Sequence record: OR062943.1
Length of the DNA: 64,000 nt
From: Escherichia phage 241Ecol014PP
Reading direction: 5' to 3' (one strand)
Both the position numbers and the translations under genes were made by a program. Shown piece after piece: positions 1 to 64,000 of this stretch; position 1 is the first letter of the stretch; each line of letters begins with the position of its first letter. The notes below the pieces were generated by a model. The model saw only the letters and a list, made by a program, of their open reading frames with translations, did not search any database and was not told the DNA's origin.

Positions 1-477
1 TGGTATGGTAGCATTTTTGCGGCCCTGTTTACATTCAGTAATGTATGTATGACCCTTGTTGTGTGGGCGTTTAGACGTCTAGACGGTTGGAAGTCTACAG
101 GTCAATATCTAATCTATTGGCTGCTAACTATATCCCACACAAATAGTAAGAAATATGATTGTTATATGCGTAAACTGTAACTCATGTTATCAATCCCTGT
201 ATGTATCGCCAGTGGTGCGCATAATGGGTATTATGTTAAATTGCCCGTAATGATAACTATTCTCACAATGATAGGTATTCTCATTCACCCCACAAGATAG
301 GTTGCAAATGTTGTGCCACTGTGTGAACGGCCTAGCCTATTAATTTGCCTCACTGCCTTGATATTTGAGAATTGTTATAAGAATGAGAAGTATTCCCATT
401 TCGTCCGCCTGGCAGCACTCCAGTCGCTACGGCTCATGACAAGGCAGAACTGGACCTGTTCAGATATTTCTGGCTGA

Positions 478-1036
478 CTCTTCAGGTCTGTGTGGGAAAA
501 GCCAACCTCTCCGGCGGGGCAGGGGGTCATGACGGGAAAATTGCAGGTCAATTAAAAAATTTACGTGGTGTATGAAGCGCTCTTCAGGTAAGGCATATAT
601 TATGGGATGAAACCCTCTTCAGGCAATGATATTTGTGGGTGTGATATTTGCTGGAAAGCCAGATATGACGGGACTCCCGGCGGGGCAGGGGTAGTACAGA
701 CAGGGAAAATATGAGGATGTAGTTGGGGAAATTGATCAGACAGGTAGAGTATGGAATATGTTACAAGTATGTTAAATATGGAGGTTGAATATCTGTAGGA
801 TTTGTGTGTAAAATCAAAGACTTAAGGGGTGTTGTGGTATTTTCTATAAATAATTCAAGTTTAATAGGCAATATTTGTCTCTATCCGCTTTGTGTGGTAA
901 ACAGATTCAGATTAGATTGGTTTACAAGTGTATACATAATATACAAATTAAAGATACAAGAAACCCCCCTCCCCCTTCGGCTACCATTCACCTTTTCCTC
1001 TGACTGGTACTTAAACACTTATTCAGACTCTTCAGG
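478..1036. repeat. Dispersed 9-bp repeat CTCTTCAGG, 4 copies (478-486, 580-588, 615-623, 1028-1036) in ORF-poor region
   Basis: Direct reading; no ORF longer than 86 aa in 1-1300. Confidence 0.5.
505..715. repeat. Two copies of composite element CCGGCGGGGCAGGGG (511-525, 677-690) with ATGACGGGA (526-536, 663-673) in rearranged order
   Basis: Direct reading of both copies. Confidence 0.5.
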
Positions 1037-1386
1037 TTATCACCCATATATCATATGGCAGTGACTGGTGTCCTCCGGCCCCTCTTTCGTCACCCGTCCG
1101 CTTCGCCATGCTAATGCCATAGCCAATGGTTCGGTTGTTCACCCTGTTCACTCAGGTGTATCTCCATACCCCTTCAAACCGAAGAGAACAGAAAACCCGA
1201 ATTACTCGGTAAAAGAAAAGAGAAGAACTTAATTTTATCAGGATAGGCAAGAATGTCAAGGCATGACTGCTCACTAAACAAGCAAACAGTCATGTGTGGG
1301 AGGTAAGTGATTGTGGTGGTAGGAAATTTAGTTGAAAGATGTGTTATAGGTGCTTCCAGCACTTTAGCCGGGCAGCTAATTGTGTG

Positions 1387-1602
1387 TCAGTCCAGCGGTT
1401 CATCCTCTACTTCACTGAAATCAATATTCATGGTCTCTTCCCAACCATCGATCTCAGCACAAGAGTGGAGTTCTTTAGGGTTTACTCCCAAAGCCTCAGC
1501 AACAGAGTCTATATTTAACACCTCTGGCAGGTATGATTCATCGAATTCAAGGTAAATCAGGCCACGAGTGTTGTCAGCCCCACCAAATATTTCTATCTTC
1601 AT
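1387..1602 (-). CDS. hypothetical small acidic protein
   Basis: ORF track; same strand as adjacent leftward gene block. Confidence 0.4.
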   Translation of the reverse strand: MKIEIFGGADNTRGLIYLEFDESYLPEVLNIDSVAEALGVNPKELHSCAEIDGWEETMNIDFSEVEDEPLD

Positions 1603-1723
1603 AAAATCTCCTCTGGGAATGAGAGTGTGAACAGGGTTTTATACGTTCCAATGCACAAGAATTATACACGTTTGCCTCTTCAGGCCATGCTTTAGCATGA
1701 GGAACCTGTGCGGGCTCGGTGCT

Positions 1724-2137
1724 TCATAGTCTACCACCTCTGAACTCTTCGTGCTCAGGCATAATAGAGAACCAGATATCTACGATGTCTCCCCACGTCA
1801 GGTCATCAGCCTCAGGATCTACCTGGAACGAAGATGGAGAATCTTCAGAATCGAAGTTTTCCTCTTTCACTGGCTCAGCCAAGGGACAGATGGTCACTCC
1901 TTTGGATGTCTCTTCAGATGCATGTGTGTTGATCATGTTCCACCCGTGAGTATTCCGGCAACAGCTGCTATGGACGTAATGATCATCAGGATCACCACCA
2001 AAACCTCTGACAATGTTTTCATTGTGTATCCCATATTCTCCAAATGATGTGTGGACACTATCACGGGAGCGGTAATGTGTCAACAGAAACGCCGCGAGGG
2101 TTTGGTTAAAATCCGAGCGTATGGTGATTTGGGTCAA
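1724..2137 (-). CDS. hypothetical protein
   Basis: ORF track; overlapping plus-strand ORFs judged spurious. Confidence 0.4.
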   Translation of the reverse strand: MTQITIRSDFNQTLAAFLLTHYRSRDSVHTSFGEYGIHNENIVRGFGGDPDDHYVHSSCCRNTHGWNMINTHASEETSKGVTICPLAEPVKEENFDSEDSPSSFQVDPEADDLTWGDIVDIWFSIMPEHEEFRGGRL

Positions 2138-2296
2138 AACGGACGTGCGTTCTCGCTACGCTCGAAAGAGAGATTTGTTTGTAGGAAGCTCTTAAACGCT
2201 CTGTAACGAGATTATTTGTCCAAGGTATGCAATCGTGCACCAGATAAAGAAAAGGACGCCACAGAGCGTCCTAGGTGTCTTAAATTTGATATTTTG

Positions 2297-2608
2297 CTAT
2301 ACCCATGAGGGCTTATCAAGGTTGGAGTAGCTGAAAGGTGTCAAAAGGTGACTGTCAAAATCCCTCAAACTATCCAAATCTTTCTCCTCGTCCTGACACC
2401 ATCTGTGCCTACATTTATTGTTGTAGTGCATAGAATGCATAGCGTTCTGCAATTTAACAGGCACAAGTGATTCAGGAGTAGATAGTATTGTTGGGTATGC
2501 CAGAACCACCTCAAACAGTGGAAACACATCGAAACTAAAGTCTACCTCTGCAGATGTTGATGGCATATAGGAGTATTTAGCCGCCTTTGTAGACATAGTC
2601 CACCTCAC
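2297..2608 (-). CDS. hypothetical protein
   Basis: ORF track; 4-nt overlap with next gene. Confidence 0.4.
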   Translation of the reverse strand: MRWTMSTKAAKYSYMPSTSAEVDFSFDVFPLFEVVLAYPTILSTPESLVPVKLQNAMHSMHYNNKCRHRWCQDEEKDLDSLRDFDSHLLTPFSYSNLDKPSWV

Positions 2609-2931
2609 ACAGGTTTGATAATACCTTTACCGAATAACTCTTCGTATCTAATCTTATCCGGATCCCACTCCTGGATAATTTCGAAGACAATGTCCAACCC
2701 TGGGATAATCACCTCTCCAGTGTCAAGTTTGGCAAGAACAAAACCAGAAGGCTGAATGGTTTCCCAGTTGCGACGATTGGAATAGAAGACCTCGAAAATA
2801 TCACCGACCTCGATCTGTTGATCAAGATGTTCAAGATTCTCTTTCATACGGACGCAGCGTATTTTTCGTGCAGGCCATAGACCGCCTGCATCACGTTCAT
2901 TCAATTCTTTTACAGTGATCGGCATACCCAT
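2605..2931 (-). CDS. hypothetical protein
   Basis: ORF track; tight packing. Confidence 0.45.
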   Translation of the reverse strand: MGMPITVKELNERDAGGLWPARKIRCVRMKENLEHLDQQIEVGDIFEVFYSNRRNWETIQPSGFVLAKLDTGEVIIPGLDIVFEIIQEWDPDKIRYEELFGKGIIKPV

Positions 2932-2987
2932 CTCAAATCTCCTTCATAGATAGTAAAAAAGAGGGGCCCAAGCCCCCCTCTTTGTCA

Positions 2988-3293
2988 TTATTCTACAGAG
3001 CGTTTGAACAGAATGTCTGCCTCAGACATGTGCTCAACCTCTTCTTCGATTTTAGCTCGACGTTTTTCAGCCTCATAGCGAATATCGAACTCGGTAGCCA
3101 CCAGAGATTTGATGAATTTAGGAGAATACAGATGATCCTGCTTCTCAACGAGAATGATATCTTTAATGGCATCTTTCAGATCTTTAATCTGAAGTTGGAG
3201 TTCCACCAGTTCTTCGATTGTTTTGCGAAGGCGATCACGCTCTGCAGTGTCAGAAGGAAGAGAGGTGAACAGTTCAACTTTAGATTTAGCCAT
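2988..3293 (-). CDS. hypothetical coiled-coil protein
   Basis: ORF track; charged heptad-like composition. Confidence 0.45.
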   Translation of the reverse strand: MAKSKVELFTSLPSDTAERDRLRKTIEELVELQLQIKDLKDAIKDIILVEKQDHLYSPKFIKSLVATEFDIRYEAEKRRAKIEEEVEHMSEADILFKRSVE

Positions 3294-3321
3294 AGTAGGA
3301 GTCTCCTTATGTTGTTTTAAA

Positions 3322-3639
3322 TTAACGTTCTACAAAAATACCGTTCAGTTCAATAACCAGGAATTTCTGGTCTTCACTATCGTCTCGTGCCAGCACCTCA
3401 CAGACGTATCGGTCATCTCCATCATCATCGCAGTCAAATACAAGACTGAGGACTTTATCATGATAAACCTTCGCCACTACCGCCTCGTAAGTATTGCCGA
3501 TTGTGAATCCAAGATAATCTCCGATGCATTTGACAACAACATGGTCGCCAGCATTCAAGTCAATCTTCGTCATTACTGCGCTCCTTGGGTAATAATACTG
3601 TATGTAAAACTTTAACCAGAGATGTGAATAACGCCCCAA
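3322..3639 (-). CDS. hypothetical protein
   Basis: ORF track. Confidence 0.45.
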   Translation of the reverse strand: MGRYSHLWLKFYIQYYYPRSAVMTKIDLNAGDHVVVKCIGDYLGFTIGNTYEAVVAKVYHDKVLSLVFDCDDDGDDRYVCEVLARDDSEDQKFLVIELNGIFVER

Positions 3640-3728
3640 AACACACTGATAGCGCTAAAACAGACAAGGCCATCATGAAAGCTTCAGTAAAATCAGTCAT
3701 TCCTCACCTCTTGTCAGTCACTATACTA

Positions 3729-3992
3729 TCATTTATCCTTTCCGTCAAGAACTTTTTTAAATCTTTCAGGGATATCGCCTGTTCTTAGATAGTTCATGAC
3801 CTCGCAAGGTTCCCACTTGAATTTCTTACAGAGCAGGGCGGCTGAGATTGTTTCATTGCGAAAAGAAAGGATATTAATATCCCACTCTGAGAACCCCAAC
3901 TTCCGAAGGGTAGCTATAGAAATCCTCACCGCAACCCAGCAGCAAAAACATGCAACAAACGCCGCTGCTACAACCCCCATCAGGATGTTCAT
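3729..3992 (-). CDS. small membrane protein (hydrophobic N-terminal segments)
   Basis: ORF track; MNILMGVVAAAFVACFCCWVAV hydrophobic stretch. Confidence 0.4.
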   Translation of the reverse strand: MNILMGVVAAAFVACFCCWVAVRISIATLRKLGFSEWDINILSFRNETISAALLCKKFKWEPCEVMNYLRTGDIPERFKKVLDGKDK

Positions 3993-4081
3993 ACAAGCAC
4001 CTTACTGAAATACAAGACACAGTGTTAAGGTTACTGACCAGCAAATAATTAACAGAACTGTTGCAACCTTGGCAAGATTTA

Positions 4082-4369
4082 TCATAGTGCCTCTAAGATT
4101 TCATATCCATCTGGTCGGAATACAAGCCACTCCGTGGCTCCGTTTGGTCGATACGCTTTATACAGAACAACCTGATCTCGGCACATGCACATAGCTACAT
4201 AGTTTTCATCCACACCTGCAGCCTGCATTGCAGCTTCTTCTCCGGCAACTGCTTTGCTTACAACCTCCTTGGTAGGCAGGTGTGCGATCAGCTCGTCACC
4301 ATCATTAATTCCAAAATGGCTGAGCTCCCCATTGGTATCTTTAATCTTAATCTTAACCAGATCTTTCAT
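4082..4369 (-). CDS. hypothetical protein
   Basis: ORF track; adjacent stop/start with next gene. Confidence 0.45.
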   Translation of the reverse strand: MKDLVKIKIKDTNGELSHFGINDGDELIAHLPTKEVVSKAVAGEEAAMQAAGVDENYVAMCMCRDQVVLYKAYRPNGATEWLVFRPDGYEILEAL

Positions 4370-4698
4370 TAGTTTTTCTCCAGGTTCAAAGGCCCTAAGA
4401 TTTCATATGCCAGATTAGAAGTTACCAGAGGATCTTCTGCATCTTTAGTATTATACCACCCGTGAATAACCAGAGTCCCACTTTGCTTCATGTCTAACTG
4501 GAACTGTTCTGCCGTTTCCTCATCCATCTCCAAGAGTTCCATAAGGTATTTGATGTTAGGAAGGTATGCAGCTGTTACAGTCCCCTCTACCAGACCTTCG
4601 GGCCAACCTACATCCGGATGACAAGCAGGAACCAGAGAGGTCAGCTTGATAGTGTATGCTTTTTCTGCACGAGCCTTCAGTAACGGGTCAATCTTCAT
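4369..4698 (-). CDS. hypothetical protein
   Basis: ORF track. Confidence 0.45.
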   Translation of the reverse strand: MKIDPLLKARAEKAYTIKLTSLVPACHPDVGWPEGLVEGTVTAAYLPNIKYLMELLEMDEETAEQFQLDMKQSGTLVIHGWYNTKDAEDPLVTSNLAYEILGPLNLEKN

Positions 4699-5048
4699 TA
4701 TTCGTCCTCCTCTTCGGTGCCTGCTTCCAGTAATAAGTTAAGAATATCTTCTGCACAAGGCTCATAGAACTCTTGGCCTTCATTATCGATGATTTTGTAG
4801 TCATCTCCACGAATAATCAGGGGATCACTCTCAAAATTATCGAGACCTTTAACAACGACAACACGATCGATTGCCATCATTGTAAGAACTTTATCGACAT
4901 TTTCCTCTGCTACACCATACTGCAGCAGAATGTCTTTGGTAGGAGGAACAGCATCCACCACAACTCCGTTGCCAAAACCTTCCGGAAGTTTAGCTAAAAT
5001 ATCTTCCGGAACCACATCCACATCAAAACCGGTAATTTCTACTTTCAT
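4698..5048 (-). CDS. hypothetical acidic protein
   Basis: ORF track. Confidence 0.45.
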   Translation of the reverse strand: MKVEITGFDVDVVPEDILAKLPEGFGNGVVVDAVPPTKDILLQYGVAEENVDKVLTMMAIDRVVVVKGLDNFESDPLIIRGDDYKIIDNEGQEFYEPCAEDILNLLLEAGTEEEDE

Positions 5049-5309
5049 TTACAGCACCTCTTCGTCAACTACTTCATAAAAATGGCCTGGGATTGCAATA
5101 GCGTTCTCACCTTCACCTACAAACACAGTTCCGTCAAGAATCAACATCATAAGAATTTCTGGAATATCCTCTTCCGGAACGTTGCCAAAACCTTTAATCA
5201 GCTCGTAGGTTGGAAGATTTACCTCTAAGATATCACCATCTTTAGAACGGAAATCAACACCGTCCTGAATCTCTGCCGTTTCAAGGTTTTTCAATTTAAT
5301 CTTCATCAA
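5049..5309 (-). CDS. hypothetical protein
   Basis: ORF track. Confidence 0.45.
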   Translation of the reverse strand: MMKIKLKNLETAEIQDGVDFRSKDGDILEVNLPTYELIKGFGNVPEEDIPEILMMLILDGTVFVGEGENAIAIPGHFYEVVDEEVL

Positions 5310-5385
5310 TCAGTCTCCTGTCTTGTTAAGATGAAGGTATTATTTCACACAGGGTTGGTGTTGTCAACACCTGTGTGCAAGAAAA

Positions 5386-5781
5386 TTACTGAAACAGTGC
5401 GGATAAATTACCTTCTGGTGGGAACTTATCTGCCAAAAACGGTGTTAACACAGTAGCCTTCTGAAGATCTGGGGTCCACTCGTTGTTCAGAACATCCCAG
5501 TAGTACGCAATATTGCTGTGTGGGTGCCGCATTACGAACTTTTTCCCTTCGTAGTCATCTGAAACCTCTACAGAAGAAATAACAACAGAATCTTCAAGGG
5601 TTTCTTCATAGAAAGATCCACCTTCAAATTTCCAACGAGATGCAAGAGCCCCTGCCTTGAACGCTGCAGATAACGGACTGTCGGCAAGAACATACATTTC
5701 TTGCACTCTGTCGCTGCGATCTTTGCTTCTTACGTTGTATACAGTATCTGAGCTATACTCAACACGGTATAGGCTTACCAT
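5386..5781 (-). CDS. hypothetical protein, paralog of 7593-8003
   Basis: Shared motif HPHSNIAYYWDVLNNEWTP vs HPDSRVKHYWNARTKTWTP. Confidence 0.5.
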   Translation of the reverse strand: MVSLYRVEYSSDTVYNVRSKDRSDRVQEMYVLADSPLSAAFKAGALASRWKFEGGSFYEETLEDSVVISSVEVSDDYEGKKFVMRHPHSNIAYYWDVLNNEWTPDLQKATVLTPFLADKFPPEGNLSALFQ

Positions 5782-6140
5782 TACCGCACCTCCTCAATAA
5801 CTTCCACATCTGAACCCACCACAAATGCAAAAGGACAGGTTTCATGAAAGACATCCGGATCGCCACCGAGCTTGCTAACAATTTCTCCACCACTAATAAA
5901 TACAAGCTCACCGATATTCATCAGGTTGCTGAAATAGTACCCATAATGATTAAAGAATGCAGCAGGGTCAGGTAGACTAGTAGCCTCAAGCACTACATCG
6001 GTTGAGGTTACTTTCTTATCATAACCTCTCGCCTTTTGAGATGCAAGATCTGCAGAATCCTCAGGAGACCGGAGATGCACAGGAATTGTTTCACCAATAA
6101 AGCGTACTTTCATATTATCACCCAACAACCATAGCTTCAA
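5781..6140 (-). CDS. hypothetical protein
   Basis: ORF track. Confidence 0.45.
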   Translation of the reverse strand: MKLWLLGDNMKVRFIGETIPVHLRSPEDSADLASQKARGYDKKVTSTDVVLEATSLPDPAAFFNHYGYYFSNLMNIGELVFISGGEIVSKLGGDPDVFHETCPFAFVVGSDVEVIEEVR

Positions 6141-6381
6141 AAGGAGTCATGAACGAATAAACGGCATCATCATCTGCTTCAGGGAATGCTCCCAAAGACT
6201 TCATGTCTGAGCCCTTGACAAATACAAGGTTTTGATCAAAAGCTTCTTGGGGGTCAATCCGATACATATTTCGTAGAATATCGCTTACCTCCTCATCAAG
6301 AGGTGAGTATGCTGTGCACGTTTTTCCGATCAAGCTTTGAGAATCAGGGTAGCCACCTGAAGTTTTAAAATAAACAATCAT
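6118..6381 (-). CDS. hypothetical protein
   Basis: ORF track. Confidence 0.4.
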   Translation of the reverse strand: MIVYFKTSGGYPDSQSLIGKTCTAYSPLDEEVSDILRNMYRIDPQEAFDQNLVFVKGSDMKSLGAFPEADDDAVYSFMTPFEAMVVG

Positions 6382-6472
6382 ATAGTATCACCTCTGGTAA
6401 GAGATTGGGATTCCTTTCCCATAAATAATTACAAATCTTCCTTAGCGAGGAAGTATGCTAATCCAAGCAGGA

Positions 6473-6742
6473 TTATTCCTCTACAATCTCATACACATCA
6501 GGAGTTACAATCAACTCTTCTCCGTTACCCGGTGCAACAAACACCACCAAACCTTCAGGTGTGTGCTTTTTAGCCATCTCGATAACATCTTCTCGCAGAG
6601 CTGGCTCCATCAGATCAAAACCTTCACCCAGGGCATCACGAACCACCTTCATATAGTCCACTGGTTGTGCTTCAACAATCATGCCTTCAACCAGTCCACA
6701 GTTTTTGTCTGCCAGCTCAGTTTTGAATAATTTAATTTTCAT
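6473..6742 (-). CDS. hypothetical protein
   Basis: ORF track. Confidence 0.45.
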   Translation of the reverse strand: MKIKLFKTELADKNCGLVEGMIVEAQPVDYMKVVRDALGEGFDLMEPALREDVIEMAKKHTPEGLVVFVAPGNGEELIVTPDVYEIVEE

Positions 6743-6879
6743 TTAGAGGTCTCCTCAATTATTTGATATTAATAGCCGTAACCTAACACATTAACTACAA
6801 CTGCGATTGCAAACATAATTTCAAAGCATGCAATCTCTACATTTGGGACTAATTTCTTAATCACGCCCATTGTAGCACC

Positions 6880-7197
6880 TCATTCTCCAAAGTCAATCTT
6901 TACTTTGCCTTTCCCCTTACCTTTCTTTCCACTACATTTAGCCAACTGACGTGCTGCAACATCTACCATACGGTCAGTTGCCTCGTAAGCATCACTGCCT
7001 TTAGCTTTGGCAATAACTTCTTTTCCAGAATTGTCAAAAATGAACGCCATAACTTCCTGGTGATCATTTTCAACTTTTACACTCACACGTGCATAGTTGG
7101 CAGAGGGGTGCAAACGCTCCAGCTTAGACATTTTGTGAGAAATGAAAGACACCATACCTTCAGTGATTTCTACGTTGCCAGTGATTTCAATTTGCAT
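6880..7197 (-). CDS. hpf: ribosome hibernation promoting factor / RaiA (S30EA) family homolog
   Basis: MQIEITGNVEITEG...KLE...VKVE...ARQLAK matches recalled E. coli HPF (MQLNITGNNVEITEA...ARQLTK); lysine/glycine-rich tail. Confidence 0.65.
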   Translation of the reverse strand: MQIEITGNVEITEGMVSFISHKMSKLERLHPSANYARVSVKVENDHQEVMAFIFDNSGKEVIAKAKGSDAYEATDRMVDVAARQLAKCSGKKGKGKGKVKIDFGE

Positions 7198-7249
7198 AAC
7201 GTGTTCCTTTTAAAGAAGAGAGAATAACAACCATCTCTCTTTGAAAACA

Positions 7250-7278
7250 ATAATACTATAGCTGAAGCGTTGTGTCAA
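7250..7278 (-). promoter_or_regulatory. sigma70-like promoter (minus strand): TTGACA-17-TATTAT upstream of hpf-like gene
   Basis: Reverse complement of 7250-7278 reads TTGACAcaacgcttcagctatagTATTAT. Confidence 0.45.
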
Positions 7279-7284
7279 CAGTTT

Positions 7285-7575
7285 TTACAGGTTGTTGTCA
7301 ATAGTATCTAAAATAGCTACAGCAAGATCTGCCATTTTTCGAACATACTCTGCAAACTCAACAGGATCCTTGATCAAAGAATTCACAGGGTCGTACCCTA
7401 GAGCGTTCAAAATGGCTGCAGCATCTACAACCTTCTCATCATTTGCGAAGATCTCTCCATCAAACTTGTAGGTCCATTTTGAGTCAATCTTGGCAGGGAA
7501 GGATTGGTCAACACTTGTTACACCATCGTCTTTAAACTCTCCTGCGTTATCAATATTCAGAACTAAATCCATCAT
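7285..7575 (-). CDS. hypothetical protein
   Basis: ORF track. Confidence 0.45.
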   Translation of the reverse strand: MMDLVLNIDNAGEFKDDGVTSVDQSFPAKIDSKWTYKFDGEIFANDEKVVDAAAILNALGYDPVNSLIKDPVEFAEYVRKMADLAVAILDTIDNNL

Positions 7576-7592
7576 AGTGGCACCTCACTGTT

Positions 7593-8003
7593 TCAGTTTA
7601 GCTTTTCTTCAACAACCCCATAACTTGGGGCAGAGTCAAGAGCTTTCTGGTTTAAAAGTGGTGTAGCAGAATCTGCAAACGGTGTCCAAGTTTTTGTTCT
7701 GGCATTCCAGTAATGCTTCACTCTAGAATCTGGGTGCACTATAACAAAAACTTTTTCACTTGTCAACACATTAATTTCTTCCACACCTTTGCTGATAATT
7801 TCTCCGTCATATCCTCCGGTCTGGTATCCTTCGTACCAGGTTCTTGCATAGGCATAGCCAGCCTGCCAGCATGCAGCCTCCTCCGAGGTGGAGACTACGT
7901 AGAAGTCTTTCTCAAATTCTGGGATACGCCCTTGCTTTACGCTCCAAGTTCCGCGAATTTTCATTGTAACTTTGAACAGTTTATTTTTCACAACGGTTAC
8001 CAA
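7593..8003 (-). CDS. hypothetical protein, paralog of 5386-5781
   Basis: Shared C-terminal motif with 5386-5781. Confidence 0.5.
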   Translation of the reverse strand: MVTVVKNKLFKVTMKIRGTWSVKQGRIPEFEKDFYVVSTSEEAACWQAGYAYARTWYEGYQTGGYDGEIISKGVEEINVLTSEKVFVIVHPDSRVKHYWNARTKTWTPFADSATPLLNQKALDSAPSYGVVEEKLN

Positions 8004-8258
8004 TCACAGCTCTACAATATCTGCATCTGACCCTGCCCCAAAGGCATAATAGGACTCTTCCCCGAAATAATATTCCGGTGCACCAGCAGCGATCAGGTCT
8101 GATCCCAAGATAAACACCACGTTGTGGCCTACATAACTGTGATGTTGCCGCACAGGATCATCCCACGGCAACCCTTCAAAGTATACCGCAGGAACGACCT
8201 TTCCATTCAGGAAGGATTGTCCCAAGTAGACGTTAGAATCAAGAATTTTAACCTTCAT
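8004..8258 (-). CDS. hypothetical protein, MKVK-LD / DLIAAGA family member 1
   Basis: MKVKILDSNVYLGQ...GSDLIAAGAPE. Confidence 0.5.
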   Translation of the reverse strand: MKVKILDSNVYLGQSFLNGKVVPAVYFEGLPWDDPVRQHHSYVGHNVVFILGSDLIAAGAPEYYFGEESYYAFGAGSDADIVEL

Positions 8259-8475
8259 GATCGTCCTCCACTATCTCTACATCCTCACCTAGGGCAAAGT
8301 TGTAGGTCCACTGACTGTCAAAGCATTCCTGAGATGCACCAGCGGCAATAAGATCTGCCCCTTTTATTTTTAAAAGGTCAGGGTAATATTCGTTAGGGAC
8401 AGCAGTAAACACTTTCCCTACTAAAGGCTCCTGACCAATATAGAAGCTTGAATCTAAAACTTTAACTTTCATCAA
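8248..8475 (-). CDS. hypothetical protein, MKVK-LD / DLIAAGA family member 2 (tandem duplicate)
   Basis: MMKVKVLDSSFYIGQ...GADLIAAGAS. Confidence 0.5.
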   Translation of the reverse strand: MMKVKVLDSSFYIGQEPLVGKVFTAVPNEYYPDLLKIKGADLIAAGASQECFDSQWTYNFALGEDVEIVEDDHEG

Positions 8476-8759
8476 CGGTCTCCATCAGGTGGTTGTGGGA
8501 CGTAAACACTGTTACGAATATCGTCCGCAGTATAGTAATAAGTGTCTCCAACCCTGTCTCGGGCTGCAATGTACTCTGCTATACCAATAAGTGCCATTGA
8601 TTTGGTGGCGTATCTTCCCAACTCGTTAGCTCCCCAGTAGAATTTAGACCAGTAGGGAATAAGACCGAACAAATATACCTTTTGACGAACTTCCCAGTAA
8701 GTGCCTTTTCCGACAAGTTTAAACTCTACTTCACTACTGTTAATCTTTTTCATTATCAA
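8472..8759 (-). CDS. hypothetical protein
   Basis: ORF track. Confidence 0.45.
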   Translation of the reverse strand: MIMKKINSSEVEFKLVGKGTYWEVRQKVYLFGLIPYWSKFYWGANELGRYATKSMALIGIAEYIAARDRVGDTYYYTADDIRNSVYVPQPPDGDR

Positions 8760-9052
8760 TCTCCCTCTACCGTGGTCGGATTGTCAGTAAGAAATTGAGC
8801 ATTGGCTGGAGGCACGCCTGACATTTTCCACACAACCATAAGTTTGTAACCAGGCACTCTATTAAGTGCAGATCGAGTAGAGTTTGTGCACGTATACTTT
8901 CGCTTTCCAAACCCGTTCTCCATCATAATCCAGTACCCAGTATCTTTGTCACCAGGTATCGGTAGACCACCTTCATCAACCCACTGAATGGACCACGGCA
9001 CGATGGCTACAGCTTTATATTTAAACTTTTTAAACCACTCAAAAAGTTTCAT
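8756..9052 (-). CDS. hypothetical protein
   Basis: ORF track. Confidence 0.45.
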   Translation of the reverse strand: MKLFEWFKKFKYKAVAIVPWSIQWVDEGGLPIPGDKDTGYWIMMENGFGKRKYTCTNSTRSALNRVPGYKLMVVWKMSGVPPANAQFLTDNPTTVEGD

Positions 9053-9147
9053 AATTCAGCCTCGCATAGACATAATCACTATAAACAGGCAAACAATGAA
9101 TCCGAATGCCACGCCACCCATAAACGTTAATATTGATGCAATCATAG

Positions 9148-9333
9148 TCAATCAGCCTCGCTTGGCAACTCTTCTACCTTAACATGCCGAAAAGTGTTAC
9201 CGTAATGGTTGATCCATGACATCAGCTCGCTTTCTTGCTCTTCCTCTGGGATGAACTCTCGAATGCTGACAAGTTTTAAGAAAACCCAATCACAATCTGC
9301 ACCCATTCTACCAGACAGGCAATAGTGCTTCAT
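9148..9333 (-). CDS. hypothetical small protein
   Basis: ORF track. Confidence 0.35.
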   Translation of the reverse strand: MKHYCLSGRMGADCDWVFLKLVSIREFIPEEEQESELMSWINHYGNTFRHVKVEELPSEAD

Positions 9334-9351
9334 AAAACCCTCCCACCTGGT

Positions 9352-9546
9352 TTAGAATATTGCTTCTTCCATTGCACCTGAGAGCAACAAAGAGGTGATC
9401 TGGCTAACATTCATCTCAGACTCTACTTCCTCCCCTTTGAAAGGTTCGCGGCAGAATAGGACTGTTTCAGGACTTTTACTTCGAACAATATAATACAAAT
9501 CATTCAATGTGTTGTAGTAATAAGTGTTAAAACGTAAGTTTTTCAT
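9352..9546 (-). CDS. hypothetical small protein
   Basis: ORF track. Confidence 0.35.
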   Translation of the reverse strand: MKNLRFNTYYYNTLNDLYYIVRSKSPETVLFCREPFKGEEVESEMNVSQITSLLLSGAMEEAIF

Positions 9547-9830
9547 TTTCTAGTCCTCTTCTTAGATTTTTGGGGAGAAACGCTTTCTGCAATACGAGAC
9601 AGACGTTCTTCTGAAGCCTTACCTACTCCAGGTTTTTTGAGTGGATTATCTTTATGACCACAATCCAACTGGATATTGGATACCTCTCCAACTTTGTAAG
9701 TCAATTCTAGCAAAAGGTTGTCGTCCTTGTCAAATGTTTTTACGATAAATTTTTTATCGTTCTCCTGAACTTCATATCTGGTACCTGCAGTATACAGCAT
9801 GGTGCCATCAGCATAGGATATCCAGATCAT
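9543..9830 (-). CDS. hypothetical protein with basic C-terminus
   Basis: ORF track. Confidence 0.4.
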   Translation of the reverse strand: MIWISYADGTMLYTAGTRYEVQENDKKFIVKTFDKDDNLLLELTYKVGEVSNIQLDCGHKDNPLKKPGVGKASEERLSRIAESVSPQKSKKRTRK

Positions 9831-10174
9831 TGAGCCTCCTTTTGCTGCAACAGCATTAACTCTTTGTTAGAGATCTTTACTGCTGTTTTTATTGTTCCAT
9901 CTTCACGAAACCACGACCAGAACTCTACAGTGTCACCACTATCAAGTAAAGCATGCCCATGGTAAAAATCTTTGTCCTTAGACAGTTTCTCATCTATATC
10001 TGCATCAACACATTCGTGATCCATAGCATTTTGCCTGAACGCATCGGTTATGCCAATGCACGCCTTGCTCTCAAGACTGGTATATCCGATATCTTTTAAT
10101 TCAGTTTCCCAAGTCCAGTACCCTATAAAAGCTAAAACAGCTACCCACAGTAATAACGTTTTAATCTTTGGCAT
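9827..10174 (-). CDS. hypothetical protein with N-terminal signal/TM segment
   Basis: MPKIKTLLLWVAVLAFIGYWTW hydrophobic N-terminus. Confidence 0.45.
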   Translation of the reverse strand: MPKIKTLLLWVAVLAFIGYWTWETELKDIGYTSLESKACIGITDAFRQNAMDHECVDADIDEKLSKDKDFYHGHALLDSGDTVEFWSWFREDGTIKTAVKISNKELMLLQQKEAQ

Positions 10175-10236
10175 TCTCTCTACCCCTTTCTTAGTTTATT
10201 TCACTATGGCACATCCTTTGTGCCATATCTCAACTA

Positions 10237-10707
10237 CTACTTAAATAGTAGTTCAAAATAGTGCAAAATTAACAGAAGTTGAACTACACCTAGTGCAACG
10301 GCAAGTATGTTAATCTTAGAATCGAAAAACTTCTTAACTTTTACTCTAAAAGGTTCCTTAATGTCCTTTACGATCCTATCTATAGATGACCTCATATCTC
10401 TGATTACCATCCTGAACATTAAAGACGGATGCTCCCCCATCTCTGTAACGGAATCGAAAACATACTCTCTTCGGTCATAAGGGCCGCCAGCTCTGCGTAT
10501 TAACCTCTCCACAGAGACCTCGAACGTCACACCTGTAACGTAATCATCTATAACAAGTCGTGACGGGTCTTTACCTTTACTATCAAGAGGTATCAAAGTT
10601 ATCTTTCCAGATTTTGTTAAAATTTCCCCTTTTTCAAGCAAGGTGTACCAATGCTCTCTGCCAAGACTGTTGAGGCACGTTTTTACATATTTAACAAACA
10701 TCGTCAC
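10237..10707 (-). CDS. hypothetical protein with C-terminal hydrophobic segment
   Basis: ORF track; ILAVALGVVQLLLILHYF tail. Confidence 0.45.
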   Translation of the reverse strand: MTMFVKYVKTCLNSLGREHWYTLLEKGEILTKSGKITLIPLDSKGKDPSRLVIDDYVTGVTFEVSVERLIRRAGGPYDRREYVFDSVTEMGEHPSLMFRMVIRDMRSSIDRIVKDIKEPFRVKVKKFFDSKINILAVALGVVQLLLILHYFELLFK

Positions 10708-10907
10708 CCCTCATCGCACGTCTGATATAACCACTCTATAAAATCTTGATACCATTCGCCCTCTGAGCGCTCCGTGGGCCAATAATCTTCACCCTCTCGT
10801 GCATTAAAATCTGAGTATTCAACTTTCCACTCCTTTACCAGCTCGTGGAGAAGGTTTTCAGCCTGCTCTAAAGATTTATTTTTTACCATTGCTGTCTCCT
10901 TTTTCAA
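10704..10907 (-). CDS. hypothetical small protein
   Basis: ORF track. Confidence 0.4.
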   Translation of the reverse strand: MKKETAMVKNKSLEQAENLLHELVKEWKVEYSDFNAREGEDYWPTERSEGEWYQDFIEWLYQTCDEG

Positions 10908-11108
10908 GATAGTTATACATCAGAACTGCACCACCTAAGATGGCTACCAGTAACAATACCCCAGATAGCATCTCAGTAAACATGGCTTGAAACACTGGAA
11001 GGCCTCCCTAAATTAACGCACCATTTTAAATACATGCTCTTTTCCCATAAAGGTGCCTGGCTAAGATCTGCGTAGAACGCAATCTCTTTAAGAAGAGTAT
11101 AAACAGTT

Positions 11109-11345
11109 TTAGGTGCGGTCTCCATCCCTACCCTCCTTTTTCTCCTTACGGATATTCTTGTAGTAATCAACCAGGCACATTATCACGATGAAGATAACAA
11201 CAGGCCAAAAAGGTGCAGCAGTGATGATGGTGATAAAATCATCAAACTTCACCCTTCGTCTGGACACGATGCATACACCTGTCAAGAATACCGCTGTTAT
11301 AACGGATATTACCAAGTAACCTATTAGCACAACATTTATACTCAT
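11109..11345 (-). CDS. small integral membrane protein (two hydrophobic helices)
   Basis: VVLIGYLVISVITAVFLTGVCIV and AAPFWPVVIFIVIMCLV segments. Confidence 0.4.
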   Translation of the reverse strand: MSINVVLIGYLVISVITAVFLTGVCIVSRRRVKFDDFITIITAAPFWPVVIFIVIMCLVDYYKNIRKEKKEGRDGDRT

Positions 11346-11375
11346 TAGCCCTCCCTTTGTAGGTTAAATTGTATA

Positions 11376-11909
11376 CTACAGATGGTTGCTTATGGTGTCA
11401 AGAAAATTGTCCCGTTCTTTCTTGGAGTTTTCACGGGTGTAGCTGAAAAACATGTCTAGAATAACCTTATTGATATACTCCAGCTCCTCTGTGTTCAGGT
11501 ACTTAGCAGGATCTACAATGACATCCCAAGTCTCATACAGACCGCACTCATGATACCCCCAACGCTGCTCAATTGTCAAGCTGAGCGGCAAATCTTTACC
11601 GTCACAAACAACCTTCCATCTACAAATGTTGGTATCTGGTCGTACCTGTGCACGGTACACCTGCACAAAATCCAATTTGAATTTGAGGTACTCGTCATAC
11701 AATTTAAGCACAAAGCTCTCGATTTGTGGAGACACTTTTGCAGCAAACTGTGCGTATTTGTACTTGCACTGGATGATCTTTCTGCGTTTTGCAGTTAAAT
11801 TTTTTGCCGCCAGTTGTTCTTCAGTGTATCTCCATCTACGATCAACAAACGCAACAGGGTCTTTGTCCCCATAGAGGTCTTCCCAGTTAATCAGAAGCAT
11901 ACTTGTCAC
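11376..11909 (-). CDS. hypothetical protein
   Basis: ORF track; overlapping plus ORFs judged spurious. Confidence 0.5.
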   Translation of the reverse strand: MTSMLLINWEDLYGDKDPVAFVDRRWRYTEEQLAAKNLTAKRRKIIQCKYKYAQFAAKVSPQIESFVLKLYDEYLKFKLDFVQVYRAQVRPDTNICRWKVVCDGKDLPLSLTIEQRWGYHECGLYETWDVIVDPAKYLNTEELEYINKVILDMFFSYTRENSKKERDNFLDTISNHL

Positions 11910-12139
11910 TCCTCCACAACTTCAAGGCCTTTGCCGCCTCGTTCTGGTAGATTACTTAAAGACAGGTAATACGTATAGTCAGAAGAGATCCTGCCAGACT
12001 CTGCACCTGCAGCTAATAAATCTTTTCCCTTAACCATGACAACATTATCGTTTGCAGATAGCCGTTTTGCTTCCACAATTTTACCAACACAGTCAACCAA
12101 GGAAGGGTACCCTAAATCTGTAAGAAATTTAACTTTCAT
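11906..12139 (-). CDS. hypothetical protein, MKVK-LD / DLIAAGA family member 3
   Basis: MKVKFLTDLGY...GKDLLAAGAES. Confidence 0.5.
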   Translation of the reverse strand: MKVKFLTDLGYPSLVDCVGKIVEAKRLSANDNVVMVKGKDLLAAGAESGRISSDYTYYLSLSNLPERGGKGLEVVEE

Positions 12140-12178
12140 GCTACCTCCTGCTTCTACCGTCCCTGGTAAGATAAATTA

Positions 12179-12577
12179 TTACTGAACAGAGCGCGGAGCT
12201 GGGAAGGATAACTCTTCTAAAGAGAAGATTTCATTTCCCACAATCCATGTTGCCGGATCATCTGGGTTGACTGGGTAGATAATCATCACCTCGTCCGTGT
12301 TACATACCCGCTTTTTACCTGTGGAGTTATCAGCAACCAGCATACGCGGTTCTTCAGAAATGCACAGGTAGCCTCCTCGGCCCACTGTTCCTTCCACAGG
12401 GTCTTGTCCTTTGATCACGATGATTATCTTTTCACCTGCGGCAATATTACCTTGCACACTTACCGTTTGACCAACCTTAGACGTACCAATCTGGGTTACT
12501 TCAAACATTACATCCCGAATTACTGTTGCATAATCGCCAGACACTTTCTTACCTTCTTTAGTGATCTCAATCTTCAT
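12179..12577 (-). CDS. hypothetical protein
   Basis: ORF track. Confidence 0.5.
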   Translation of the reverse strand: MKIEITKEGKKVSGDYATVIRDVMFEVTQIGTSKVGQTVSVQGNIAAGEKIIIVIKGQDPVEGTVGRGGYLCISEEPRMLVADNSTGKKRVCNTDEVMIIYPVNPDDPATWIVGNEIFSLEELSFPAPRSVQ

Positions 12578-12813
12578 ACACTAGGCTCCTTAAATGAATC
12601 TATGTAATCAATTAAATCCCAAGCATCCCTATGACCTGTCAGAGGGTATACTTCTCCAAGAGGGATCATAGCAATAAGCCTATCAAAAACCCAGTCTGGA
12701 CGCAACATTTTATGATGATATTCCCACTCACCTTCTACAGATTTTTTCTGAGTGATCAGAATCTCTGTGTAGTGTTTTGCCTGTCTTGAGTAAATTGAAA
12801 ACGACTTATACAT
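12574..12813 (-). CDS. hypothetical protein
   Basis: ORF track. Confidence 0.4.
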   Translation of the reverse strand: MYKSFSIYSRQAKHYTEILITQKKSVEGEWEYHHKMLRPDWVFDRLIAMIPLGEVYPLTGHRDAWDLIDYIDSFKEPSV

Positions 12814-12850
12814 AGATGACCCCCCCTCTTGTTGAAAACAAAATACACCA

Positions 12851-13165
12851 CTACCAAGTCACTGTCAAGTAGGCAACCGTGTTATTTTTCTCCGGAGAGA
12901 TGCCAACAACATCCACCTGCAGACCTCCTGCCCTCAAATCCCCAACGATGTGTGGGAAGTAGTCTGAGAGGTGTGATGGGAGATTTATCGAAAATCCGCA
13001 TCCCAGAAAGCCTGCTAACGCTTTATTTTGTATCTCCCCTACAATCGCATCATAGATAGAGTTAAGCTCGTCAGGAAGCGTTACAGGACGTTTTAGCGCT
13101 AACTGGTGTAATTTGTCCTTAGCACTCATTTTCATTTCAGGTCTACCTCTGGGGGTGCCAACCAC
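12851..13165 (-). CDS. hypothetical protein
   Basis: ORF track. Confidence 0.4.
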   Translation of the reverse strand: MVGTPRGRPEMKMSAKDKLHQLALKRPVTLPDELNSIYDAIVGEIQNKALAGFLGCGFSINLPSHLSDYFPHIVGDLRAGGLQVDVVGISPEKNNTVAYLTVTW

Positions 13166-13665
13166 ATAAATGGCGGCAAGTCTAAACGGTTTTTCTTATC
13201 CCACACAAAATATGCATATGCTTGCCCGTCAGTTCTACCATTTGATTGAAATGATGGACGCTTAGATATTGTGATCACCGTAGTAGGTGCATTATCAAGC
13301 CACCATTCAAATCTAGCTTTGCTTTCCAGAAAATTAAGACGCAAAAGCATAATAACTACGTCAGCATCTTTCAACGCCTTGTCTACAAACTCACGAGCCA
13401 GGCTGTATGGTGGGTTGGTGATAATACAGTCAACATGGTTGTATTCTGTATTCAGATAGTCAACACCTTCTTGTATTTCTCCCCATGCAGATCCTAACGG
13501 CATACGGGAGTAGAACACACCTGAGGCACTATTCCTGCAAGGCTCTAAGTAGGTCCAGTCTTCTGGGAACGGAATAAGGTCATACAGCCCTTCTGCACAC
13601 CACTCCGGTGTCACATACTCATCGTAGGCGTTACGTTGTTCATCAGGTTTTCTAGCACAAGTCAT
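13132..13665 (-). CDS. DNA N6-adenine methyltransferase
   Basis: Motif IV IITNPPYS in translation. Confidence 0.75.
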   Translation of the reverse strand: MTCARKPDEQRNAYDEYVTPEWCAEGLYDLIPFPEDWTYLEPCRNSASGVFYSRMPLGSAWGEIQEGVDYLNTEYNHVDCIITNPPYSLAREFVDKALKDADVVIMLLRLNFLESKARFEWWLDNAPTTVITISKRPSFQSNGRTDGQAYAYFVWDKKNRLDLPPFMWLAPPEVDLK

Positions 13666-13716
13666 GCAAATCTCCAGATCATAAAAGCCCTCCGAAGAGG
13701 GCTTTAGAATTAATGT

Positions 13717-14763
13717 TTAAGCTTCTTCGACAATTCCTGCACCCAGGATTTTTTCATTGAGCTCTTTTGCTGTTTTAATAATATTGTCCACCAGACGCTT
13801 GCGAGTCTTATCTTTCACCTTAACCTCTTCACCGCCGTTCAGAGTAGTCTTCAATTGAGACAGAATATCCTGAAGTTCAACGACAGAGAATCTCTGCAGA
13901 TCTTCTGAAGTAATCTCACTCAGGGCGATCCGGACGGTCTCGCCACTTTCCATCTGCAGATTCAGGAACACAGTGTGAACATCACCTTTCGAACCAACCG
14001 CTTTCGCAGATTCAACAGCATGGACTAACTCATCTAAAGAGGTGCACTGGTGAATCTCCGGAAGACCTGCTTCACCTAACACGCCTTCATCACCTTTTGC
14101 CAGAAGCTTTTTAGGTTTTTGTCCGTTCTGGATGCGTTGTATGTTGCCTTCATCCAGAATAATAGCTCCAGTACGTGCTGCCAGCTCTTCTCCGTCCAAC
14201 CACACTTCGCCACCAGCTGTGATGGATGCGATCTCATCTTCTGTCAGCACTCCACCGTAGTATTTTTCAATCAGGCGTTCAAAACGTTTTTTCCAATAAC
14301 TGACCTGAGTATTCATGTTCACACCGTTACCATAAGTGCCACCTTGATAGTAGTGGAACATAAATTCTGTATCCGGAGCCACAGTGCGTTCTTTGCAACC
14401 CAGCCATAAGATTGTTCCCGCAGAGCAGCACATCCCTTCAGCATGTGCAACAACGCTTGCCTGAGACTCGCGGAATGCCTGCAGATAAGCCATTGCAATG
14501 TGCACGCAACCCCCAGGGCTATTGATGATCACCCGAATGCTTTCTTCCGGCTGAGCCATACGGATCGTCTGCAGACGAGACATATGATCCTGCAGGTCCT
14601 CCAAATCGTCGATATAAAGAACGTGGTCAACAACAGGTGTTGGGTAGCTGTATGTTTCCATAATACCACCCGGCATACCAAACATTTTATTACTCATAGG
14701 TTCGAAACCGTTCTGTTTTTCTTTCATGCCGTGTACCATGGTGCTGCGAGGTGTTAAATTCAT
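13717..14763 (-). CDS. ClpP-like serine protease with ~150-aa C-terminal extension
   Basis: VIINSPGGCVHIAMAYL ... GMCCSAGTILW ... FMFHYY resembles ClpP INSPGG / AASMGA / MIHQP. Confidence 0.65.
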   Translation of the reverse strand: MNLTPRSTMVHGMKEKQNGFEPMSNKMFGMPGGIMETYSYPTPVVDHVLYIDDLEDLQDHMSRLQTIRMAQPEESIRVIINSPGGCVHIAMAYLQAFRESQASVVAHAEGMCCSAGTILWLGCKERTVAPDTEFMFHYYQGGTYGNGVNMNTQVSYWKKRFERLIEKYYGGVLTEDEIASITAGGEVWLDGEELAARTGAIILDEGNIQRIQNGQKPKKLLAKGDEGVLGEAGLPEIHQCTSLDELVHAVESAKAVGSKGDVHTVFLNLQMESGETVRIALSEITSEDLQRFSVVELQDILSQLKTTLNGGEEVKVKDKTRKRLVDNIIKTAKELNEKILGAGIVEEA

Positions 14764-14823
14764 GAGAAATCCTTAATATTGGAAGTTGAAAGCTATTTAT
14801 TTAAACCTGATTCACATTTACCT

Positions 14824-15135
14824 TTATTTAGCAATCACTATGGAATACTTACGATTGTCAGAAGCATCACAACTCAATGATTGCCAGTCTACCACATACC
14901 ACGTATCATTGTCAACAATTACTTTATCGCCTGTTCTGTAGCAAGTGCTGCTTTCAATAATTCGAGACTCGATAAAGAATCTGTGTCGGCGCTCACGTAG
15001 CAACGCTAAGTTAATTATATTACCACCGCTGTCCTTGGTCCACACATTCTTGGATCCTTTATTTGCCAAAATTGTCTCGCCGTTATAGACAAACAGGCAG
15101 TATATTTTATTCAGTTTTTCTTGTATTGTAGCCAT
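14824..15135 (-). CDS. hypothetical protein
   Basis: ORF track. Confidence 0.4.
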   Translation of the reverse strand: MATIQEKLNKIYCLFVYNGETILANKGSKNVWTKDSGGNIINLALLRERRHRFFIESRIIESSTCYRTGDKVIVDNDTWYVVDWQSLSCDASDNRKYSIVIAK

Positions 15136-15163
15136 ACTGTCCTTCTCTCTGTTTTGTCCGATA

Positions 15164-15192
15164 ATAATATCTAAAGCTTACCTATTTGTCAA
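15164..15192 (-). promoter_or_regulatory. sigma70-like promoter (minus strand): TTGACA-17-TATTAT
   Basis: Reverse complement reads TTGACAaataggtaagctttagaTATTAT. Confidence 0.4.
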
Positions 15193-15236
15193 CAACTGTT
15201 TTAGATATTTAAGGGTGGAATAACCACCCTTCTGTA

Positions 15237-16025
15237 TTACTCGGAAACAGGGGTCCAAATATGATTTGCACGATCCTCAATAAGATTGAGTGCGATCTGA
15301 CGACCCAACCCGGAACGAACTACATCGTCTGGACTATCAAAGCTGATCATTCCAACCTCAGGATCTGGATGACGAGTAAAGAAATCCGTCACCCATGCAA
15401 GGCCAGATTTACCAGGGATGTCACGTTGGCTATTATCACCCATAATTACAAGGGTGGCTTGATCAGAGATCCTTGTGATAATTGACAACATTTCTTCAGG
15501 GTTAGTTTGCTGTGCCTCATCAATCAGGACAAAGCATCGCTCATCGAAACTACGACCACGAATGCTTTCAACTTCACAAATCTCGATACGGCTGTTCTGA
15601 CCGTCTCCCAGCATTGCGGCAAAAGCACCTCTACCGACACGTTTGCAAATGGTGTCCATCATGCTGCGAAGGTAAGGCCAAAGCTTTTGCATTGACGTGC
15701 CAGGTTTGTATCCGCTTGATTTTCCGGTCGTGACGTATGGACGTGCAACAACAATCTTATCAATTTCATTCTTACGCAGAAGGTCACCTGCATAGGCAGA
15801 TGCCATGAATGTTTTACCAGACCCAAACACTCCGTTTACAATGATAATTTTACGCGACCCTAGGTAATCAAGATACTTTTGCTGCTTCTTGTTCATTGGA
15901 CGGAGAGTCGGAGCGGTGTGCTCTCGTTCGTCAGCAAATTTCTCAGCAGCTTTACGCAAACGATCAGATTTGCGAGCCTCTCTAGCTTCATCACGCATGC
16001 GTTTTGTTTCTTTAGCTCGACCCAT
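15237..16025 (-). CDS. phoH: PhoH-like ATPase
   Basis: Walker A GVFGSGKT and PhoH-like downstream blocks. Confidence 0.75.
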   Translation of the reverse strand: MGRAKETKRMRDEAREARKSDRLRKAAEKFADEREHTAPTLRPMNKKQQKYLDYLGSRKIIIVNGVFGSGKTFMASAYAGDLLRKNEIDKIVVARPYVTTGKSSGYKPGTSMQKLWPYLRSMMDTICKRVGRGAFAAMLGDGQNSRIEICEVESIRGRSFDERCFVLIDEAQQTNPEEMLSIITRISDQATLVIMGDNSQRDIPGKSGLAWVTDFFTRHPDPEVGMISFDSPDDVVRSGLGRQIALNLIEDRANHIWTPVSE

Positions 16026-16063
16026 GTTGGGACTCCTTTCAGATTGAGATGTGCCAAGTACTT

Positions 16064-16414
16064 TTACTGCAATAGTTTTTCAATAGCCGCTTCCATGCTG
16101 CTTGCAACAGCCTGAACTCGGATATTCATCTCTTCTTGGTGGATCAGCTCCTTAAGCTCTTTAATGGTAAATTCTTTAGAGAAACCTTCCACCATAATCT
16201 TGTGTAAGGCTTCTTGCGTGTCTACTTGCAAGAACTTTTCCAGTTTGTTGGCAGAGGCTTCTAAATCAGCCCGAATACGAGGGTCATCTGTGCGATTCAG
16301 CATTAGGTGTAAGCCATCAAGATTAGTGGAAATAGCGTCTGCATGTTGAGTAACTAACCGTGGCAAAATGAGATCTACAAACTTATTAGCCAAATCGATA
16401 CGTTCTTGTGTCAC
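16064..16414 (-). CDS. hypothetical helical protein
   Basis: ORF track. Confidence 0.45.
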   Translation of the reverse strand: MTQERIDLANKFVDLILPRLVTQHADAISTNLDGLHLMLNRTDDPRIRADLEASANKLEKFLQVDTQEALHKIMVEGFSKEFTIKELKELIHQEEMNIRVQAVASSMEAAIEKLLQ

Positions 16415-16555
16415 TGTTGCACCCCCTCTTCATCCTCATGATGTTTCTTTTCACGCTTGTGTTTTTTCTTAAGCTCAAGCGCAATCTCTTTCTTGTACGC
16501 CTTCTTCAAGGCTTTTTTAGCCATTTGGCACCTCCTCTGCTTTCATTTTACGATA

Positions 16556-16585
16556 ATTATACCTATCTAAACAAATCTTTGTCAA
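16556..16585 (-). promoter_or_regulatory. sigma70-like promoter (minus strand): TTGACA-18-TATAAT
   Basis: Reverse complement reads TTGACAaagatttgtttagataggTATAAT. Confidence 0.45.
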
Positions 16586-16588
16586 CAA

Positions 16589-17062
16589 CTAGTCTACCTG
16601 AACCCAACCGCCTGCTACTTTTTTAAACATTCTTTGGTTATCGCTACCTCGGAACGGTTTCTTGGTTGGTAAATCTTTTACATACTTACCGTCAATGATG
16701 ATATCAGCCAGTTTAAGAACATCACTAGAGATATGGTCAAATGTGAACCCAGTATATACAAGAATAGTTTTCTTGTCACCAAATTTTTCCTTAATTTTCT
16801 CCATCAGGCTAATAATATCTGGCTCATTATAGTATGCTAAGGGTTCTCCACCCAGCAGAGAGATACCGCACACAGACGGGTTATCTAAATCTGACAAGAT
16901 TTTTTGCAAGTCTTCTTCAGTGAACTCTCTCCCCTTATCTTTTGACCAAAATGCCTGATTAAAGCAACCAGGGCAAGCGTGTGGGCACCCAGATACCCAC
17001 AAGGCAGTTCTAATACCGGGCCCTTCGGTGTAAGATATTTCTGTGTATCCGACAATGTTCAT
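16589..17062 (-). CDS. nrdG: anaerobic ribonucleotide reductase activating protein (radical SAM)
   Basis: CPHACPGCFN radical-SAM cysteine cluster; adjacent to nrdD. Confidence 0.85.
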   Translation of the reverse strand: MNIVGYTEISYTEGPGIRTALWVSGCPHACPGCFNQAFWSKDKGREFTEEDLQKILSDLDNPSVCGISLLGGEPLAYYNEPDIISLMEKIKEKFGDKKTILVYTGFTFDHISSDVLKLADIIIDGKYVKDLPTKKPFRGSDNQRMFKKVAGGWVQVD

Positions 17063-17238
17063 AGATACTCCGCATCACATTTAGGGCAATGCCAAATAAA
17101 ATCATCAAGTGCCTTGCACCAACGAAGATTGCAACGACAACCACACTTGCAAATTTTATAAATACCTTTAGACATACTGTACCTCCTAGCTCACTGTGTG
17201 TCAATAATATGCCACATCCTTGTGGCTTTTGTCAAGTA

Positions 17239-18231
17239 TCAGCAACTACAACTTCCATGGTGCTTAACTCGCTCGATAACTTCCGCTTGCTTACCTTTAT
17301 TGTAAGGACGGGAGTTAGGACTGGAAAGGTATCCGGACACACGTCGAATTACACTGATCGTTCCCTCTTCATGGTTTCCACACTCTGGGCATACAAAGCC
17401 TTTAGCTGTTGCACTGAACTCACCAGAGAAACCACACTTGAGACATTTATCCACAGGTTGGTTAATACCAAAATACATAATGTGTTTATATCCGAAATCA
17501 ACAAGAGCTTCCAAAGCATCTAAGTTGTTTTTCAGATTTGGTGTCTCTATGTACCCAATGTTGCCACCAGAAGAGATCATGGCAAAACCTTCTTCATACT
17601 TCCACTTATCAAAAGGCGAACTATTGATCCATACTGGCTGATGGAAACTGTTGGTGAGGTATTCATGCTCATGCTTCAACACCTCCGGATATTCACGATC
17701 CAGGCAGGTTGCAGCTTTATAGCATAAACTCTCAGAAGGGGTGCCGTACAAGCTAAATGCTAGTCTACTTTCCCTCTTGTATCGCTCACAAGCATCTCTC
17801 ATGTGCTGAAGGATTCCAAGAGCTAAAGCCTTGTCACCCTCTCTGCCCAAAATCTGACAGGTTTCATACACACCAATATACCCAATACTGATGGAAGCGT
17901 ACCCGTCATAGAAGAGTTTATCAATACTCTCTTCAGGATCCAAGCGAGCAAGAGCTCCTTCACACCACATGATAGGGTTCTGCCCTGCCTTGGTGCCTTT
18001 CAGACGGTTAACCCTTACAAGGTGAGCTTCATATGCCAAATCCAAATACTCGTCAAGAACGGCAAAGAAATCAACACCTTCCGTCTTAGCTTTTGCCGCA
18101 ATCATTGGCAGGTTAAGGCTAACAACACCCAAGTTGAATCTGCCAAGGTATTTCTCCTCACCTGTTACAGGGTCGCTATATTTCGATAAGAAACTTCTAC
18201 ACATTATGTTCAGGGTGGTTCGCAAGTCCAC
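17239..18231 (-). CDS. nrdD: anaerobic ribonucleoside-triphosphate reductase, C-terminal exon (glycyl radical domain)
   Basis: RRVSGYL glycyl-radical-type motif; CxxC...CxxC Zn ribbon; 5' boundary approximate. Confidence 0.8.
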   Translation of the reverse strand: MDLRTTLNIMCRSFLSKYSDPVTGEEKYLGRFNLGVVSLNLPMIAAKAKTEGVDFFAVLDEYLDLAYEAHLVRVNRLKGTKAGQNPIMWCEGALARLDPEESIDKLFYDGYASISIGYIGVYETCQILGREGDKALALGILQHMRDACERYKRESRLAFSLYGTPSESLCYKAATCLDREYPEVLKHEHEYLTNSFHQPVWINSSPFDKWKYEEGFAMISSGGNIGYIETPNLKNNLDALEALVDFGYKHIMYFGINQPVDKCLKCGFSGEFSATAKGFVCPECGNHEEGTISVIRRVSGYLSSPNSRPYNKGKQAEVIERVKHHGSCSC

Positions 18232-18954
18232 CCCCGCACCTTTAAGTGCTGCTGCATGTTCCCATGCAGATCAGACTATATCTTCACACTTAGTGTGTCT
18301 ACCATTTCGAGTGTCATCGGCTTACACCCTACACCGCTACATTCATCACGGTTAGTCGTTAGGCATTTCGTAACAGAACTCGTAATCATAGTTATTAGGC
18401 GCACCACGTTTCAGGATAGCAGATATTCTTTTTCTATCTATTCCTAAAACATCAGCACAACATCTCAGACTTTTAAAGTGGAAAACCTCACCAGTTAATT
18501 TGTTGGTGGCTTTCACACCGTGGCATCTTGTGTAAAAAGCATAACAGTTGTTGTTGTATCCTTCTTGCGTATTGTCTGGGCAAGCTCCCCACTCAAGGTT
18601 GTATACACTGTTATCTTTCCTGTTGTCCCCTTTGTGCTTAACATAGGGTAAATTGTCTGGATTTGGTAAGAACGCTTCAGCAACAAGTCTGTGAACCCTT
18701 AGGCAAACAGTCTTTTTGTTCTTGCGTATCCTAACAAGACGGTAACCTGTGTTTATCTCTTCCCACGAATGAATAATTCTTTCATTTTCGTAGCGGGTGC
18801 AATAAACATTGCCCATCTCGTCAATTTCATAACCTTCAAAATCACGAATTTGTTTTCTCATTTCAGGACTCCTCTTGGTCAGGAGTTCTGTTACGTTTAG
18901 CACGGGATTGTCCGTTCTGGAGTTTCCCCGTTTAGGTAGATTTTACATGAGCAG
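18232..18954 (-). mobile_element. putative group I intron in nrdD carrying an HNH homing endonuclease ORF (boundaries approximate)
   Basis: On the nrdD sense strand: P-like AAACGGGGAAAC (rc of 18923-18934), Q-like AAUCCCGU (rc of 18902-18909), R-like AACGACUAACC (rc of 18350-18360), S-like GAUAUAGUCUG (rc of 18272-18282). Confidence 0.6.
18352..18861 (-). CDS. HNH homing endonuclease (intron-encoded)
   Basis: HRLVAEAFLPNP...KHKGDNRKDNSVYNLEW; start trimmed to ATG preceded by AGGAG (ORF track extends to 18903 from a GTG). Confidence 0.7.
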   Translation of the reverse strand: MRKQIRDFEGYEIDEMGNVYCTRYENERIIHSWEEINTGYRLVRIRKNKKTVCLRVHRLVAEAFLPNPDNLPYVKHKGDNRKDNSVYNLEWGACPDNTQEGYNNNCYAFYTRCHGVKATNKLTGEVFHFKSLRCCADVLGIDRKRISAILKRGAPNNYDYEFCYEMPND

Positions 18955-19245
18955 TTATAGTTTACCCATGCTCGTTACTTTGCCATCTGTCGAGCCTGTC
19001 ACTTTTCTATTTAGTGGTACAGATACGAAGTCAGGATAGATACGTTCTGCACAGCATTCCAGAGCTAATCGTTTCAAATCATAGTTAGGATCCTCAGGGT
19101 TCATGTTGACACCCTCTTCTAGGAAGAACAGCACTTTAGGGAACACAGGTGTGATACGTTCTTCACCAAGACCCATTTTGTGGACTTTCAAGTAGTTTTT
19201 GGTAATCATTCTACCAAAGACCGAGGTATCCAGTCCTAAACTCAA
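18955..19245 (-). CDS. nrdD: anaerobic ribonucleotide reductase, middle exon (ORF-defined limits)
   Basis: NrdD-like FPKV...PNYDL...LECCAERIYPD; flanked by two intron-like segments. Confidence 0.55.
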   Translation of the reverse strand: MSLGLDTSVFGRMITKNYLKVHKMGLGEERITPVFPKVLFFLEEGVNMNPEDPNYDLKRLALECCAERIYPDFVSVPLNRKVTGSTDGKVTSMGKL

Positions 19246-19517
19246 TGTGATAAAAGGGGTTTGCGGTCCCCACCCTTATGTTTCCACAAGGCCAGACTAT
19301 CTCTTGCCTGAAATCACACCGTGTGATTCTTAATCAGACCTCTGCGTTTCGGAATCTTCCATAATCCCTACACCAAAAGGTTAGTCGTTACAACCGCCTC
19401 ACTCCTTGTGAAGCTAGTCACGGGATTGGCATAGCTTTCGCCTTAGCGTTCCCCGTTAGCCAGCGATCAGCTGACCCCTCGTACTGAGGTTAGCAGAGTT
19501 TTAAAACGGCCAGTTTG
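19246..19517 (-). ncRNA. putative ORF-less group I intron in nrdD (boundaries approximate)
   Basis: Sense-strand P-like AACGGGGAAC (rc 19438-19447), Q-like AAUCCCGU (rc 19410-19417), R-like AACGACUAACC (rc 19369-19379), S-like AGAUAGUCUGG (rc 19292-19306); no ORF. Confidence 0.55.
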
Positions 19518-20381
19518 TTAACCGTTTACCGAGGTTAGTGTGTTGATCTGATAAAGCAACGTCTGCATGCTGTCAAACACGTCTTTATCTGTCATTTGCA
19601 TTGCAACAGTCTCAGCATCTGGCAACCAATGTTCCTGGCAAAATTTAAGGTTCTTCTCATAAGTCGCCTCAGCATACTGTGCCAGATAATGATCAATATG
19701 GCTCATAGTCTGACCCCCATATTGAGCACTAGCTACTGCACTAGAGATTTGGCTAAGGATTGTTGTTGCAACCCCTATTGACTTCGGCTTGCTGACATGG
19801 GCGTTACCAATGTTGAATCCGTTTTCCAACATATCTGGATAATTTACCAAACAACAGTTTGTTAACGGACTGATTAAGTAGTCAAGATCATGCACATGGA
19901 TGAAGCCTTTATTGTGCTCTTCTGAAACACGGTCTGGCAGGATCTGTGTTGATGCAAGGTGTTTGCTAAGAATACCTGCAAGCAGGTCGCGATGAGTGTG
20001 TACATGATTAGTAGGCTTATTTGCGTTTTCTTTTGTAAATTCATCACAAGTTCGATCCAAGAAGCCACTAATATCTGCAAGCAGTTTTCCACCTGCCTCT
20101 CTGTTATTATCTCTTGTCTGTCTATACTGGATGTATTCTCTGGCTGCACATTTTAAACCCATATCCATAAGAGCATCTTCAACAAGGATATGGATATTTT
20201 TTACAGAGATCGTGCACTGGTCGGTTGGCAGATTGTTAGCAACAACTTCATTAACCGCACAAGCGATCCGGTAAGCTTCTTCTTCAGTATGCCCAGACTC
20301 AAGTAAGGCGGACTCTGCCGCCTTGATCACCTTAATTCCGTTATAGAACTCTTCTCTACCGTCCCGTTTTACAACTTTCAC
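19518..20381 (-). CDS. nrdD: anaerobic ribonucleoside-triphosphate reductase, N-terminal exon
   Basis: N-terminal ATP-cone-like start MKVVKRDGREE; 3' boundary approximate. Confidence 0.8.
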   Translation of the reverse strand: MKVVKRDGREEFYNGIKVIKAAESALLESGHTEEEAYRIACAVNEVVANNLPTDQCTISVKNIHILVEDALMDMGLKCAAREYIQYRQTRDNNREAGGKLLADISGFLDRTCDEFTKENANKPTNHVHTHRDLLAGILSKHLASTQILPDRVSEEHNKGFIHVHDLDYLISPLTNCCLVNYPDMLENGFNIGNAHVSKPKSIGVATTILSQISSAVASAQYGGQTMSHIDHYLAQYAEATYEKNLKFCQEHWLPDAETVAMQMTDKDVFDSMQTLLYQINTLTSVNG

Positions 20382-20656
20382 TTTTTCTCTCCAAAACCAT
20401 TCTTAACAAAAGAGATGAAATCGTCGGCACCGCCTATATGGACACTGTCAAGATCGCTTTCTAAGAAGATCTGCGGCAACGTTCGGGGGACGATTGGACT
20501 ACACTTCTCAATAAGCTCTTCTTTTGTGTAGCCCTCGCCAAGTGTCTTATATACAAAAGGCAGACCTTTGCTGATTGCAAATTCTTTTGCTCTGACACAA
20601 TGTGGGCAGTTATCCTTACCGTAAATGATGATGAAAAAAGATTTTTCGCAGCTCAT
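20378..20656 (-). CDS. glutaredoxin-like protein
   Basis: CPHC active site (YGKDNCPHCVRAKEF). Confidence 0.75.
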   Translation of the reverse strand: MSCEKSFFIIIYGKDNCPHCVRAKEFAISKGLPFVYKTLGEGYTKEELIEKCSPIVPRTLPQIFLESDLDSVHIGGADDFISFVKNGFGEKK

Positions 20657-20659
20657 ATA

Positions 20660-21808
20660 TTAAAACTCCCAAATTTCTTCTTCAGCGTCGTTAACAGTTG
20701 TGTTGACGCGGTAGTCAGTGTTCGACATTTCTTGGTTCGCCGTCTGTTGCAATGAAGGTTTCATCCACACCTGCATAAACGGTAGCGGGTCCTTTGTTGG
20801 CGGCACAAAGTCTTTGTCGATGTCGTAGTAATCATAAATCGGTGAGCAGTTATAGTCAACCCATTCTTTAAGCAACGGTGAGTTAAGACCTATAATCGCT
20901 CTTCCTTCGCTGAAAATATAGTCACTCCAACCGTACTCTTTGGTTCGTACTTCATCAAGAATCTCTTTTAACTCCCCTTTTATCTCCAGGAAGCTTTTCT
21001 CCCATGCGGGATCGTTAAGCAAGATATCAATGATGGCAAAATCACCTTTCGAATGTAGCATTTCGTCAAGCATGATTTTTTGAACAAGCTGCGCCACCTG
21101 AACAAAAATACCCTGTTCAGCTACTGCGAAAGTGCATGCAAAACTTGCAATAAACTCAATACTTTCTAGAGCTAAAAGTGCAAAAAGCGCTCTAAGAATG
21201 CATTTCCGCACAATATCTTCTTCAACACTAGAAGGATCCAGGCGGTATTTTGCACCAATAACCTCAAGCTCTTGCATGTATTTGACAATAACGCCGGATC
21301 TGCTCAGAACGTTTTGGTTTTCCTGAATCTCTTCTATAATCTCACGGGCATTGGGGAGGCATTGTCTAACAATCTCTGAGTAAGTTAGTGCGTGAAGAAC
21401 TTCAATCTCTGACTGTTTCATCAATAGAGTGAAAAGCTCACTATTAGTGATGAATGGTGAAAAGAGGCAGATGATCGATCTTGCCGCAACGCTATCAGCC
21501 TCCCATTGCCACATCAAGGTCTGCACCATCACGTCATAAGTTGACTTTGAGCATGTTACAAAATCTGAAATAGATTGCGACAAATCCACTTCATCCTCTG
21601 CCCAATCTTGCTCTTTTTGTTTTTTGTATAGTTCAAACAGTTGTGGATATTTTTTGTTGATAGAGTCGTACATACCCATTTGCTGTCCCAGAAACAGCGG
21701 ATAGTCACCAGTTTTATGAGCGGTGTTCTCAGCATTAAATACAGCCATTATTCTACCTCTAAAATGGGGCCGAAGCCCCTTTAAAATTATAGTGCACAGC
21801 TTTCGCAA
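20660..21808 (-). CDS. nrdB: ribonucleotide reductase class Ia beta subunit
   Basis: Length and position next to nrdA; ferritin-like helical blocks. Confidence 0.85.
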   Translation of the reverse strand: MRKLCTIILKGLRPHFRGRIMAVFNAENTAHKTGDYPLFLGQQMGMYDSINKKYPQLFELYKKQKEQDWAEDEVDLSQSISDFVTCSKSTYDVMVQTLMWQWEADSVAARSIICLFSPFITNSELFTLLMKQSEIEVLHALTYSEIVRQCLPNAREIIEEIQENQNVLSRSGVIVKYMQELEVIGAKYRLDPSSVEEDIVRKCILRALFALLALESIEFIASFACTFAVAEQGIFVQVAQLVQKIMLDEMLHSKGDFAIIDILLNDPAWEKSFLEIKGELKEILDEVRTKEYGWSDYIFSEGRAIIGLNSPLLKEWVDYNCSPIYDYYDIDKDFVPPTKDPLPFMQVWMKPSLQQTANQEMSNTDYRVNTTVNDAEEEIWEF

Positions 21809-24102
21809 TACGGATCTTCAACTGAACTATCTGCAATCAAAGGATAGTTCTTTCTGGTTTCATCTTCAGCCTGTTTCTTGGCATGAAGTTCCTCTGCCAA
21901 GGAGTCACCAGCACCAACCCTAGAGTTTAAATAATACCATGTCTTCATCCCGAATTTAGTGGCACGGATAAGGTACCCTAGCTGCTCCTTCATTGAAATT
22001 TTACCATCTTTCAACTTGGTGTAGTCTATGTATAAATCCGCGCTGATTGCCTGACCTGTGAATTTTTGAATCACAGCATACATATCGATCATGTCGTTAG
22101 TATCAACGTCCCAAGCCGAGGTGTAATACTCTTTCAACTCATCATAGTCAGGAACGATAAACAGCACCTGCCCTTGTGGCGATTTTTTAAAGATAATGTG
22201 TTCACGGACAGGATAAACCCCGTTAGTGGTGTTTGTTGCCAGCGAAGAGCTTTCATTAGGCATATATGCTTCAAGAACGCTATTACGTAGCCCACCATTT
22301 TCAATGATTTCTTTACGTAACCCTTCCCAATCCTGTTTAAGAGAAGGATCTTTCACCACGCTATCGACCTCTTTGTTATAGGTGTCGATTGGTAACCAAC
22401 CTTCTGGATATTTTGTCTTATGCATCCACTCGCAGACACCACGCTCTTTTGCCAACCGTAAACTTGCCTTATGCAAGCTGTAGCTGTGAAGTTCTGCAAG
22501 ATCGTGAACAAGCTGTTTACTTTCAGGAGATCCGTAAGTAACCTTGTGGCTGGCAATAAAATGTGCAACATTGGTAAGGCCAACCCCGATGGATCTGCGT
22601 TTTTTAACAGTACTCTCCATATTTTCATACGGATATGTCATGATCTCCATAACATTGTCAATCATAAGCACCGTGTAGTATGCAACATCCTCATACTCCT
22701 CTGGGGTAACCCTTCCAGCTACAAGAGATGACAGGAAGCACAATGCAACCTCACCATCATCAACATCGTACTTGAAGATATTACGCATATCTGAATAGCC
22801 TTTTGTCGGGAGGGCTATTTCTGCACACAGGTTGCTTGAATAGATCACATCTTTAAAAGGTGTATGTCTATTCATCTCATCTGTCCAGTATACGTACAGC
22901 CTTCCCACCTCAGTACGCTGCGTGATCAGCTCAACAGCAAGATCTCTAGCCCGGATCCATGTTTTAGGAATACTGTCATCTTTAGCGATACGATCAACCT
23001 CTGCATCAAACTCCTCCATAGACATGGTGAAGATGCCCTCATGCAGTTGAGGCGCGTGCTTATAAGAAACAAGCATCCAATCTAAATTCTTAGCCACACG
23101 GTTGATAAACGACCTATTAATACCGATGGAGTAGTCCATGGTGTTGATTCTTTTTGAAGCAACAGTCATAGGGTTTCTCAAGCGGATTAGCTCATCAATC
23201 TGCGGGTCTAGTGCAAGGAATGATACTGTTGCAGAACCGCCACGTGATTGTTGTCTGTTCTCCTTAACCCCAGCGTCAATACCTCGATAATATGGAATCT
23301 TACCCATATGTTTAATAGTGTTACCACGAACACCATCGCCTGCAGATCTTGATGATAAATAGTAGCCGATACCTGCTTGGTTAACCGTCATTGTGTACGC
23401 AACTTCACGTGCCACACCAATAGATTTTGCTGTATCGTCAGCTTTTATTACACAACAAGATGCATACCCTGTCTTACCTGTGCGCAGCCCGTTTAAGTAC
23501 GGTGTCGGGGCATTGATCTTTAAGTCGGACAGATAAGTGTATAATTTTACAACATCGTTGATACGACGTTCTTTCGGCATATTCTTCATGACAGCCATTG
23601 CTATCCCCATAAACATCATCTGGGGAGATTCAAACAAGGTGTCTTTAAGAGTATCCTTGATCCCGTATTTGTCGCGAAACTGTTTAAGGACTGCATAACC
23701 ATAACCGAGATCTTTACTGTGGTCAATAACAGCGCCTAAAGTGTTTAGCTCGGTAAAGCTATAACCCATATCCTCCCAATACCCTTTCTCAACCATGTCA
23801 TTGTAAAATGATGGTAAGGAAGGGATCTTTGTAAACCCTCCAAAAGCCTCTTTATAAATCTGACCAATAAGAACACGACCAGCCATACGGGAATGTGCTT
23901 CGTCTTTACGGCTAACACAGGAGTCTATGATAGCTTGGTTAACTTCTTTGGTTGTACATCCATCATACAGTCGTTTGTATGCATCCAGTGCAATGTGTGA
24001 CCAATTGCCGTTACCGTCGTCACCGAAAATAGCTGCCTTATTTAAACGTTCTGGATCGAATGCCACTTCACATCCGTTGCTTTTAATTACCTTGGTGATC
24101 AA
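21787..24102 (-). CDS. nrdA: ribonucleotide reductase class Ia alpha subunit
   Basis: 771 aa; NLCAEIALPT active-site block; C-terminal Cys pair. Confidence 0.9.
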   Translation of the reverse strand: MITKVIKSNGCEVAFDPERLNKAAIFGDDGNGNWSHIALDAYKRLYDGCTTKEVNQAIIDSCVSRKDEAHSRMAGRVLIGQIYKEAFGGFTKIPSLPSFYNDMVEKGYWEDMGYSFTELNTLGAVIDHSKDLGYGYAVLKQFRDKYGIKDTLKDTLFESPQMMFMGIAMAVMKNMPKERRINDVVKLYTYLSDLKINAPTPYLNGLRTGKTGYASCCVIKADDTAKSIGVAREVAYTMTVNQAGIGYYLSSRSAGDGVRGNTIKHMGKIPYYRGIDAGVKENRQQSRGGSATVSFLALDPQIDELIRLRNPMTVASKRINTMDYSIGINRSFINRVAKNLDWMLVSYKHAPQLHEGIFTMSMEEFDAEVDRIAKDDSIPKTWIRARDLAVELITQRTEVGRLYVYWTDEMNRHTPFKDVIYSSNLCAEIALPTKGYSDMRNIFKYDVDDGEVALCFLSSLVAGRVTPEEYEDVAYYTVLMIDNVMEIMTYPYENMESTVKKRRSIGVGLTNVAHFIASHKVTYGSPESKQLVHDLAELHSYSLHKASLRLAKERGVCEWMHKTKYPEGWLPIDTYNKEVDSVVKDPSLKQDWEGLRKEIIENGGLRNSVLEAYMPNESSSLATNTTNGVYPVREHIIFKKSPQGQVLFIVPDYDELKEYYTSAWDVDTNDMIDMYAVIQKFTGQAISADLYIDYTKLKDGKISMKEQLGYLIRATKFGMKTWYYLNSRVGAGDSLAEELHAKKQAEDETRKNYPLIADSSVEDPYCESCAL

Positions 24103-24407
24103 TTTGCTTCCTCCACTTCATTAACGTATTTATCAAGGCAGGTATCAGTATCTTGCTGGATAAAAGTATCCTCTTCTACAGAGATATTTATAATTTTACC
24201 TGTATACTCGTCATAATAGACATCATCATACATTTTAATATCGTTTGTCAGGCCATTGAACCAAAGCCAACCAACATACTCTGCCCGACTTGCAAAACCA
24301 AGATCCTTCCACTTGGAGCTATGACTCATCTTCACCACCTTAGCTTTCAATACCGAATAATTTTTCCAGGCGATGCAGATCTTCAAAATTGAAAGGTTCA
24401 TCAACAA
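24099..24407 (-). CDS. hypothetical protein
   Basis: ORF track. Confidence 0.4.
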   Translation of the reverse strand: MLMNLSILKICIAWKNYSVLKAKVVKMSHSSKWKDLGFASRAEYVGWLWFNGLTNDIKMYDDVYYDEYTGKIINISVEEDTFIQQDTDTCLDKYVNEVEEAN

Positions 24408-24840
24408 TATGAATATCTTCAGCCTTTTCAGATTGTTTTGTATACTTTCTCACATTAACACGATCCTCTACTGGGATATCATACGGAAGATCTTGAACAA
24501 GCATTGCCTCACCGGGTGCTTTATCTACATCTAAAATATCTACACCGTTATACATTTGCGGGTATCTAAAGTCTGCACGCATGACACCAGCAAATACATC
24601 TGCCTTGCGATAATGTGTTGGCTTATTTTTGCATCGAACGTTTTTTCCACGAAGAACATCAATACTTTTTAAATCAAACCCTACGGCAAAGAGTGCAGCT
24701 CGGAGACCGTTTCGTGTGCGAACGTTAAACCCGGGAACGGTAGAGAGGAAATCCAAAGTAACTGAAATAAATGTCTTTTTAGGAATCATAACATTACTCA
24801 TATCTGTCTCCATTTCTGGCTCACTAACAAAGTGAGCCAT
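24340..24840 (-). CDS. hypothetical protein
   Basis: ORF track; start may be downstream of first Met. Confidence 0.45.
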   Translation of the reverse strand: MAHFVSEPEMETDMSNVMIPKKTFISVTLDFLSTVPGFNVRTRNGLRAALFAVGFDLKSIDVLRGKNVRCKNKPTHYRKADVFAGVMRADFRYPQMYNGVDILDVDKAPGEAMLVQDLPYDIPVEDRVNVRKYTKQSEKAEDIHIVDEPFNFEDLHRLEKLFGIES

Positions 24841-24841
24841 T

Positions 24842-24870
24842 ATTATAGATTATCTAATACTATTAGTCAA
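24842..24870 (-). promoter_or_regulatory. sigma70-like promoter (minus strand): TTGACT-17-TATAAT
   Basis: Reverse complement reads TTGACTaatagtattagataatcTATAAT. Confidence 0.45.
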
Positions 24871-24899
24871 CACAAAAATTACCTATCGCTGTGATAGGA

Positions 24900-25883
24900 T
24901 TAACCTTTCACGAAGTGGTTATTAAGCAGTTGTCTGTGCTGAACCCACCCACAAAAGTTGGCAGACCAGAATTTACCATCACGATCTTGATGGGTTACAC
25001 CTTCCTGCCAAGTACTGATGTCTTGTGTGATTTCACATGAAGACAGGTAGTAGTTTAAACGTTCCATTGCGTTATCGTGATCCATAGGTGTCGCCTGGTG
25101 CTCGTAAGGGCTTGCATGAATACGATCCCCACCAATCAATTTTTTAGCCACACTGTCTGCCTTTTCAAACGTGCTGTCAATATTTCGATAAGATACTTGT
25201 GCACAGCAACTAGCACTGATAGACAGAGCTTCTTTAGTATCGAGAATGCAGAGCTTTCCTTCTGTGTCACGTACAGCGTAGTTAAACTCTCCGTCCAAAT
25301 AAACGTGCTCTACATATGGGGTGTGCCATTGACCCGGTTTAAGGATCTCAGGTGTGCTATTCACAAGAGCTTCCCACATGCAATTAGCCAACATCTGAAT
25401 CGTAGGATCCGCATCGTGCCAGCAACGGAGGTGGAAAAAATTATTCCACTCGGTGCTTGTTACAACTGTTTTCATGCGTTGAAAAGGCTCCACTAAGCGG
25501 TTACATACTTGCTTATGGTAACCAGCAAGGGCGAACTTCTCTGCATGCCAAGCGGCGTTTTTTGCAGCTTCTTTCCAAAATTCTTCAGGAGTTAACTCCA
25601 TGTCAGTGTACTCTACACGGATCTTTTGATCGTGTTCTCCACCATCTTCCATCCCTCGCTTATTTGCACCGAAGCGAACTGGCATTGCCGGATTCTCCAC
25701 AATCTGTTGCAGCATCTTGCCGACAGGAACTGCACGGGAAGACATGGCGTTTCGGCTGAATACTCGATGCGTCATAAGCTCTGAGTGAATAATTCGAGGA
25801 TACTCTAGCTCAAAAGTGGTGATTCGCTTACCTTTCTCGGAAATGCTGTCAGCAATGATCTTTGCAGTGCACAGTTTTAGCAT
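24900..25883 (-). CDS. thyX: flavin-dependent thymidylate synthase
   Basis: ThyX-type signature HR-x7-S-x-R (THRVFSRNAMSSRA). Confidence 0.8.
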   Translation of the reverse strand: MLKLCTAKIIADSISEKGKRITTFELEYPRIIHSELMTHRVFSRNAMSSRAVPVGKMLQQIVENPAMPVRFGANKRGMEDGGEHDQKIRVEYTDMELTPEEFWKEAAKNAAWHAEKFALAGYHKQVCNRLVEPFQRMKTVVTSTEWNNFFHLRCWHDADPTIQMLANCMWEALVNSTPEILKPGQWHTPYVEHVYLDGEFNYAVRDTEGKLCILDTKEALSISASCCAQVSYRNIDSTFEKADSVAKKLIGGDRIHASPYEHQATPMDHDNAMERLNYYLSSCEITQDISTWQEGVTHQDRDGKFWSANFCGWVQHRQLLNNHFVKG

Positions 25884-26083
25884 TATTTAGCTCTCCTTGT
25901 TTTAATTTTGGAAATTTCGTCTGGGTTTATGTTGGCCTTAAATGCAAGGTATCTGTTGAACATATCGGAGCACATGTCTTGGGTGATCCTGGAGGCATAC
26001 ACCAGCTTACCTCCCAGATCATACACCTCTAGCCAGTCACCGTATCTGACTACAGGATCGCCACCTTTAGAACATCTGCCCAT
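25883..26083 (-). CDS. hypothetical small protein
   Basis: ORF track. Confidence 0.4.
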   Translation of the reverse strand: MGRCSKGGDPVVRYGDWLEVYDLGGKLVYASRITQDMCSDMFNRYLAFKANINPDEISKIKTRRAK

Positions 26084-26084
26084 T

Positions 26085-26678
26085 TCAAATACCTTCTAAA
26101 AACTTTCCTATTTTATACCAGCTATTAGCGGTATAGTCAACACTGACCTTTAACTCCTCAAATTGCTCATAAGGAGTATCTTTTAGGATTTTAATAACTT
26201 CAGGTCGTGAAGCGAATTGGTTCAGGTATTCATGCCTGTCGTCAATTATAACATCTACAGCCACATTTCCTTTGAAATGTGTGGCGTAGAAGCCGTGACC
26301 CTGGGTGTGATCGTCCAGATCCATAAAATCACTGGTCCAACGCTTTAAGAACCTTGATTTAGATGCAAGGTGACCTTTCTTGCATACTGAGATAAATGCA
26401 AGCTTGTGACCGCGAGCCACCAAATCTTTCATAACCTCAATAGCCCCCTCTTCAGGCTTAAGAAAGTCGTAGAGGAACGGGTCACTCCAGAAATCAAAAG
26501 GCCCTATGATGTTTTCTTTGGGGCGATCAGGCCAATACTTTGACAGATCGTAATACATTAACCCATTAGAAGGTTTAGTGACTGTCTTACTGGCTGGACC
26601 ATACAAACGCTCCAACCACTCCCACCATGCTGTTCCTGAATCTACCAGTGTCAAATCTACATCAATTCCGATTAACAT
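26085..26678 (-). CDS. HAD-family 5'(3')-deoxyribonucleotidase-like hydrolase
   Basis: DxDxT-type motif GIDVDLTLVD and downstream VIIDD. Confidence 0.55.
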   Translation of the reverse strand: MLIGIDVDLTLVDSGTAWWEWLERLYGPASKTVTKPSNGLMYYDLSKYWPDRPKENIIGPFDFWSDPFLYDFLKPEEGAIEVMKDLVARGHKLAFISVCKKGHLASKSRFLKRWTSDFMDLDDHTQGHGFYATHFKGNVAVDVIIDDRHEYLNQFASRPEVIKILKDTPYEQFEELKVSVDYTANSWYKIGKFLEGI

Positions 26679-27289
26679 TCTTCTTGGGCCTCTTTAGCAT
26701 CAATATACTTGCACACAATCTCCGATGCACACTCCCAAGGTGCACCTTCAGGGTTTACAACATCAAACTCAACCCCTTTTATTCCGTTCTTTTCCAGACT
26801 TAGATAGGTTCTGGAATCATTTCCCCAGTCATATCCGACACGGTGAATACGGAACAACAACAGATCTCCACCTGTGCTGTATGCGTACTCACTAAGGCAT
26901 GCCAGCTCCTCTTTGAATCCACCATCGGAGTAAACAACAACCCCTTTACCTTTAGGGAAATCTTTCTTCAAGGATGTGACTGCGGCCTTACCGAAAGCAT
27001 CTTCACCAAAGATAGGTTTAATCAGATTTTCACTACAATGGATCATCCATTCTCGCGGAGAAACATGCTTGCCGTCTATCATTAAGAAAGGGCAAGGCCC
27101 TTCTTTGTAGTGGCGGTCATAAAGTGCATTCCAGAGTTGAGGAGTTACACCAGCTGCCTTAATTGCCACACTGAAGAGCATCTCCTTAACCTCACGGTGG
27201 TGTGAGTTGGGAATAGCTTCCAACAAGAGATCTGCAATGTGATCCTTACCACTGCTAGGTGGGGCGTTAAGAACAATAATATCCATCAA
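26672..27289 (-). CDS. P-loop kinase, deoxynucleoside monophosphate kinase-like
   Basis: LNAPPSSGKDH resembles recalled T4 dNMP kinase P-loop. Confidence 0.45.
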   Translation of the reverse strand: MMDIIVLNAPPSSGKDHIADLLLEAIPNSHHREVKEMLFSVAIKAAGVTPQLWNALYDRHYKEGPCPFLMIDGKHVSPREWMIHCSENLIKPIFGEDAFGKAAVTSLKKDFPKGKGVVVYSDGGFKEELACLSEYAYSTGGDLLLFRIHRVGYDWGNDSRTYLSLEKNGIKGVEFDVVNPEGAPWECASEIVCKYIDAKEAQEEC

Positions 27290-27489
27290 AAACCTCCGTG
27301 GTATTCTTCAACTGCATCAATAATACTTTTACACTTATCTACCAGCTCGTTAGCCACTACAGCATCGTCTTCCCAAACAGCTTCCTCAATCTGATCAAGC
27401 AATGATCGCATCTTACCCATCATTTCTGGGATAAAGTTTTCTGAAAAGCTGTCTGGAATTGTTAACTTTAGTGTCATTGTGACCCCCAA
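27286..27489 (-). CDS. hypothetical small protein
   Basis: ORF track. Confidence 0.4.
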   Translation of the reverse strand: MGVTMTLKLTIPDSFSENFIPEMMGKMRSLLDQIEEAVWEDDAVVANELVDKCKSIIDAVEEYHGGF

Positions 27490-27504
27490 TCATACTATGC
27501 GTTA

Positions 27505-27963
27505 TTAGAAGTTTGTTTTTACACGTCCCTTTTCATCAACCTCGTTGTTGGCTAGAAGCGTTACAAAGTCTGTGAAACGGACATGAAGAACTCTTTTCTT
27601 ATCAAGGTATCCTAAAGCCACCCCTGAGAAATTTAGCATCAAAGGGGCTAAAGAAGCTCTGGCACTGAAATGCTGTTGCTCTACCCTTCCAACACCCTTA
27701 GTGTAGGATGGGTTAAGATTGTAAGTTCTGAATCCCAGTTTTGTTGGAGCTTTAGAATTAAAAACAACTTTATAGCGTTTCTTACTCAACTTATGCTCCA
27801 GGATAAGCATTCCCTTATCACCCTTGATGAGTTGAAAATCTGTAAAGTGCTCTTTTAAGACAAAAGGTAGTGCCAGCCCCATCGCCTGCCCCCTTTGTAC
27901 CGCTGTCTCACCAAAAGCTTTTGCATCAGCAAGTTCTTTGGTCAAGTCTACGCTTTTGATCAT
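27505..27963 (-). CDS. hypothetical protein
   Basis: ORF track. Confidence 0.45.
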   Translation of the reverse strand: MIKSVDLTKELADAKAFGETAVQRGQAMGLALPFVLKEHFTDFQLIKGDKGMLILEHKLSKKRYKVVFNSKAPTKLGFRTYNLNPSYTKGVGRVEQQHFSARASLAPLMLNFSGVALGYLDKKRVLHVRFTDFVTLLANNEVDEKGRVKTNF

Positions 27964-28774
27964 AACTAGTCTCCAAAATATATTGTAGTTCTTTCTTACC
28001 TATACTCTTCATTCCAGCAGTCTTACCTGCTTCTTCTTGAAAAGAAGAATAGCATTCAGCAAACACTCTGTCAACACCGTCAACTAAAGATTTTATGAAA
28101 TATGTCGATTCTTCAGATTTTGGGTCATCATCACCCAATACTTTTCCAGCATTATACCCAACACGTCTTACACAGAAGTCGTAGTCATCTGGAGTGCTAA
28201 AAGAAAATAACTTATTCTCCCCAATCTCTACAGGATCCCTATTGCACTCCTTTTTCTCCCAAATTTGGAAAACACATGGCACGTCATAAGGTTTGCCATT
28301 AAGTAGAAACGAGTTCTTAGGGCACCTTTCACTGTAGACAAGGTGCATCGACATGTCCAGTTTGTTTGCAAAAAATATTTTTTCAAATGTCCGTGGCAAG
28401 ATGAAGGCTATAGCCCCTCCAAGCTCTAGCAATGATGCACAATGGTTAAAGAATTTGCAAGCTAAAGATGAATTCTTGCCAAATGGTGGGTTACCTATGA
28501 AGACATCTGCCTTGGGATACACCTCCAAGAAGTTTGCCTGAATGCACGGTGTTGGTCCTTCAAATTCAGGATCTGGTACTAAATCGTACGACAGTATCTC
28601 TGAAAATAGTTTTGAAAAAGAACCCCTTCCAGCAGAAGGCTCAACGTATGCACAATTTCCATACTTATCTTTTACTTTACCAACAAGATATTCTGCATAC
28701 TCAGGGTTTGTGTAATATTTGTCGTTGGACTCTTTCTTGCTCAAAGTGCCTCCAAAAGGAAAAGGGAGGCGCAA
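27926..28774 (-). CDS. DNA N6-adenine methyltransferase (second copy, different family)
   Basis: Motif IV FIGNPPFG. Confidence 0.7.
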   Translation of the reverse strand: MRLPFPFGGTLSKKESNDKYYTNPEYAEYLVGKVKDKYGNCAYVEPSAGRGSFSKLFSEILSYDLVPDPEFEGPTPCIQANFLEVYPKADVFIGNPPFGKNSSLACKFFNHCASLLELGGAIAFILPRTFEKIFFANKLDMSMHLVYSERCPKNSFLLNGKPYDVPCVFQIWEKKECNRDPVEIGENKLFSFSTPDDYDFCVRRVGYNAGKVLGDDDPKSEESTYFIKSLVDGVDRVFAECYSSFQEEAGKTAGMKSIGKKELQYILETSYDQKRRLDQRTC

Positions 28775-28789
28775 GCCTCCCTATAATTG

Positions 28790-29779
28790 TTAGATTATCT
28801 GAATCAGGGTGTTTTTCATTTCTTCTCTGGTACGGATGTTGTTACGATCACGAACAACAGATCCACAACCTTCGCAGCGGTATGTTTTAAATGCACTCAA
28901 TTGAGTATACGATAAAGCTTCTTCCTCGTGAAGGTGTTCTCCACCACAGCGTGGGCAACGAACTTTTGGCTCCTCGTCCTGGTAGTACAATGACATGTTG
29001 GGGTGCTGCTTAGCAAACGGGCGAGCCAGCAAATACAGGCCTTCCAGAGATAGGATATCACCAACATTGTACTCCCGCATCTGTTTAAACGCCTCAAGAT
29101 CACCGTGAACACACTTGATCCACATTTCAAATGTGTGGTCAATCAGTTTCTGTCTGGCAAGTTGGAAGTATTTGCATGCATACTCCAAAGTGTTTGCATT
29201 CAAACGGAATGCCTTCTTGATCATTTTAAGGGTGTCAACCTCTTTGTATGGGCTTGTTGGCGGCAACCCGTGAAATGCAAATCGTTGGTTGGCCCACCCA
29301 CAGTCAAAACCTGAATTGTGGGCTACTGCGACATCACATTTATCCAGATAATACCACAAGTCCTGAATCAATTCGAGGTCATTGTGAATATCCTCATCCC
29401 ACATTTTGTAATCGGGAAGAGCGCAGTCAACCACACTAGGACTGTCTAACCACTTACCTGCGAAAGTTAGCATATAGGGCATAATTTCAATACCGCAGGT
29501 TTGAATGTTGGTCTTATAGTGCCCAAAGAACCAGCCGTTTGTTGGTGATGTCTCTGTATCATACACCCAAACTTTAGCACCTTTGTGTTCTTCAAGGAAG
29601 CGCTCCGTTGCCTCCCCTACAATCTCTGACATATTCTCTTGTGCACGTTTAAGCTGTAGTCGGATCCAGCTCTCACGTGACTCACGGCCTAAAAATTCAC
29701 GGGCAATTTGTCTATTAGTGTATCCCTGTTGCTTTAGTGTTAAAATTTGCTCAAGAGTTAACTTTGTCATCATCGTCAA
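28790..29779 (-). CDS. DEDD-type 3'-5' exonuclease with N-terminal HTH and C-terminal zinc finger
   Basis: VWVYDTETSP and VAVAHNSGFDCGW exo motifs; CPRCGG...CEGCG. Confidence 0.6.
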   Translation of the reverse strand: MTMMTKLTLEQILTLKQQGYTNRQIAREFLGRESRESWIRLQLKRAQENMSEIVGEATERFLEEHKGAKVWVYDTETSPTNGWFFGHYKTNIQTCGIEIMPYMLTFAGKWLDSPSVVDCALPDYKMWDEDIHNDLELIQDLWYYLDKCDVAVAHNSGFDCGWANQRFAFHGLPPTSPYKEVDTLKMIKKAFRLNANTLEYACKYFQLARQKLIDHTFEMWIKCVHGDLEAFKQMREYNVGDILSLEGLYLLARPFAKQHPNMSLYYQDEEPKVRCPRCGGEHLHEEEALSYTQLSAFKTYRCEGCGSVVRDRNNIRTREEMKNTLIQII

Positions 29780-29785
29780 GATTCC

Positions 29786-30007
29786 TTAGTAAAACTGAAG
29801 AATGTCTTTTAAAGCGAAGTCACGATATTCGCCCTTGTCTACATCAAAGGCACGCATCAACCACTGCTCTTCTTTATGATACTCTGTAGAGCCAAACCAT
29901 AAATTAGGCTCAGTAACGCAGCGATCTGCAACAACACCTTTCCAGTTACGGTATTTCATCCTGATCAGAACTGAATCGCAAGGATTGAATACCTTTTTCA
30001 TCCCCAT
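29786..30007 (-). CDS. hypothetical small protein
   Basis: ORF track. Confidence 0.4.
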   Translation of the reverse strand: MGMKKVFNPCDSVLIRMKYRNWKGVVADRCVTEPNLWFGSTEYHKEEQWLMRAFDVDKGEYRDFALKDILQFY

Positions 30008-30551
30008 AGAAATCTCTCTCCTCAGTTTTCTTTATAAACTCCTGCATGTAGAACTCAATAGCCTCATGCTTGGTGCACTCTGGATTAATGACAAGATTGA
30101 GATCTGATTCTGCTCGTGCAATGATCGTAGCTTTAGAGCATCTCCTCAAGAACTTTGTCATATCATCTCTGTAGTTTTTGTGGAGCGGGAAGTCGCTGTA
30201 GTCTTTCTCCAGATAGTCAGCCATCCGGCGCAACGCCTCTGATAAACTGCAATCTGTATACTCGTTACAGTATTTCATCCAGTATTTAAGCACATATCCC
30301 TCAAAGGTATTAGTACATTGGGACAAAACACCCCTGCAACGACCAGTCAGATGATCATGATCTAAACAAGGCTTACGAAGTGGCTCGCACAAGATCGGAT
30401 CAAGACCATCCTGCTCCTCTGACAATTCTTTTCGAAAGTTGGCTATGTCCTTAGAATCTTTTAGCCACCCGTTATGAACGGGAGCTTTGACAGCTTTCTT
30501 TCTTATTTTACGCTTTGCGATAATCCCTCCAGATGCGCCCTGCCTATCCAA
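29946..30551 (-). CDS. endonuclease VII-family nuclease (junction resolvase-like)
   Basis: CLDHDHLTGRCRGVLSQCTN matches Endo VII DHDH-TG-RG-LC-CN motif. Confidence 0.65.
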   Translation of the reverse strand: MDRQGASGGIIAKRKIRKKAVKAPVHNGWLKDSKDIANFRKELSEEQDGLDPILCEPLRKPCLDHDHLTGRCRGVLSQCTNTFEGYVLKYWMKYCNEYTDCSLSEALRRMADYLEKDYSDFPLHKNYRDDMTKFLRRCSKATIIARAESDLNLVINPECTKHEAIEFYMQEFIKKTEERDFYGDEKGIQSLRFSSDQDEIP

Positions 30552-31132
30552 TAAGCATCTGCGAGATCGGCCTTGCCTTGTACCAAATTGATCCCATCTA
30601 GGAACCCAGGTTCAGATACTTCGCAGGCCTTAACCATTAACTTTTTATCCATCGTAACAGGTTTCTTCACAGTATGCTCTTTACCTGTCTTTTTGTCAAG
30701 CTTTTTCTTCTCCTCAAAAGCAAGTTCTTCAGGAAGATGACTACGAGCAAACTTTTTGGCAGTTGTTGGTGTCACTGTGTGAACCTTAAACAGGCCGTCA
30801 TTTTCACAATCAGCTAAAGCATCCCAAAGCATAACTTCGAGACCGTAAAACAACCCAGCCAGTTCACGTGTGGCATCCCCGCGTGATCCAAAGGAAAGCC
30901 CTTCCATAACTACGGTGTCAACGTGGTGCGTGTGGATATAATATCTGACCTGTTTGCAGATCCAGTCAATACGCTCAGCAGCTGTTGCAAAAGAAACCGT
31001 CCCTGGTTTCTTCTCTTTTGCAGATGAGCTTTGAGTTCGTAGCACAACCTTATGAACAGGCTTTCCATCGTCCCATACAACGCAAGCTGTGTGTGTCAAC
31101 GACTGGTCTATGGATAATAGACGCTCTCTCAT
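30503..31132 (-). CDS. RuvC-like Holliday junction resolvase
   Basis: LSIDQS ... VMEGLSFG ... DLADAYWIGRA acidic triad pattern. Confidence 0.5.
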   Translation of the reverse strand: MRERLLSIDQSLTHTACVVWDDGKPVHKVVLRTQSSSAKEKKPGTVSFATAAERIDWICKQVRYYIHTHHVDTVVMEGLSFGSRGDATRELAGLFYGLEVMLWDALADCENDGLFKVHTVTPTTAKKFARSHLPEELAFEEKKKLDKKTGKEHTVKKPVTMDKKLMVKACEVSEPGFLDGINLVQGKADLADAYWIGRAHLEGLSQSVK

Positions 31133-31464
31133 GCTTCCTTATCCTCCTCTCCTTCATCAGGAGCATAAGCCTTATCTTTGAACAAGACGAGAGAGCAAAG
31201 CTTAACATCGGTTTCCACACTGGTGAACATGCATAACCGCTCGCCCTCAATCAGCTCACAATCCTCTTTTAAAACAGCAGACCATACACGGTCATCTGCG
31301 TAATCATCCGTGTACAGGATGTAGGAAATGGTGTCATCTTCATACAACCGCCACATACCTGTGGCAACAACGAATGTGTTTTTTGTTTTAAGTGTCCCTG
31401 TTGTATGATCATCCTCAAAAACAGCTTCCATAATTGCGTTATCTACAGCATTTTTAGTCATCAA
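31129..31464 (-). CDS. hypothetical protein
   Basis: ORF track. Confidence 0.45.
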   Translation of the reverse strand: MMTKNAVDNAIMEAVFEDDHTTGTLKTKNTFVVATGMWRLYEDDTISYILYTDDYADDRVWSAVLKEDCELIEGERLCMFTSVETDVKLCSLVLFKDKAYAPDEGEEDKEA

Positions 31465-32600
31465 ATTGCTCCAACATTTCTAAGAACGTTAACAAGTTTT
31501 GTTTGATCATTGAATGTTCGCTTCATATACAAACAGTCAAAAATTATACTCATCCATTGGCCTACGGAAATTCTGCGATCAATACCATTGAAGTCAGTAT
31601 ACTTAACAACACCTTTCGGGAACCACTTCTTGTACTGATCAATAATAGCCACCCACATCTCCTTTGGAGTGCTGCACTGAGACAGTAGGTAGAATGCTGA
31701 GGCATCCCCGAACTTACCCTTACCGATAAGTCCTTGATACGGCTTGATGTTGTCAGCAGAGTCACCACACAGCATTTGGTATCCGAAGAACAGCATTCCG
31801 TAACCACCAACCTCTCCATTAGGCTTCATGAAGATGTTCCCCATACCGTTATCGATCAGCATAGGGGTTTCTCTTACAAAATCTCCCTTATCGTTTCGCA
31901 TGGGATCGAACACAAGCCCCGGTAGTGTTCTTTGGTCCTTATCAATAGAGATAATAAACTTGTTGAACTTACCTGTTTTTTGGTAGTGGTTCCAACCTTC
32001 AAATTGTTGGATAGCTAACCAGTCGTCAGCCTCGATACCGTTGATCACTTGAGCATTATACTGCTTTTGGAGATACTGTCTTGCATCTCCAAGCAGCAGT
32101 GGTCGAAGAGTATTGTTACGGTTGGCTTTATATCTTTCCGGCATGGGAAGATCTAGTCTGAAATTACCTGTGCCTCCAAGTACCCCCACGCACCGATCTT
32201 CCGGAATACCGAGATAATTAAGGACTGCATTAGCTTTACACTTAATTGTGTGCAAGCAGTTCTCTACAGGATCAGGGGTTTGGATATCCAAGACATCGAA
32301 ATCTTCGCGTGTCCACGGAATAAACTCCTTGCCAGCCTTTTTACATGCAGCTTCACGGTTGGTATTCTCAGCTTTTAACCAACCACCAACGGTGTTCTTC
32401 TGCCGCCCCCAGAACTCTGTTCGTGTTTTAAACATCTTCTTACGTCCGGAGGCTTTGTGTGTTACCTCAATTGTCCTTTTTTCACAACTTGCTGCAGCTT
32501 GGTATGCAACCTGATCGAAGTCATAATAAACTATAGCGTCAGGTTCAAGAAGATCAGCCAGACAATCTATGGACTCAATAAGTGGATATTCTCTACTCAA
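31461..32600 (-). CDS. RNase H / flap endonuclease (5'-3' exonuclease family)
   Basis: IISIDKD and GDSADNIKPYQGLIGKGKFG resemble recalled T4 RNase H blocks. Confidence 0.55.
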   Translation of the reverse strand: MSREYPLIESIDCLADLLEPDAIVYYDFDQVAYQAAASCEKRTIEVTHKASGRKKMFKTRTEFWGRQKNTVGGWLKAENTNREAACKKAGKEFIPWTREDFDVLDIQTPDPVENCLHTIKCKANAVLNYLGIPEDRCVGVLGGTGNFRLDLPMPERYKANRNNTLRPLLLGDARQYLQKQYNAQVINGIEADDWLAIQQFEGWNHYQKTGKFNKFIISIDKDQRTLPGLVFDPMRNDKGDFVRETPMLIDNGMGNIFMKPNGEVGGYGMLFFGYQMLCGDSADNIKPYQGLIGKGKFGDASAFYLLSQCSTPKEMWVAIIDQYKKWFPKGVVKYTDFNGIDRRISVGQWMSIIFDCLYMKRTFNDQTKLVNVLRNVGAI

Positions 32601-32901
32601 AGACCCTCCTGTTAGTTACTCTGCAAGATGGTTGGATGCTGTAATGAAATGCATCATCACTTTCTGCAATAAGTGACTCAACATCCCAATACTTTTCAAA
32701 AAGGAACGGATTAGACCCCCAGTGGTGGGTTATTTTCATCAAGGAGTCTGGTATCAGATAGCCACAGATCTTAATTACATCGCCAGGTTGAATTGTGTTT
32801 TCATGAAGGTTGCTTGCCTTCTTCAGAATCATACCTTTGTGATTCTCATTTGCATACAACTGGACGATATCTTTATCTTCAACAATAAAAATTTTAAGCA
32901 T
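32593..32901 (-). CDS. hypothetical protein
   Basis: ORF track. Confidence 0.45.
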   Translation of the reverse strand: MLKIFIVEDKDIVQLYANENHKGMILKKASNLHENTIQPGDVIKICGYLIPDSLMKITHHWGSNPFLFEKYWDVESLIAESDDAFHYSIQPSCRVTNRRVFE

Positions 32902-32960
32902 ACCTAGTTCTCCTAGTTAATAAATAGTTAACTGATAATATCAGATCAGAGACTCATTTG

Positions 32961-33254
32961 TCAAGACTTTTTAGTCTTTCTTGGAGAGCTTTTTGTTGAT
33001 CTTTTTCTTTTGTGGTAAATTCCAAGTGCAGCATTTTCTTGGGCACACGTTTTAACGGTTTTTAGATCAGAGCTTTCAGCTTTAGGTAGATTAAGCTCCC
33101 ACCAACCCAACCAGTAAAGCTCTGATTCCGACAACTGCTCAGATTCAGACTTCCGATACAAGGCTTGCATACCTCTGATGATATCGTCCAGAGGTGTATC
33201 GAATACAAAAGCTGTCTTATCAAATTTCTCTTTTGCAGGTTTCTTAGCCATCAA
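32961..33254 (-). CDS. hypothetical basic protein
   Basis: ORF track. Confidence 0.4.
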   Translation of the reverse strand: MMAKKPAKEKFDKTAFVFDTPLDDIIRGMQALYRKSESEQLSESELYWLGWWELNLPKAESSDLKTVKTCAQENAALGIYHKRKRSTKSSPRKTKKS

Positions 33255-33708
33255 GGTAACCCTCTATCCACGAAAAGTCAGTCTTCCATTCTGGAACTTT
33301 ACTAAGCTCACGCCACTCTGCAAAGCAGTCTCGGTAATAGGCCTCTGCCATACCCTTGGTGATCTTATTCACCTTAGCCAACTGATTAACTGCTTGAGCA
33401 TACTTTCCACGGATATTTGCTAACCCAGGATGCACCGATGTGTGACAATCTGGGCACAACGCTATCAGTCCGACAAGCCGGATCACTCCCTCTTCGAAAG
33501 TGTAAAGTTCATGACACTCCACTGGATGTTTGCTGCCTTTACCTCCGCACACCTCACAAGTGTAGTTTGCTTCTCTGTAGCACTTCTTGCGGATCTTATC
33601 CCACTCACTCTTCTTCACAGCGTTCCGGAGGTTATTATACCAAGCTGTTTCTGGGATCAGTTGCACAATAAGCCTGCGTTCAGACTTCATTAAACGTCCG
33701 TCTTCCAC
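33244..33708 (-). CDS. HNH-like zinc-binding nuclease domain protein
   Basis: CEVCGG...HPVECHELY...ALCPDCHTSVH. Confidence 0.45.
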   Translation of the reverse strand: MEDGRLMKSERRLIVQLIPETAWYNNLRNAVKKSEWDKIRKKCYREANYTCEVCGGKGSKHPVECHELYTFEEGVIRLVGLIALCPDCHTSVHPGLANIRGKYAQAVNQLAKVNKITKGMAEAYYRDCFAEWRELSKVPEWKTDFSWIEGYLDG

Positions 33709-33717
33709 GTATTCTCC

Positions 33718-33924
33718 TCATTCAAAGAAATGGGTGCGAGGACAAGATCCCGCCTCGCCTTGTTTCACAAGCTCGTAGAGCTCACCTTGGCTTGTCTCAT
33801 AAAGGCAAATACGTTTACCATTGTCCCGATATACATCGACAAGATACGCTGTTTCACCTGCAAACACGACACCACAGGCCAGACATGCTGCCATGAACAA
33901 AATTGCCAACAGAAAATCTTTCAT
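33718..33924 (-). CDS. small secreted or lipoprotein-like protein
   Basis: N-terminal hydrophobic segment with Cys (LFMAACLACGVVFA). Confidence 0.4.
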   Translation of the reverse strand: MKDFLLAILFMAACLACGVVFAGETAYLVDVYRDNGKRICLYETSQGELYELVKQGEAGSCPRTHFFE

Positions 33925-33987
33925 GGTTAAACCCTCCTAAACATTTTATGAGGTAAAAATACCACGTCCGTGTGGTTATGTCAATGA

Positions 33988-34749
33988 TCAATCCTCAACA
34001 CAAGGTCTTGGATAGCCTCTGGATAACTTCCACTCAGTTAGTGACATTCCTCCGTAGAGACAGTTTACTTCCCAAGACTTTCTTGCACAAACTGCCTCCC
34101 ACCAGGGGTTTAGCCACTTCCTGTCGTTGAAGCACCTTAAGTTTCTTCCTTTGTTATCTCGTGCCCTCCAACAGGTATCTTTCTTAGACCAATCAATACC
34201 TGGCAGGATATTATTCTTGTGCGGGTTTGGAACTATCTTTAAAGCCTCTTCCGGGTTGGCTATTGACCATTCAACCCTAGACTTAGCCTCTTCGAAAGTG
34301 TCAAAATCTCCCAACCTAACATTTACCCTATTTATCCTTCTACTTGCCCTCCACTTACCCTCTCTTTTCAGCCATACCACACCAGTCACTGTAGAGGTGT
34401 TATTGCTTTGCACATTTTCCAAGGCTCTCTTACAGTAGTTATCCCAAGGCTTCAACATTTGAAGGTTTTCTATCTTGTCTACAGGCACTCCGTTAGTAGA
34501 ATTTTTCTTAGAGATAATATGATCAATATGCCAAGTATCTGTGACACATCCGTAAAACATGTCAAAAATTTCCCTATGTCTGCCACGTTTAACATTTGTC
34601 AGCTTATTGTACACTTGGAAATATCCAGTCTTTTTGTTGTAGTGTCCAGCCCTATTTCCATTCCTACTGCAGCCAGGTTTCCAAAAGATTAGATCACCAT
34701 CCTTGTACCAATAAGGGTAGTGATCATTAAAAAAGAAATGTATCGTCAT
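33988..34749 (-). CDS. free-standing HNH homing endonuclease with AP2-like DNA-binding domain
   Basis: HIDHIISKKNSTNG...NLQML and GVVWLKREGKWRASRRINRVNVRLGDFDTFEEA. Confidence 0.7.
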   Translation of the reverse strand: MTIHFFFNDHYPYWYKDGDLIFWKPGCSRNGNRAGHYNKKTGYFQVYNKLTNVKRGRHREIFDMFYGCVTDTWHIDHIISKKNSTNGVPVDKIENLQMLKPWDNYCKRALENVQSNNTSTVTGVVWLKREGKWRASRRINRVNVRLGDFDTFEEAKSRVEWSIANPEEALKIVPNPHKNNILPGIDWSKKDTCWRARDNKGRNLRCFNDRKWLNPWWEAVCARKSWEVNCLYGGMSLTEWKLSRGYPRPCVED

Positions 34750-34803
34750 ATCTCAACACACCTCTGGTGTAGCAAGGTAGGAGAGTGGCCTACCTTTTAA
34801 GCA

Positions 34804-35301
34804 TTAATCCAGAACAACACCTCCAAACTCTACAAATTTCTTAAGCAACTTGTCAATGGTTTTTGGATTTTGGTCGTACTGGTTGTAGGGGAACGAAGCC
34901 CAAATATTTGAGGTCTTACGTATAGCAGATTTAATATGACCGTTATCTATATCTTCAAGTGCTTTACGTTCCCTGATCAACTGGATCGCCCACTTATCCT
35001 GACTGTCTGGTCCAAAATCCGGCAACTTAAGCTGTTTTTTGTAGTGTTCCCAGTATTTGACAAGAAATTGATATTTACCGCAGGCTGTAGTTCTTTGCCC
35101 TTTTGAGTTAAACACTTTACCAGGGCGACCGTTTGCAAAAGGGTGCGTAGAAAAATCTGTAAAGATTTCAGGTTTTCCGTCCATCCCGTATGCTACAACA
35201 TCGTATCCTCCACATTTGGTGGCAGGGTGGGTTGTTGTTCCCTCTGCCCAGCCAATAAGATCCAAGAAAGCTTTTCGTTGAACATTTTTATCAAGTTTCA
35301 T
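34804..35301 (-). CDS. endolysin, lambda R-type lytic transglycosylase
   Basis: QRKAFLD...GYDV...FTD...HP...YQ...SNIWAS...GG blocks align with recalled lambda R. Confidence 0.85.
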   Translation of the reverse strand: MKLDKNVQRKAFLDLIGWAEGTTTHPATKCGGYDVVAYGMDGKPEIFTDFSTHPFANGRPGKVFNSKGQRTTACGKYQFLVKYWEHYKKQLKLPDFGPDSQDKWAIQLIRERKALEDIDNGHIKSAIRKTSNIWASFPYNQYDQNPKTIDKLLKKFVEFGGVVLD

Positions 35302-35425
35302 TTTTCATACTCTCCAGTTTACTCATAACTAACCCGATCAACAACACTGCGTGGTGTGGTTATGTAGGTGCCAATTGAAAAACCATCATTCAATTGGCTA
35401 CCGTTACCTACTAGACCACCCTACA

Positions 35426-36709
35426 TCATTCCAGAACCTCCCAAGTATCTGGGTTAACATTTCGGACGCAGATACCGACAGGGAATTGGTAGTTGTTGTC
35501 TTCTGTCCTTGCTTGATATTTGAAGGTGACAAACTTGCCGATCATTTCCTGCATCCTGTCATAGCTACGCTCCTCGTGCGTGCCTTTCATCTTCATTTTA
35601 ACAACAACACCCTCCTTGTCAACACAGATAAGAACACCTTCATCATTCTTATCTTTCTCAACGTCAATAACTTTCACCTCTGCGTCGTTGAACTTTTTCC
35701 ATTTCAATGCTTCAGATGTTCGCTGACCATACTCATACTTACCACAGAAGTTACGCATAATGGTACCTTCATATCCTTCAGACATAAATATACCAACAGA
35801 CTCTTCGCACCGATCAACTGTATATGCAAGCTCTGCATCAACAACCTTAATATGATCAAGCATCAAAGAAGAAATAGCACCATTTGCCTCCATAAGATCC
35901 TTACAGCGCCCAGACTCTGTTTCAGGATCCCACCACACCTTATCGCTAGGGATATCGAAAATATGATACTCTAAGTCGTAGCTGCAGTACCCTCCGTAAC
36001 GCAAATCATCACGAACAGGCTCAACATCAACAGGAATGTCCATCTTATTGAAGTTTTTGTATGTTGCTAAACCTGCCTTAATCGCAGCCTGACGGCGTTT
36101 TTTATCTGCCTCATAGTCTTTATCGATCTCGGCCTGAATCTCTTCCTGTGTGCGCCACCGTTTAGCAAGAGACACTATTTTCTGCAAAGGAAGACCATGA
36201 ATGTATAGTTCCCCATCAAGTTGTTTAATCCCAGTGGTAGAATGGAAAGAACGAAGTTGCTCTAAAAGCTTTCCTTGAATAGGGTAGGACTTATTACCAC
36301 GGGAAATAAATTTAGGCTCACCATTTTGGAAAACAACAAGCAGACGAAGGCCATCTAACTTACGCAAGATCCAGCAAGGTAATTTAAGTGCCTTGCCACG
36401 CTTCAGGTAGTCATGCACCAGCATGGGTAAAAGGTCAACACCCTGCTCGCAATCTTCCATGTTTTCAACATACCCCAGACGGACTTGTTTTTCCCACTTA
36501 CTGATCGCTTCCAGCTCGGCCTGTTGCTCAGCTGTAGTTTCATTGGTACGACCCACGTTCTTAGGTGTGCAGATCGTCTCTTTGTATTGCAGTTTACCAT
36601 CAAGCTTGCCAAACTCTACGATAACCTTATCACCATCCGTGAATACTTTCCACTGTTGGTAGCTGCCATCTTTGTTCAGTGCGTACAGTGTTGTTTTGAT
36701 TTGATGCAT
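35426..36709 (-). CDS. ATP-dependent DNA ligase
   Basis: Adenylation motif I KLDGLR within WILRKLDGLRLLVV. Confidence 0.7.
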   Translation of the reverse strand: MHQIKTTLYALNKDGSYQQWKVFTDGDKVIVEFGKLDGKLQYKETICTPKNVGRTNETTAEQQAELEAISKWEKQVRLGYVENMEDCEQGVDLLPMLVHDYLKRGKALKLPCWILRKLDGLRLLVVFQNGEPKFISRGNKSYPIQGKLLEQLRSFHSTTGIKQLDGELYIHGLPLQKIVSLAKRWRTQEEIQAEIDKDYEADKKRRQAAIKAGLATYKNFNKMDIPVDVEPVRDDLRYGGYCSYDLEYHIFDIPSDKVWWDPETESGRCKDLMEANGAISSLMLDHIKVVDAELAYTVDRCEESVGIFMSEGYEGTIMRNFCGKYEYGQRTSEALKWKKFNDAEVKVIDVEKDKNDEGVLICVDKEGVVVKMKMKGTHEERSYDRMQEMIGKFVTFKYQARTEDNNYQFPVGICVRNVNPDTWEVLE

Positions 36710-36978
36710 TACTCTACCTCTTCCTTAAAAATTTTAAACATCTCTTCTTTACTCATTACCAACCAGTCCCCCATAAAATCAACAAGCCAATCACCCTGGT
36801 ACAAGACTAGGTTACCAAACGGCTCTACAAGCTCACACATACGACGAAGATCTCTGGTCCGAACAGGTGACGATGTAAACACACCTGTATCAATCCACCG
36901 TTGCAGATCAGATACTGATGAAGAGCTTCCGTCAAACTGGTGTGCTTCTACAGGTTTAGCAAGATTAAATAACGGCAT
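36709..36978 (-). CDS. hypothetical protein
   Basis: ORF track. Confidence 0.4.
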   Translation of the reverse strand: MPLFNLAKPVEAHQFDGSSSSVSDLQRWIDTGVFTSSPVRTRDLRRMCELVEPFGNLVLYQGDWLVDFMGDWLVMSKEEMFKIFKEEVE

Positions 36979-37303
36979 TGCAGTCCTCCTTATCTAATAG
37001 GTCTTTTATCGGGTAAACAAGCAGGTGTGGATCGTAATAATTTATAGTTTTATTCTGCCACACTATGAACTTAATTACAACTAAATTTACCACATCTTTA
37101 TCTCCATGTAGTCCAACACACAGATTTGTCCATATTTTGTGGTTGAATACTTTGCTGTCGATGTAGATTTTAGTGTCAAACTTATCCTCTATCCTGCCTA
37201 TGAGTTTAACCAACTCTTTCATCTGATCCCCAAACACAGCATCGTTTTCAAGATCTCTAGAGTGCTTGTACATAACTATCTGCCTCACTTGCATACTTTC
37301 CAC
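36965..37303 (-). CDS. hypothetical protein
   Basis: ORF track. Confidence 0.45.
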   Translation of the reverse strand: MESMQVRQIVMYKHSRDLENDAVFGDQMKELVKLIGRIEDKFDTKIYIDSKVFNHKIWTNLCVGLHGDKDVVNLVVIKFIVWQNKTINYYDPHLLVYPIKDLLDKEDCNAVI

Positions 37304-37336
37304 AACAAGTAAAGCCGGGTAATCCCGGCTATGTTG

Positions 37337-38050
37337 TTAAATATACTCTGTTACATCCTTGAAGCTAGAAGGCTTCATGATCTTACCTTTACTGTCAAGA
37401 AATATGATAACTTTATTACCGTTGTAGAATTCTTCCTTAGCAACAAAACCTTCATATCTACCATCAAAGCGTCGCTCAAGATCTTTAATCTCCAACTCGA
37501 TGAGTTGTTCAGCAGGCATATCTGCACTGGCACCGTGTGAATACCGTAGATGGTTGACCCGTGCAAACTTGCTGTCATTAGATTTGAGAACCTTACGCAT
37601 CATCCCGCACACATCGCCGCGAAGCTGGAACAGCAAAGCTGTTGACAACTCTGCTAAGCGGTAAGCGGATGCTCTTTGCTTAGAGGTGTTTTTCGCAGCG
37701 ATCAGTGTATCATAGAACTCACCGATCTTGAACTTAAGACCTCGCGGATTATCAAACAGGTTTGACCACTTTTCGTGATTATCATTAACAAGATAAGCGG
37801 CATAACTTGTGACAACGTGAAGATCGCAGGCCTCTTTTAGCAGGTGATCTCCACCATCACCTTTCTCCAGCTCTTCCAAAACTTCATTGAACTCTTCCTC
37901 AATGAAGCTAAGCTGTAATTCGAATGGTGTGTATGATTTTTTCACTTTAGCTGCCACACGGTTCCAGTTTTCCACCCAGTTGGCAGACCAAAAGTAGTTT
38001 TCAGGCTGAGACAGTTTTTCCAGGTTGTCGATCAGTTTAGTATTCAGCAT
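37337..38050 (-). CDS. MazG-like nucleotide pyrophosphohydrolase (tentative)
   Basis: Acidic helix EEEFNEVLEELEKGDGGDHLLKEACDL resembles MazG EExxE...D. Confidence 0.4.
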   Translation of the reverse strand: MLNTKLIDNLEKLSQPENYFWSANWVENWNRVAAKVKKSYTPFELQLSFIEEEFNEVLEELEKGDGGDHLLKEACDLHVVTSYAAYLVNDNHEKWSNLFDNPRGLKFKIGEFYDTLIAAKNTSKQRASAYRLAELSTALLFQLRGDVCGMMRKVLKSNDSKFARVNHLRYSHGASADMPAEQLIELEIKDLERRFDGRYEGFVAKEEFYNGNKVIIFLDSKGKIMKPSSFKDVTEYI

Positions 38051-38063
38051 TAAAGGTCTCCTT

Positions 38064-38825
38064 TTAAAGTTCCATAAAGTTTTCTACGGTCTCAATGAAT
38101 GTTTTATCAGAGAAAGCGTCAACCGCCCCGTTAAACCAAACTGGGATGCCGCGATCCTCATACTGGTAAATATCACTACGTGAAATTCCATTCTCCTCTA
38201 GATGCTGTGAGTCGTATTTGTTAACGATCAGCAGTTTGGTTCCCTTATTGCAGGCAGGGAATAGTTCCCAGTTAAAATTGATAACTGTGTTGGAACAACC
38301 TACAAGGATAACCATATCATTGCTCGTGAGAGAAGTCAACAGGTCATACATGTCTGTATACTTCGGAGCTACTTCTCCGAAGAACACCACATTAGGCTTA
38401 ACCCAGATATACTTTCCTGGATCTACCTCAGAGTATCCAATGTCCTTAATGACGTTACTTCCTTCATCGTCCTCATAGACTATTTCTGGCAAATACCCGT
38501 GGACATGTAGAATATCTTCATGTTTTACACCAGCACGCTCCAGCAAATCATCTACATTGGTGGTAAGATTGATCACACGGCCAGGCCAGCGGGAATACCA
38601 CTCAGCGATCCGGAGATGCGCAAGGTTAGGATCAACACTGCCCAGAGCTACACGGCGTGCATTGTAAAAGTCATGCACCTTATAGTAGTTCTTGGCAAAG
38701 GTGTGGATGTTGCACACCTCATCGATGCTGAAATTCTCCCACATTGCAGTGCTACCAGATCGGAAAGTGGGAATACCAGATTCAGCGCTCAAACCAGCAC
38801 CGGAGATAATAATCAGTCGTCGCAT
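38064..38825 (-). CDS. Sir2-family NAD-dependent protein
   Basis: GAGLSAESGIPTFR and HVHGYL match sirtuin GAGISAESGI-TFR and H-HG blocks; no Zn-ribbon Cys seen. Confidence 0.7.
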   Translation of the reverse strand: MRRLIIISGAGLSAESGIPTFRSGSTAMWENFSIDEVCNIHTFAKNYYKVHDFYNARRVALGSVDPNLAHLRIAEWYSRWPGRVINLTTNVDDLLERAGVKHEDILHVHGYLPEIVYEDDEGSNVIKDIGYSEVDPGKYIWVKPNVVFFGEVAPKYTDMYDLLTSLTSNDMVILVGCSNTVINFNWELFPACNKGTKLLIVNKYDSQHLEENGISRSDIYQYEDRGIPVWFNGAVDAFSDKTFIETVENFMEL

Positions 38826-38833
38826 AAGTGTCC

Positions 38834-39214
38834 TCAGTAGATGTTTTGTTTAATCTCTATTCCAAACTTTTTAAACGAGTCAGCTGCAAGCATGAATTTA
38901 CGAGCCGCTGATGGATTAGAAGTGTGCACGAAAATCTTCACGTTGTCAACTACAGGAGGCTTACCAAATACAAATTTTTCCTCTAACATGCAGAAACAGT
39001 CGTACCCTTCTAAGACTTCTCCTAAATCGCTGTCAAAATGCCACTCAGAAACGCGCCTGTAGAGCTTTCTATTATCGTTAATAAAATCCATGAACTCAGA
39101 AGAGTTCTTCAGCCAAAGAGCATTTTGGATTCCGTAATTTGACGGATCTCTCAAGTCATCCAGCCACACAATCAACTTCTTCATTGCATATAGTCCTCGT
39201 TGTGAAAATAGCAA
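38834..39214 (-). CDS. hypothetical protein in RNA-repair neighbourhood
   Basis: ORF track; real start may be internal Met (MKKLIVWLDD). Confidence 0.45.
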   Translation of the reverse strand: MLFSQRGLYAMKKLIVWLDDLRDPSNYGIQNALWLKNSSEFMDFINDNRKLYRRVSEWHFDSDLGEVLEGYDCFCMLEEKFVFGKPPVVDNVKIFVHTSNPSAARKFMLAADSFKKFGIEIKQNIY

Positions 39215-40116
39215 TCAAGTATCTCACGGCGTTCCTGCTCCAGGAGGCAGTTCCACACATCTTCTGTGTAATTGCTACGAATGAAGTTTACCATGCCGTA
39301 AAACTCTTCGTCAATACGTTTAAAGATATCATCATCCCAAATCTTCCAAGCTTTACCCCTCATTACGGCCTTCCGTGCCAAATAGTATGGAGACTTGATC
39401 TTCAGCTGCAGGTCATAAGGGTAGTAAGGCTTACGGATCATATACCCTTCGCCCCTTGTTTCTGCGGCTAATTCTTTTGCATAGCTGAACGGGATTTCAC
39501 GCACAGTGAGAGGACGTTTTGCACCAAGGTATTTGGCAATCCCATCTAAAGCTGCTTCTGGTAGCATTATTCCAGAATCATTATATCTGCAACCTATCAA
39601 ATATGCGCCATGGTCTTCTTGAACAATATGCGGATCTGAAGGGTGACAAATTTCAAACATGAATGTCATGTTTTCATTGCCCATAACCTTCTTGATAAGA
39701 TCTAAATTACCACATTGCTCTTGGATGGTTTCCTTTGCAAGGTTACAATATGGAGAATCAAGAGACCCGGTTGTTGAGAACAATAGGTCACCTTTATGAG
39801 ATGATACCACACCAAGGAATCCGTTCTTTTTCTCTACCGCAGTCACAAGCTTATTGTCAGGCAGGTTGGTGGAGTTTTCTCCCAAGTTAAACACTTTTGT
39901 GAAGGGCCATGCCACAACATTTCCTTCATTACCTACAACAATGCCTCGGCACTCCAGTAAACGAGGGGACAAATACCATAAATTGTTGTAAAATACTTTT
40001 CTAGCATATTTATAGATCTTTAACCCCAGATCTGGGTAATACCTACTGGTTACAAGACCTTTGTCAACTAGGTCGTCTGCATTAAAATACTTCATCATAC
40101 GTTCCTCATTTGTCAT
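39181..40116 (-). CDS. nucleotidyltransferase, RNA ligase-like (KxNG lysine motif)
   Basis: VEKKNGFLGVVS motif I-like; divergent from polynucleotide kinase gene. Confidence 0.5.
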   Translation of the reverse strand: MTNEERMMKYFNADDLVDKGLVTSRYYPDLGLKIYKYARKVFYNNLWYLSPRLLECRGIVVGNEGNVVAWPFTKVFNLGENSTNLPDNKLVTAVEKKNGFLGVVSSHKGDLLFSTTGSLDSPYCNLAKETIQEQCGNLDLIKKVMGNENMTFMFEICHPSDPHIVQEDHGAYLIGCRYNDSGIMLPEAALDGIAKYLGAKRPLTVREIPFSYAKELAAETRGEGYMIRKPYYPYDLQLKIKSPYYLARKAVMRGKAWKIWDDDIFKRIDEEFYGMVNFIRSNYTEDVWNCLLEQERREILDCYFHNEDYMQ

Positions 40117-40159
40117 TTTGTCAGTCTATCCTGCCACACAAATAACCTAGTGTCAACAC

Positions 40160-40188
40160 TTGAAATTAACAAAACAGTTAGGTATACT
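40160..40188 (+). promoter_or_regulatory. sigma70-like promoter TTGAAA-17-TATACT upstream of pnk
   Basis: Direct reading in divergent intergenic region. Confidence 0.4.
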
Positions 40189-40216
40189 ATCGTTGAAATT
40201 AAAACGGAGGGTCACT

Positions 40217-40627
40217 ATGTCTAAAATGCTATATATCGTGCGTGGTCTACCAGGGTCTGGCAAATCAACACTGGCAAATGCGCTATCTTTAGAGGGTCTG
40301 TATCCACATTTTGAGAACGACATGTTCTGGTATGACGATGACGGCAATTACAACTGGGATGCAAGTAAAGTAACACTCGCAGCGAAATGGTGCAAAGATA
40401 ACGTAGAAGATATGATGCGTATGGGATACGACCGTATCGTGGTAAGTAATACGTTTACAAAAGAAAAACATGTGCAGGAATATGTTGACATGGCAATCAG
40501 TCATGGGTATAGTTATACCGTGATCGTGGTTGAAAACCGCCACGGTAATAAAAGCATTCATGATGTTCCAGACAAGGTTGTGGATCGTATGGAACGCCAG
40601 CTTAAAAACTGCATTAAACTTAAATGA
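40217..40627 (+). CDS. pnk: polynucleotide 5'-kinase (P-loop)
   Basis: LYIVRGLPGSGKSTLA Walker A; start trimmed to ATG after GGAGGG. Confidence 0.7.
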   Translation: MSKMLYIVRGLPGSGKSTLANALSLEGLYPHFENDMFWYDDDGNYNWDASKVTLAAKWCKDNVEDMMRMGYDRIVVSNTFTKEKHVQEYVDMAISHGYSYTVIVVENRHGNKSIHDVPDKVVDRMERQLKNCIKLK

Positions 40628-40634
40628 GGAATGT

Positions 40635-41189
40635 ATGAAATACTTTGTAACAAGCGACACACACTTTCTCCACCAGCGGGTCATGGAGTTTGATTCATGT
40701 CAAAAACACAGATCTCAGTATGATCACAATCTTGACAGTATGAATGCGGGAATCATCGCCGAATGGAACTCTGTTGTGTCACCTGCAGACACTGTGTTCC
40801 ACTTGGGAGATATTGCGTGCACTAATGATAAGAATATCAACAACTTACTTCCAGATATTCTAAATATGTTGAACGGACATATTATTCTTGTTCGTGGCAA
40901 CCATGACACAAGGACGACTGTCAGAATTATGAAAGAGTTCGGTCATGAGGTTGTAGATTATTACGAGCTTCGCCACAACAAGAATTTGATCTGTATGAGC
41001 CATTACCAGTTTGCAAAGTGGAACAGAAAGCCTCACGGATCAGTCCAACTGTTCGGTCATGCTCACGGAACCACACAACAGTTGTTTGGCAGACAGTTTG
41101 ATGTCGGTTGGGATGTGTGGGGGAGACTCTTACCATTAGAAGAGGCATACCGTATTGCAATGAGTTTTGCTATTGACAGCGGGGAGTAA
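40635..41189 (+). CDS. calcineurin-like metallophosphoesterase
   Basis: SDTHF, GDI, GNHD metallophosphatase motifs; start trimmed to ATG after GAGGAA. Confidence 0.7.
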   Translation: MKYFVTSDTHFLHQRVMEFDSCQKHRSQYDHNLDSMNAGIIAEWNSVVSPADTVFHLGDIACTNDKNINNLLPDILNMLNGHIILVRGNHDTRTTVRIMKEFGHEVVDYYELRHNKNLICMSHYQFAKWNRKPHGSVQLFGHAHGTTQQLFGRQFDVGWDVWGRLLPLEEAYRIAMSFAIDSGE

Positions 41190-41236
41190 TCCCTGCTATT
41201 TTAAAGAAAATTGCCACACAAGGAGAATCAGGAGAT

Positions 41237-41587
41237 ATGAAAGATGGGGATAAGCTGCTATATCTTAAAGTCCCCCTTGAAATACTATCTATGTCAAAAG
41301 TTTTGAATGACACAACTGGGGAGGTTGTTGTTCTTGACTTGTATGACAAGATCGTATACTGCTACCTGCACAACTGGTATAAGCTTGGAGGAAGTTCACG
41401 CTTCACACCCAGCACAAGGAAAATTGCAGCAGATGTTGGAATAAAGAAAACAAAAGCAGCAGCGTGCGTTAAAACTTTAGAATGTGCGGGAGTGGTTGAA
41501 ATATCCACACAAGGGAGAGGTAAAAGATGCACATTTTCCAAAGTTTTGCCACCAGAAGAAGTTATTCGAATGTCAACAACTGGTTAG
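41237..41587 (+). CDS. putative DNA-binding (HTH) protein, candidate origin/iteron-binding protein
   Basis: Small basic ORF immediately upstream of iteron array. Confidence 0.45.
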   Translation: MKDGDKLLYLKVPLEILSMSKVLNDTTGEVVVLDLYDKIVYCYLHNWYKLGGSSRFTPSTRKIAADVGIKKTKAAACVKTLECAGVVEISTQGRGKRCTFSKVLPPEEVIRMSTTG

Positions 41588-41661
41588 ACCAGTAAAAACT
41601 TAAATATCTGTACTATAAGGATTCGTATGTTTTATGTTCGCTCTGGAACAGAGGTTAGTAA

Positions 41662-41745
41662 CTGTCCGTGATACGGACACTACTGTCCGTCACGCGGACA
41701 CATCTGTCCGTAATACGGACACTAACTGTCCGTGATACGGACACA
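41662..41745. repeat. Four tandem palindromic iterons TGTCCGT-NNNN-ACGGACA at 21-22 bp spacing (cores 41663-41679, 41684-41700, 41705-41721, 41727-41743)
   Basis: Direct reading; each unit is an inverted repeat. Confidence 0.85.
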
Positions 41746-41880
41746 TAAAGAATATAACTAAAATAACTAAATAATAAAAAACAAAAGATCTAGTACTTAT
41801 GGTACTAAGTACATATACTTAACTTATGTAGAATATATTAGATCCTAAGTACTATGTTTTAAATTTATTACTTACTATGG
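41746..41880. promoter_or_regulatory. AT-rich tract with AGTACTTA/TAAGTACT inverted repeats; candidate DNA-unwinding element
   Basis: Direct reading; sits between iterons and GC-rich island. Confidence 0.5.
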
Positions 41881-42140
41881 GTAGTGTCGGCCCTTCATTG
41901 GCACTCGCCTACGAGGGGCGAGATGCCGGGCCTCCCTGGTGCACACAATAACAGAAGTGCATACATGCAGGTCTGTTAACATGTGTGGGAGCGAAGCGAT
42001 AGCGCAGGCCAAAGTCCGAGCACTGATGTGGACCACCGACGAAAGCTTGCCAGCGCCGGAAGGAGTCGGTTGAGAGTCTCCCGCGCGAGCTTGGATGAAG
42101 TTTATGTGTGGAAACGGACAAGAAGGCCCCTAAATCGCTC
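41881..42140. ncRNA. GC-rich non-coding island with multiple stem-loops; candidate structured RNA or origin-associated element
   Basis: Local GC far above flanks; hairpin CTCGCC-tacgag-GGCGAG at 41905-41922; AAGCTTGC (42044-51) / GCGAGCTT (42086-93) long-range complement. Confidence 0.35.
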
Positions 42141-42247
42141 CACAGCTATATAAACTATATCAGGTAAGGCAATCGCACCAGTTTGATAGAAAAGCTCGTT
42201 ACAAAGCGATACAGTGAGTTTTTCTATAACTTGAAGAGGAGGCAGCT

Positions 42248-42826
42248 ATGAGTCCACGCAAAGATGACCGTGAAAAGATTGCAAAACGTTATCAGAATGA
42301 AGAACAGATGGAGAAAACTTTCAAGTGGAAGCCAGGTTTCCAGCGTAATCATTCTAACGCTCGTGATCGTAAGCATCCGGATAAGTGGTTAACACCGCCA
42401 AATGATGGCATTCAGGTTGGTGATGAGAAGGAGCTGTCACCAGGAAAAGATGGCAACTACATTCGCACTAAGGAAGCAGGTCCAAAGGATGACAGCTATC
42501 TTGTAGATAAGGTTCTTGACGGTATTGATGCAGGTGTTGACACTATGCGAAACCTTTTTCTTGGTTGGTATCGTACAGGGTTTTTCGACATCAAGGCTAT
42601 TCGTCGTGTTTGTGATATTAAAAAGTCTGCCTATGATGATGACTCTCTACATCGCACTCTGAGACAATACTCAGAGAGATACGGTCATCCAGTTATCACT
42701 CTTGACGATATTAACGAAGTGATGTATCATGCAGAGGTTGTTGCAGGTAGATTCGGTGATGCATATCTCGGTATTCTTTCTGCAAAAGATGAGGTAATGT
42801 TAAATAAAATTTACTATGAACGCTGA
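42248..42826 (+). CDS. hypothetical protein
   Basis: ORF track; RBS GAGGAGG upstream. Confidence 0.5.
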   Translation: MSPRKDDREKIAKRYQNEEQMEKTFKWKPGFQRNHSNARDRKHPDKWLTPPNDGIQVGDEKELSPGKDGNYIRTKEAGPKDDSYLVDKVLDGIDAGVDTMRNLFLGWYRTGFFDIKAIRRVCDIKKSAYDDDSLHRTLRQYSERYGHPVITLDDINEVMYHAEVVAGRFGDAYLGILSAKDEVMLNKIYYER

Positions 42827-42836
42827 GGAGCGCTTA

Positions 42837-43025
42837 ATGAACAATCCGGTAGCAAAGAACTGTAATAAGTTCAACAAGTCTGCAATTCACACTGACAGGA
42901 AAAAGAGCTGGTCTCCTGACATTGACGAGGAGCTTGAGAGTTACTTTGAAGACCTGGTCACTAATGCAGATGAGGTTGCGATTAAAGAATACGCAGACAG
43001 GAAGGATAAGGCCGGAATCTGTTGA
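42837..43025 (+). CDS. hypothetical small protein
   Basis: Start trimmed to ATG after GAGGAG. Confidence 0.4.
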   Translation: MNNPVAKNCNKFNKSAIHTDRKKSWSPDIDEELESYFEDLVTNADEVAIKEYADRKDKAGIC

Positions 43026-43101
43026 CAAAAATAGTGTTACCTGATAAGATCTGCAATATGATGTGATACAATTTTAACTTACGAGGTCTACAGGTAATGC
43101 T

Positions 43102-43344
43102 ATGTTTAAGGTTAAGCTCGTTTTTCGTTCCATGAATGAGGATTATTTAGAAGATGAAGGTGAATTTCGTGCACTGGATGATGCAATAGATTTTGCCAAC
43201 GACTTAGCTTGTATGAATACAGGTTATGGGCTATGCTGTTGGGATGGTGGTGTTCAGATCGGTGATAGCAAGATCTTCTACTTCTACCCTGAGCCTGATA
43301 ACAAACAAATTAAGTATGTTTTATTTATTTGTGCTTTACAATGA
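43102..43344 (+). CDS. hypothetical small protein
   Basis: ORF track. Confidence 0.4.
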   Translation: MFKVKLVFRSMNEDYLEDEGEFRALDDAIDFANDLACMNTGYGLCCWDGGVQIGDSKIFYFYPEPDNKQIKYVLFICALQ

Positions 43345-43633
43345 GGTTGTTTTCGTGTATCATGATGAATATCCAATTTAAAGATGAATTTGATGGCTTT
43401 ATCTCCGGATGCTTTGAAACAGGGTTCGGAGAAGACTGAGTTCCCCTTAGAGGGCTTGATAGTGCACCACACTTAAAATGGTAGGGGCAGCCAGCACATG
43501 ACGATGTGACCCCAGCCAACCTGTAACAAGGTCGAGCCGAAGCGCGGGTAATAGGCCTCTGGTAACCCACTTGTTGGGTCTTGCTGGTCCAGGACGCTGG
43601 ACAAGTCGCAGGGAATACCACCCTGCGGCGAAC

Positions 43634-43662
43634 TTGACAATCAGTATTTGCTATGATAAAAT
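43634..43662 (+). promoter_or_regulatory. sigma70-like promoter TTGACA-17-TAAAAT (TGn extended -10), followed by palindrome TATCACGTGATA (43668-43679)
   Basis: Direct reading. Confidence 0.55.
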
Positions 43663-43690
43663 CCACCTATCACGTGATAATGGAGGAAAC

Positions 43691-44029
43691 ATGGCGGATA
43701 CAACTAAAAAGCGTCGCCGTAGAGGCAGACCTCTGAAAGAGGAGTCCAACGCCATTCAGCTAGAGAAGAACATCCTTGATATGAAGGAATCTTTTATAGC
43801 GATGGTTCCAGAAGCTCACAAAGTTTTAAGAGAGCTGATGTTGGACCCGAAAACCAAACAAAATATTCGTCAAAGCATTGCAGAGTATGTTCTTGATAAG
43901 GCAGACCGAATGCAGGAAGAATATGATGAGATGTTTGGTGAAGAGGAAGAGGTGGTAGTAGAAGAGGCTGAAAAACCAGCACCTTTTATGCCATTTACTA
44001 CAGAAATACAGCCTGTTAGCAATAGCTAA
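43691..44029 (+). CDS. small DNA-binding protein; possible terminase small subunit (tentative)
   Basis: Basic N-terminus KKRRRRGRPLK; start trimmed to ATG after GGAGGAAAC. Confidence 0.4.
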   Translation: MADTTKKRRRRGRPLKEESNAIQLEKNILDMKESFIAMVPEAHKVLRELMLDPKTKQNIRQSIAEYVLDKADRMQEEYDEMFGEEEEVVVEEAEKPAPFMPFTTEIQPVSNS

Positions 44030-44038
44030 AATATTTTC

Positions 44039-44067
44039 TTGACAAACTTTGCTTAACAGTGTAATAT
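44039..44067 (+). promoter_or_regulatory. sigma70-like promoter TTGACA-17-TAATAT upstream of tRNA cluster
   Basis: Direct reading. Confidence 0.5.
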
Positions 44068-44125
44068 TGTAAACATGGTCTCCCACCTTTTCTGGCGGCT
44101 AAGGTGTAAAAGAAAGCCACCCAGT

Positions 44126-44200
44126 GCCCTGTTAGCTTAGTGGATAAAGCAGCGGCCTTCTAAGCCGTTGACACTGGTTCGAGTCCAGTACGGGGTGCCA
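44126..44200 (+). tRNA. tRNA-Arg (anticodon TCT), CCA encoded
   Basis: Manual cloverleaf: acceptor GCCCTGT/ACGGGGT (two G-U), D GCTT/AAGC, anticodon loop CTTCTAA. Confidence 0.75.
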
Positions 44201-44330
44201 AGTTCTTTTTAATGTAGCTTACTTTAGCAGAGTAAATCTTCGGCAAGTGGCGGTAACCACTTTACCGATACCTCATAGTTAGTGGTGAGAACACTAGCTA
44301 TTTTAAAAAGAATTTAAATATTAGTATTTA

Positions 44331-44418
44331 GGTGAGTTAATTCCGTAGGGGTAGCGGGGCAGACTGTAAATCTGTTATCATTGCGATTCGGGTGGTTCGA
44401 CTCCATCACTCACCACCA
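44331..44418 (+). tRNA. tRNA-Tyr (anticodon GTA), class II, CCA encoded
   Basis: Acceptor GGTGAGT/ACTCACC; anticodon arm GCAGA-CTGTAAA-TCTGT as in recalled E. coli tRNA-Tyr. Confidence 0.8.
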
Positions 44419-44532
44419 AATTTATATTTTTAAATGCATAAATCATACAGATAATGGCATTGATATTTATCGTCGTTTATACTAGTCACTAACTGCTCGA
44501 AAATCAGTGTCATTATCAGTATTGTTTATAAA

Positions 44533-44623
44533 AGAGGGTAGGGAGCAATGGTGCTCAAGCGGTCTTGAAAACCGTCCCGTTGAGGATGACTCGATGATGG
44601 TTCGATTCCATTATCCTCTGCCA
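44533..44623 (+). tRNA. tRNA-Ser (anticodon TGA), class II, CCA encoded
   Basis: Acceptor AGAGGGT/ATCCTCT; anticodon loop CTTGAAA; long variable arm. Confidence 0.7.
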
Positions 44624-44721
44624 TATTGTTGACCTTGTAATTAAGCGAAAGCCGGAAGCAGAACCGGATTATCAAATGTTACAGTCGTCATCGCCGACTA
44701 GCAACATGGTCAACATACTGA

Positions 44722-44820
44722 GCTAGGTAAGCCCTTTGGCAAGGGCGAGGATTTTTAATCCTGAAAATAGACGAGGTAGTCGTTGAATACATAGGTGGTT
44801 CGATTCCACCGCCTAGCACC
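44722..44820 (+). tRNA. atypical ~97-nt tRNA-like element; anticodon unassigned (possibly TTT)
   Basis: Perfect acceptor GCTAGGT/GCCTAGC and T-arm GGTGG-TTCGATT-CCACC, but 65 nt between acceptor and T-arm. Confidence 0.4.
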
Positions 44821-44825
44821 TTTTT

Positions 44826-44901
44826 GCTGATGTAGCACAATTGGTAGTGCAATTGATTTGTAATCAATAGGTTGCAGGTTCAAGTCCTGCCATCAGCACC
44901 A
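44826..44901 (+). tRNA. tRNA-Thr (anticodon TGT), CCA encoded
   Basis: Full canonical 76-nt cloverleaf; anticodon loop TTTGTAA. Confidence 0.85.
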
Positions 44902-44902
44902 T

Positions 44903-44977
44903 GGCCCTGTAGCTGGAAGGTTCAAGCAAGCGACTCATAATCGCCAGACGGTGGTTCAATTCCACCCAGGGCCACCA
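44903..44977 (+). tRNA. tRNA-Met or tRNA-Ile2 (anticodon CAT), elongator type, CCA encoded
   Basis: Acceptor GGCCCTG/CAGGGCC paired at 1-72; anticodon loop CTCATAA. Confidence 0.8.
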
Positions 44978-44988
44978 AATAATAAATA

Positions 44989-45411
44989 CTCCGCGTAGCT
45001 CAGCTTGGTAGAGATAATCAAAGATGCACAAATGCAGTCGTTGTGGGGAAGAAGATCCATGTAAATTTTATGGTCATAAAAAGACTATATGTGGGAAATG
45101 TCACAATGAGTACACCATGAATCTTGGGAGGCAGAAACGACAGTATGCTGTAGACAAGTTAGGCGGTAAATGTATCAATTGTGGGTTCGATAAATGGATT
45201 GTTTCTTTAGATATTCACCATTTAGACCCTAAAATTAAAGACTCTAAATTTGCTCAAATGAGAGGTTGGAGTCTGCAAAGAATTGATAATGAAATTAAAA
45301 ACTGTGTATTACTTTGTAGAAATTGTCATGCTGCCGTACATGCAGGACTTTTAGAACTACCATAACTTTGGGATCAGGAGGTCGAGTGTTCGAATCACTC
45401 CGTGGAGACCA
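44989..45411 (+). tRNA. class II tRNA gene interrupted in the anticodon loop by an HNH endonuclease ORF (halves 44989-45027 and 45363-45411; anticodon GCT/Ser if loop is AUGC+UAA)
   Basis: 5' half CTCCGCG-TA-GCTCAGCTTGGTAGAG..CAAAG; 3' half CTTTG-GGATCAGGAGGTC-GAGTGTTCGAATCACTC-CGTGGAG-A-CCA; acceptor 7/7, anticodon stem 5/5. Confidence 0.5.
45024..45365 (+). CDS. HNH endonuclease located inside the split tRNA gene
   Basis: CINCG...LDIHHLDP...N...LLCRNCHAAVH; ATG at 45024 directly after anticodon-stem strand, TAA at 45363-45365 directly before its complement. Confidence 0.75.
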   Translation: MHKCSRCGEEDPCKFYGHKKTICGKCHNEYTMNLGRQKRQYAVDKLGGKCINCGFDKWIVSLDIHHLDPKIKDSKFAQMRGWSLQRIDNEIKNCVLLCRNCHAAVHAGLLELP

Positions 45412-45457
45412 CTTTCAGTTATACTTTAAACATATACAAACAAAAGGAACCTTTAAA

Positions 45458-45727
45458 ATGTATACACTTAAAATTGTAGAGCGTGTAAATCCAACCCATA
45501 CCGTAGATTTTCGTGACGATTTCAATCCTCTGGCTGTAAATCTTCGAGAGTCATATCATGAACTCAGCTGCGATGCAGTGGTGGTCTTTTTTGAAGACAA
45601 CTCTGAAGGGGCGGTAGCTTGTGTTGTTGATAGTGAGCAGAAGTTTTATATTTACAGAGATGTAGATGCATACTTGATGAATGAAAATGCAGTTACTGTT
45701 AGAATCATCCACCGAGTGCCTCGATAA
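45458..45727 (+). CDS. hypothetical protein
   Basis: Start trimmed to ATG after AAAAGGAAC; ORF track start at 45323 overlaps tRNA half. Confidence 0.45.
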   Translation: MYTLKIVERVNPTHTVDFRDDFNPLAVNLRESYHELSCDAVVVFFEDNSEGAVACVVDSEQKFYIYRDVDAYLMNENAVTVRIIHRVPR

Positions 45728-45783
45728 GTATTAGTCTCCTTTTAGTTAGTTTCGATCTATTTAGGTTACTCAATTTTAACCCG

Positions 45784-45816
45784 CCCCGTTAGCTGTATAG
45801 CTGCGGGGTTTTTTTC
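45784..45816 (+). terminator. rho-independent terminator (CCCCG...CGGGG stem, T7 run)
   Basis: Direct reading. Confidence 0.65.
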
Positions 45817-45833
45817 GTTTCTGGAGCCTTAAA

Positions 45834-46232
45834 ATGATTTCAGTTTTAACATGGCTGAGCAGGTATAGAGGGATCATAAAAGGTTTAGTTTTTGCAGCTG
45901 CGATAGGTACAGCTTATCTTGGGGCCGTGTATTGGTTTAACTCTAAGCTTAATGATGCCTACCAAGAAGGTGTGTCAGCAACAGAGTTAAAGTGGGAACG
46001 GATCCTTGATCAGCAACAAAAGCAGGCCGACAAAATTAAAATGGGCCACGCAGAGGAGGTTAAAAACCTTGAAAAATCCCTTTCTGACCTGCAGGATAAA
46101 TTAAATATGGCTGAGAAGGCAGGTAAAGAAAAGCAGATTATTTACCTCCAATCACCTGAGGGTAAGAAGTCAACACTCCCTGATCAGCTTATAGATATTT
46201 ATAATGAGAGTATTAATCAGGAGGGTCGATGA
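45834..46232 (+). CDS. i-spanin-like protein (N-terminal TM, coiled coil)
   Basis: GLVFAAAIGTAYLGAVYWF TM then charged coiled-coil region. Confidence 0.55.
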   Translation: MISVLTWLSRYRGIIKGLVFAAAIGTAYLGAVYWFNSKLNDAYQEGVSATELKWERILDQQQKQADKIKMGHAEEVKNLEKSLSDLQDKLNMAEKAGKEKQIIYLQSPEGKKSTLPDQLIDIYNESINQEGR

Positions 46233-46516
46233 GAGTTGCTGCACTGTTTATTGTGTGCTTGTTATTGTGTGGGTGTGCAACCAGCGTTGAGAGAGAATAC
46301 AAGATTGACCCTCCAGATGTAGGAAGGTTGATTGTTAAACCCCCGGAAGGTGCCATGAAACCACCTGCTAAAGCTATACCTTTAAAGAAAGGTGCGCCAG
46401 ATGCGGTGAATTCTGGCATTATGAGGGATAATAATCTGTCTTGTAGCAATGATAGAGCTAAATTGATCATTTTGCAAGACTATATTAGAACACTGTTTCC
46501 AAAGGAGAGAGGTTAA
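46229..46516 (+). CDS. o-spanin-like outer-membrane lipoprotein (proline-rich)
   Basis: Signal peptide with LLCGC lipobox-like Cys; KPPEGAMKPPAKAIP. Confidence 0.55.
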   Translation: MRVAALFIVCLLLCGCATSVEREYKIDPPDVGRLIVKPPEGAMKPPAKAIPLKKGAPDAVNSGIMRDNNLSCSNDRAKLIILQDYIRTLFPKERG

Positions 46517-46944
46517 TGTCTAAGATTTACGGACCGTGTTCTGAAAAGCAGAAGATGATCCTAGAAAACGATGCAGATATTTTGGTAATCGGCGGTGCCG
46601 CAGGGTCTGGCAAGTCGTTCCTCTTGCAGTTGATGCCACTTAAAATTATTGATGACCCCCACAGCTCTGTGGTTATGTTCCGAAGAACAACCCCACAGTT
46701 GGAAGGTGAGGGTGGACTATGGCCTAAAGCAGTAGCTATTTATAGTGATCTGCCTGAAAACATTAAGCCAAAGTTCAGAGAGAAGGATCATAAGTTCATT
46801 TTCCCACGATTTGATCCGAGAACTGGCAAGTGGGATAGAAGCAAAAAGGGAGCTGTTGTAAAATACTGCCACATGGAGTATGTACAAGATAAGCTTAACC
46901 ATCAAGGGCTTGAGTACACCATGGTTTGCTTCGATGAGGGTTAA
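46516..46944 (+). CDS. terL: terminase large subunit, exon 1 (ATPase: Walker A and B)
   Basis: Walker A GGAAGSGKS; ends right after Walker B VCFDEG. Confidence 0.8.
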   Translation: MSKIYGPCSEKQKMILENDADILVIGGAAGSGKSFLLQLMPLKIIDDPHSSVVMFRRTTPQLEGEGGLWPKAVAIYSDLPENIKPKFREKDHKFIFPRFDPRTGKWDRSKKGAVVKYCHMEYVQDKLNHQGLEYTMVCFDEG

Positions 46945-47857
46945 TTTGTAGCTCTCGTAAAACCTCCCTAATTGCGGGGAAATCTTTATTATTGACACCA
47001 CCAACCTGTCATGGTAACATGATAGAGGCTTCGAAGAGAGATCGAAGGTATGGTAACAGTGTGTTAATTTAGATAATCCGCAGCGAAGCGTCCGAGAGGA
47101 TGAACGTTCAACGACTAGTCGAAAGACGTAGAATCAAGCGATTCGAAACGGGAGGGTGAATGTGTAATACTAAAAAATGTATGGATTGCCAAAGAGTTCT
47201 ACCTATTGATGATTTCTTTTTATCATCTAAGAGCAAGGATGGATACTCAGGTACATGCAAGGAATGCTATATGTACTACAGGAAGGGTGGATCTCGTAAA
47301 AACAAAAATATGGTTAAGAGAGATGACGCAGCATTGTTTATTCAAGACTTGCTGGAGAAAGGTGAACTTTTTGAATGCAAATCTTGTCATGAAAGTATGC
47401 TAGCTGATAGTTTTTACACAAAACGTGACTATGGTAAAGTATATCTGGTTACGAACAGGTGTAAGATGTGTGAAAAGTTTTATCAGATTGAGAAGAAATT
47501 TCACATAACAAAAGATGAATACTATCGTCTACTCTCAGATCAAGATCATAAGTGTGCCATTTGTAGAATATCCCTTGATGAGTATAGGACGCAAGGGTAC
47601 AGAGATTTCTTTTGTGTTGATCATGACCATAAAACTGGTGCTGTAAGAGGGTTGCTTTGTGATAAATGCAACAGAGCTTTAGGTTTCTTCCAAGAAGATG
47701 AGGAAACTATTCTTAGAGCGGCAGAGTATTTACACATTCATAAGATATAGTCTGGTCTGCATGGAGACATGCAGCTGCCTGAAAATGGCGGGGCAAGACT
47801 AGCGACCTTGCCCGAACATAAACGACACAATTCGAATGGGAGCAGATAGACTATCTG
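46945..47857 (+). mobile_element. putative group I intron in terL carrying an Endo VII-family endonuclease ORF (boundaries approximate)
   Basis: P AATTGCGGGGAAA (46970-46982), Q AATCCGCAGC (47066-47075), R GTTCAACGACTAGTC (47106-47120); internal TTGACA-17-TAACAT (46992-47020). Confidence 0.65.
47160..47750 (+). CDS. Endonuclease VII-family homing endonuclease (intron ORF)
   Basis: CVDHDHKTGAVRGLLCDKCNRALG; N-terminal Cys-rich zinc-finger-like repeats. Confidence 0.7.
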   Translation: MCNTKKCMDCQRVLPIDDFFLSSKSKDGYSGTCKECYMYYRKGGSRKNKNMVKRDDAALFIQDLLEKGELFECKSCHESMLADSFYTKRDYGKVYLVTNRCKMCEKFYQIEKKFHITKDEYYRLLSDQDHKCAICRISLDEYRTQGYRDFFCVDHDHKTGAVRGLLCDKCNRALGFFQEDEETILRAAEYLHIHKI

Positions 47858-48946
47858 ATGTCTCGTCTGCGATCTCAGTCAAAGTATCCATCAAGAATGG
47901 TTATCAGCTGTAACCCCGATTCAGAACACATGCTTGCCAAACTGGTTAGATGGTGGTTGGACGATGAAGGGTATCCAGATCCGGAGAAATGCGGTAAGAA
48001 AAGATATTTTATCCGACGCGACGGTGAATTTATCTGGGGAGACTCTAAAGAAGAGTTGATAGAGAAATACACCACGGTTAACGGACTGGGTGTGGAGATC
48101 AAGCCGAGACCGTTGTCATTCTCGTTTATAGGCGCAACAATATTCGATAATCCTGTCTGCTTAAGAGACAACCCAGAATACCTTGCTTTCCTTGAAGGTC
48201 TGCCGGAACTGGAAAAAGCTCAGCTTCTTCATGGTAACTGGTTTGCAAAGCCTGAGGGTGCAAACTATTTTCAAAGATCTTTCCTTCGTGATGCCGATAG
48301 AGTACCCCTTGGATCAGTATCTTGTAGGGCATGGGATAAGGCAGGAACCGAGAGAACTTCCGGTAATAAATTTCCTGACTTTACCGCCAGTGTTAAGGTA
48401 AGTAAAGATAGCGACGGCTTTTATTACCTGTCCGGTGATTATTGTCCTGAGAACGTGGATGACGGGAGGTATTCCACAGGTCTGGAAGGTAAGTTCTGTA
48501 AAAAGGCTGGTGAACGAGATGTGATCATCAGGAAACAGGCGCAGTTTGATGGTGACGATTGTATAATCGTATTCTCTGTGGACCCAGGTCAGGCAGGTAA
48601 GAGTGAGTTCTTAACCTCCTCCAGATCCTTACTCGCCGAAGGGTTTAGGGTTGAAGAAGACCCAATGCCTTCCAACAAATCTAAACTGACAAGATTCTCA
48701 CCTTTTGCCAATCTTGCCCAACAAGGAATGGTGAGGATTGTAAAATCCAGTTTCCATCCTGATACTCTGGAAGCATTTCTGACTGAACTTGAAAAATTCA
48801 ACGGGGAAAGATCAACATTTAACAGAAAAGACGACTGGGCCGACTGTGTAGCTTCTGCGATTAATTTCCTGGAGAAAGAGGAGGTAGCACTTCCTTGTGT
48901 GATTCCATCAATCTCATCACCTTCTATGTTCAAGCGTTTTATCTAA
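47858..48946 (+). CDS. terL: terminase large subunit, exon 2 (nuclease domain)
   Basis: VISCNP coupling-motif-like block and C-terminal DDWADCVA; 5' boundary approximate. Confidence 0.8.
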   Translation: MSRLRSQSKYPSRMVISCNPDSEHMLAKLVRWWLDDEGYPDPEKCGKKRYFIRRDGEFIWGDSKEELIEKYTTVNGLGVEIKPRPLSFSFIGATIFDNPVCLRDNPEYLAFLEGLPELEKAQLLHGNWFAKPEGANYFQRSFLRDADRVPLGSVSCRAWDKAGTERTSGNKFPDFTASVKVSKDSDGFYYLSGDYCPENVDDGRYSTGLEGKFCKKAGERDVIIRKQAQFDGDDCIIVFSVDPGQAGKSEFLTSSRSLLAEGFRVEEDPMPSNKSKLTRFSPFANLAQQGMVRIVKSSFHPDTLEAFLTELEKFNGERSTFNRKDDWADCVASAINFLEKEEVALPCVIPSISSPSMFKRFI

Positions 48947-48995
48947 GTGTTGCCAATCTTAATTAGATGTGGTAGAATAGAGTAATCGGAGATAC

Positions 48996-49024
48996 TAGCC
49001 CTCTAACACGAGGGCTATTTTGTT
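48996..49024 (+). terminator. rho-independent terminator (TAGCCCTC/GAGGGCTA stem, T run)
   Basis: Direct reading. Confidence 0.65.
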
Positions 49025-49048
49025 ATACTGTTTTGAGGGGTAAAGCTT

Positions 49049-50605
49049 GTGTCCAAAAAGAACCGCAGGAAACACAACGCCACAGCCAAAACTGTGAATA
49101 AATCTGGGAACGCAGGCGCACCAACTCATAATGTTCGTATGAGTGAGATCGGTTCTGGCGCACTTTCCCAAATTATGGCAGAATCGCAATCTATGATGGT
49201 TGAGGAATTGCGTTGGCCTCAGCTGATTGCCACAGTGGAGACTATGAAATGTGATTCCACAGTTGCTACTGCCTTAGATACAAAGTATGTTTTCATCACG
49301 AAAGCATTCAATGATTTTAAGATCCTTTATAATGTTAAAAGTGAAGACTCTAAGAAAGCTGCCGAGCTTATAGAGTATTCTTTGCGTAATTTGGCAAACC
49401 AACAAACCCTTCGGGATATTGCAAGAAGCGCAGCTACCTTTAACGAGTATGGTTTTTCACTGTTTGAGAAAGTATACCGCAGGGAGAAAGAAGGTAAATA
49501 TGCCGGGATGCTTCTTATTGATAAAATTGCATTCCGACCTCAGGCCAGTTTGTCCAGATCAGAGCCGTTTGTCTTTGACAAGAATAGTAGAACACTGACA
49601 GGTATTTATCAGTCACCTAATGCATTTCTAAACACTCAGAATGCACGCTGGGCTGGACCTCTTGCTGCAATGCCTTCAAAAGGCTTTAATGAGCCTGAAA
49701 TTTTCATCCCTGCTAAAAAGCTTATGCTCATGACCCTGTCAGGAACAGAATCTAACCCTGCAGGTGTGTCACCGATGATAGGTTGCTACAGATCTTTCCG
49801 TGAGAAAGTTCTGATTGAAAACCTTGAGGTTGTTGGCTGTTCCAAAGACCTTGGTGGTGTGCTTGAGCTGAAAATTCCTTCCAATATTTTGAACAAGGCC
49901 AGCATTGACCCGAATTCAATGGAAGGGAGAATGGTTGCAGACCTTATGCTTGACGCAGCAAACGCCCATAGTGGTGAGCAAAGTTTCTTTATACTTCCGT
50001 CTGATAGAGATAAGTCTGGTAAAGAGCTTTACTCCATGACCCTGAAGGGGGTTGACGGTATGGGTAAGCAGTATTCCACTAAAGATTTGATTGATGCCCG
50101 TAAGAAGGCGATTCTTGACCGTTTCGGTGCTGGCTTTATTAACCTCGGTAACGATAACGTCGGATCTTTCTCTCTGTCTGAGTCAAAACAGTCTATCCAT
50201 GGTCATTTTGTTCAGCGTGATATAGATATTATCACTGAGGCCTTCAATAAAGATCTTATCCCACAGCTTCTGGCATTGAATGGTATCATCCTTGAAGATG
50301 ATGATATGCCTAAACTGAAACCTGGTCTGATCGAAGAAGTGGACATGGAGAGCTTCTCCAAGTTTGTCCAGAGGATCGGTGCTGTAGGTTACTTGCCAAA
50401 AACTCCTGCAGTAATTAATAAGATTCTTGAAGTAGGCGGGTTTGATGAAAGATTTGACGAGGACATGGATCAGGAAGAGCTGATGAAGCTCTTGGGCCAG
50501 GACATTAGTAGGGCTGGTGATGGAATGGCTGCAGGATCCACTGGCAACGGCACTTCTAAGATGTCATCGACCAGAGATAATTCCATATCCAACATGGAAA
50601 ATTAA
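49049..50605 (+). CDS. portal protein (putative; GTG start)
   Basis: 518-aa ORF immediately after terL; RBS GAGGGG. Confidence 0.55.
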   Translation: MSKKNRRKHNATAKTVNKSGNAGAPTHNVRMSEIGSGALSQIMAESQSMMVEELRWPQLIATVETMKCDSTVATALDTKYVFITKAFNDFKILYNVKSEDSKKAAELIEYSLRNLANQQTLRDIARSAATFNEYGFSLFEKVYRREKEGKYAGMLLIDKIAFRPQASLSRSEPFVFDKNSRTLTGIYQSPNAFLNTQNARWAGPLAAMPSKGFNEPEIFIPAKKLMLMTLSGTESNPAGVSPMIGCYRSFREKVLIENLEVVGCSKDLGGVLELKIPSNILNKASIDPNSMEGRMVADLMLDAANAHSGEQSFFILPSDRDKSGKELYSMTLKGVDGMGKQYSTKDLIDARKKAILDRFGAGFINLGNDNVGSFSLSESKQSIHGHFVQRDIDIITEAFNKDLIPQLLALNGIILEDDDMPKLKPGLIEEVDMESFSKFVQRIGAVGYLPKTPAVINKILEVGGFDERFDEDMDQEELMKLLGQDISRAGDGMAAGSTGNGTSKMSSTRDNSISNMEN

Positions 50606-50624
50606 AAATTATCAACACAGGGGG

Positions 50625-50653
50625 TTGCAAAACCTCCTTTGGCGTGATAAAAT
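50625..50653 (+). promoter_or_regulatory. late-type promoter TTGCAA-17-TAAAAT (TGn)
   Basis: Direct reading. Confidence 0.45.
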
Positions 50654-50672
50654 AATCCACATGGGGAATAAG

Positions 50673-51092
50673 ATGCCACAGGAAGAAATGATTTCCTACG
50701 AAATCATCTACGAACCTGACACTAAAGATGCTCACGGTGAGTGGATGAGTAAAGACACCATCAAAAAGGCTAAAGATAACTGGGACGCAGCATACGCCGC
50801 AGGCCTAGTTTCTGAAAACCTTTTTCACTTGACCTCTACAGATGCTTTCACTATTGAAAAGACGTGGATTCAAGAAGAGTTTGATGTTGTAGTAATTGGC
50901 ACTGAGCAGGTCATCAAGGCTGGCTCTTGGGTTGCTAAAGTTAAATACAATAATCCTGAATTATGGGAAGCTAAGAAGGCTGGCATTGTTGGTGGCCTAA
51001 GCATTCAGGCAACAGGTAATGTTGATGAAGAGACTGGTGAAATTACCAACGTAAACTTCGGGATCAGTGTTGTAGAAGAGGGCAATGAATAA
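50673..51092 (+). CDS. head morphogenesis protein (function unknown)
   Basis: Start trimmed to ATG after GGGGAA; position between portal and scaffold. Confidence 0.45.
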   Translation: MPQEEMISYEIIYEPDTKDAHGEWMSKDTIKKAKDNWDAAYAAGLVSENLFHLTSTDAFTIEKTWIQEEFDVVVIGTEQVIKAGSWVAKVKYNNPELWEAKKAGIVGGLSIQATGNVDEETGEITNVNFGISVVEEGNE

Positions 51093-52069
51093 TGTCTGAA
51101 AAAACGATTACTATTAAAGAGAAGGGGATTGCCCTGTGCCATAAGGCGCAAGGCTATAGCGCTAACAACAGACCTGTATCTCTTTTGATGAAGAGTGATC
51201 TTAAGCCTGAGCAGTTAACAGACGATATTGTTAAGGCACTTCGCCAAGTTACTGTGGAGCTTAGTTTTGAAGAATACCTGCGTCGTTTCTTCGATATGTG
51301 GTATGATGATGCTAAAGCACTTGCACACATGCTCGGTTTTGAGATTGAAGAGGAGGCTTGGGCTAAAGAGCATCCTGATTGGGAATGGGCGCAAGCTGAC
51401 GCAGAGTCTTGTATTGCATGGCTGGAAGAGCGTTGTGATAACGTGACCATTCATAAAGCTGCAAAAGAAGGTAAACAGCTTAGCGTGGTAGATCAGTACA
51501 GCCTGTTAAAAACACAACAGATTTTTGAACAAGTAACCGCTGATCTCTTCGATAAAGAAGGGAACCTGATCAAGGCGGTACAGGAACCCGCTGAGGTGGA
51601 TAAAACTGCCGAGGTGGATGATGTTGCAAAATCCGCAAATACCGAGGAGAATCCGGTGGACGTAACCAAAACTAAAGAGTATCTGGATCTGCTGAAGCAA
51701 GTAGAAGAGCTGAAAGCAACCCAGAGTAAAGCTGAAGAAATCATCAAGGCCCAGGTTGAAGTTGAAAAAGCTAAAATGCTGACTAAGGCTCAAGCTTTAA
51801 GCTTTGTTGGTGAAGAAGATCATGCAACCCTGGTTGACTTCATGCTGGAAAAAGCTAACGAACCTATCGTAGCTATGCTGGAGAAAGCTCAAGCAAAAAT
51901 TGAAGAGCTGGAAGCAGAGGTGCATAAAACCAAAGAAGAGTTTGCCACCACTGAACATGGTAATGATGGCGAACCTGTTGTGGATGATATTGCGAAATCC
52001 GCAGAAGAAATTCTTGCTGAAAACGTTGCAAAAGCACTTGCTCGTGCACGTGCAGAATCTGCCAAATAA
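51092..52069 (+). CDS. scaffolding protein (putative)
   Basis: E/K/A-rich coiled-coil composition; immediately upstream of decoration and capsid genes. Confidence 0.55.
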   Translation: MSEKTITIKEKGIALCHKAQGYSANNRPVSLLMKSDLKPEQLTDDIVKALRQVTVELSFEEYLRRFFDMWYDDAKALAHMLGFEIEEEAWAKEHPDWEWAQADAESCIAWLEERCDNVTIHKAAKEGKQLSVVDQYSLLKTQQIFEQVTADLFDKEGNLIKAVQEPAEVDKTAEVDDVAKSANTEENPVDVTKTKEYLDLLKQVEELKATQSKAEEIIKAQVEVEKAKMLTKAQALSFVGEEDHATLVDFMLEKANEPIVAMLEKAQAKIEELEAEVHKTKEEFATTEHGNDGEPVVDDIAKSAEEILAENVAKALARARAESAK

Positions 52070-52089
52070 GACATTAACGGGGGAAATAA

Positions 52090-52479
52090 ATGATTACCGC
52101 TCAATATTCTGATATCGTGCTCGGCAAAGTTGATTCTAGCGATGCTGGCTACAATTTTAAAGAGATGGAAATTACACTGACAGAGCACCATCATGCTGGT
52201 ACTGTTGTAACAAAAACTGGCACTATCGCTAACGATGATGGCTCAGACGTTTATGGTGTTCTTGTAGACCGAGCTCTGGTAAAAGATGCAGGAAAAGTTC
52301 ATCTCGCTGAGCCTCTGCAAACAGGTCAGAAATATAAACTGGTTGTTGCAGTTCACGGTGTTACCTTTGCAAAAGATAAGCTGCTAGGGTCTAACGGTGA
52401 AGCAGCTAAGCAGGCTGTTCTTGAAAAGCTGGAAGCTCTGGGTAACAAAGTTCACGTCCAGACTCTTGGTGAAGAGTAA
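52090..52479 (+). CDS. head decoration protein (putative)
   Basis: 129-aa ORF immediately upstream of major capsid gene. Confidence 0.45.
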   Translation: MITAQYSDIVLGKVDSSDAGYNFKEMEITLTEHHHAGTVVTKTGTIANDDGSDVYGVLVDRALVKDAGKVHLAEPLQTGQKYKLVVAVHGVTFAKDKLLGSNGEAAKQAVLEKLEALGNKVHVQTLGEE

Positions 52480-52527
52480 GCCCTAAATTGTTCGGGAAAA
52501 TATTTAAGTTTTACTTTGGAGAAATAA

Positions 52528-53535
52528 ATGATTACTCGTAAAGATGAATTTGGCATTGTTGATTTAGGTGCTACTCTGGACCTTGTTCCGCGTCAATTCC
52601 GACTGATTACTGGTATGGATCTGTTCGAAACCCGTCTCGGAACCTCAACAATTGCTCAGATTGAGCGTGTTGATGAAGTTGTAACCGACATTCCGGCACG
52701 CCGTCGTGGTGGTGAGCGTAACTACGTTGGTAGTGAACGTGCTCAGGTTAAAAACCTGAACATCCCGTTCTTCCCTCTGGACAAAGGCATCACCGCAGCA
52801 GATGTTCAGAACTTCCGTCGTTACTTCACCCCTGATGCTCCGAAAACTGTTCAGGACGTAGTAACCCGCGTTGTTCGCCGTATCCGTGTTTCTCATGAAG
52901 CACTGCGTGAGAAAGCGCTGTTCCAGGCTATTCTGGGTAAATCCTATGCACCTGGTGACACAACCTGTCAGTATGACTACTACACTCTGTGGGGTGTGTC
53001 TCAGAAGTCTGTTGAGATTGACCCTGCAAAAGCAGATCAGGATCCGATGGAGGTTCTGGAAGAAGCTCGTCTGCACATCGCGCTGCAAGCTGGCGATAAC
53101 GCAGCTGGCTATCGTATTGTAGCCCTGTGCTCACCAGAGTTCTTCAGTGCTATTACCCATCACCCTCTGGTAGAACTGGCATACACCTATTACGGCTCTG
53201 CTCAGGAACCTCTGCGTCGCCGTCTGGGTGCTGGCGGTCAAGACAGCGTATACCGTGTGTTTGAGCATAAAGGTATCACCTTTATCGAAGATATCTCTGG
53301 CAATATTCCTAAGAAAGAAGCTCGCATTCTGCCGATGGGTATTGATCAGATGTTCCAGCTGCACTTTGCTCCGGCAGACGATGTTAACGAAGCAAACACT
53401 CCAGCACAGGAACTGTACATGTGGTATAAACACTCTGCATACCTGCGTGAAGAGAAGATTGAATCTGAAACTTCCATGCTGGCAGTTAACACCCGCCCAG
53501 AGCTGGTTGTTAAAGTAACTCTGAAAAGTGAATAA
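52528..53535 (+). CDS. major capsid protein (putative)
   Basis: Codon usage visibly shifted toward CTG/CGT/GGT; strong RBS GGAGAAA; terminator follows. Confidence 0.7.
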   Translation: MITRKDEFGIVDLGATLDLVPRQFRLITGMDLFETRLGTSTIAQIERVDEVVTDIPARRRGGERNYVGSERAQVKNLNIPFFPLDKGITAADVQNFRRYFTPDAPKTVQDVVTRVVRRIRVSHEALREKALFQAILGKSYAPGDTTCQYDYYTLWGVSQKSVEIDPAKADQDPMEVLEEARLHIALQAGDNAAGYRIVALCSPEFFSAITHHPLVELAYTYYGSAQEPLRRRLGAGGQDSVYRVFEHKGITFIEDISGNIPKKEARILPMGIDQMFQLHFAPADDVNEANTPAQELYMWYKHSAYLREEKIESETSMLAVNTRPELVVKVTLKSE

Positions 53536-53559
53536 TCACTAAGGTGATTCATCCCATAT

Positions 53560-53591
53560 GGGGAGGGGGTTCTCCCCTCCCCTTTTTATTT
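53560..53591 (+). terminator. rho-independent terminator (GGGGAGGGGG-TTCT-CCCCTCCCC, T run)
   Basis: Direct reading. Confidence 0.7.
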
Positions 53592-53615
53592 ATTAGGGTT
53601 TACCAGGAGTGTCCC

Positions 53616-54461
53616 GTGAAGAGAGCTGTATATCCAGTTGAGTATGATCCTCTATTAAGAGTTTTCAACAATCAGTTAAGTTTTTATCAATTTTTAGCAC
53701 AATATAATCCAGAAATCAATGTTGGTTTATCAGCCCTGCTGCCACCAACAGAATTCGTTATCGGCAGTGTTCACTATCCATGTAGAACGATTGTAGACTT
53801 CTTCGAGAAGATTGCAAAACATACAGGCCTGCCAATTGATACTGGTATTTCAACTATCCGTATGGGTGTTATTCTTCTGTTCTTCACAGAGAACCTTGAT
53901 GAAAGCACTTTAACACTGCAAAGCGGGGATGTCAATATCACACTCACCCCGTCAGTGTTTAAAGAGGTAGATGCGGCTTTCCAAGTTTCCGTGGCAGAGG
54001 GCCATCTATGGGACCCTGTAGGGATGCCTAAAAAAGTGACCATAAACGATGAGCAATGCAGCATTGTTTATGAAGAAGATACCCAAACTTTCACCATTGA
54101 GTGGCCTAAGAAACGTTCTCAGGTTGTAAATCTTGGACTGGTCTCTACGATAGCTCCACCGCCTGAACCAGAGCCGGAGCCGCCTGTAGGTCCTACTGAA
54201 CCTGGTGGTGGTGAAGAATCCCAAGGCCCGACTGTACCTGAGGAAGGCACTGAGCAGGATCCTGAACAGGCACAAGAATCAAGATCTTCTCGTAGTGATG
54301 TTGATGCCATACTACAGCAGGCCGCAGCTCTTAACAACGAAGATGACAAAAGTGGTTCAAAAGATGCACTCCAAACCTTCGCCAAAGAGTACGGTGTTAC
54401 CTTAAGTAAGGCAAAAACTTTCCAAAATATGATGAAAGATTTTGAGGCTGCACTGGCATAA
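53616..54461 (+). CDS. structural protein with Pro/Glu-rich linker (GTG start)
   Basis: Start trimmed to GTG after AGGAG; PPPEPEPEPPVGPTEPGGGEE linker. Confidence 0.45.
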   Translation: MKRAVYPVEYDPLLRVFNNQLSFYQFLAQYNPEINVGLSALLPPTEFVIGSVHYPCRTIVDFFEKIAKHTGLPIDTGISTIRMGVILLFFTENLDESTLTLQSGDVNITLTPSVFKEVDAAFQVSVAEGHLWDPVGMPKKVTINDEQCSIVYEEDTQTFTIEWPKKRSQVVNLGLVSTIAPPPEPEPEPPVGPTEPGGGEESQGPTVPEEGTEQDPEQAQESRSSRSDVDAILQQAAALNNEDDKSGSKDALQTFAKEYGVTLSKAKTFQNMMKDFEAALA

Positions 54462-54470
54462 TTTTGTTAA

Positions 54471-54505
54471 GGCCCCTTCCAAATCAGGAATGGGGCTTTA
54501 TTTTT
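54471..54505 (+). terminator. rho-independent terminator (GCCCC...GGGGC, T run)
   Basis: Direct reading. Confidence 0.55.
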
Positions 54506-54520
54506 ACGAGGTATTTTCAA

Positions 54521-55141
54521 ATGGCATGGTATGAAGATGAAGAGATTATCCCGTCCCCGCCTAACCATGATGGTGTAGTTGATACCCCAGAAGAACCACC
54601 AAAAGAAGATCCTATACCTCCGGAACCTGATCCAGACCAACCTCTTATTAATATTATGAGGTTGTTGCTTGGCAATGTTGATGAGGAAACCCTCCCTGAC
54701 GAGGTAATTAAAACATTCCTTGACATGGAGAAGCTGAAACTAAATTATCCGGCAGACCCTGATAAGCTACCTCTACTTAAGTACAATGTGCTTGTGCAGC
54801 TTGTGCGGTGGCTGATGATGCAGGAAGTGTCCAGCGGTAATGCAAGTATAACTTCCCGTCTGGAAAAAATAGGTGATGAGACCATAGAGATTCGTGGTGG
54901 ATCTGCCTACGCCCAATGGAAAGATTTCCTTGATTGGCTGCTGGCACACCCTGACTATGTAGATTCTGAACTGGATGCTTACAGCAGAATGATTATCATT
55001 GGTGGTGTTCGTGTAGACGAAGGAATTCGGGTTAAATTTAATGAAAACAGCAACGGACCGTTTGATGTCCAGGGGATTACACCTATCAGTGGTCTAAATA
55101 ACCAACCTCCTCGCCACCCAAGACGCAAACGCAGTTTTTAA
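54521..55141 (+). CDS. head-tail connector/adaptor candidate
   Basis: Start trimmed to ATG downstream of terminator. Confidence 0.45.
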   Translation: MAWYEDEEIIPSPPNHDGVVDTPEEPPKEDPIPPEPDPDQPLINIMRLLLGNVDEETLPDEVIKTFLDMEKLKLNYPADPDKLPLLKYNVLVQLVRWLMMQEVSSGNASITSRLEKIGDETIEIRGGSAYAQWKDFLDWLLAHPDYVDSELDAYSRMIIIGGVRVDEGIRVKFNENSNGPFDVQGITPISGLNNQPPRHPRRKRSF

Positions 55142-55147
55142 AAATTG

Positions 55148-55176
55148 TTGCTTTTGATGTATCTTTGTGGTAAAAT
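55148..55176 (+). promoter_or_regulatory. late-type promoter TTGCTT-17-TAAAAT (TGGTAAAATACA)
   Basis: Direct reading; same TGGTAAAATACA block as at 58689. Confidence 0.4.
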
Positions 55177-55194
55177 ACATTAGTGAGGGATATA

Positions 55195-55659
55195 ATGCTA
55201 AAGGTTAAATGTCAAACAAGGTTCAACCTAAAGCGCTTAGATCGCTTCTACAAAGACCTTGTGAGACTTGAAAGTAAAACAATAACCTACGGCTTTTATG
55301 ACGAACCTCACTCGTCAGGCTTAAATATGGCAACATTGGCAGCCATTCACAACTTCGGTTGGAACGGGCTGCCTGTTCGCAATTTCATGGAGACAGCCTT
55401 TGCATTTCATAGTACTCAACTGCAGACCTTGACAGAAAAATTGTTGAGAGCTATGGCCAGAGGATCAAGTGCAGAGGCCATTCTTAAGCAGATGGGGGAC
55501 ACAGGGGCCAAAGCTATCCAGTTTGTTATTGAGGCTGGACAGTTTAGTAATCCTACTGTCAGTGAGCAGTGGGCACAAGAGAAAGGCTTCAACGAGGCTA
55601 TGCGGCATTACGATGTGCTGCTTGAATCTGCAACCTTTAAAATTGGACAGCAAAAATAA
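55195..55659 (+). CDS. virion morphogenesis protein (unknown)
   Basis: Start trimmed to ATG after GAGGGA. Confidence 0.45.
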   Translation: MLKVKCQTRFNLKRLDRFYKDLVRLESKTITYGFYDEPHSSGLNMATLAAIHNFGWNGLPVRNFMETAFAFHSTQLQTLTEKLLRAMARGSSAEAILKQMGDTGAKAIQFVIEAGQFSNPTVSEQWAQEKGFNEAMRHYDVLLESATFKIGQQK

Positions 55660-55668
55660 GGGGGTTGA

Positions 55669-56094
55669 GTGGCAGCAGGTTATAAGCTGATAGGAAAGAA
55701 CAGACTAATACCTCGTAAAACATTCAAAGGTCGCCACAGAGTGTATAACAAAACAGTTGGTGGCCCTTTTGCCAACGAGGGGTTAGAACTTGAGTATGAA
55801 GAGTTTGATGTCTTAGAGTGTGTTGTGCAGCCGTTGACAGGAAGGGCAGCTAAAGATTACTCCTCTCAAATAAACCCTGAAGGTGACAGACAGTACGAGG
55901 CTTTTACAGTTTACTCCTCAACCAAGTTGTATAGTCCGGATGAAGGAACATATGCAATGGCTGATCAAATTCAACTTCCTGACATCCGTGGTGACTTGAA
56001 ATGGTTTACCGTTTTAAAATGCGATGCATATGTTACCTCTGGTGGTGGGAGATATAGATTTTTTGTGGTAGAAGAGCCTGAAGGAGAAGACTGA
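55669..56094 (+). CDS. virion morphogenesis protein (unknown; GTG start)
   Basis: ORF track; RBS AAGGGGG. Confidence 0.45.
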   Translation: MAAGYKLIGKNRLIPRKTFKGRHRVYNKTVGGPFANEGLELEYEEFDVLECVVQPLTGRAAKDYSSQINPEGDRQYEAFTVYSSTKLYSPDEGTYAMADQIQLPDIRGDLKWFTVLKCDAYVTSGGGRYRFFVVEEPEGED

Positions 56095-56645
56095 TGGAAG
56101 CTTTCGAAAAAGTTTTTTCTGATCTTGAAACAACCATTGCTAAGCTCGTCAAGGTTGCCACAGGAAGAACTGTAGTTCTGGCAGAAAGCTCTACCATACC
56201 GAAGCCGGAAGGTGAGTTTGTACTTTTACAAACCTTGGCGATCAATCCCACCACTTGGGAAGATAATGAGTTTCAAGATGCGGAGGGTAATGCTTGTGTC
56301 ACCCACAGTTACACTGTTACCTATCTGCTAACAGCTTATCGTGGCAGGGCATATGCTGCACTTAGCAGAGTATTGCAAGCAATAAACCTTCCAATGTTTT
56401 ATGACAAGTATTTCCCTCTGGGATCGTGCTTTGCCTACTCTAACAATTCAACAATCTCACCTCAAAGAGTGCCGTTGAATAAGCAGACGTATGAAAATAG
56501 AGCCACTGTGATGCTGACATTTAACGTAAGGTTTGTTGAAACAGACATTGGGGCTTTTGAGGATCTTCAGGGAATTAAGGCTGAAATAACCACACACTTC
56601 CCTTCACCCAATTCTGGTAAAGCGGTTACAGACAGTGGTCAGTAA
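56094..56645 (+). CDS. virion morphogenesis protein (unknown)
   Basis: ORF track; ATGA overlap with previous gene. Confidence 0.45.
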   Translation: MEAFEKVFSDLETTIAKLVKVATGRTVVLAESSTIPKPEGEFVLLQTLAINPTTWEDNEFQDAEGNACVTHSYTVTYLLTAYRGRAYAALSRVLQAINLPMFYDKYFPLGSCFAYSNNSTISPQRVPLNKQTYENRATVMLTFNVRFVETDIGAFEDLQGIKAEITTHFPSPNSGKAVTDSGQ

Positions 56646-56659
56646 TCGTTATAATTGTG

Positions 56660-56676
56660 TAGTGTAATGATTACAC
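56660..56676. promoter_or_regulatory. 17-bp palindrome AGTGTAATGATTACACT upstream of putative sheath gene
   Basis: Direct reading. Confidence 0.35.
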
Positions 56677-56717
56677 TGCGTGTTTGATATCCGTGCACAG
56701 ATATTAAGAGGAAACAA

Positions 56718-58094
56718 ATGCCATATTTAGATAAAGTGGTAGATGTTACAGTTAACCTCGGAACCCAGCCTATTGACACTGTAGGTTTCGAAACTCCCCT
56801 GTTCATCGCTATCCACAACAACTTTACTGAGCGAGCTCGCGTATATGCAGAGCTGGATCAGATGGTGGAAGATGGTTTCGCACAAGGCTCTGCAGCGTAT
56901 GAGTTTGCAGCAAAAGCTTTTGGTGGTGTATTCCCTCCACAATACGTTATGATCGGCAGACAGGCCAAAGAAAAGACCACTGTAGATTTTAAAGGTATTG
57001 CTGCCGCAGCTGATACTGATGTCGTAATGACTATTGCAAAAGGTAGCTACAATACCTCTTTGATAGTCCCTATCTCTGGTGGAACAGCTGCAACTCAGAT
57101 TGCAGAATCAATGAAGACTAAAATCGAAGCAGATGATAACTTGGACGATATCACTGTAGAGGCTGCTGATGGTGTTATCACCATCACTGGTGACTGTACT
57201 GTTGGTTACCATACTGGTAACTATACAATCAAAAATATCGCCAATGCTGAAAAACCTTCTACAGTAGTTGATAAGATCAATGCTGAGCGTGACAATTGGT
57301 ACTTCCTGTGCCATGAAGACCACACCGACATTGAAGCATGTGCTAAGTGGGCTCAGGCTAACTACAAGCTGCATGTCTACTCTACTGCAGAAGATGTGAC
57401 TGGTAAAGATAATAACATCGCCACCAAACTGAAAGCTGCACAATATGACAGTGTCGGCATGTACGATCCTCGCGCAGATAAGGACTTCCCGGAGGGTGGT
57501 ATCATAGGTGCTATGGCATCCAACGATCCGTCTTACGGCGACAGCTTGCACTTAAAACAGATGCCAGGTGTGATTGCACCGTCTCTGACTTTAACTCAGC
57601 GTATGGCTATTTGGGAAAACCACGTTAACTTCTACAGAATGATTAACGGTGTTGGCGCTTTCTGGGAAGGTAAGTGTGCTTCAGGTCAGTATGCAGACGC
57701 TATTCGTTTTGCACACTGGATCAAGTTCAGATCTGAAGAATCTATGTTTGGGTACATGCATCGTCGCTCCAACATGGGTTTAAGCATGAAGATGTCTGAT
57801 GATGATCTTCCGGTTATCAAGTCTGTCCTGATGAACAACCCAATCAACACTGGCATTAAGAATGGTGCGATCCTGACAGGTTTTGACGAAGACAACAATG
57901 TGTTCTACGACCCGATCATCACAGTTCCTAAACGTGCAGAGATTCCAACCAATCAGTTGGCTGCTCGTGTTCTGGAAGGTGTGAAAGTAGAACTGGTGTA
58001 TAACAACGCCCTGCACTTCGTTCGTATCCGGATCAACGTCCTTCTGGACAAAGTTGGTTCTAAATCCACCAATGCTGTTGCAATGACTGAATAA
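56718..58094 (+). CDS. tail sheath protein (putative)
   Basis: 458-aa ORF followed by 157-aa tube-like ORF, chaperone and tape measure. Confidence 0.5.
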   Translation: MPYLDKVVDVTVNLGTQPIDTVGFETPLFIAIHNNFTERARVYAELDQMVEDGFAQGSAAYEFAAKAFGGVFPPQYVMIGRQAKEKTTVDFKGIAAAADTDVVMTIAKGSYNTSLIVPISGGTAATQIAESMKTKIEADDNLDDITVEAADGVITITGDCTVGYHTGNYTIKNIANAEKPSTVVDKINAERDNWYFLCHEDHTDIEACAKWAQANYKLHVYSTAEDVTGKDNNIATKLKAAQYDSVGMYDPRADKDFPEGGIIGAMASNDPSYGDSLHLKQMPGVIAPSLTLTQRMAIWENHVNFYRMINGVGAFWEGKCASGQYADAIRFAHWIKFRSEESMFGYMHRRSNMGLSMKMSDDDLPVIKSVLMNNPINTGIKNGAILTGFDEDNNVFYDPIITVPKRAEIPTNQLAARVLEGVKVELVYNNALHFVRIRINVLLDKVGSKSTNAVAMTE

Positions 58095-58104
58095 GGAAGA
58101 CTAG

Positions 58105-58578
58105 ATGGAAACTCAAATTTTAACTCCTTATGCTTATGATCCTAAAAAGGTCAAACTGTATCTGATGCAGCAGCGTGTCACTGGCTTCGCTGCTGACACC
58201 AAGATCGTTGTTTCAAGAAACGAAGACAACATCTACCCTCACGTTGGTGTGGATGGCGAAATGTCTGCTGCCCTGTCTCGTAACCAATCTGGTGTTATGA
58301 CTGTATCTTTGCAGAACACTTCTGTATGGAACGCTTACCTTTCTGACTGGCAGAAACAGGCATCGATTACTGGCCTGGTATTCTTCCCGGTTCTGCTGGA
58401 AGGTAGCCAGGGCCCTGGTATTTCCACAATTGGTTGGATCCAGAAACAGCCTGACCTGACTTACGGAACCGAAGTAGGTCAGCTGGACTGGGATATCGGT
58501 ATTCTGGATGCATGGCTCAACCGTGATAACATCACTGGTGCTCTTACTGGCCTCGCAGGTCTTGCAGGTATTATCTAA
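58105..58578 (+). CDS. tail tube protein (putative)
   Basis: Size and position. Confidence 0.5.
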   Translation: METQILTPYAYDPKKVKLYLMQQRVTGFAADTKIVVSRNEDNIYPHVGVDGEMSAALSRNQSGVMTVSLQNTSVWNAYLSDWQKQASITGLVFFPVLLEGSQGPGISTIGWIQKQPDLTYGTEVGQLDWDIGILDAWLNRDNITGALTGLAGLAGII

Positions 58579-58596
58579 GGGCACACTTTAGCATAA

Positions 58597-58627
58597 GCCT
58601 CACCTTCGGGTGGGGCTTTTTGCTTTT
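58597..58627 (+). terminator. rho-independent terminator (GCCTCACC-TTCG-GGTGGGGC, T run)
   Basis: Direct reading. Confidence 0.65.
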
Positions 58628-58668
58628 ATGGTTTTGACACACGTTCTTGAATTGCTTGAAAGGTTAAA

Positions 58669-58697
58669 TTGACAATGCACCATAATCATGGTAAAAT
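58669..58697 (+). promoter_or_regulatory. late-type promoter TTGACA-17-TAAAAT (TGGTAAAATACA)
   Basis: Direct reading. Confidence 0.5.
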
Positions 58698-58740
58698 ACA
58701 CAAATATGGTGCACAACATGACTAATAAGGATGCTATAAA

Positions 58741-59214
58741 ATGGCTATAAACTTTAGACCTACAACAGAGATTGATTTAGCAGGGCACAACTTTGTGATC
58801 ACCCACTGGGGACCGATGAAAGCAATGAAGAACATGCCTAAAATCGGTAAGATTGTGGCTGTCCCGCTAGGTGCTATCGGTGGATCTATTATCTCAGGCG
58901 GTCAGAACATGGCAGAGGTTCTTCCTACTGCTCTGGCTTACCTGTTCCAAGAACTTGATGATAACTCTATCGAAGAGTTATTTAAAATTTTGTTCGAAGA
59001 TATTACCGTAGATGGTGTGGATAAGCTTAACCCGGATGTTGTGTTTGCAGGGCATCTGCTGGAGATGATTAAGCTGGCAGGTAAGGTTCTGGAGGTTAAC
59101 TACGGCTGTTTTTTCACACAAGACGGTTTAGGAAGCCTTCTGGAGATGTTACAGCAGATGGGTATGATTCAGCAGGTGAACAACCTGGATCAGACTCCGG
59201 AAGAGCAGGAATAA
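58741..59214 (+). CDS. tail assembly chaperone (zero-frame product)
   Basis: Immediately upstream of tape measure gene; contains slippery heptamer T_TTT_TTC at 59109-59115. Confidence 0.65.
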   Translation: MAINFRPTTEIDLAGHNFVITHWGPMKAMKNMPKIGKIVAVPLGAIGGSIISGGQNMAEVLPTALAYLFQELDDNSIEELFKILFEDITVDGVDKLNPDVVFAGHLLEMIKLAGKVLEVNYGCFFTQDGLGSLLEMLQQMGMIQQVNNLDQTPEEQE

Positions 59215-59474
59215 GCAAGGTTGTTGTGAGGGCCAGTGAGTGGGCAGCCAAGAACAGTTCACTCAACTGGTTCGACTTTCTTTGGTGCAGGGTGCTCAAG
59301 AATTTCAAAGGGGAAAATTTTGAATCGCTAAATCTTGCAGATATGGCGTATTTCCTGAAGCTCTGTGAGTATCTTGATATCGAAGAATTCCTAGATACCG
59401 TCCAAAACAGGGAAATGGAGCGGGAGCAGAAGGCTGCCGCAGCTGCTGCGAAAGCTAAGCGCAGGAGAGGATAA
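59115..59474 (+). CDS. -1 frame extension of tail assembly chaperone (frameshift product 58741..59114 + 59115..59474)
   Basis: -1 frame is closed by TAA at 59097-59099 and open from 59100 to 59474. Confidence 0.55.
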   Translation, partial: HTRRFRKPSGDVTADGYDSAGEQPGSDSGRAGISKVVVRASEWAAKNSSLNWFDFLWCRVLKNFKGENFESLNLADMAYFLKLCEYLDIEEFLDTVQNREMEREQKAAAAAAKAKRRRG

Positions 59475-59478
59475 TCTA

Positions 59479-59517
59479 AGGGCCGGATTCCTTTTCTGGG
59501 ATCTGGCCCTTTTTATT
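59479..59517 (+). terminator. terminator-like hairpin (AGGGCC...GGCCCT, T run)
   Basis: Direct reading. Confidence 0.45.
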
Positions 59518-59528
59518 ATGAGGAAACC

Positions 59529-61865
59529 ATGGCTACAAACAAAATAGTTGCCACAACAGTCAACAAGATTGGCTTTGAGATAGAGAACTCCTCCTACAAA
59601 AAAGCTGTAGAGAAAATTCGCAGTATTGGGAGGGAGTTCAGGAAACTTGGCGAGGATTTTAACTCAGCCAACCCCATGAGTAGATGGCAGGCGGTAGCTG
59701 TTAAAACCCAGCAGACAATGCAGCGGGTTGCCAGACAGCAATCTCAGGCAAATGCTAAACTGCACAGAGAGAGCGTAGCACAGGCCAAGAAAGAGGCTGC
59801 AGTAAGGGCTGCAATAGAACGTAGGGAGAATGCGAGACGTAAACAAGCTGTAGGTAATCTTACCGCTAAAAATCCAGAAATGGCTAGGATGCGTAAGTTC
59901 TACCAGCAGCAAGCTAAAGAGGCCAAAAAGGCTGCCAAATCTGCACCAGTGTCTTACGGCGGTTATAAGCCACCTAAGGCAAGAGTTCTGGCTAATACTA
60001 AAGCTTTCAAATATATCCCCGGTAACCCTAATATGGGTGGTGTGGCTTCCGACCCTAATCTTGTGAAAGCTCAGACAGCTGCTATGAATCGTTATCATAG
60101 ACAGCTAAGAAGGGACGGTAAAGCTGGTATGGATAATAGGCTTATGTCGGATCGTGAGGCAAGAAGAACCCACCTCTACAACTCCGCGATAAGACTTTCT
60201 GCCAAGTATGGTGCCGGATTCCGTGGAAGCTTGCCAGGATACTCAGAGTTAGAGTCCAGGTTTGCTCGCGGGGAGATGAAAAAGTCAACCTTTAACGCCC
60301 ACCTGTCAGCGCTGCAGTCTGGATTTAAAAGTGCCACCAGCCAAACGCTTACACTAGGCGATGCCATGAGAGACTTACGTAGATCTGTTATTAATGCAAC
60401 AGCTGCGTATACAGCTTTTTCTGGATTTGCTGCGGTTAACAGATCCGGTCACATGATGGAGGGGGCAAGTGCTGCTCTTACTGCTGTTACTGGAGATCCA
60501 AACAAAGCCAACAGTGAGGTTGCGTTTGTCCAGCAAGAGGCTATGCGTCTTGGTTTTGATCTCAAATCTGGTCTTCAAGGTTACGCCCAAATGTCGGTAA
60601 ACGCCAAAAACCAGATGACAAACCAGGAAGTGCATGAGCTGTTTTCTGCATACTCCCAGTATGCTGCTGCTTATGGTGCCGATGAGGTAAAATACCAGCG
60701 CGGTATTATGGCAATCCAACAGATGCTCGGGAAGGGACAAGTAATGTCCGAAGAGCTGAAGCAACAACTTGCTGAAGCATTGCCTGGTGCATATGAACCT
60801 TTTATCAAGGCCACCAAAGAGGCTTTTGGTCTTTCTGAACTCTCCATGGATCAGTTCATGGACATGATGAAGAAAGGTGAGGTTAAAACAGCCAAGATCA
60901 TGAAGTATGTGGCTAAGTACATGAACGAGGCATCTGCAGCTGGTTATGAAAGAATGCAGAAGTCTAACGTGCTGGCAGAAAACAGACTGAAAACCTTCAT
61001 CGAACTGACTCGTCAGAAACTGTTCACCCGTTGGTCTGACGAACTAACAGAGTTCTATTATACACTAATCCGCACTGGTGAGACTCTGCAATTTGTGTGG
61101 GATGCCTCTGGTGATTTTGTTAGCGGGTTTGTGAGAGGCCTTAACTGGGTAGTTGGTGAACTAAACAATACTATAGTTAAGATCCGCATGTTTTTCCTTG
61201 AATGGGGGATTAAATGGGGATTCATAACAGCTAAGACGAAGGAATATTCTGAAGAGCTTCATGACACCTTTAGCTATGCTAAATGGGCAGGGTTTGCTGC
61301 TGCCATCATGCTGGTCGTCAACGCCCTAACAAAAGGTTTTGTCATGGCATCTATGCTTGTAAAAACCTTTAAATTCCTTAATTCTCTAAGAGGTGCAGCT
61401 GGAGCAGCAGGTGCAGCTACTGCAGAAGGATCTGGTGGTGGTGGCGCGGCAGGAAAAGGTGGAGGTGGCCTCAAGACACCTGGTGGTAAAGTTGGTCTGC
61501 TTGGCAAGCTGGGCATTATCGGTACAATATTAAGCGCCGGGGAATTATTTAATGACCGTTTCAACCCACTGAGTGAAAGAAATCAGCAACTGGATACTAT
61601 CAGCGATATGATTCGCAAAGATATCATATCGGGAGGTAACGGGTTTGTTAATCCTTTGGACACCTTACCGGGCGGGACTCTTCCGTTGCCGGGTGGCCCT
61701 GGTTTTGCTTCTCAATTAAGAACTATGGAAATGCTACCTTTAGAGATCAGTGATGGGAAAATCACGATTTCAATAGATGAGGGTGAGTTTAACAAAATAT
61801 TTGATGCAAAACTTGAGTGGGAGAACAATAAAGATATCAACTTCATGTCTACCGACCTTTGGTAA
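59529..61865 (+). CDS. tail tape measure protein
   Basis: 778 aa; coiled-coil N-terminus; Gly-rich GAAGAAGAATAEGSGGGGAAGKGGGG; follows chaperone. Confidence 0.8.
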   Translation: MATNKIVATTVNKIGFEIENSSYKKAVEKIRSIGREFRKLGEDFNSANPMSRWQAVAVKTQQTMQRVARQQSQANAKLHRESVAQAKKEAAVRAAIERRENARRKQAVGNLTAKNPEMARMRKFYQQQAKEAKKAAKSAPVSYGGYKPPKARVLANTKAFKYIPGNPNMGGVASDPNLVKAQTAAMNRYHRQLRRDGKAGMDNRLMSDREARRTHLYNSAIRLSAKYGAGFRGSLPGYSELESRFARGEMKKSTFNAHLSALQSGFKSATSQTLTLGDAMRDLRRSVINATAAYTAFSGFAAVNRSGHMMEGASAALTAVTGDPNKANSEVAFVQQEAMRLGFDLKSGLQGYAQMSVNAKNQMTNQEVHELFSAYSQYAAAYGADEVKYQRGIMAIQQMLGKGQVMSEELKQQLAEALPGAYEPFIKATKEAFGLSELSMDQFMDMMKKGEVKTAKIMKYVAKYMNEASAAGYERMQKSNVLAENRLKTFIELTRQKLFTRWSDELTEFYYTLIRTGETLQFVWDASGDFVSGFVRGLNWVVGELNNTIVKIRMFFLEWGIKWGFITAKTKEYSEELHDTFSYAKWAGFAAAIMLVVNALTKGFVMASMLVKTFKFLNSLRGAAGAAGAATAEGSGGGGAAGKGGGGLKTPGGKVGLLGKLGIIGTILSAGELFNDRFNPLSERNQQLDTISDMIRKDIISGGNGFVNPLDTLPGGTLPLPGGPGFASQLRTMEMLPLEISDGKITISIDEGEFNKIFDAKLEWENNKDINFMSTDLW

Positions 61866-61876
61866 TAAACTGTGCA

Positions 61877-61901
61877 GGGGGGCTCCGGCCCCCTTTATTT
61901 T
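61877..61901 (+). terminator. rho-independent terminator (GGGGGC-TCCG-GCCCCC, T run)
   Basis: Direct reading. Confidence 0.7.
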
Positions 61902-61970
61902 ATCGGTGTTGTAAAAACGGCTATTTTATGATACAATATCTAGATGGTATCGGAGTGTCCTGGAGAGGTT

Positions 61971-62855
61971 ATGCCAAGCAATATAGTTGATGAAAAAGAC
62001 CTGTACAAGCCTCAAGAGGTTAAATCTCCAAAGGCTGAAAAGGCAGAGCAGCAAACTGAAAGCGATGTAAAGTACACTATGTTTGTCAGCGGTCTTAACT
62101 ATGGCGGTCGCAATACGGAGATGAAGGGTAAAAACTTTACTAACGATCTTGCCATTATCTTCGATCAGGTTGAGAATTACTCTTTCAAACATTCTGTTGA
62201 TAAGACTGGGTTTGCGGTGGAAGATAAATCTACCCTGTCAGACCACGCTGTAATTAAAGATGGTGTATTTTCTTTTACTGGTAGGGTAAATACATCCCCA
62301 CACATAATTTATGAGCAAAACTACATTGATAGGAATACTGACTCTAAAAACCCTGCAGCATCTATGCGACCAGGCGCTGCATTGGAGGCTTTGACTGAGA
62401 TTATCAATAAGCGACAGTTGGTTTCTTTGGTTACCGAGGAGAGACTTCTTGAGAACTACATCATAACCAGTCTTTCTGCCAACAAGTCTGTTGGTGAAGG
62501 CGCTGCAATGGTGTTTGATGTAGAGCTTACAGAGTTCCGCACATTCTACTTGAATAAGGTTGTTAATGCAACTGTATACAGCAATCCTAAGAAAGTAGGC
62601 AAAACCCAGCAAAAAGGTGCTGTCAACGACTGTAAGAATGGCAGTAACGTGGGTAACAAGAGGGACACAGGAGCATTCGCAGACACTGCATCCACAAACG
62701 CTGCAGAGGAGTGGCAGCCATACAAATCTATGATGTGGACAGATGAAAACGGTGTTACCCAATCGGCTGCGGATTGGTATTATCAGGAATATGGAAGACC
62801 TTCTACCATAGTCCCCTCTGAGCAGGGAAACTACAACAAAGTTAACGGGAAATAA
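61971..62855 (+). CDS. tail/baseplate protein (unknown)
   Basis: Start trimmed to ATG after GGAGAGG. Confidence 0.5.
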   Translation: MPSNIVDEKDLYKPQEVKSPKAEKAEQQTESDVKYTMFVSGLNYGGRNTEMKGKNFTNDLAIIFDQVENYSFKHSVDKTGFAVEDKSTLSDHAVIKDGVFSFTGRVNTSPHIIYEQNYIDRNTDSKNPAASMRPGAALEALTEIINKRQLVSLVTEERLLENYIITSLSANKSVGEGAAMVFDVELTEFRTFYLNKVVNATVYSNPKKVGKTQQKGAVNDCKNGSNVGNKRDTGAFADTASTNAAEEWQPYKSMMWTDENGVTQSAADWYYQEYGRPSTIVPSEQGNYNKVNGK

Positions 62856-62867
62856 GGAGAGCGTATA

Positions 62868-63248
62868 ATGGAGCTTAAAGATTGGTGCATAATCACCTTT
62901 GTGTGGGACATTGACGGCTTTCCTGATCAAACCATGCGTGTTGTTTTAGACAATGAAACGTATGAAATGCGTATGCAATGGAATGAGAGGGATGAGTCCT
63001 GGTGGTTATCTCTTGGTCCAGTAGGTGACAGCCCTTTAGTAACCAGAAAAGTAACAGCTTGTCAAGATATTTTAGACGGACTGCATTACCGAGATGATTT
63101 ACCGAAAGGTAGACTGATGGCGCTGTCGTTTAAAGACGATCAATATTGGGGCAGGGTTGGAAGATATAACCTTGGGGCGAGATCTGAGCTACAACTTGTA
63201 TACGGCACCCCGGTTGATCTTTACAAGGAACAGCAAGGGTTAGAATAA
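62868..63248 (+). CDS. tail/baseplate protein (unknown)
   Basis: ORF track; RBS AAGGAGA. Confidence 0.5.
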   Translation: MELKDWCIITFVWDIDGFPDQTMRVVLDNETYEMRMQWNERDESWWLSLGPVGDSPLVTRKVTACQDILDGLHYRDDLPKGRLMALSFKDDQYWGRVGRYNLGARSELQLVYGTPVDLYKEQQGLE

Positions 63249-64000
63249 TGGCAGAGTACAGACGTAGAACATGGCGATTATTGTTTGGTCGTCCTGTAGA
63301 ACATGGCGGTAAATCAAAAACCAATATCCCAAAATCTGTTGAAAAGAAAGGGGAGAGTGATTCCGGAGTTTATGAAGTTAGCTCGGACACTGGTGCTGCC
63401 AATATAGAGTTTGACATACAAAAGGACAATACCAAAGAGCCAAACAAAGGTTATGTGACAGTTTACAACCTGTCTGACGATACAGTTAACTATCTGGATA
63501 TGCATCAGGCTGATGCCCTTGCAGTTATGTTTGAAGCTGGCTATGATAATGAGAACCAGTTAATATTCTCCGGAACTGTGGAGTTTGTTGAAGACAGATG
63601 GGAAGGTCCGACCAGAAAAACTAAGTTCATCTTCGGGGATGGCACTGAGAACATCATTAAGTGCCAAAGCACCAGATCTTATCAGAAAGGCACACCTCTG
63701 AACTCTGTGCTTAATGACCTGCTGAAGGATATGAACTTGCCAAAAGGTAGGGTTGTTGGTTTTGGAAACCAGACTTTGCAATACTCTATGGCTTTCTCTG
63801 GAAACACTGCAGAGAACCTCCGCAGGTTTGCAAGGCTGACCAACTCCACATTTAGCGTTCAGGATGGGGCTTTGTATTGGACTAAGGTTGGAAAAAGGTT
63901 CAAAGACTCTGTGTTTGAAATAAGTGCAGAGTCTGGGATGCACGGATCTCCCACCCCTAAAAACCCAGAACCTGCTAAAAAACGAAAAGCTAAAGCTGCT
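63248..64000 (+). CDS. tail/baseplate protein, 5' partial (runs off window end)
   Basis: ATG at 63248 overlaps upstream stop (TAATG); frame read by hand to 64000 without stop; absent from ORF track. Confidence 0.5.
   Translation, partial: MAEYRRRTWRLLFGRPVEHGGKSKTNIPKSVEKKGESDSGVYEVSSDTGAANIEFDIQKDNTKEPNKGYVTVYNLSDDTVNYLDMHQADALAVMFEAGYDNENQLIFSGTVEFVEDRWEGPTRKTKFIFGDGTENIIKCQSTRSYQKGTPLNSVLNDLLKDMNLPKGRVVGFGNQTLQYSMAFSGNTAENLRRFARLTNSTFSVQDGALYWTKVGKRFKDSVFEISAESGMHGSPTPKNPEPAKKRKAKAA

Follow-up and report, generated by a model that had tools for sequence, protein, structure and literature searches.

How does an nrdD gene whose coding sequence lies in three separate blocks give rise to one protein? 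We met this question in an rV5-like (Vequintavirus) phage of Escherichia coli, in a window of 64,000 nucleotides (the whole stretch of DNA that was analyzed) where nrdD lies on the minus strand. A first, sequence-only reading of the window had proposed that the gene is interrupted by two related group I introns, one of which encodes an HNH homing endonuclease. We find three exons and two group I introns, and very probably the nrdD pre-mRNA contains two independent, self-splicing introns of the sunY-like IA2 type whose removal would join the exons into a reading frame for an NrdD of 707 aa.

Borders of the introns and the joined product

The three blocks of NrdD-coding sequence are found in three ORFs that match positions 1-154, 163-263, and 263-562 of the Pfam NRDD profile. 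The middle one is genuine NrdD sequence, as judged from this match and from the alignment of the exons to T4 NrdD. The coordinates of the exons, the introns, and their elements are given in Table 1.

Table 1. Features of the nrdD locus in the window. RNA elements are listed with the intron to which they belong.
Feature	Position	Strand	Remarks
nrdD exon 1	19521-20381	-	287 codons; ATP-cone and N-terminal NrdD core; ends ...LTSVNG
Intron 1	19264-19520	-	257-nt group I intron (IA2-like) without ORF, in phase 0; site VNG|QTPF
Intron 1, guide sequence GCCGUUU	19504-19510	-	Pairs with exon 19527-19521 (AAACGGU) as P1; U19521·G19510 at the splice site
Intron 1, two extra hairpins	19459-19489	-	CCUC-AGUAC-GAGG and GUCAGC-UGAUC-GCUGGC; predicted de novo in the MFE fold
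Intron 1, P4-P5-P4' (P and Q elements)	19420-19456	-	P5 capped by a GAAA loop
Intron 1, 3' core	19293-19389	-	R/P7 5' strand GACUA 19386-19382; S/P7 3' strand 19299-19295
Intron 1, helices of the 3' core	P7.1 19381-19372; P7.2 19368-19351; P3' 19345-19340; P8 19339-19306	-	
nrdD exon 2	18964-19263	-	100 codons, QTPFITL...KVTSMG
Intron 2	18202-18963	-	Group I, IA2, T4 sunY lineage (by sequence comparison), 762 nt, phase 0; site SMG|CRSF
Intron 2, guide sequence GCUCAUG	18946-18952	-	Pairs with exon 18970-18964 (CAUGGGU) as P1
Intron 2, hairpin ACUCCU/AGGAGU	18868-18886	-	Covers the Shine-Dalgarno of the HNH ORF; MFE -12.4 kcal/mol, z = -3.3
Intron 2, HNH homing-endonuclease ORF, I-HmuI-like	18352-18861	-	169 aa, in the P6 loop
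nrdD exon 3	17239-18201	-	320 codons and stop; begins CRSFL (active-site Cys)

The borders of both introns are known to the base because sister phages have intron-less alleles. Phage phiWec191 lacks exactly 19520-19264, and its allele (AACGGG|CAAACC) reads through VNG|QTPF, while AlexBoehm lacks exactly 18963-18202, with an allele (AGCATGGGT|TGCCGG) that reads through SMG|CRSF. The sizes first estimated for the introns, around 270 and 720 nt, are corrected accordingly to 257 and 762 nt. Intron 1 begins with UAA, an in-frame stop directly after exon 1, and intron 2 has an in-frame UAA two codons in and ends in ...AUAAUG. Both 3' splice sites show the terminal guanosine (omega-G) of the intron, at G19264 and G18202. 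Two other kinds of element were considered and rejected. An intein is ruled out by the UAA codons directly after exon 1 and two codons past exon 2. A group II intron is ruled out since the ORF encodes a 169-aa HNH nuclease and no group II family of Rfam matches at E <= 10 in 17000-20700.

Exon 1 starts with a GTG that overlaps the stop of the glutaredoxin gene, and exon 2 is 300 nt long and in frame. The first codon of exon 3 is TGT (Cys) at 18201; the GTG (18231) that opens the mechanical ORF lies 30 nt upstream of it. This exon carries the zinc ribbon as well as the glycyl-radical motif RVSGY. The site of intron 2 is directly 5' of the active-site cysteine codon. When joined, the exons encode an in-frame NrdD of 707 aa that matches the NCBIfam equivalog NF006732 in one stretch (residues 2-702) with 819.9 bits for a cut-off of 657, and that is likewise above the cut-off of TIGR02487. 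Its alignment to the uninterrupted T4 NrdD (sequence of the crystal structure) has no gap at either junction, MGCRSF aligns to T4 C290, and both RVSGY and CxxC...CxxC are present. The joined protein has all the characteristics of a class III NrdD, i.e., the equivalog match, the active-site Cys, the zinc ribbon, and the C-terminal glycyl-radical motif, and the gene of the NrdG activase adjoins nrdD. The BASEL GenBank record already joins nrdD exons around intron 1 (2168 - 257 = 1911 = 3 x 637).

Ribozyme folds of the two introns

Both introns have the P, Q, R, and S elements in the correct order and at the places first assigned to them. The combination P...Q (ACGGGGAA...AATCCCGT) occurs at 19456-19420 and 18931-18902, the sole two matches in 64 kb (0 expected). 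The R element (AACGACTAACC) is exact at 19389-19379 and 18360-18350, and S (AAGAnATAGTCTG) is found at 19305-19293 and 18284-18272. A covariance-model scan, which had been suggested as a check, matches RF00028 to both introns on the sense (minus) strand. In a 3.7-kb search the scores were 35.3 bits for intron 2 (E = 1.5e-6) and 28.4 bits for intron 1 (E = 1.7e-4), below the gathering score of 50 bits, which is a curation threshold and not a defining property of group I introns. The score of intron 2 is low because its ORF splits the core; the T4 nrdD intron, whose ORF is outside the core, scores 105.3 bits in Rfam. In both introns P1 places a U·G wobble at the 5' splice site, the U being the final exon base, and the helices P3-P9 follow in canonical order, including the P3/P7 pseudoknot, with no P2 upstream of P3. 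Covariation backs the helices, except that P7 (GACUA/UAGUC) is invariant and thus uninformative in this respect. The Rfam matches, the fold, the borders, and the spliced frame all uphold the initial proposal of two group I introns in nrdD.

Sequence comparison places intron 2 in the lineage of the T4 nrdD (sunY) intron, to which it has a blastn match with E = 4e-17 and, after deletion of the ORFs, an identity of 0.80. RNAalifold, applied to four ORF-deleted homologs of intron 2 (including those of T4, VEcB, and F100), recovers P1, P3, P4, P5, P6, P7.1, P7.2, P8, P9, and P9.2, with double compensatory changes in 24 of the 73 pairs. P7.1 and P7.2 covary in this family, and P5 is only 3 bp long in the window copy.

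The MFE fold of intron 1 (z = -4.5) recovers P1 and P3-P9, with a weak P10 of 2-3 bp. Compared with the variant of this intron in phage phita32, there are compensatory changes in P1 (exon CAACGGU with guide GCCGUUG), P3 (CUCUGC/GCAGAG to CUCUCC/GGAGAG), P6, P9, and hairpin B. The latter is one of two extra hairpins that lie between the 5' strand of P3 (19498-19493) and P4 (19456-19451), with UAA on each side; it covaries in phita32 (GUCGG/CCGGC) and in the IMG/VR contig L008. Since these hairpins are added between P3 and P4 and the overall identity is near the shuffled baseline, intron 1 is IA2 by its modeled architecture only, that is, by P7.1/P7.2 and the junction motifs. The td-like introns and the IMG/VR relatives that have its P4-P5 module carry an extra helix (P2) upstream of P3. 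The two J3/4 hairpins of intron 1 may be a peripheral arrangement not yet described for an IA2 ribozyme.

Are the two introns copies of one another? The near-identical core motifs reported for them in the sequence-only reading are indeed present: the junction motifs UAAAA-P3-UAA-ACGGGGAA, AAUCCCGUG, AACGACUAACC, and GUGUAGGG are identical, and the lack of P2 is common to both, as might be expected if one element had recently been duplicated and moved within nrdD. The suggestion of duplication or homing of a single lineage is not supported. The identity between intron 1 and the ORF-deleted intron 2 is 0.62, near the shuffled baseline (0.584 +/- 0.027), and intron 2 is closer to T4 sunY and to the intron in the terminase (TerL) gene of the window (0.73 identical) than to intron 1. 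The guide sequences, P5, P6, P8, and the 3' tails differ between the two. Searches by blastn with intron 1 gave no match to intron 2 at E <= 1e-5, even in genomes with both, and hit one place per record. Finally, the motifs occur also in the T4 nrdD and TerL introns; they do not support duplication because they are common to the whole class of sunY-like IA2 phage introns. We thus regard recent duplication as very unlikely, and treat the two introns as independent elements.

The HNH reading frame and the optional presence of the introns

The endonuclease ORF of intron 2 is located, as anticipated, in the P6 loop, between Q and R. Its start is most likely the ATG at 18861, after the Shine-Dalgarno AAGAGGAG. 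The last codons (EFCYEMPND*) double as P6' (18381-18369), J6/7, and the 5' strand of P7, and the UAA stop is inside the R element. We classed the ORF as I-HmuI-like because of its matches to PDB 1U3E (I-HmuI; E = 1.3e-7, residues 3-166) and phrog_59 (E = 6e-32) rather than by Pfam HNH_3 (PF13392), whose cut-off it misses (19.8 vs 24.8 bits). The residues H76, N88, and N97 are invariant and align to H75, N87, and N96 of I-HmuI, while the position of its metal ligand Asp74 is occupied by Lys (Cys or Asn in relatives). The predicted hairpin over the ribosome-binding site (Table 1) probably restrains translation of the ORF, and the homologs in VEcB and F100 have counterpart hairpins in which bases are changed. 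The window's intron 1 has no ORF; in sister phages its variant carries an HNH gene in P8, and the ORF of the phita32 variant passes Pfam HNH_3 at 29.5 bits.

Vequintavirus phages may have or lack either intron. Of the related records, 80 of 121 have no interruption at site 1 (around 34% interrupted) and 97 of 122 none at site 2 (around 20% interrupted), and among sister phages the presence of one intron is independent of that of the other, which also speaks against duplication. In intron-minus alleles, the exon mismatches concentrate beside the insertion sites. The opening 50 nt of exon 3 hold 11 mismatches in AlexBoehm and one in each of the three intron-2-plus alleles that were compared (phiWec191, phita32, navn), and phiWec191 has 9 + 2 mismatches in the last 61 nt of exon 1. 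This clustered divergence suggests a signature of homing and, with the presence/absence polymorphism, is indirect evidence for a putative site-specific cleavage or nicking of the intron-less allele.

Proposed splicing and homing, and known systems

From these data we infer how the introns would be spliced and spread. The gene would be transcribed as a single pre-mRNA holding both introns, and P1 would form between each guide sequence and the 7 bases at the end of the exon, with a U·G pair at the splice site. Once bound in P7, exogenous guanosine would attack the 5' splice site, and the freed 3'-OH of the exon would then attack after the terminal G of the intron, joining the exons in frame. The in-frame stops at or just after each 5' splice site would keep ribosomes out of the ribozyme. 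By analogy with the I-HmuI family, the HNH enzyme of intron 2 would nick or cut intron-less nrdD alleles in mixed infections, after which recombinational repair would copy intron 2 with flanking exon sequence. As the window's intron 1 is ORF-less, it would spread only by recombination or hitch-hiking.

Phages in aerobic culture can do without nrdD, and an isolate could therefore retain a copy that splices defectively. One might thus see in the introns decayed, non-splicing relics and in nrdD effectively a pseudogene of this phage, with the sub-threshold Rfam scores of both introns and the loss of the ORF from intron 1 as further indications. However, all three exons are intact, including the catalytic Cys, the zinc ribbon, and the Gly-radical motif, and compensatory changes across phages maintain the ribozyme helices. 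The HNH ORF is also intact, with 91% identity to its counterpart in a different subfamily, and the score of intron 2 is explained by the split core, given the 105 bits of its T4 homolog. Decay is therefore extremely unlikely. The chances are next to negligible that three NrdD polypeptides assemble without any splicing, on the model of Aeromonas phage Aeh1, whose NrdA is split by mobE. Such genes in pieces have a precedent among phage RNRs (PMC3653736, PMC7344957), and the blocks appear as separate CDSs in many GenBank records. However, neither exon 2 nor exon 3 has a start codon or a ribosome-binding site where it adjoins the intron before it; the earliest in-frame start in block 2, a TTG, comes 6 codons in, and the GTG of block 3 falls within the intron. 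The RNA between the exons folds as a complete ribozyme whose helices covary, the U·G and terminal-G rules hold at the borders, and an interruption at site 2 would sever the finger loop just ahead of the catalytic Cys.

Under the preferred reading, two self-splicing introns in one gene, nrdD is a clear if ordinary case of something already seen in phage T4, and it leaves the current understanding of group I introns unchanged. Points that weigh against this reading are the sub-threshold Rfam scores, the weak P10 and the unusual two-hairpin insertion of intron 1, the short P5 of intron 2, and, for the endonuclease, the HNH_3 score and the Lys at the position of Asp74. In most GenBank records of rV5-like phages, nrdD is split into two or three genes and the endonuclease is called hypothetical; with exact splice sites, one joined CDS of 707 aa can be annotated. 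The locus is a well-delimited addition to the pattern by which group I introns of phages settle in the most highly conserved codons of genes for nucleotide metabolism, and one of its insertion sites is common to three unrelated phage groups. Sister phages that have both introns, one, or none, and an intron 1 with or without its ORF, are a ready-made comparison system that could serve to measure homing, co-conversion, the hitch-hiking of an intron without ORF, and a possible skipping of exon 2.

Among known systems, the TerL intron of the window (46942-47824) is of the same sunY-like IA2 class as intron 2 but interrupts a different gene and has an endonuclease VII-type ORF in P8. The paper on rV5 describes TerL introns only, none in nrdD (Kropinski et al. 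2013, PMC3606486). Two group I introns interrupt nrdE in Staphylococcus phage Twort (Landthaler et al. 2002, as cited in PMC3653736). According to that citation, they resemble ours in lying at highly conserved functional residues and in having an HNH endonuclease in only one of the two, whereas the gene is a class Ib NrdE rather than a class III NrdD, host and phage family are different, and the Twort introns were shown to splice, while splicing of those in the window is predicted.

The mobility of the T4 nrdD intron is documented (PMC2988022). It has the same guide (GCUCAUG) and the same host gene as intron 2, and both have P3-P9.2 with P7.1/P7.2 and without P2, and the 3' tail UGAACAnnnUG. 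They differ in insertion site, which is after nt 1 of codon Y180 in T4 and between G387 and C388 (T4 G289|C290) for intron 2, and in endonuclease, a GIY-YIG enzyme (I-TevII) in P9.1 for T4 and the HNH gene in P6 here. The T4 intron is in phase 1, those of the window in phase 0, and the site of intron 1 is 32 nt downstream of that of T4. The sunY lineage is hence found at two nrdD sites (T4 E179/Y180 and G289|C290) with the same 7-nt guide, 5' exon ends one wobble-compatible base apart (UAUGAGU vs UAUGGGU), and unrelated endonuclease genes in different loops. This would be a guide-compatible, endonuclease-independent ectopic transposition of a phage group I intron, which could occur through reverse splicing, or else through illegitimate homing with later selection for P1. 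Jointly, this transposition and the J3/4 hairpins of intron 1 might make the case more than routine, a reading that we hold only tentatively and find rather doubtful.

The HNH ORF matches I-HmuI, from the SPO1 DNA polymerase intron, end to end (residues 3-166 of 169 against 4-172 of 174 in the chain). Both have the His-Asn-Asn catalytic motif and a C-terminal NUMOD-like DNA-binding part, but they are 25% identical and the target gene differs. I-HmuI is a nicking homing endonuclease; the window's protein may nick or make a double-strand cut. Close parallels to intron 2 are found in Justusliebigvirus VEcB and Vibrio phage F100, which belong to other phage subfamilies and hosts. Both have introns of the same ribozyme lineage at the same SMG|CRS site, with a homologous HNH ORF in P6 (91% and 52% protein identity, respectively) whose C-terminus overlaps the core as in intron 2. 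In place of intron 1, F100 has a further insertion at QFG|GLT, with a NUMOD-type ORF.

The split nrdD gene and its intron borders

The window is from an rV5-like myovirus. Its 3.2-kb region carrying nrdD shares 94-96% identity with many genomes of Vequintavirus (phita32, navn, JEP1, phiWec191, and BASEL phages among them). The gene belongs to a nucleotide-metabolism operon on the minus strand, comprising nrdA, nrdB, a glutaredoxin gene, nrdD, and nrdG (see table). The sequence-only reading had proposed that NrdD is encoded in three blocks separated by two group I introns. The three blocks of the mechanical ORF list indeed cover consecutive segments of the Pfam NRDD profile (positions 1-154, 163-263, and 263-562), with an ATP-cone in the first and the glycyl-radical domain in the third; a 183-aa ORF of the same list lies between blocks 2 and 3.

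Sister phages lacking the introns served as natural deletion controls. In phiWec191 exactly 19520-19264 is missing, and the sequence there is GTC AAC GGG^CAA ACC CCA (VNG^QTPF); in AlexBoehm exactly 18963-18202 is missing, with AGC ATG GGT^TGC CGG AGT (SMG^CRSF) at that point. These borders set the lengths of intron 1 (257 nt) and intron 2 (762 nt), both in phase 0. Exon 3 thus begins at 18201, versus the GTG at 18231 of the mechanical ORF. In the BASEL record of AlexBoehm the nrdD CDS is already joined around intron 1, and the arithmetic agrees with a 257-nt intron. Once joined, the exons (861 + 300 + 963 nt) encode a NrdD of 707 aa, of which residues 2-702 match the NCBIfam equivalog NF006732 in one stretch (819.9 bits, cut-off 657). 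The alignment to T4 NrdD (crystal-structure sequence, 1H78) is gap-free at both junctions.

Site 1 falls between G287 and Q288, within the conserved NGQTPF motif (T4 G190^Q191). Site 2 falls between G387 and C388, and the latter aligns in PMGCRSF to T4 C290, which we take to be the catalytic finger-loop cysteine. The T4 nrdD intron, as recovered, has 1033 nt and splits codon Y180 behind its first base, 32 nt upstream of window site 1.

Exon 2 (18964-19263) has exactly 100 codons and both flanking introns are in phase 0, hence exon skipping would preserve the reading frame and remove residues 288-387. Such skipping has been reported where a gene contains two group I introns (PMC10136302). At the 5' end, the nrdD GTG start at 20381 overlaps the glutaredoxin stop codon. 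In several GenBank records (AlexBoehm, phita32) an internal ATG, located 213 nt downstream, is taken as the nrdD start, and because of this choice their annotated genes lack the ATP-cone, which spans residues 1-91 of the GTG-initiated ORF (Pfam, E = 4.4e-14).

Features of the nrdD, tRNA, and large terminase (TerL) regions in the window
Feature	Coordinates	Strand	Remarks
nrdA	24102-21787	-	
nrdB	21808-20660	-	
glutaredoxin	20656-20378	-	
NrdD-like block 1	20381-19518	-	mechanical ORF list
NrdD-like block 2	19245-18955	-	mechanical ORF list
HNH ORF (intron 2)	18861-18352	-	ATG to TAA, 169 aa
NrdD-like block 3	18231-17239	-	mechanical ORF list
nrdG	17062-16589	-	
tRNA cluster	44126-44975	+	four or five genes, four above the Rfam gathering score
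tRNA-Sec-like match	44533-44619	+	sub-threshold (Rfam)
TerL exon, first	46516-46941	+	junction CFDEG^TQFEW
TerL intron	46942-47824	+	
Endonuclease VII-type ORF	47160-47750	+	196 aa, in P8 of the TerL intron; PF02945, E = 2e-21
TerL exon, second	47825-48946	+	

Ribozyme cores and the putative intron 2 endonuclease

The P-, Q-, R-, and S-like core elements of both introns were found exactly where the sequence-only reading had placed them. The combination ACGGGGAA...AATCCCGT (P...Q) has its sole two matches in the 64 kb at 19456-19420 and 18931-18902, with 0 expected; R (AACGACTAACC) matches exactly at 19389-19379 and 18360-18350, and S (AAGAnATAGTCTG) lies at 19305-19293 and 18284-18272. A further S-like match with 1 mismatch (AAGATCTAGTCTG, 32148-32160, + strand) was considered as a fourth S motif and judged to be a chance match: it is antisense within an uninterrupted 379-aa ORF and has no Rfam support.

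Two other readings of the insertions were discarded, an intein by the stop codons at the junctions and a group II intron by the zero group II matches in Rfam. On the minus strand, a covariance-model scan in E-value mode matched the group I model RF00028 to intron 1 with 28.4 bits (E = 1.7e-4) and to intron 2 with 35.3 bits (E = 1.5e-6); at gathering thresholds Rfam reported only tRNAs and neither nrdD intron. The T4 intron scores 105 bits, versus 35-39 bits for three introns with an ORF in P6, and the sub-threshold score is thus attributable to a 500-nt ORF splitting the core, not to decay of the ribozyme.

Intron 2 has on the sense strand a P1 (CAUGGGU/GCUCAUG) with a U·G at the splice site, a UAAAA joiner to P3 (UCUACC...GGUAGA), and UAA between the P3 5' strand and P4 (ACGGGG/UCCCGU), followed by a short P5. 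As the sequence-only reading had it, the HNH ORF sits at the P6 position, in a loop closed by a 13-bp P6 (CGUAACAGAACUC/GAGUUCUGUUACG). There follow P7 (GACUA/UAGUC), P7.1, P7.2, P8, P9, P9.1, P9.2, and a 3' tail, UGAACAUAAUG, whose last base is G. In its 5' and 3' parts the intron is similar to sunY, the T4 nrdD intron (blastn, 79% over 118 nt, E = 4e-17), which has the same guide sequence and nearly identical junction sequences. Intron 2 also occurs in the Justusliebigvirus VEcB, with 84% identity across the whole intron, and in the Vibrio phage F100, at the same SMG^CRS or YMG^CRS site. Given these four sequences (intron 2, T4, VEcB, F100) with ORFs deleted and no prior structure, RNAalifold recovered P1, the long-range P3, P4, P5, P6, P7.1, P7.2, P8, P9, and P9.2. 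In 24 of the 73 pairs, pairing is kept through changes on both sides, with P3 showing the series A-U, G·U, G-C, C-G; the counts were taken from RNAalifold's own prediction, since the MAFFT alignment slips out of register where the helices vary (P6, P8, 3' tail). P7 is invariant, and as part of a pseudoknot it is not of the kind that RNAalifold predicts.

The nrdD of F100, an otherwise unrelated phage, has two insertions (contig L007, 210-1370 and 1880-2690). The one at QFG^GLT holds a 309-aa NUMOD4/NUMOD1 ORF. At YMG^CRS, the site of window intron 2, lies an HNH intron of the sunY type.

The HNH ORF matches PHROG 59, annotated as HNH endonuclease (E = 6e-32), and, over its residues 3-166, I-HmuI (PDB 1U3E, E = 1.3e-7); the Pfam HNH_3 and I-HmuI NUMOD-like domains appear below threshold only. 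In an alignment where the I-HmuI sequence is reliable at residues 4-172 only, His76, Asn88, and Asn97 align to I-HmuI H75, N87, and N96 and are invariant in five relatives, whereas I-HmuI Asp74 is replaced by Lys in the window and by Cys or Asn in relatives. The final codons (EFCYEMPND, stop) double as P6 3' strand, J6/7, and P7 5' strand, which accounts for the conservation of the C-terminus even in a 52%-identical Vibrio homolog. A hairpin that persists with changed bases in VEcB and F100 buries the Shine-Dalgarno, as PMC2988022 describes for each of the three intron endonucleases of T4.

Intron 1, folded with short exon flanks, has a minimum free energy (MFE) of -95.1 kcal/mol (z = -4.5). 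The MFE fold shows P1 (AAACGGU/GCCGUUU), the long-range P3 (CUCUGC/GCAGAG), P4, P5 with a GAAA loop, P6, P7.2, a long P8, and P9. In rV5-type phages (28 records, phita32, FV3, and FFH2 among them), a variant shares 87% identity with it along the first 141 nt, diverges beyond that point, and has a 177-aa HNH ORF in P8. Between the window intron and the phita32 variant, compensatory changes occur in five helices (P1, P3, hairpin B, P6, P9): in P1, exon A/guide U becomes exon C/guide G, and in P3, CUCUGC/GCAGAG becomes CUCUCC/GGAGAG.

Two hairpins, at 19489-19477 and 19475-19459, lie between the P3 5' strand and P4 of intron 1, with UAA on either side. They emerge de novo in the MFE fold, and hairpin B covaries in phita32 and in one IMG/VR contig. 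The same stretch in intron 2, T4 sunY, and the TerL intron has only UAA or a similar short joiner. Pattern scans of IMG/VR returned one near-identical Vequintavirus contig (L008), too little diversity for a covariance model of these hairpins, and otherwise unrelated introns sharing only the P4-P5 module, whose extra hairpin is upstream of P3, the usual P2 position. Among the latter, the ORF-less group I introns of three uncultivated viral contigs (L009, L012, L016) have a nearly identical P4-P5 module and a conventional P2 upstream of P3. A literature search on J3/4 insertions gave nothing usable. To our knowledge there is no named peripheral element in J3/4, an unusual position, and we regard this insertion as a modestly interesting detail.

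The interruption of nrdD by two group I introns is real and the initial interpretation essentially correct. Both are sunY-like IA2 phage introns, one with a putative I-HmuI-like HNH homing endonuclease gene.

Relatedness and probable mobility of the introns

One part of that interpretation did not hold. The near-identical core motifs had suggested that the two introns arose by duplication or homing of one lineage. With ORFs deleted, intron 2 has an identity of 0.91 with the VEcB intron, 0.81 with that of F100, 0.80 with T4 sunY, 0.73 with the window TerL intron, and 0.62 with intron 1, a measure that discriminates poorly between introns, as shuffled intron 1 already gives 0.584 +/- 0.027. As a blastn query, intron 1 hit one place per record and did not match intron 2 in genomes holding both. 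The contrast between 0.62 and 0.73-0.91, together with the absent blastn match, led us to drop the duplicate reading. The common motifs are the class signature of sunY-like IA2 introns and no sign of recent common origin.

The TerL intron is a third group I intron of this class (RF00028, 48.6 bits, E = 2.6e-9) and interrupts the large terminase gene.

Of ~121 related records, 80 have an uninterrupted site 1 and 97 an uninterrupted site 2. Intron 1 lacks an ORF in 13 records and contains one in 28, and full-length intron 2 is present in 28, Justusliebigvirus included; genomes with both introns, with either one alone, and with neither all exist. In AlexBoehm, which lacks intron 2, the first 50 nt of exon 3 contain 11 mismatches, where three intron-2-plus alleles (phiWec191, phita32, navn) have 1 each. 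Similarly, in phiWec191, which lacks intron 1, 11 mismatches fall within the last 61 nt of exon 1, versus 0 in alleles with the same intron. This clustering of exon differences beside empty sites is the pattern expected of homing with co-conversion (reviewed in PMC2988022), and is no proof of homing. In exon 2 the window and AlexBoehm, which lacks intron 2, differ at 4 positions, against 16-18 for phiWec191, phita32, and navn, all of them with intron 2; these differences indicate a mosaic recombination history around the introns. The same intron polymorphisms occur in ~20 unannotated GenBank records named 'Campylobacter phage' (MG0656xx, host C. jejuni), 95-96% identical to this region, whose host labels look doubtful.

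Comparison with known phage introns

Group I introns have long been known in phage ribonucleotide reductase genes, and nrdD was the most often split in a 2013 survey (PMC3653736). The rV5 genome paper described only terminase introns (PMC3606486), with which the window TerL intron agrees, and our literature search found no paper describing the nrdD introns of Vequintavirus. In the related Certrevirus CB7, RT-PCR demonstrated that HNH introns are spliced in TerL, DNA polymerase, nrdA, and nrdB (PMC7344957), and the BASEL authors state that their intron boundaries were annotated comparatively (PMC8594841). The two nrdD introns of the window are further cases of an already known phenomenon, in which the T4 nrdD intron lineage at a second nrdD site, with an unchanged guide sequence and a different endonuclease, is a modestly interesting detail.

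Follow-up and report, generated by a model that had tools for sequence, protein, structure and literature searches.

Background

The systems closest to the locus described here are RNA repair pathways. Phage T4 encodes Pnkp (pseT) and RNA ligase 1 (rnlA), which counter the anticodon nuclease PrrC. The bacterial Pnkp-Hen1 systems (Clostridium thermocellum Pnkp; Capnocytophaga Pnkp1-Rnl-Hen1) contain a P-loop kinase, a calcineurin-type metallophosphoesterase and an adenylyltransferase ligase, and in fungi and plants Trl1 is accompanied by the NAD+-dependent 2'-phosphotransferase Tpt1 (KptA in bacteria). A further point of reference is given by the class III sirtuins (E. coli CobB, human SIRT5), in which succinyl- or malonyl-lysine is held through its carboxylate by the FYNARR motif. 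The Zn ribbon of sirtuins requires four cysteines.

The gene neighbourhood itself has also been described before. Iyer, Burroughs, Anantharaman and Aravind (2022) reported exactly this arrangement with phage V5 as the prototype (PMC9503650, section 3.7.3) and predicted, based on comparative genomics, that its sirtuin removes 2'-phosphates in a KptA/Tpt1-like manner. A matching neighbourhood and hypothesis can be found in PMC7824862. Our finding is thus a correct rediscovery of an arrangement described in 2022 rather than a novelty. In the literature searched, we found no biochemical or genetic tests of the six proteins.

Organization of the locus

The locus consists of six genes at positions 37337-41189 of the window, the whole stretch of 64,000 nucleotides from Escherichia phage 241Ecol014PP (OR062943.1) that was analysed. 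In our view it is probably an accessory region for the repair of RNA breaks in a Vequintavirus (rV5-like) phage. Start codons were corrected using ribosome-binding sites, the GenBank annotation of relatives and alignments of homologues. All open reading frames listed in an earlier note, made from the sequence alone, are present, and each of the six products has intact catalytic motifs. A leftward operon on the minus strand encodes an Rnl1-family ATP-dependent RNA ligase (39181..40098, 305 aa), a cREC ('cyclic-phosphate processing receiver') single-domain protein (38834..39184, 116 aa), a Zn-less, CobB-like sirtuin (38064..38825, 253 aa) and a MazG-like protein (37337..38050, 237 aa). The rightward operon on the plus strand contains a P-loop kinase of the 5'-OH polynucleotide kinase clade (40217..40627, 136 aa) and a compact calcineurin-type binuclear metallophosphoesterase (40635..41189, 184 aa). 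For the ligase, the start at 40098 was preferred to an alternative ATG further upstream, at 40116.

The end of the ligase gene and the start of cREC share 4 bases, and the further gaps within the leftward unit are 8 and 13 bases; the ligase transcript apparently extends through the cREC, sirtuin and MazG-like genes. A consensus scan located a terminator-like hairpin 3' of the MazG-like stop (AGCCGGG-ATTA-CCCGGCT with a T-rich tail, 37313..37330, minus strand), which probably marks the end of this transcription unit. Between ligase and kinase lies a divergent intergenic region of 118 bp (40099..40216), where consensus matches only point to a sigma-70-like site facing the kinase (TTGAAA-17-TATACT, 40160-40188) and a GGAGGG ribosome-binding site. 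The GC skew changes sign in this region and the locus is located where two large transcription arms diverge.

The earlier note was correct in describing the repair genes as divergently transcribed and adjoined by Sir2 and MazG-like genes, and the tRNA cluster it placed about 3 kb away starts at 44126, 2.9 kb past the phosphoesterase stop. The neighbour it left as an unknown open reading frame turns out to be the cREC domain protein (PF20274), predicted to act on RNA ends itself. It has a receiver fold with an Asp-Asp...Asp pocket and probably hydrolyses cyclic or terminal phosphates by phosphoryl transfer.

Ligase, kinase and metallophosphoesterase

The ligase covers the whole Pfam model RNA_lig_T4_1 (PF09511, E 2e-14) and matches phrog_562 of PHROG (E 6e-65), and a search of all PDB chains with its family profile retrieves only T4 Rnl1 (2C5U and 9DO4, E 1e-9). 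The KxNG motif noticed earlier is found as VEKKNGF. Its nucleophilic lysine (motif I) is invariant in the family; the same holds for motifs III, IV and V and for the residues equivalent to T4 R54, K75 and F77. The equivalent of T4 K119 is a threonine, and the C-terminal domain of T4 Rnl1 (approximately 120 aa) is missing. Since the profiles match RNA_lig_T4_1 and T4 Rnl1 only, the profile search suggested as a check places the KxNG protein in an RNA ligase family, and identity as a DNA ligase or capping enzyme was rejected.

Many relatives are annotated as 'RNA ligase 1 and tail attachment protein' and PHROG files phrog_562 under 'tail', from which it might be argued that the enzyme mainly catalyses tail-fibre attachment, in analogy with T4 gp63, and that its neighbours are unrelated. 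We regard this as highly improbable: the annotation is transferred from T4, all ligase catalytic motifs are strictly conserved, and the genes around the ligase are early, metabolic ones and not tail genes. For growth on K-12 the explanation is contradicted by HIDEN-SEQ transposon data of phage Bas54, where 56 of the 60 TA sites in the ligase orthologue accept insertions and the gene is classed as non-essential, whereas insertions in the N-terminal domain of T4 rnlA are not tolerated. In the same Bas54 data the orthologues of five of the six genes are dispensable on K-12, with insertions showing no fitness effect, and cREC is called "Intermediate". At least one of two comparisons on clinical isolates likewise gives no phenotype (log2FC +0.1 to +0.4, adjusted p 0.75-1), the hosts in all these experiments not having been picked for tRNA nucleases. 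Such dispensability would be expected if the role in counter-defence is conditional.

The P-loop of the kinase reads GLPGSGKST, in agreement with the earlier reading. The protein matches AAA_33 in Pfam (E 1.7e-10) and phrog_505, 'polynucleotide kinase', in PHROG (E 7.6e-10), and GxxGxGKST, E33, D35 and R108 are invariant in its family. The five best PDB matches of the family profile (E 3e-6 to 2.5e-5) are Pnkp1 (4XRP), T4 Pnk (1LY1 and 1LTQ), the CthPnkp kinase (4GP6) and a Rhizopus kinase (9D8A). All five are RNA-repair polynucleotide kinases and none is a kinase of nucleotide metabolism, so that the assignment to the RNA-repair clade stands. Kinase and ligase each match a separate portion of the 737-column profile phrog_8238.

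The third protein was recognised correctly as a calcineurin-type phosphoesterase, as none of the six signature motifs (DxH, GD, GNHD, H, GH and GHxH) varies within the family. Both PF12850 and PF00149 exceed the gathering score, and phrog_547 is matched with E 1.5e-52. The best relative in the PDB is the uncharacterised Aquifex protein aq_1665 (1XM7, E 1.8e-21); the CthPnkp phosphatase (4J6O) is reached at E 0.038 only. On sequence grounds the enzyme is assigned to the aq_1665 subfamily and not to that of CthPnkp.

Conservation across phages

The six-gene arrangement is kept in 117 Vequintavirus records at 90-98% DNA identity, and with an altered gene order in PVP-SE1-like phages, where protein identity drops to 45-60%. 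To count neighbourhoods over a wider range, 55 non-redundant phage loci (clusters) from IMG/VR were anchored on the ligase family. Within 3 kb of the ligase, 45 clusters have a kinase and 44 a phosphoesterase; 39 have both, and the order of the three genes differs among the loci. Two clusters from two lineages (14 loci) even carry kinase and ligase fused in a single open reading frame of approximately 431 aa. Given its retention in the Vequintavirus records, in reordered distant relatives and, for the trio, in 39 of the 55 distant loci, the arrangement is more than chance. Co-occurrence and fusions together make kinase, phosphoesterase and ligase a robust healing-and-sealing unit, and the earlier note's interpretation in terms of RNA healing and sealing is supported.

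The other three genes behave differently. Sirtuin, cREC and MazG-like are each found beside the ligase in only 13-16% of the 55 loci, and a sirtuin lies within 8 kb of it in only 7. They are lineage-restricted add-ons, whereas the trio is the widespread core. When counted by phage record, the phages with the ligase and those with the sirtuin are for the most part different: Pseudomonas, Streptomyces and Vibrio phages often carry the ligase, and T5-like Salmonella phages the sirtuin. In the sampled loci cREC is found mainly where no RNA-repair context can be recognised.

A different substrate should also be considered. Because 23 of the 55 clusters have an ATP-dependent DNA ligase within 8 kb, and this phage has one at 35426-36709, 2.5 kb from the six genes, DNA ends are a possible target. 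Kinase and phosphoesterase would then clean DNA breaks with 5'-OH and 3'-phosphate ends (arising from host nucleases, replication or recombination) for joining by the neighbouring DNA ligase, and the Rnl1-like enzyme would work on DNA or hybrid substrates. T4 Pnkp is active on DNA too, the locus stands at the head of an arm rich in genes for DNA and nucleotide metabolism, and the phosphoesterase is weakly similar to the ligase-associated DNA-damage enzyme PdeM (E 2.4e-4, far under the cut-off). We nevertheless consider repair of DNA unlikely, as the ligase profile matches T4 RNA ligase 1 and no DNA ligase, the best relatives of the kinase are RNA-repair kinases, the kinase in the fusions found is joined to RNA ligase and never to DNA ligase, and the cREC and HAD_SAK families are defined by RNA-repair contexts.

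Sirtuin and MazG-like protein

The sirtuin is a derived member of class III, matching PF02146 (E 1.3e-26) and phrog_2162 (E 6e-110). Its profile finds E. coli CobB as the best PDB match (E 1.5e-28), as does Foldseek with the AF2 model (pLDDT 89.9; TM 0.73-0.83), although identity to CobB and SIRT5 is 27-28% and the protein scores far under the NCBIfam equivalog cut-offs for CobB. Residues for NAD binding and catalysis are intact (GAGxSxxSGxxxFR, TxNxD, the catalytic HG and FGE); the FYNARR (YxxR) motif is present, and YxxR and the catalytic set are invariant in the family. The absence of the usual Zn-ribbon cysteines, already remarked upon, extends to the whole family: among 27 aligned members, 26 could be scored and all 26 have 0-1 Cys between the catalytic His and FGE. 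The 2'-phosphotransferase-like role that the earlier note offered as speculation matches the published prediction (PMC9503650) and is speculative still. Its other suggestion, that the protein counters NAD-depleting defence, is unsupported because sirtuins themselves consume NAD+.

The MazG-like protein resembles all-alpha NTP pyrophosphohydrolases. It matches phrog_671 (E 1.9e-21) and neither Pfam nor NCBIfam, and its family profile gives only a weak HisE match (E 0.03). An EExxE...D motif (invariant E52, E53, E56 and D76) is followed by a conserved C-terminal module with SNDSK and GKIxKP.

It is conceivable, though on balance doubtful, that the repair module is limited to kinase, phosphoesterase and ligase and that sirtuin and MazG-like protein, perhaps with cREC, are independent auxiliaries of an early gene cluster. 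The sirtuin would then be a CobB-like NAD+-dependent deacylase (desuccinylase-type) or an ADP-ribosyltransferase remodelling host or phage proteins, and the MazG-like protein a hydrolase of the nucleotide pool or of alarmones. By sequence and by structure the sirtuin is indeed closest to protein deacylases (CobB, SIRT5, Sir2-Af), the exact FYNARR motif of CobB is retained, and its family is acidic (pI 4.6-5.8), unlike typical RNA-binding enzymes. The genomic distribution, including the 7 of 55 clusters, points in the same direction: sirtuin and ligase are approximately 30 kb apart in Phapecoctavirus-like genomes, the sirtuin adjoins NAMPT in one T4-like contig, hundreds of T5-like phages have the sirtuin but not this ligase, and in PVP-SE1 a DNA ligase and two more genes separate MazG-like from sirtuin. 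Against such independence, however, the four leftward genes overlap or follow each other closely, with the terminator-like hairpin closing the unit, and in the rearranged relatives with 45-60% identity the sirtuin still adjoins ligase, cREC and kinase. Moreover, in the unrelated T5-like lineage the same sirtuin clade, there without the ligase, is paired with the HAD_SAK_2 phosphatase, a predicted RNA-end phosphatase, and the clade-wide loss of the Zn ribbon suggests an altered substrate-binding small domain.

Proposed mechanism

Returning to RNA repair with an accessory layer, the core formed by the trio is well supported. The kinase would phosphorylate 5'-OH RNA ends, the metallophosphoesterase would strip 2',3'-cyclic or 3'-phosphates, and the Rnl1-type ligase would adenylate the 5'-phosphate and seal it to the 3'-OH. 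In this way tRNAs, or other RNAs, could be restored after cleavage by metal-independent host ribonucleases (for example anticodon nucleases), following the logic of T4 Pnkp and Rnl1 with the bacterial Pnkp domain set split over three genes. Roles for the accessory layer, which is restricted to the present lineage and related phages, are inferred: cREC may hydrolyse cyclic or terminal phosphates by phosphoryl transfer, the sirtuin may use NAD+ to remove the 2'-phosphate at the repair junction like Tpt1/KptA (the published hypothesis), and the MazG-like protein may hydrolyse a nucleotide pyrophosphate by-product or signal. The locus, dispensable in the laboratory, is expected to matter only on hosts with RNA-cutting defences.

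Comparison with known systems

The phage sirtuin shares its catalytic and FYNARR motifs with its best matches, the class III enzymes CobB and SIRT5. It differs from them in missing all four Zn-ribbon cysteines throughout the phage clade, and in being phage-encoded within RNA-end-processing neighbourhoods.

If the published sirtuin hypothesis holds, the locus reproduces the Trl1 and Tpt1 (KptA) pathway, albeit without a 2H phosphodiesterase or a Tpt1/KptA homologue; cREC and sirtuin would be hypothetical, non-homologous stand-ins only. PF09511 includes the Trl1 ligase domain as well, and KxNG is the Trl1-type spelling of motif I, yet the ligase profile retrieves no Trl1 structure from the PDB at E <= 1. 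Given a metallophosphoesterase, repair need not pass through a 2'-phosphate intermediate. The domain set had been likened to bacterial Pnkp or Trl1; the first likeness (kinase, metallophosphoesterase and ligase) holds, and the second does not, since Trl1 uses a 2H phosphodiesterase.

With the bacterial Pnkp-Hen1 systems the locus shares the three predicted activities, and its kinase profile matches the Pnkp1 and CthPnkp kinase domains. Whereas Pnkp is one polypeptide, three genes on two strands are used here, with a ligase of the Rnl1 instead of the Pnkp type and a phosphoesterase from a subfamily other than that of CthPnkp. In a close relative, the 64 kb around the locus have no annotated Hen1 methyltransferase.

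The T4 genes for Pnkp and RNA ligase 1 are likewise phage-encoded, near phage tRNA genes and dispensable on ordinary hosts. Our ligase keeps motifs I, III, IV and V together with the Arg, Lys and Phe residues specific to Rnl1, and the kinase belongs to the clade of the T4 kinase domain. Healing of 3' ends, however, is assigned to a separate binuclear metallophosphoesterase, whereas T4 uses a fused HAD (DxDxT) domain. The ligase of 305 aa, lacking the C-terminal domain, is 25% identical to RnlA, stays far under the TIGR02308 equivalog cut-off (38.6 against 242 bits) and, unlike the N-terminal part of T4 rnlA, is not required for plaques. The cREC, sirtuin and MazG-like genes are extra in comparison to T4.

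Finally, the locus is an instance of configuration 2 in PMC9503650 ('Escherichia phage V5 and Proteus phage Mydo'), with no essential difference. What our counts add is the division into a widespread trio and three lineage-restricted genes, and that the phosphoesterase is a regular member of the neighbourhood (44 of 55 clusters) rather than an occasional one.

Organization of the locus

Window 37337-41189 holds six genes, whose models were set by combining the ORF list, ribosome-binding sites, GenBank gene models and alignments of homologues. This confirms the gene cluster as it was first described in the earlier note, including its divergent transcription. The genes for the RNA ligase (39181-40098), the cREC protein (38834-39184), the Sir2-type sirtuin (38064-38825) and the MazG-like protein (37337-38050) are on the minus strand, those for the kinase (40217-40627) and the metallophosphoesterase (40635-41189) on the plus strand. 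Because the cREC start overlaps the ligase stop by 4 bases, the next two leftward gaps measure only 8 and 13 bases, and a GC-rich hairpin with a T-rich tail (37313-37330) follows the MazG-like stop, the four leftward genes appear to be transcribed together, as a unit distinct from the DNA-ligase group downstream. Between ligase and kinase, a 118-bp spacer carries a sigma-70-like site oriented to the kinase. This spacer coincides with the sign change of the GC skew, where the two large transcription arms of the phage diverge. To the right of the locus, the tRNA cluster starts after 2.9 kb, in agreement with the distance of about 3 kb stated earlier. A side observation on the leftward arm concerns the related phage APECc02, where minus-strand genes at 7987-8712 (roughly window 8000-8700) are annotated as 'sigma 54 modulation factor' and 'ribosome-associated translation inhibitor RaiA' (HPF/RaiA-like).

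In total 117 phage records match the 4.6 kb around the locus (at least 80% of the length, 90-98% identity). Apart from some filed under Campylobacter or generic names, all are rV5-like (Vequintavirus) phages of Escherichia and Shigella, and the names RNA ligase, sirtuin/Sir2, polynucleotide kinase or ATPase, and phosphoesterase are already found in them.

Ligase, kinase and phosphoesterase

The ligase match to PF09511 (RNA_lig_T4_1) spans the full model (positions 1-227 of 227) and scores 54.5 bits (cut-off 28.3, E = 2e-14); phrog_562 is matched as well (E = 6e-65). Since single-sequence PDB searches with the ligase and with the kinase gave nothing useful, family profiles were used for both. 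Among 177,635 distinct PDB sequences, the nine-member ligase profile matched only T4 RNA ligase 1 (2C5U, 9DO4; E = 1e-9), which bears out the proposed RNA-ligase-like nature of this KxNG protein. The equivalog cut-off of TIGR02308 is not reached (38.6 against 242 bits), which places the protein, as judged by profile scores, within the Rnl1 family rather than among orthologue-grade copies of T4 RnlA.

To compare residues, we aligned the family to T4 RnlA taken from a T4 record (numbers refer to the 311-aa ORF). Invariant positions include K96 and G99 of motif I (VEKKNG), F154-E155 of motif III, E223-G224 of motif IV and K239 and K241 of motif V (KIKS). The same holds for R57, K74 and F76, the equivalents of T4 Arg54, Lys75 and Phe77, which reportedly emerged as essential or Rnl1-specific from mutagenesis in the Shuman laboratory. 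The equivalent of T4 K119 (Lys119) is Thr across the whole family, so this residue is not conserved. T4 Rnl1 further possesses an all-helical C-terminal domain of about 120 aa that is implicated in tRNA specificity; in the RnlA alignment this domain is absent here, with about 65 residues after motif V that cannot be aligned to the approximately 120 of T4. One annotation, 'tail fibre attachment protein', has been transferred to the ligase and was ruled out because the orthologue in the Vequintavirus Bas54 tolerates insertions, unlike the N-terminal part of T4 rnlA (10.1101/2025.11.20.689424).

Used alone, the kinase matches generic P-loop families only (AAA_33); against phrog_505 'polynucleotide kinase' it yields E = 7.6e-10. 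The PDB ranking obtained with a ten-member family profile is headed by Capnocytophaga Pnkp1 (4XRP, E = 3e-6), followed by T4 Pnk (1LY1, E = 1.4e-5; 1LTQ, E = 1.9e-5), the kinase domain of Clostridium thermocellum Pnkp (CthPnkp; 4GP6, E = 2e-5, nearly end to end) and a Rhizopus kinase (9D8A, E = 2.5e-5). Gluconate kinase and similar sugar or nucleotide kinases rank below and match at the P-loop only. As judged from this ranking, which upholds the original assignment as a polynucleotide kinase, the nearest characterised relatives are polynucleotide kinases (the PNK clade), and activity on 5'-OH RNA is predicted. Walker A, E33-x-D35 after strand 2 and R108 in the NRHGN lid are invariant. In T4 Pnk, D35 serves as the general base and R38 and R126 are phosphate-binding arginines; the alignment with T4 is gapped around the D35 segment, and the equivalents of R38 and R126 are not conserved as Arg.

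The phosphoesterase scores above the cut-offs of both PF12850 and PF00149. All six calcineurin-type motifs (DxH, GD, GNH[DE], H, GH and GHxH) are invariant, as expected from its first description as a calcineurin-type metallophosphoesterase; the residues concerned in the 14 family members are D8, H10, G58-D59, G88-N89-H90-D91, H123, G141-H142 and H144. Among solved structures the closest is Aquifex aq_1665, an uncharacterised protein (1XM7, E = 1.8e-21), and the CthPnkp phosphatase domain (4J6O) is only marginally similar (E = 0.038). The enzyme thus lies outside the CthPnkp phosphatase subfamily; it may nevertheless work in a similar mode.

Gene neighbourhoods in other phages

Loci from IMG/VR were gathered by anchor (60 for the sirtuin, 79 for the ligase and 68 for cREC) and annotated with profiles built iteratively from the proteins of the window. 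The ligase-anchored loci form 55 clusters at 80% identity, and partners were counted per cluster. The kinase occurs within 3 kb of the ligase in 45 of the 55 clusters, the phosphoesterase in 44, and both together in 39, while gene order varies. In two clusters (14 loci) kinase and ligase are fused into a single ORF of about 431 aa. These fusions stem from uncultured phage contigs (L097 7530-8822 and 13 similar loci, such as L098, L102-L104 and L108-L115) and join an N-terminal PNK-clade kinase (Pfam AAA_33) to a C-terminal Rnl1-like ligase; no phosphoesterase was detected near them. Moreover, the kinase and ligase of the window match separate parts of one 737-column PHROG. Taken together, the co-occurrence counts, the varying gene orders, the fusions and the shared PHROG identify kinase, phosphoesterase and ligase as a conserved functional unit well beyond the rV5-like phages. 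An ATP-dependent DNA ligase is located within 8 kb of the RNA ligase in 23 clusters.

Counts are far lower for the remaining genes: the sirtuin is found within 8 kb of the ligase in 7 of the 55 clusters, cREC within 3 kb in 8 and the MazG-like gene within 8 kb in 9. Where these genes do co-occur with the ligase (rV5-, PVP-SE1- and Mydo-like phages), they remain adjacent despite a different order. In PVP-SE1, for instance, the order on one strand is phosphoesterase, two other genes, ligase, cREC, kinase, Sir2, DNA ligase, two other genes and MazG. Among deposited phage records the ligase family is present in 767 (including 198 of Escherichia, 177 of Pseudomonas, 127 of Streptomyces and 83 of Vibrio) and the sirtuin clade in 1012 (including 375 of Escherichia, 289 of Salmonella and 131 of Klebsiella); the two sets overlap mainly in the Vequintavirinae and their relatives. 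Three relatives contain ligase, kinase, sirtuin and MazG-like genes and no detectable cREC. They share a conserved ORF of 161-162 aa between kinase and sirtuin (L044 9302-9790, L056 9079-9564, L058 9090-9575) that has no Pfam match and may be a non-homologous replacement of cREC.

Other sirtuin contexts differ. In Phapecoctavirus-like genomes the sirtuin lies about 30 kb from a cREC-phosphoesterase-ligase-kinase block on the same contig. This Phapecoctavirus-like/phi92 sirtuin (about 49% identity) is preceded by five conserved unknown genes (L005 1123-5010, L036 6712-10010, L037-L042) with products of roughly 310-334, 130, 227, 215 and 170-195 aa. We rejected the idea that these are divergent versions of the ligase, kinase, cREC, phosphoesterase, MazG or HAD proteins, given hhalign probabilities that are all below 6%; Pfam returned only DUF7275 and DUF7277 (the first protein of about 330 aa, phiWec179). 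Together with the sirtuin they may form a different sirtuin-linked system. T5-like phages have a sirtuin of the same clade (58% identity) next to a HAD_SAK_2 phosphatase (PF18143), without a ligase. Finally, on a T4-like contig of about 120 kb (L062 8057-13125) a sirtuin with 48% identity over the N-terminal 180 residues sits between NAMPT and the genes for endonuclease VII and NrdD. The pairing of a nicotinamide-recycling NAMPT with a nicotinamide-releasing sirtuin is suggestive.

The sirtuin, cREC and MazG-like proteins

The sirtuin scores 94 bits against PF02146 (cut-off 24, E = 1e-26). Invariant in 27 sequences are G9-A10-G11, S16-G17, F21-R22, N90, D92 and H109-G110, and also F148-F149 and E151 of the FFGE motif, in which G150 is at least 90% conserved. 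According to the 27-member profile and a structural model (pLDDT 89.9), E. coli CobB is the closest relative, followed by SIRT5 and Sir2-Af. The usual Zn-ribbon cysteines had been noted as lacking, and indeed the four-Cys ribbon is missing: all 26 scorable members of the 27 aligned have 0-1 Cys between the catalytic His and FGE. The model nevertheless retains predicted strands of the small domain. Members of the family are acidic (pI 4.6-5.8), and their invariant FYNARR is identical to the Tyr-x-x-Arg motif of CobB.

In class III sirtuins such as CobB and SIRT5 this Tyr/Arg pair binds the carboxylate of succinyl-lysine. The sirtuin reaction starts with the attack of an oxygen nucleophile on C1' of the nicotinamide ribose; the ribose 2'-OH then attacks in turn to form a 1',2'-cyclic intermediate. 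This two-step chemistry parallels both steps of Tpt1. In a possible RNA-directed reaction, the FYNARR pair would hold an RNA 2'-phosphate instead of the acyl carboxylate, a 2'-phosphate oxygen would attack C1'' of NAD+, and the ribose 2''-OH would resolve the adduct to ADP-ribose 1''-2'' cyclic phosphate. Cyclic phosphates would then be opened by cREC and the by-product cleared by the MazG-like protein. The speculation in the earlier note about a 2'-phosphotransferase-like role coincides with a published hypothesis: Iyer, Burroughs, Anantharaman and Aravind (2022) describe the present arrangement as a second type of sirtuin neighbourhood and suggest a KptA-like role of the sirtuin in the removal of 2'-phosphates (PMC9503650, section 3.7.3), with the T5-type pairing of sirtuin and HAD 'Swiss-army-knife' phosphatase as a third type. 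The idea is therefore already in print, and its proof would be new.

Homology to the Tpt1/KptA fold was not found, the protein being a sirtuin by profile and by fold, and no KptA-like gene is annotated in the relatives. A likeness is possible only as a functional analogy, in the sense of 'works like'. We consider it unlikely that the sirtuin is a KptA-like RNA 2'-phosphotransferase, non-homologous to Tpt1, rather than a protein deacylase. A complete Trl1/Tpt1-like pathway assembled from unrelated folds, in which sirtuin, cREC and MazG-like protein act with ligase and kinase, seems improbable as well. The sirtuin could instead have an independent, protein-directed role, which we regard as a serious possibility at somewhat less than an even chance; its nearest relatives are protein deacylases, it is acidic and its distribution is largely independent of the ligase, all of which count against an RNA 2'-phosphate as its target. 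On the side of the RNA role, the partner of the sirtuin is cREC in one lineage but a HAD phosphatase in another, a hint that the sirtuin acts downstream of an enzyme that handles terminal phosphates. Aspartyl-phosphate chemistry is common to receiver and HAD domains. The other suggestion made initially, that Sir2 counters NAD-depleting defence, was rejected: no NAD-salvage gene is annotated in the locus and a sirtuin itself consumes NAD+; NAMPT adjoins the sirtuin only on the one distant T4-like contig. Within the literature library searched, no experimental work on phage sirtuins or cREC was found, and the NARP3 paper mentions only the host Sir2-HerA.

The ORF labelled unknown in the first description is present as a gene and can be named, since it encodes a protein with a cREC domain (PF20274, 51.7 bits; cut-off 27). 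Apart from the profile match, it shows a receiver (CheY-like) fold, a conserved acidic pocket and no histidine-kinase partner. The acidic residues D9, D10 and D51 at the ends of strands 1 and 3 are invariant, and D53, H87, S89 and N90 nearly so. The cRec domain was named and tied to RNA ligases in a 2021 paper on jumbo phages by the same authors (PMC7824862); hydrolysis of 2',3'-cyclic phosphate RNA ends or of ADP-ribose 1''-2'' cyclic phosphate is predicted only (PMC9503650, PMC7824862). Outside ligase loci the cREC contexts were mostly uninformative, with generic neighbours (helicase, thymidylate synthase, glucosaminidase), and no extra Pfam domain was found in long cREC-containing ORFs.

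The adjoining MazG-like gene is present; its product matches phrog_671 (E = 1.9e-21) and has invariant E52, E53, E56 and D76 (EExxE...D), while Pfam and NCBIfam give no match. The sole PDB match of its profile is a weak one to HisE (E = 0.03 over 35 residues). The protein is thus a putative MazG relative, assigned from phrog_671, the invariant motif and the HisE match.

tRNA genes near the locus

tRNA-Lys(UUU) (44722-44818, plus strand) has about 26 extra nucleotides in its variable region, forming a 5-bp stem with a 5-nt loop. ARAGORN reports it as an odd 99-nt 'tRNA-???' with a 4-base anticodon, the Rfam tRNA model gives 31 bits, and a 97-nt tRNA-Lys is annotated at the same place in the related phage WalterGehring. 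The extra arm makes the tRNA look like type II, which is unusual for tRNA-Lys. Because tRNA-Lys is the target of PrrC, RloC and PARIS, the altered copy that the phage carries close to a repair locus might serve as a nuclease-resistant replacement.

tRNA-Pro(UGG) (44989-45413, plus strand) is split by a 353-nt insert (45014-45366) carrying an ORF for a 113-aa HNH endonuclease (45024-45365). The interrupted gene lacks 7 nt of the intact WalterGehring gene (CGCCTGA, covering the D-stem end and the anticodon stem's 5' strand) and is therefore probably dead. Group I intron models do not match the insert, and the same insertion is seen in 13 of the 117 related records. The odd tRNA-Lys and the interrupted tRNA-Pro prompted us to consider protein-dependent tRNA splicing by ligase, kinase and sirtuin. 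We rejected this, as the extra nucleotides of tRNA-Lys are in the variable region and not in the anticodon loop, and the tRNA-Pro interruption is an HNH-gene insertion with 7 nt lost and no match to a group I intron.

Three further features deserve mention. tRNA-Tyr(GUA) (44331-44415, plus strand), with a long variable arm, is missed by ARAGORN and found by Rfam (39 bits). tRNA-Ser(UGA) (44533-44619, plus strand) scores higher with the tRNA-Sec model (39.4 bits, below gathering) than with the general tRNA model; the Ser and Lys tRNA genes of the window are absent from APECc02. A 253-aa ORF (33988-34749, minus strand) between the endolysin and upstream genes looks by eye like an HNH/AP2-type homing endonuclease, and is probably a mobile insertion because WalterGehring has no counterpart at that position.

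Predicted function and comparison with known systems

Functional data are available solely from the HIDEN-SEQ preprint, through the Bas54 orthologues of the six genes (bas54 0206-0211). Transposon insertions hit 35 of 40 TA sites in the MazG-like gene (0206), 48 of 51 in the sirtuin (0207), 56 of 60 in the RNA ligase (0209), 33 of 36 in the kinase (0210) and 26 of 27 in the phosphoesterase (0211), all classified as non-essential; cREC (0208; 16 of 21 sites) is classified as Intermediate (10.1101/2025.11.20.689424). That study compares K-12 with two clinical isolates, and the Bas54 resampling values drawn on here, from at least one of the two isolate comparisons, show no change (log2FC +0.1 to +0.4, adjusted p 0.75-1) (10.1101/2025.11.20.689424).

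Our computations show that the locus encodes an Rnl1-type ligase (predicted to be catalytically competent), a PNK-clade kinase, a binuclear phosphoesterase, a receiver-fold protein with an intact acidic pocket and a sirtuin predicted to be NAD-competent, and that ligase, kinase and phosphoesterase are genetically coupled across many phages. Metal-independent host ribonucleases leave 2',3'-cyclic phosphate and 5'-OH ends. By analogy with T4 Pnkp/Rnl1 and bacterial Pnkp, the kinase would restore the 5'-phosphate, the phosphoesterase would restore the 3'-OH and the ligase would seal the break. With a phosphoesterase present no 2'-phosphate intermediate would be needed, so that the trio would be self-sufficient. 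Every profile, structure and context test that we ran supports the healing-and-sealing interpretation offered at the outset, and a core function of the trio in RNA repair is quite probable.

The locus is an instance of an already described phage system with a predicted role. Its value as a genome-scan finding is small, since more than 100 records already annotate the genes and the neighbourhood is published. Our own additions are modest: the phosphoesterase regularly belongs to a kinase-phosphoesterase-ligase core that is widespread, kinase-ligase fusions exist, the sirtuin retains CobB's FYNARR, and sirtuin, cREC and MazG-like protein are add-ons restricted to certain lineages and linked less tightly to the ligase than the literature suggests. 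If the module does work in the proposed way, it would show how one of the common groups of E. coli phages, now represented in therapy collections like BASEL, can survive host defences that cut tRNA, and these would be genes to watch against PrrC-, RloC-, PARIS- or retron-type systems.

A difference from bacterial Pnkp-Hen1 concerns the 2'-O-methyltransferase Hen1, none of which is annotated (going by annotation only) in the corresponding 64 kb of APECc02. Wider reach would come from the sirtuin alone: if it did act on RNA 2'-phosphates, this would be a new reaction for a heavily studied family, and the sirtuin would represent a second, independent solution to the Tpt1 step.

Follow-up and report, generated by a model that had tools for sequence, protein, structure and literature searches.

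In the origin of phage lambda, four palindromic sites of about 18 bp, lying approximately two helical turns apart, are each bound by a dimer of the winged-helix initiator O. Beyond the sites come an AT-rich tract and, next, a palindromic segment, and initiator and sites co-vary among related phages. The lambda iterons are located inside the O gene itself, and the C-terminal domain of O recruits P-DnaB. The RepA_N initiators of plasmids (pSK41 and pTZ2162 RepA; PDB 4PQL, 4PT7, 4PTA and 5KBJ) are dimeric iteron binders; their iterons are found within the rep gene, and the proteins carry a C-terminal, host-specific domain. The Vibrio cholerae satellite PLE combines a RepA_N initiator and iterons of its own with the replisome of its helper phage. 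In the oriV of IncQ plasmids (RSF1010), iterons and GC and AT stretches are followed by the ssiA and ssiB hairpins, which are recognised by the plasmid's own primase. At the T7 primary origin, the R-loops of T4 oriF and oriG, and with the RNA II of ColE1, a structured or persistent transcript made beside AT-rich DNA serves as the primer for a family-A or phage polymerase, and these origins have no iteron-binding initiator.

Few phages of E. coli are isolated as often as the rV5-like phages, which are used in biocontrol and in therapy cocktails; they are myoviruses with genomes of approximately 136 kb. According to its genome paper, rV5 has a primase-helicase of the T7 gp4 type and a polymerase of family A, and analysis of its AT and GC skew found only switches that followed transcription, leaving the origin undefined (PMC3606486). 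Literature searches returned no published origin for Vequintavirus, and no description of a satellite or transcriptome of rV5-like phages. The locus considered here lies within a window of 64 kb, this being the whole stretch of DNA analysed, and a 1.2-kb query around it matched 118 phage records at 88–99% identity, all of them Vequintavirus (rV5-like). Whole-genome tests were run on a close relative, APECc02 (NC_041869), which is complete at 135.4 kb and in which window position 1 corresponds to genome position 34,557. On balance, positions 41237–42146 were interpreted as the probable initiator/iteron replication-origin module of this rV5-like phage, that is, a putative iteron origin with exchangeable initiator/site cassettes and a conserved structured element. 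The initial annotation had proposed a candidate origin here; comparison now favours that proposal through the uniqueness of the sites in the genome, the fold class of the adjacent protein, the exchange of protein and sites as a cassette, and a homologous module in plasmids.

A pattern search identified four 17-bp palindromes of the form TGTCCGT-N3-ACGGACA between 41663 and 41743 (no strand), at 41663–41679, 41684–41700, 41705–41721 and 41727–41743. Three copies were exact, while that at 41684–41700 had one mismatch (GCGGACA). The initial annotation had correctly counted four copies, one of which is therefore imperfect, but had given the spacer as N4, a pattern that returned zero matches. Its spacing of 21–22 bp agreed with the start-to-start distances of 21, 21 and 22 bp, and this regularity places all four copies on one face of the helix, giving four repeated candidate initiator sites in helical phase. 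None of 100 shuffles reached the observed count of N3-pattern matches. The array was the best Tandem Repeats Finder match both in the 64-kb window and in the whole APECc02 genome, and the motif, allowing two mismatches or fewer, occurred at this locus only in the 135.4-kb genome. That array and motif should be unique in 135 kb counts in favour of an origin. The AT tract and the initiator-like gene were likewise without a second instance in the genome. The arrangement resembles lambda ori in its four phased palindromic sites, for which dimer binding is predicted here, and in the AT-rich tract and palindromic segment that follow; unlike the lambda sites, the phage sites begin 72 bp after the stop codon of the 116-aa gene upstream, and so lie outside it.

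Operators, too, are typically palindromes to which dimers bind, which weighs against the origin reading. The locus might then serve transcriptional control only, the four sites being operators for a winged-helix repressor or activator, with a promoter in the AT tract that either heads the late operon or drives a non-coding RNA from the GC-rich island beyond it. A −10-like hexamer, TAAAAT, was read directly from the sequence some 13 bp downstream of the end of the fourth palindrome, and the iteron locus heads a rightward, co-oriented late/structural unit of approximately 50 kb, comprising a 192-aa gene, tRNAs, lysis, terminase and structural genes, where a single regulatory site would also fit. 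However, a consensus scan found no sigma-70 promoter between the helix-turn-helix gene and the 192-aa gene; the site cluster is the only one in the genome; and the sites are situated downstream of the presumed regulator's gene, rather than over its own promoter. Control alone was considered unlikely on this and further evidence given below, and, as initiators often also regulate, such a role would be compatible with origin function.

The iterons are adjoined by an AT-rich tract of 136 bp (41745–41880, no strand; 21–30% GC), which is the proposed DNA-unwinding element. A tract of about 130 bp with inverted repeats had been described from the initial reading, and the repeats AGTACTTA/TAAGTACT were indeed found within it. 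The APECc02 counterpart of the tract was the lowest-GC 120-nt window of that genome. Two GATC sites were present, at 41787 and 41841, and the minus strand at 41778–41790 carried an exact match to the E. coli oriC 13-mer consensus GATCTNTTNTTTT (GATCTTTTGTTTT); this was the sole exact copy in the window. The combination of the lowest-GC tract with the only exact 13-mer in the window counts for an origin, although the 13-mer was searched for post hoc and is accordingly given modest weight. On the other side, clusters of DnaA boxes or IHF sites were not found at the locus, and the tract was nearly invariant among relatives (0–3 variable columns per 20). Conservation of this degree is greater than unwinding alone would require and hints at additional sequence-specific roles; it would suit a promoter under the control of the repeats, and is a point against the origin.

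The 116-aa protein is encoded on the plus strand at 41237–41587. It had been described as the product of a small helix-turn-helix gene immediately upstream of the repeats, a description borne out by PHROG comparison and by structural modelling. The best match was PHROG 12838, 'replication initiation protein' (E = 8.5e-80), and three other initiator PHROGs matched more weakly. Matches to Pfam remained below threshold (DUF6945, 24.9 bits against a cut-off of 28; HTH_36, 22.8 against a cut-off of 25); RepA_N and DnaD gave no match at E values up to 1, the small-terminase families of Pfam gave none, and the lambda O family was unmatched in both Pfam and PHROGs. The family is a narrow one, with five close homologues in 5.8 billion proteins and ten matches in an exhaustive search, few of them informative; the gene context of one remote homologue, P0014, contained no clear iteron array.

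AlphaFold2 produced a confident model with pLDDT 81 and pTM 0.78 when a few remote homologues were added to the alignment, the shallow alignment alone having given pLDDT 45. The model comprised a single domain, made up of a beta-hairpin, a winged helix of three helices whose wing is long, and a C-terminal helix, and it contained no oligomerisation coiled coil. When compared by Foldseek, the top match was 4ro3, an uncharacterised N-terminal domain from Vibrio cholerae; next came the N-terminal domains of RepA_N plasmid initiators (4pql, 4pt7, 5kbj and 4pta, including a Rep–DNA complex), which outranked CodY, MarR and CRP-type regulators. The RepA_N matches covered the N-terminal strands plus the winged helix, extending over approximately 107 residues at about 21% identity with TM-scores of 0.54–0.60. 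Judged from the model, the best named structural matches of the protein are iteron-binding plasmid initiators, and the apparent resemblance to RepA_N/DnaD-type initiators is one of fold only, there being no RepA_N match in Pfam. Since its nearest named families, and the named folds that seem nearest to it over its full length, are those of initiators, the protein argues against a role in transcriptional control alone, while many depositors have labelled it 'putative transcriptional regulator', which speaks for that role; RefSeq gives 'replication initiation protein', and the repeats are annotated as 'repeat_region' at most. The protein is proposed to be an origin-binding initiator consisting of its DNA-binding domain only. 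No helicase-recruiting part was evident in it, which weighs against an origin. The lambda-type layout claimed by the initial annotation can thus be retained as a functional likeness, but not as membership, because the sites are outside the gene, the protein is a single domain with no part corresponding to the recruiting domain of O, and no match to the O family was obtained.

Conservation was evaluated in an alignment of nine diverged rV5-like genomes. The iterons, like the AT tract, were almost invariant across these phages (0–3 variable columns per 20), while the 20 bp just upstream varied at 11 of 20 columns; such retention of the iterons while adjacent DNA diverges counts in favour of an origin. 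Protein variants at 85–87% identity kept the same palindrome core. A larger change was seen in L008, a metagenomic rV5-like contig of 137 kb, in which the flanks were unchanged (the same phosphoesterase gene, island and 192-aa gene) and a 143-aa distant homologue of the helix-turn-helix protein was present between them (27% identity, E = 5e-7). Here the palindromic repeats were also different, being of the type GATRCA-N4-TGYATC, as was the AT tract. Protein, sites and AT tract had therefore been replaced jointly between retained flanks, which indicates exchange as one cassette, and joint exchange is what a cognate protein/site pair predicts. The comparison supports the view that the 116-aa protein acts as the cognate partner of the repeats, and with it the earlier suggestion that this protein was the natural candidate to bind the iterons. 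Co-variation of an adjacent initiator-like gene with its sites was seen both in L008 and in the N-termini of the Rep-like plasmid proteins described below, as it is among relatives of lambda. The alternative cassette of L008 was not found in cultured phages; phage Alma has the normal cassette.

The cumulative GC skew of APECc02 had its global minimum 1.5 kb from the locus, at a point of divergent transcription. The proximity of this minimum counts for an origin, but is offset by the observation that GC skew follows transcription in rV5 (PMC3606486). The 192-aa protein encoded downstream of the locus had no Pfam or PDB sequence match, and its PHROG is of unknown function.

Beyond the AT tract, the sequence between 41880 and 42140 forms a GC-rich island (50–61% GC). 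This corresponds to the segment of about 250 bp for which stable stem-loops had been noted at first, and folding did exceed that of shuffles, although only moderately, on both strands (z = -2.4 and -2.8). Hairpin H1 (41889–41932, plus strand) has 16 pairs by RNAalifold, two of them preserved in the plasmid copy by changes to both partners, and an invariant U.G pair on the plus strand; folded as single-stranded DNA, it gave z = -3.2 on the plus strand and -3.0 on the minus strand. Hairpin H2 (41937–41985, plus strand) is variable, with 13 and 8 variable columns per 20; in Murica and O157 typing phage 5 it has lost one half to an 18-nt deletion, and H2 is apparently dispensable. The motif TGTGTGGG (41982–41989, plus strand; second copy, TGTGTGG, at 42105–42111) acts as punctuation, dividing the hairpin modules in the phage island as it does in plasmid islands.

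The conserved core of the island occupies 42026–42087 on the plus strand, and consists of ATGTGGACC, a 6-bp stem (42035–42040 with 42065–42070, plus strand) around a 24-nt segment, and then GAGTCTCCCGCGCG. The enclosed segment, GAAAGCTTGCCAGCGCCG(G/T)AAGGA, was almost invariant, the bracketed G/T being its only variable position, and this near-invariant loop looks like a recognition sequence presented by the stem. Three of the six stem pairs showed compensatory changes, with a further four G-U intermediates, for which pairing is possible on the plus strand alone. In the core segment (A3), 99% of cells were paired, against 23–46% when the partners were slid. The core is present as a single copy in the phage genome and is thermodynamically unremarkable. 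Towards its 3' end the island has the motif CCCCTAAAT, which is conserved, and after it a mini-hairpin of 3 bp (42127–42146, plus strand; pairs 42137–42139 with 42144–42146), which was present in phages and plasmids, and in which all three pairs were changed on both sides. Base pairs had thus been kept through compensatory changes in three hairpins (core stem, mini-hairpin and H1). This covariation counts for the origin; its depth is shallow, being essentially that between phage and plasmid lineages, and so it is suggestive rather than conclusive. As far as these comparisons go, the island acts in cis as a structured element that is conserved specifically and is common to plasmids, a point that went beyond the initial annotation. 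Its length of approximately 250 bp and its specific conservation set the locus apart from lambda ori.

Rfam 15, searched at E values up to 1, gave no credible family for the phage or plasmid islands, and a match of the phage island to rli43 was dismissed as chance (24.5 bits against a gathering score of 100). A coding function was rejected because a frame that was open in plasmids was stopped in the phage, and because the substitutions were symmetric changes within stems.

Small E. coli plasmids contained partial matches to the island, at 84–87% identity, in DNA that carries no annotation. The elements read were seven complete plasmid records (six of 13.2–13.7 kb and one of 39.6 kb with three copies) and two metagenomic contigs. 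The island region was aligned in six plasmids and both contigs; the remaining plasmid, CP134895, had a match confined to the 3' end of that region. The order of features was identical in all eight aligned elements: palindromes, a short AT stretch, GC-rich modules, and the core. The plasmid palindromes numbered three to five copies of 15–23 bp, mostly at 23-bp spacing, and their sequence differed by plasmid. The GC region was composed of hairpin modules punctuated by TGTGTGGG and ended in a core of the phage type (ATGTGGACC, stem, GAAAGCTTGCCAGCGCCGGAAGGA, stem, GAGTCTCCCGCGCG); these islands were mosaics, in which the number of modules varied.

Downstream of the plasmid core were sigma-70-like promoters, small open reading frames and a protein of approximately 300 aa. 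The N-terminus of this protein was homologous to the phage helix-turn-helix protein (hhalign probability 73%, E = 3e-5, residues 22–113), and its N-terminal sequence tracked the iteron type; weak matches to 'replication initiation' and 'O-like' PHROGs were also obtained. Eight open reading frames of CP020521 were scanned against Pfam and PHROGs and yielded no further replication gene, and the initiator/iteron module is therefore the only plausible replicon of these plasmids. These modules would accordingly represent plasmid origins. That a homologous module in plasmids combines five iterons, set 23 bp apart, with an AT tract and with the one Rep-like protein that was found is a further argument against the phage repeats being a control site alone.

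CP020521, the plasmid that was compared in full, encodes a major capsid protein, together with tape measure, baseplate-region and neck/tail-completion homologues at 38–54% amino-acid identity to those of the phage. The island was the best non-coding nucleotide match between plasmids and phage, and the plasmids have the appearance of satellites of rV5-like phages, or of reduced relatives of them; no published description of this plasmid family as satellites was found.

With respect to the island only, there is a fair minority case for a mixed explanation, in which the origin consists of the repeats and AT tract, and the island is a replication-unrelated cluster of hairpins punctuated by TGTGTGGG (non-coding RNA, RNA processing or stability, or recombination cassettes). 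TGTGTGG/CCACACA was over-represented approximately four-fold across the genome; a second non-coding region with repeats, 2.6 kb in length at genome position 33.4–36.0 kb (window 1–1450), was filled with similar TGTGTGGG-punctuated hairpin modules; and many early genes were preceded by a pattern of 'hairpin + CCACACA + ribosome-binding site'. Some of the island could thus come from a more widespread class of modules, and the mosaic plasmid islands with their variable module count, as well as the apparent dispensability of H2, are consistent with this. The core counts against this explanation. It is single-copy; it retains 84–87% nucleotide identity between phage and plasmid, against 38–54% amino-acid identity for the shared proteins; and its position and orientation relative to the iterons and AT tract were the same in all the phages and plasmids examined, irrespective of the type of iteron.

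The presence of that second repeat-bearing region in the genome weighs against the origin reading, as does the proximity of the terminase: the TerL gene starts 4.8 kb downstream of the locus within the same transcription unit, and a TerS was neither annotated nor detectable in the phage. The rV5-like phages are circularly permuted, headful packagers, for which the pac site is unmapped (PMC8407724, PMC13211470). It was therefore considered that the pac site might be formed by the island, perhaps joined by the repeats and the helix-turn-helix protein as a small-terminase-like subunit, with satellites sharing the island for packaging by the helper terminase. A shared packaging signal would be expected to give the best non-coding match between plasmid and phage, as the island does. 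There is also a precedent in lambda Nu1, a winged-helix protein that binds repeated sites. Against this, the phage protein had neither a small-terminase match in Pfam nor, in its model, a coiled coil for oligomerisation; the plasmids possess different repeats and a protein of their own, so that the repeats are not the shared signal; and compensatory changes preserving hairpins would not be expected of a double-stranded pac site. The island was always attached to iterons and an AT tract, in phage and plasmids alike. A pac site is usually found in or next to terS or terL, whereas this locus is 4–5 kb upstream of TerL, beyond the tRNA cluster and lysis genes, and the non-coding region at 33.4–36.0 kb is an equally good candidate. 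A packaging region was consequently considered improbable.

A related conjecture, offered tentatively and thought rather less likely than otherwise, is that the core is a signal for the replication or packaging machinery of Vequintavirus that has been captured by plasmid-borne satellites of approximately 13 kb. These would depend on their own initiator and iterons for maintenance, would be amplified through the captured core by the helper's T7-like replisome on infection, and would remodel helper virions with their diverged tail and capsid genes. What these plasmids appear to be mirrors PLE. Helper and satellite also share cis sites in the cases of P2/P4 cos and SaPI pac, which are similar in that a short non-coding element is common to a phage and to small elements with diverged structural genes; they differ in that the element shared here is attached to iterons and displays base-pair covariation, and in that the plasmids are putative satellites. 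If the conjecture is true, the plasmids would be a new class of satellite of strictly lytic myoviruses, and the core a new origin-coupled structured element. The occurrence of a shared structured element in plasmids with rV5-like tail and capsid genes points, in any case, to a helper/satellite system that may have gone unnoticed.

Returning to the origin reading, a mechanism may be suggested in which dimers of the winged-helix protein bind the four phased iterons, wrapping or bending the DNA, so that the adjacent AT tract with its oriC-type 13-mer melts. The phage replisome, consisting of the T7-like primase-helicase and the family-A polymerase, would then enter at the melted tract. The last step is the weakest: the GC island would act as single-stranded DNA or as RNA, most likely with the plus strand being read, and might be a priming or loading signal, or an element of a primer transcript, in the manner of the IncQ oriV ssi hairpins. 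IncQ oriV provides the closest architectural analogy, having iterons, an AT-rich tract and conserved hairpin-forming sequences, active as single strands when the duplex has opened, in the same order, but there is no sequence similarity, and the IncQ initiator is RepC, rather than a small winged-helix protein. Moreover, the primase of the phage resembles T7 gp4, an enzyme that does not require a hairpin; priming at the island is purely an inference from analogy. The T7-like replisome of rV5 (PMC3606486) is a point of similarity with transcript-primed origins, from which the locus differs in that no promoter was detected upstream of the island and the Rfam families RNAI and RNAII were unmatched. 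A defined initiator/iteron pair would be of use in engineering, for shuttle or reporter constructs based on the origin and for incompatibility, and would open the recruitment of a T7-like replisome by an initiator protein to study.

The possibility that the locus was a host-derived fragment was ruled out, as a search of E. coli matched four plasmids only and no chromosome. A 19-mer scan of genome contigs gave chance matches only, in GC-rich bacteria, and a match inside a gene of the viral contig L007 was likewise judged to be chance. Small open reading frames within the island are annotated in some records.

The GC-rich island found downstream of the iteron array in rV5-like phages had matches in loci that formed a family of non-mobilisable E. 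coli plasmids, approximately 13.2–13.9 kb in length. These comprised NZ_CP020521.1 (L004 and L006), NZ_CP043822.1 (L005; 39.6 kb, three copies), CP148565.1 (L020), NZ_CP035869.1 (L021), CP134895.1 (L022), NZ_CP178698.1 (L023) and two metagenome contigs (L024 and L025). Besides a major capsid protein, the family encoded homologues of the rV5 tape measure, of a baseplate-region protein and of a neck/tail-completion protein, which had diverged to 38–54% identity at the amino-acid level and whose counterparts in the window were located at 55282–55623, 59799–60824 and 62100–62657; about 2.9 kb of each plasmid was non-coding. Approximately ten plasmid lengths would correspond to one helper genome, and the plasmids probably represent undescribed satellites of rV5-like phages or else their reduced relatives. 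PLSDB also lists CP057073.1, a 137,565 bp 'plasmid' from E. coli in cattle faeces; its island match was phage-like and its size was that of a phage, and the record probably represents the genome of an rV5-like phage that was submitted under a plasmid label, reflecting either a carrier state or contamination.

Short matches to the non-coding DNA of the ~13-kb plasmids were also identified in a gene-free region of 2.6 kb, situated at window 1–1450 and at 33.4–36.0 kb in the genome of APECc02, a complete close relative. This region coincided with the convergent point and the maximum of cumulative GC skew; it contained AT-rich patches, tandem repeats (a 15-mer in 3.6 copies, an 11-mer in 3 copies and, at 249–283, an 18-mer in 1.9 copies) and many hairpin modules punctuated by TGTGTGGG, which resembled those of the island. 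By coordinate arithmetic, the first bases of several GenBank records fell near the same region, which is a candidate for a pac site, a terminus or a second origin. The phage carried AATGATAACTATTCTCAC repeats at 249–283, while AATGATAATAATTCTCATTGAC occurred in the promoter region of the plasmid rep operon (e.g., 1584–1612 of L004). Both are similar to the consensus of the E. coli Fur box, a likeness that hints at iron-responsive control.

Within the iteron array, the third iteron (41705–41721) was a perfect TGTCCGT...ACGGACA palindrome in this window, while the same position read TGCCCGT in all eight aligned relatives and in three of four further loci that were read. Independent assemblies were interrupted within or at the array: two contigs, L031 and L032, ended 113 nt and 168 nt past the stop codon of the HTH gene respectively, and the first base of the GenBank record MG065672.1 was placed by arithmetic at the start of the array. 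These ends most likely represent assembly breaks induced by the repeats, with a physical end or a replication intermediate at this site as a less likely reading.

Further downstream, the 192-aa gene had a 12-bp inverted repeat, ATAGAAAAGCTC ... GAGTTTTTCTAT, with an 18-nt loop (42186–42227), directly 5' of its ribosome-binding site. This repeat did not vary in any rV5-like genome examined and varied scarcely in L008, a divergent metagenomic contig; it could possibly be a translational operator or a processing site.

The large terminase gene was split (46516–48946) into an N-terminal ORF of 142 aa (Terminase_6N) and a second ORF of 362 aa (Terminase_6N/6C), and no small terminase was recognisable near it. 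The two parts were separated by an endonuclease VII-like ORF (47160–47750, 196 aa), which suggests an intron, an intein-like element or a homing-endonuclease insertion. Six tRNA-like genes were clustered at 44126–44975; tRNA-Sec was the top-scoring model for one of these (44533–44619), yet it scored below threshold, and one gene of the cluster in APECc02 is annotated by RefSeq as a pseudo-tRNA.

The heptamer TGTGTGG/CCACACA was over-represented approximately four-fold across the genome (29 + 25 copies where about 7 + 7 would be expected). On their coding strands, many small early genes were preceded by a terminator-like hairpin, CCACACA and a ribosome-binding site, an arrangement that resembles the promoter-early stem-loop cassettes known from T4-type phages; one such heptamer (41213–41219) was directly 5' of the ribosome-binding site of the HTH gene.
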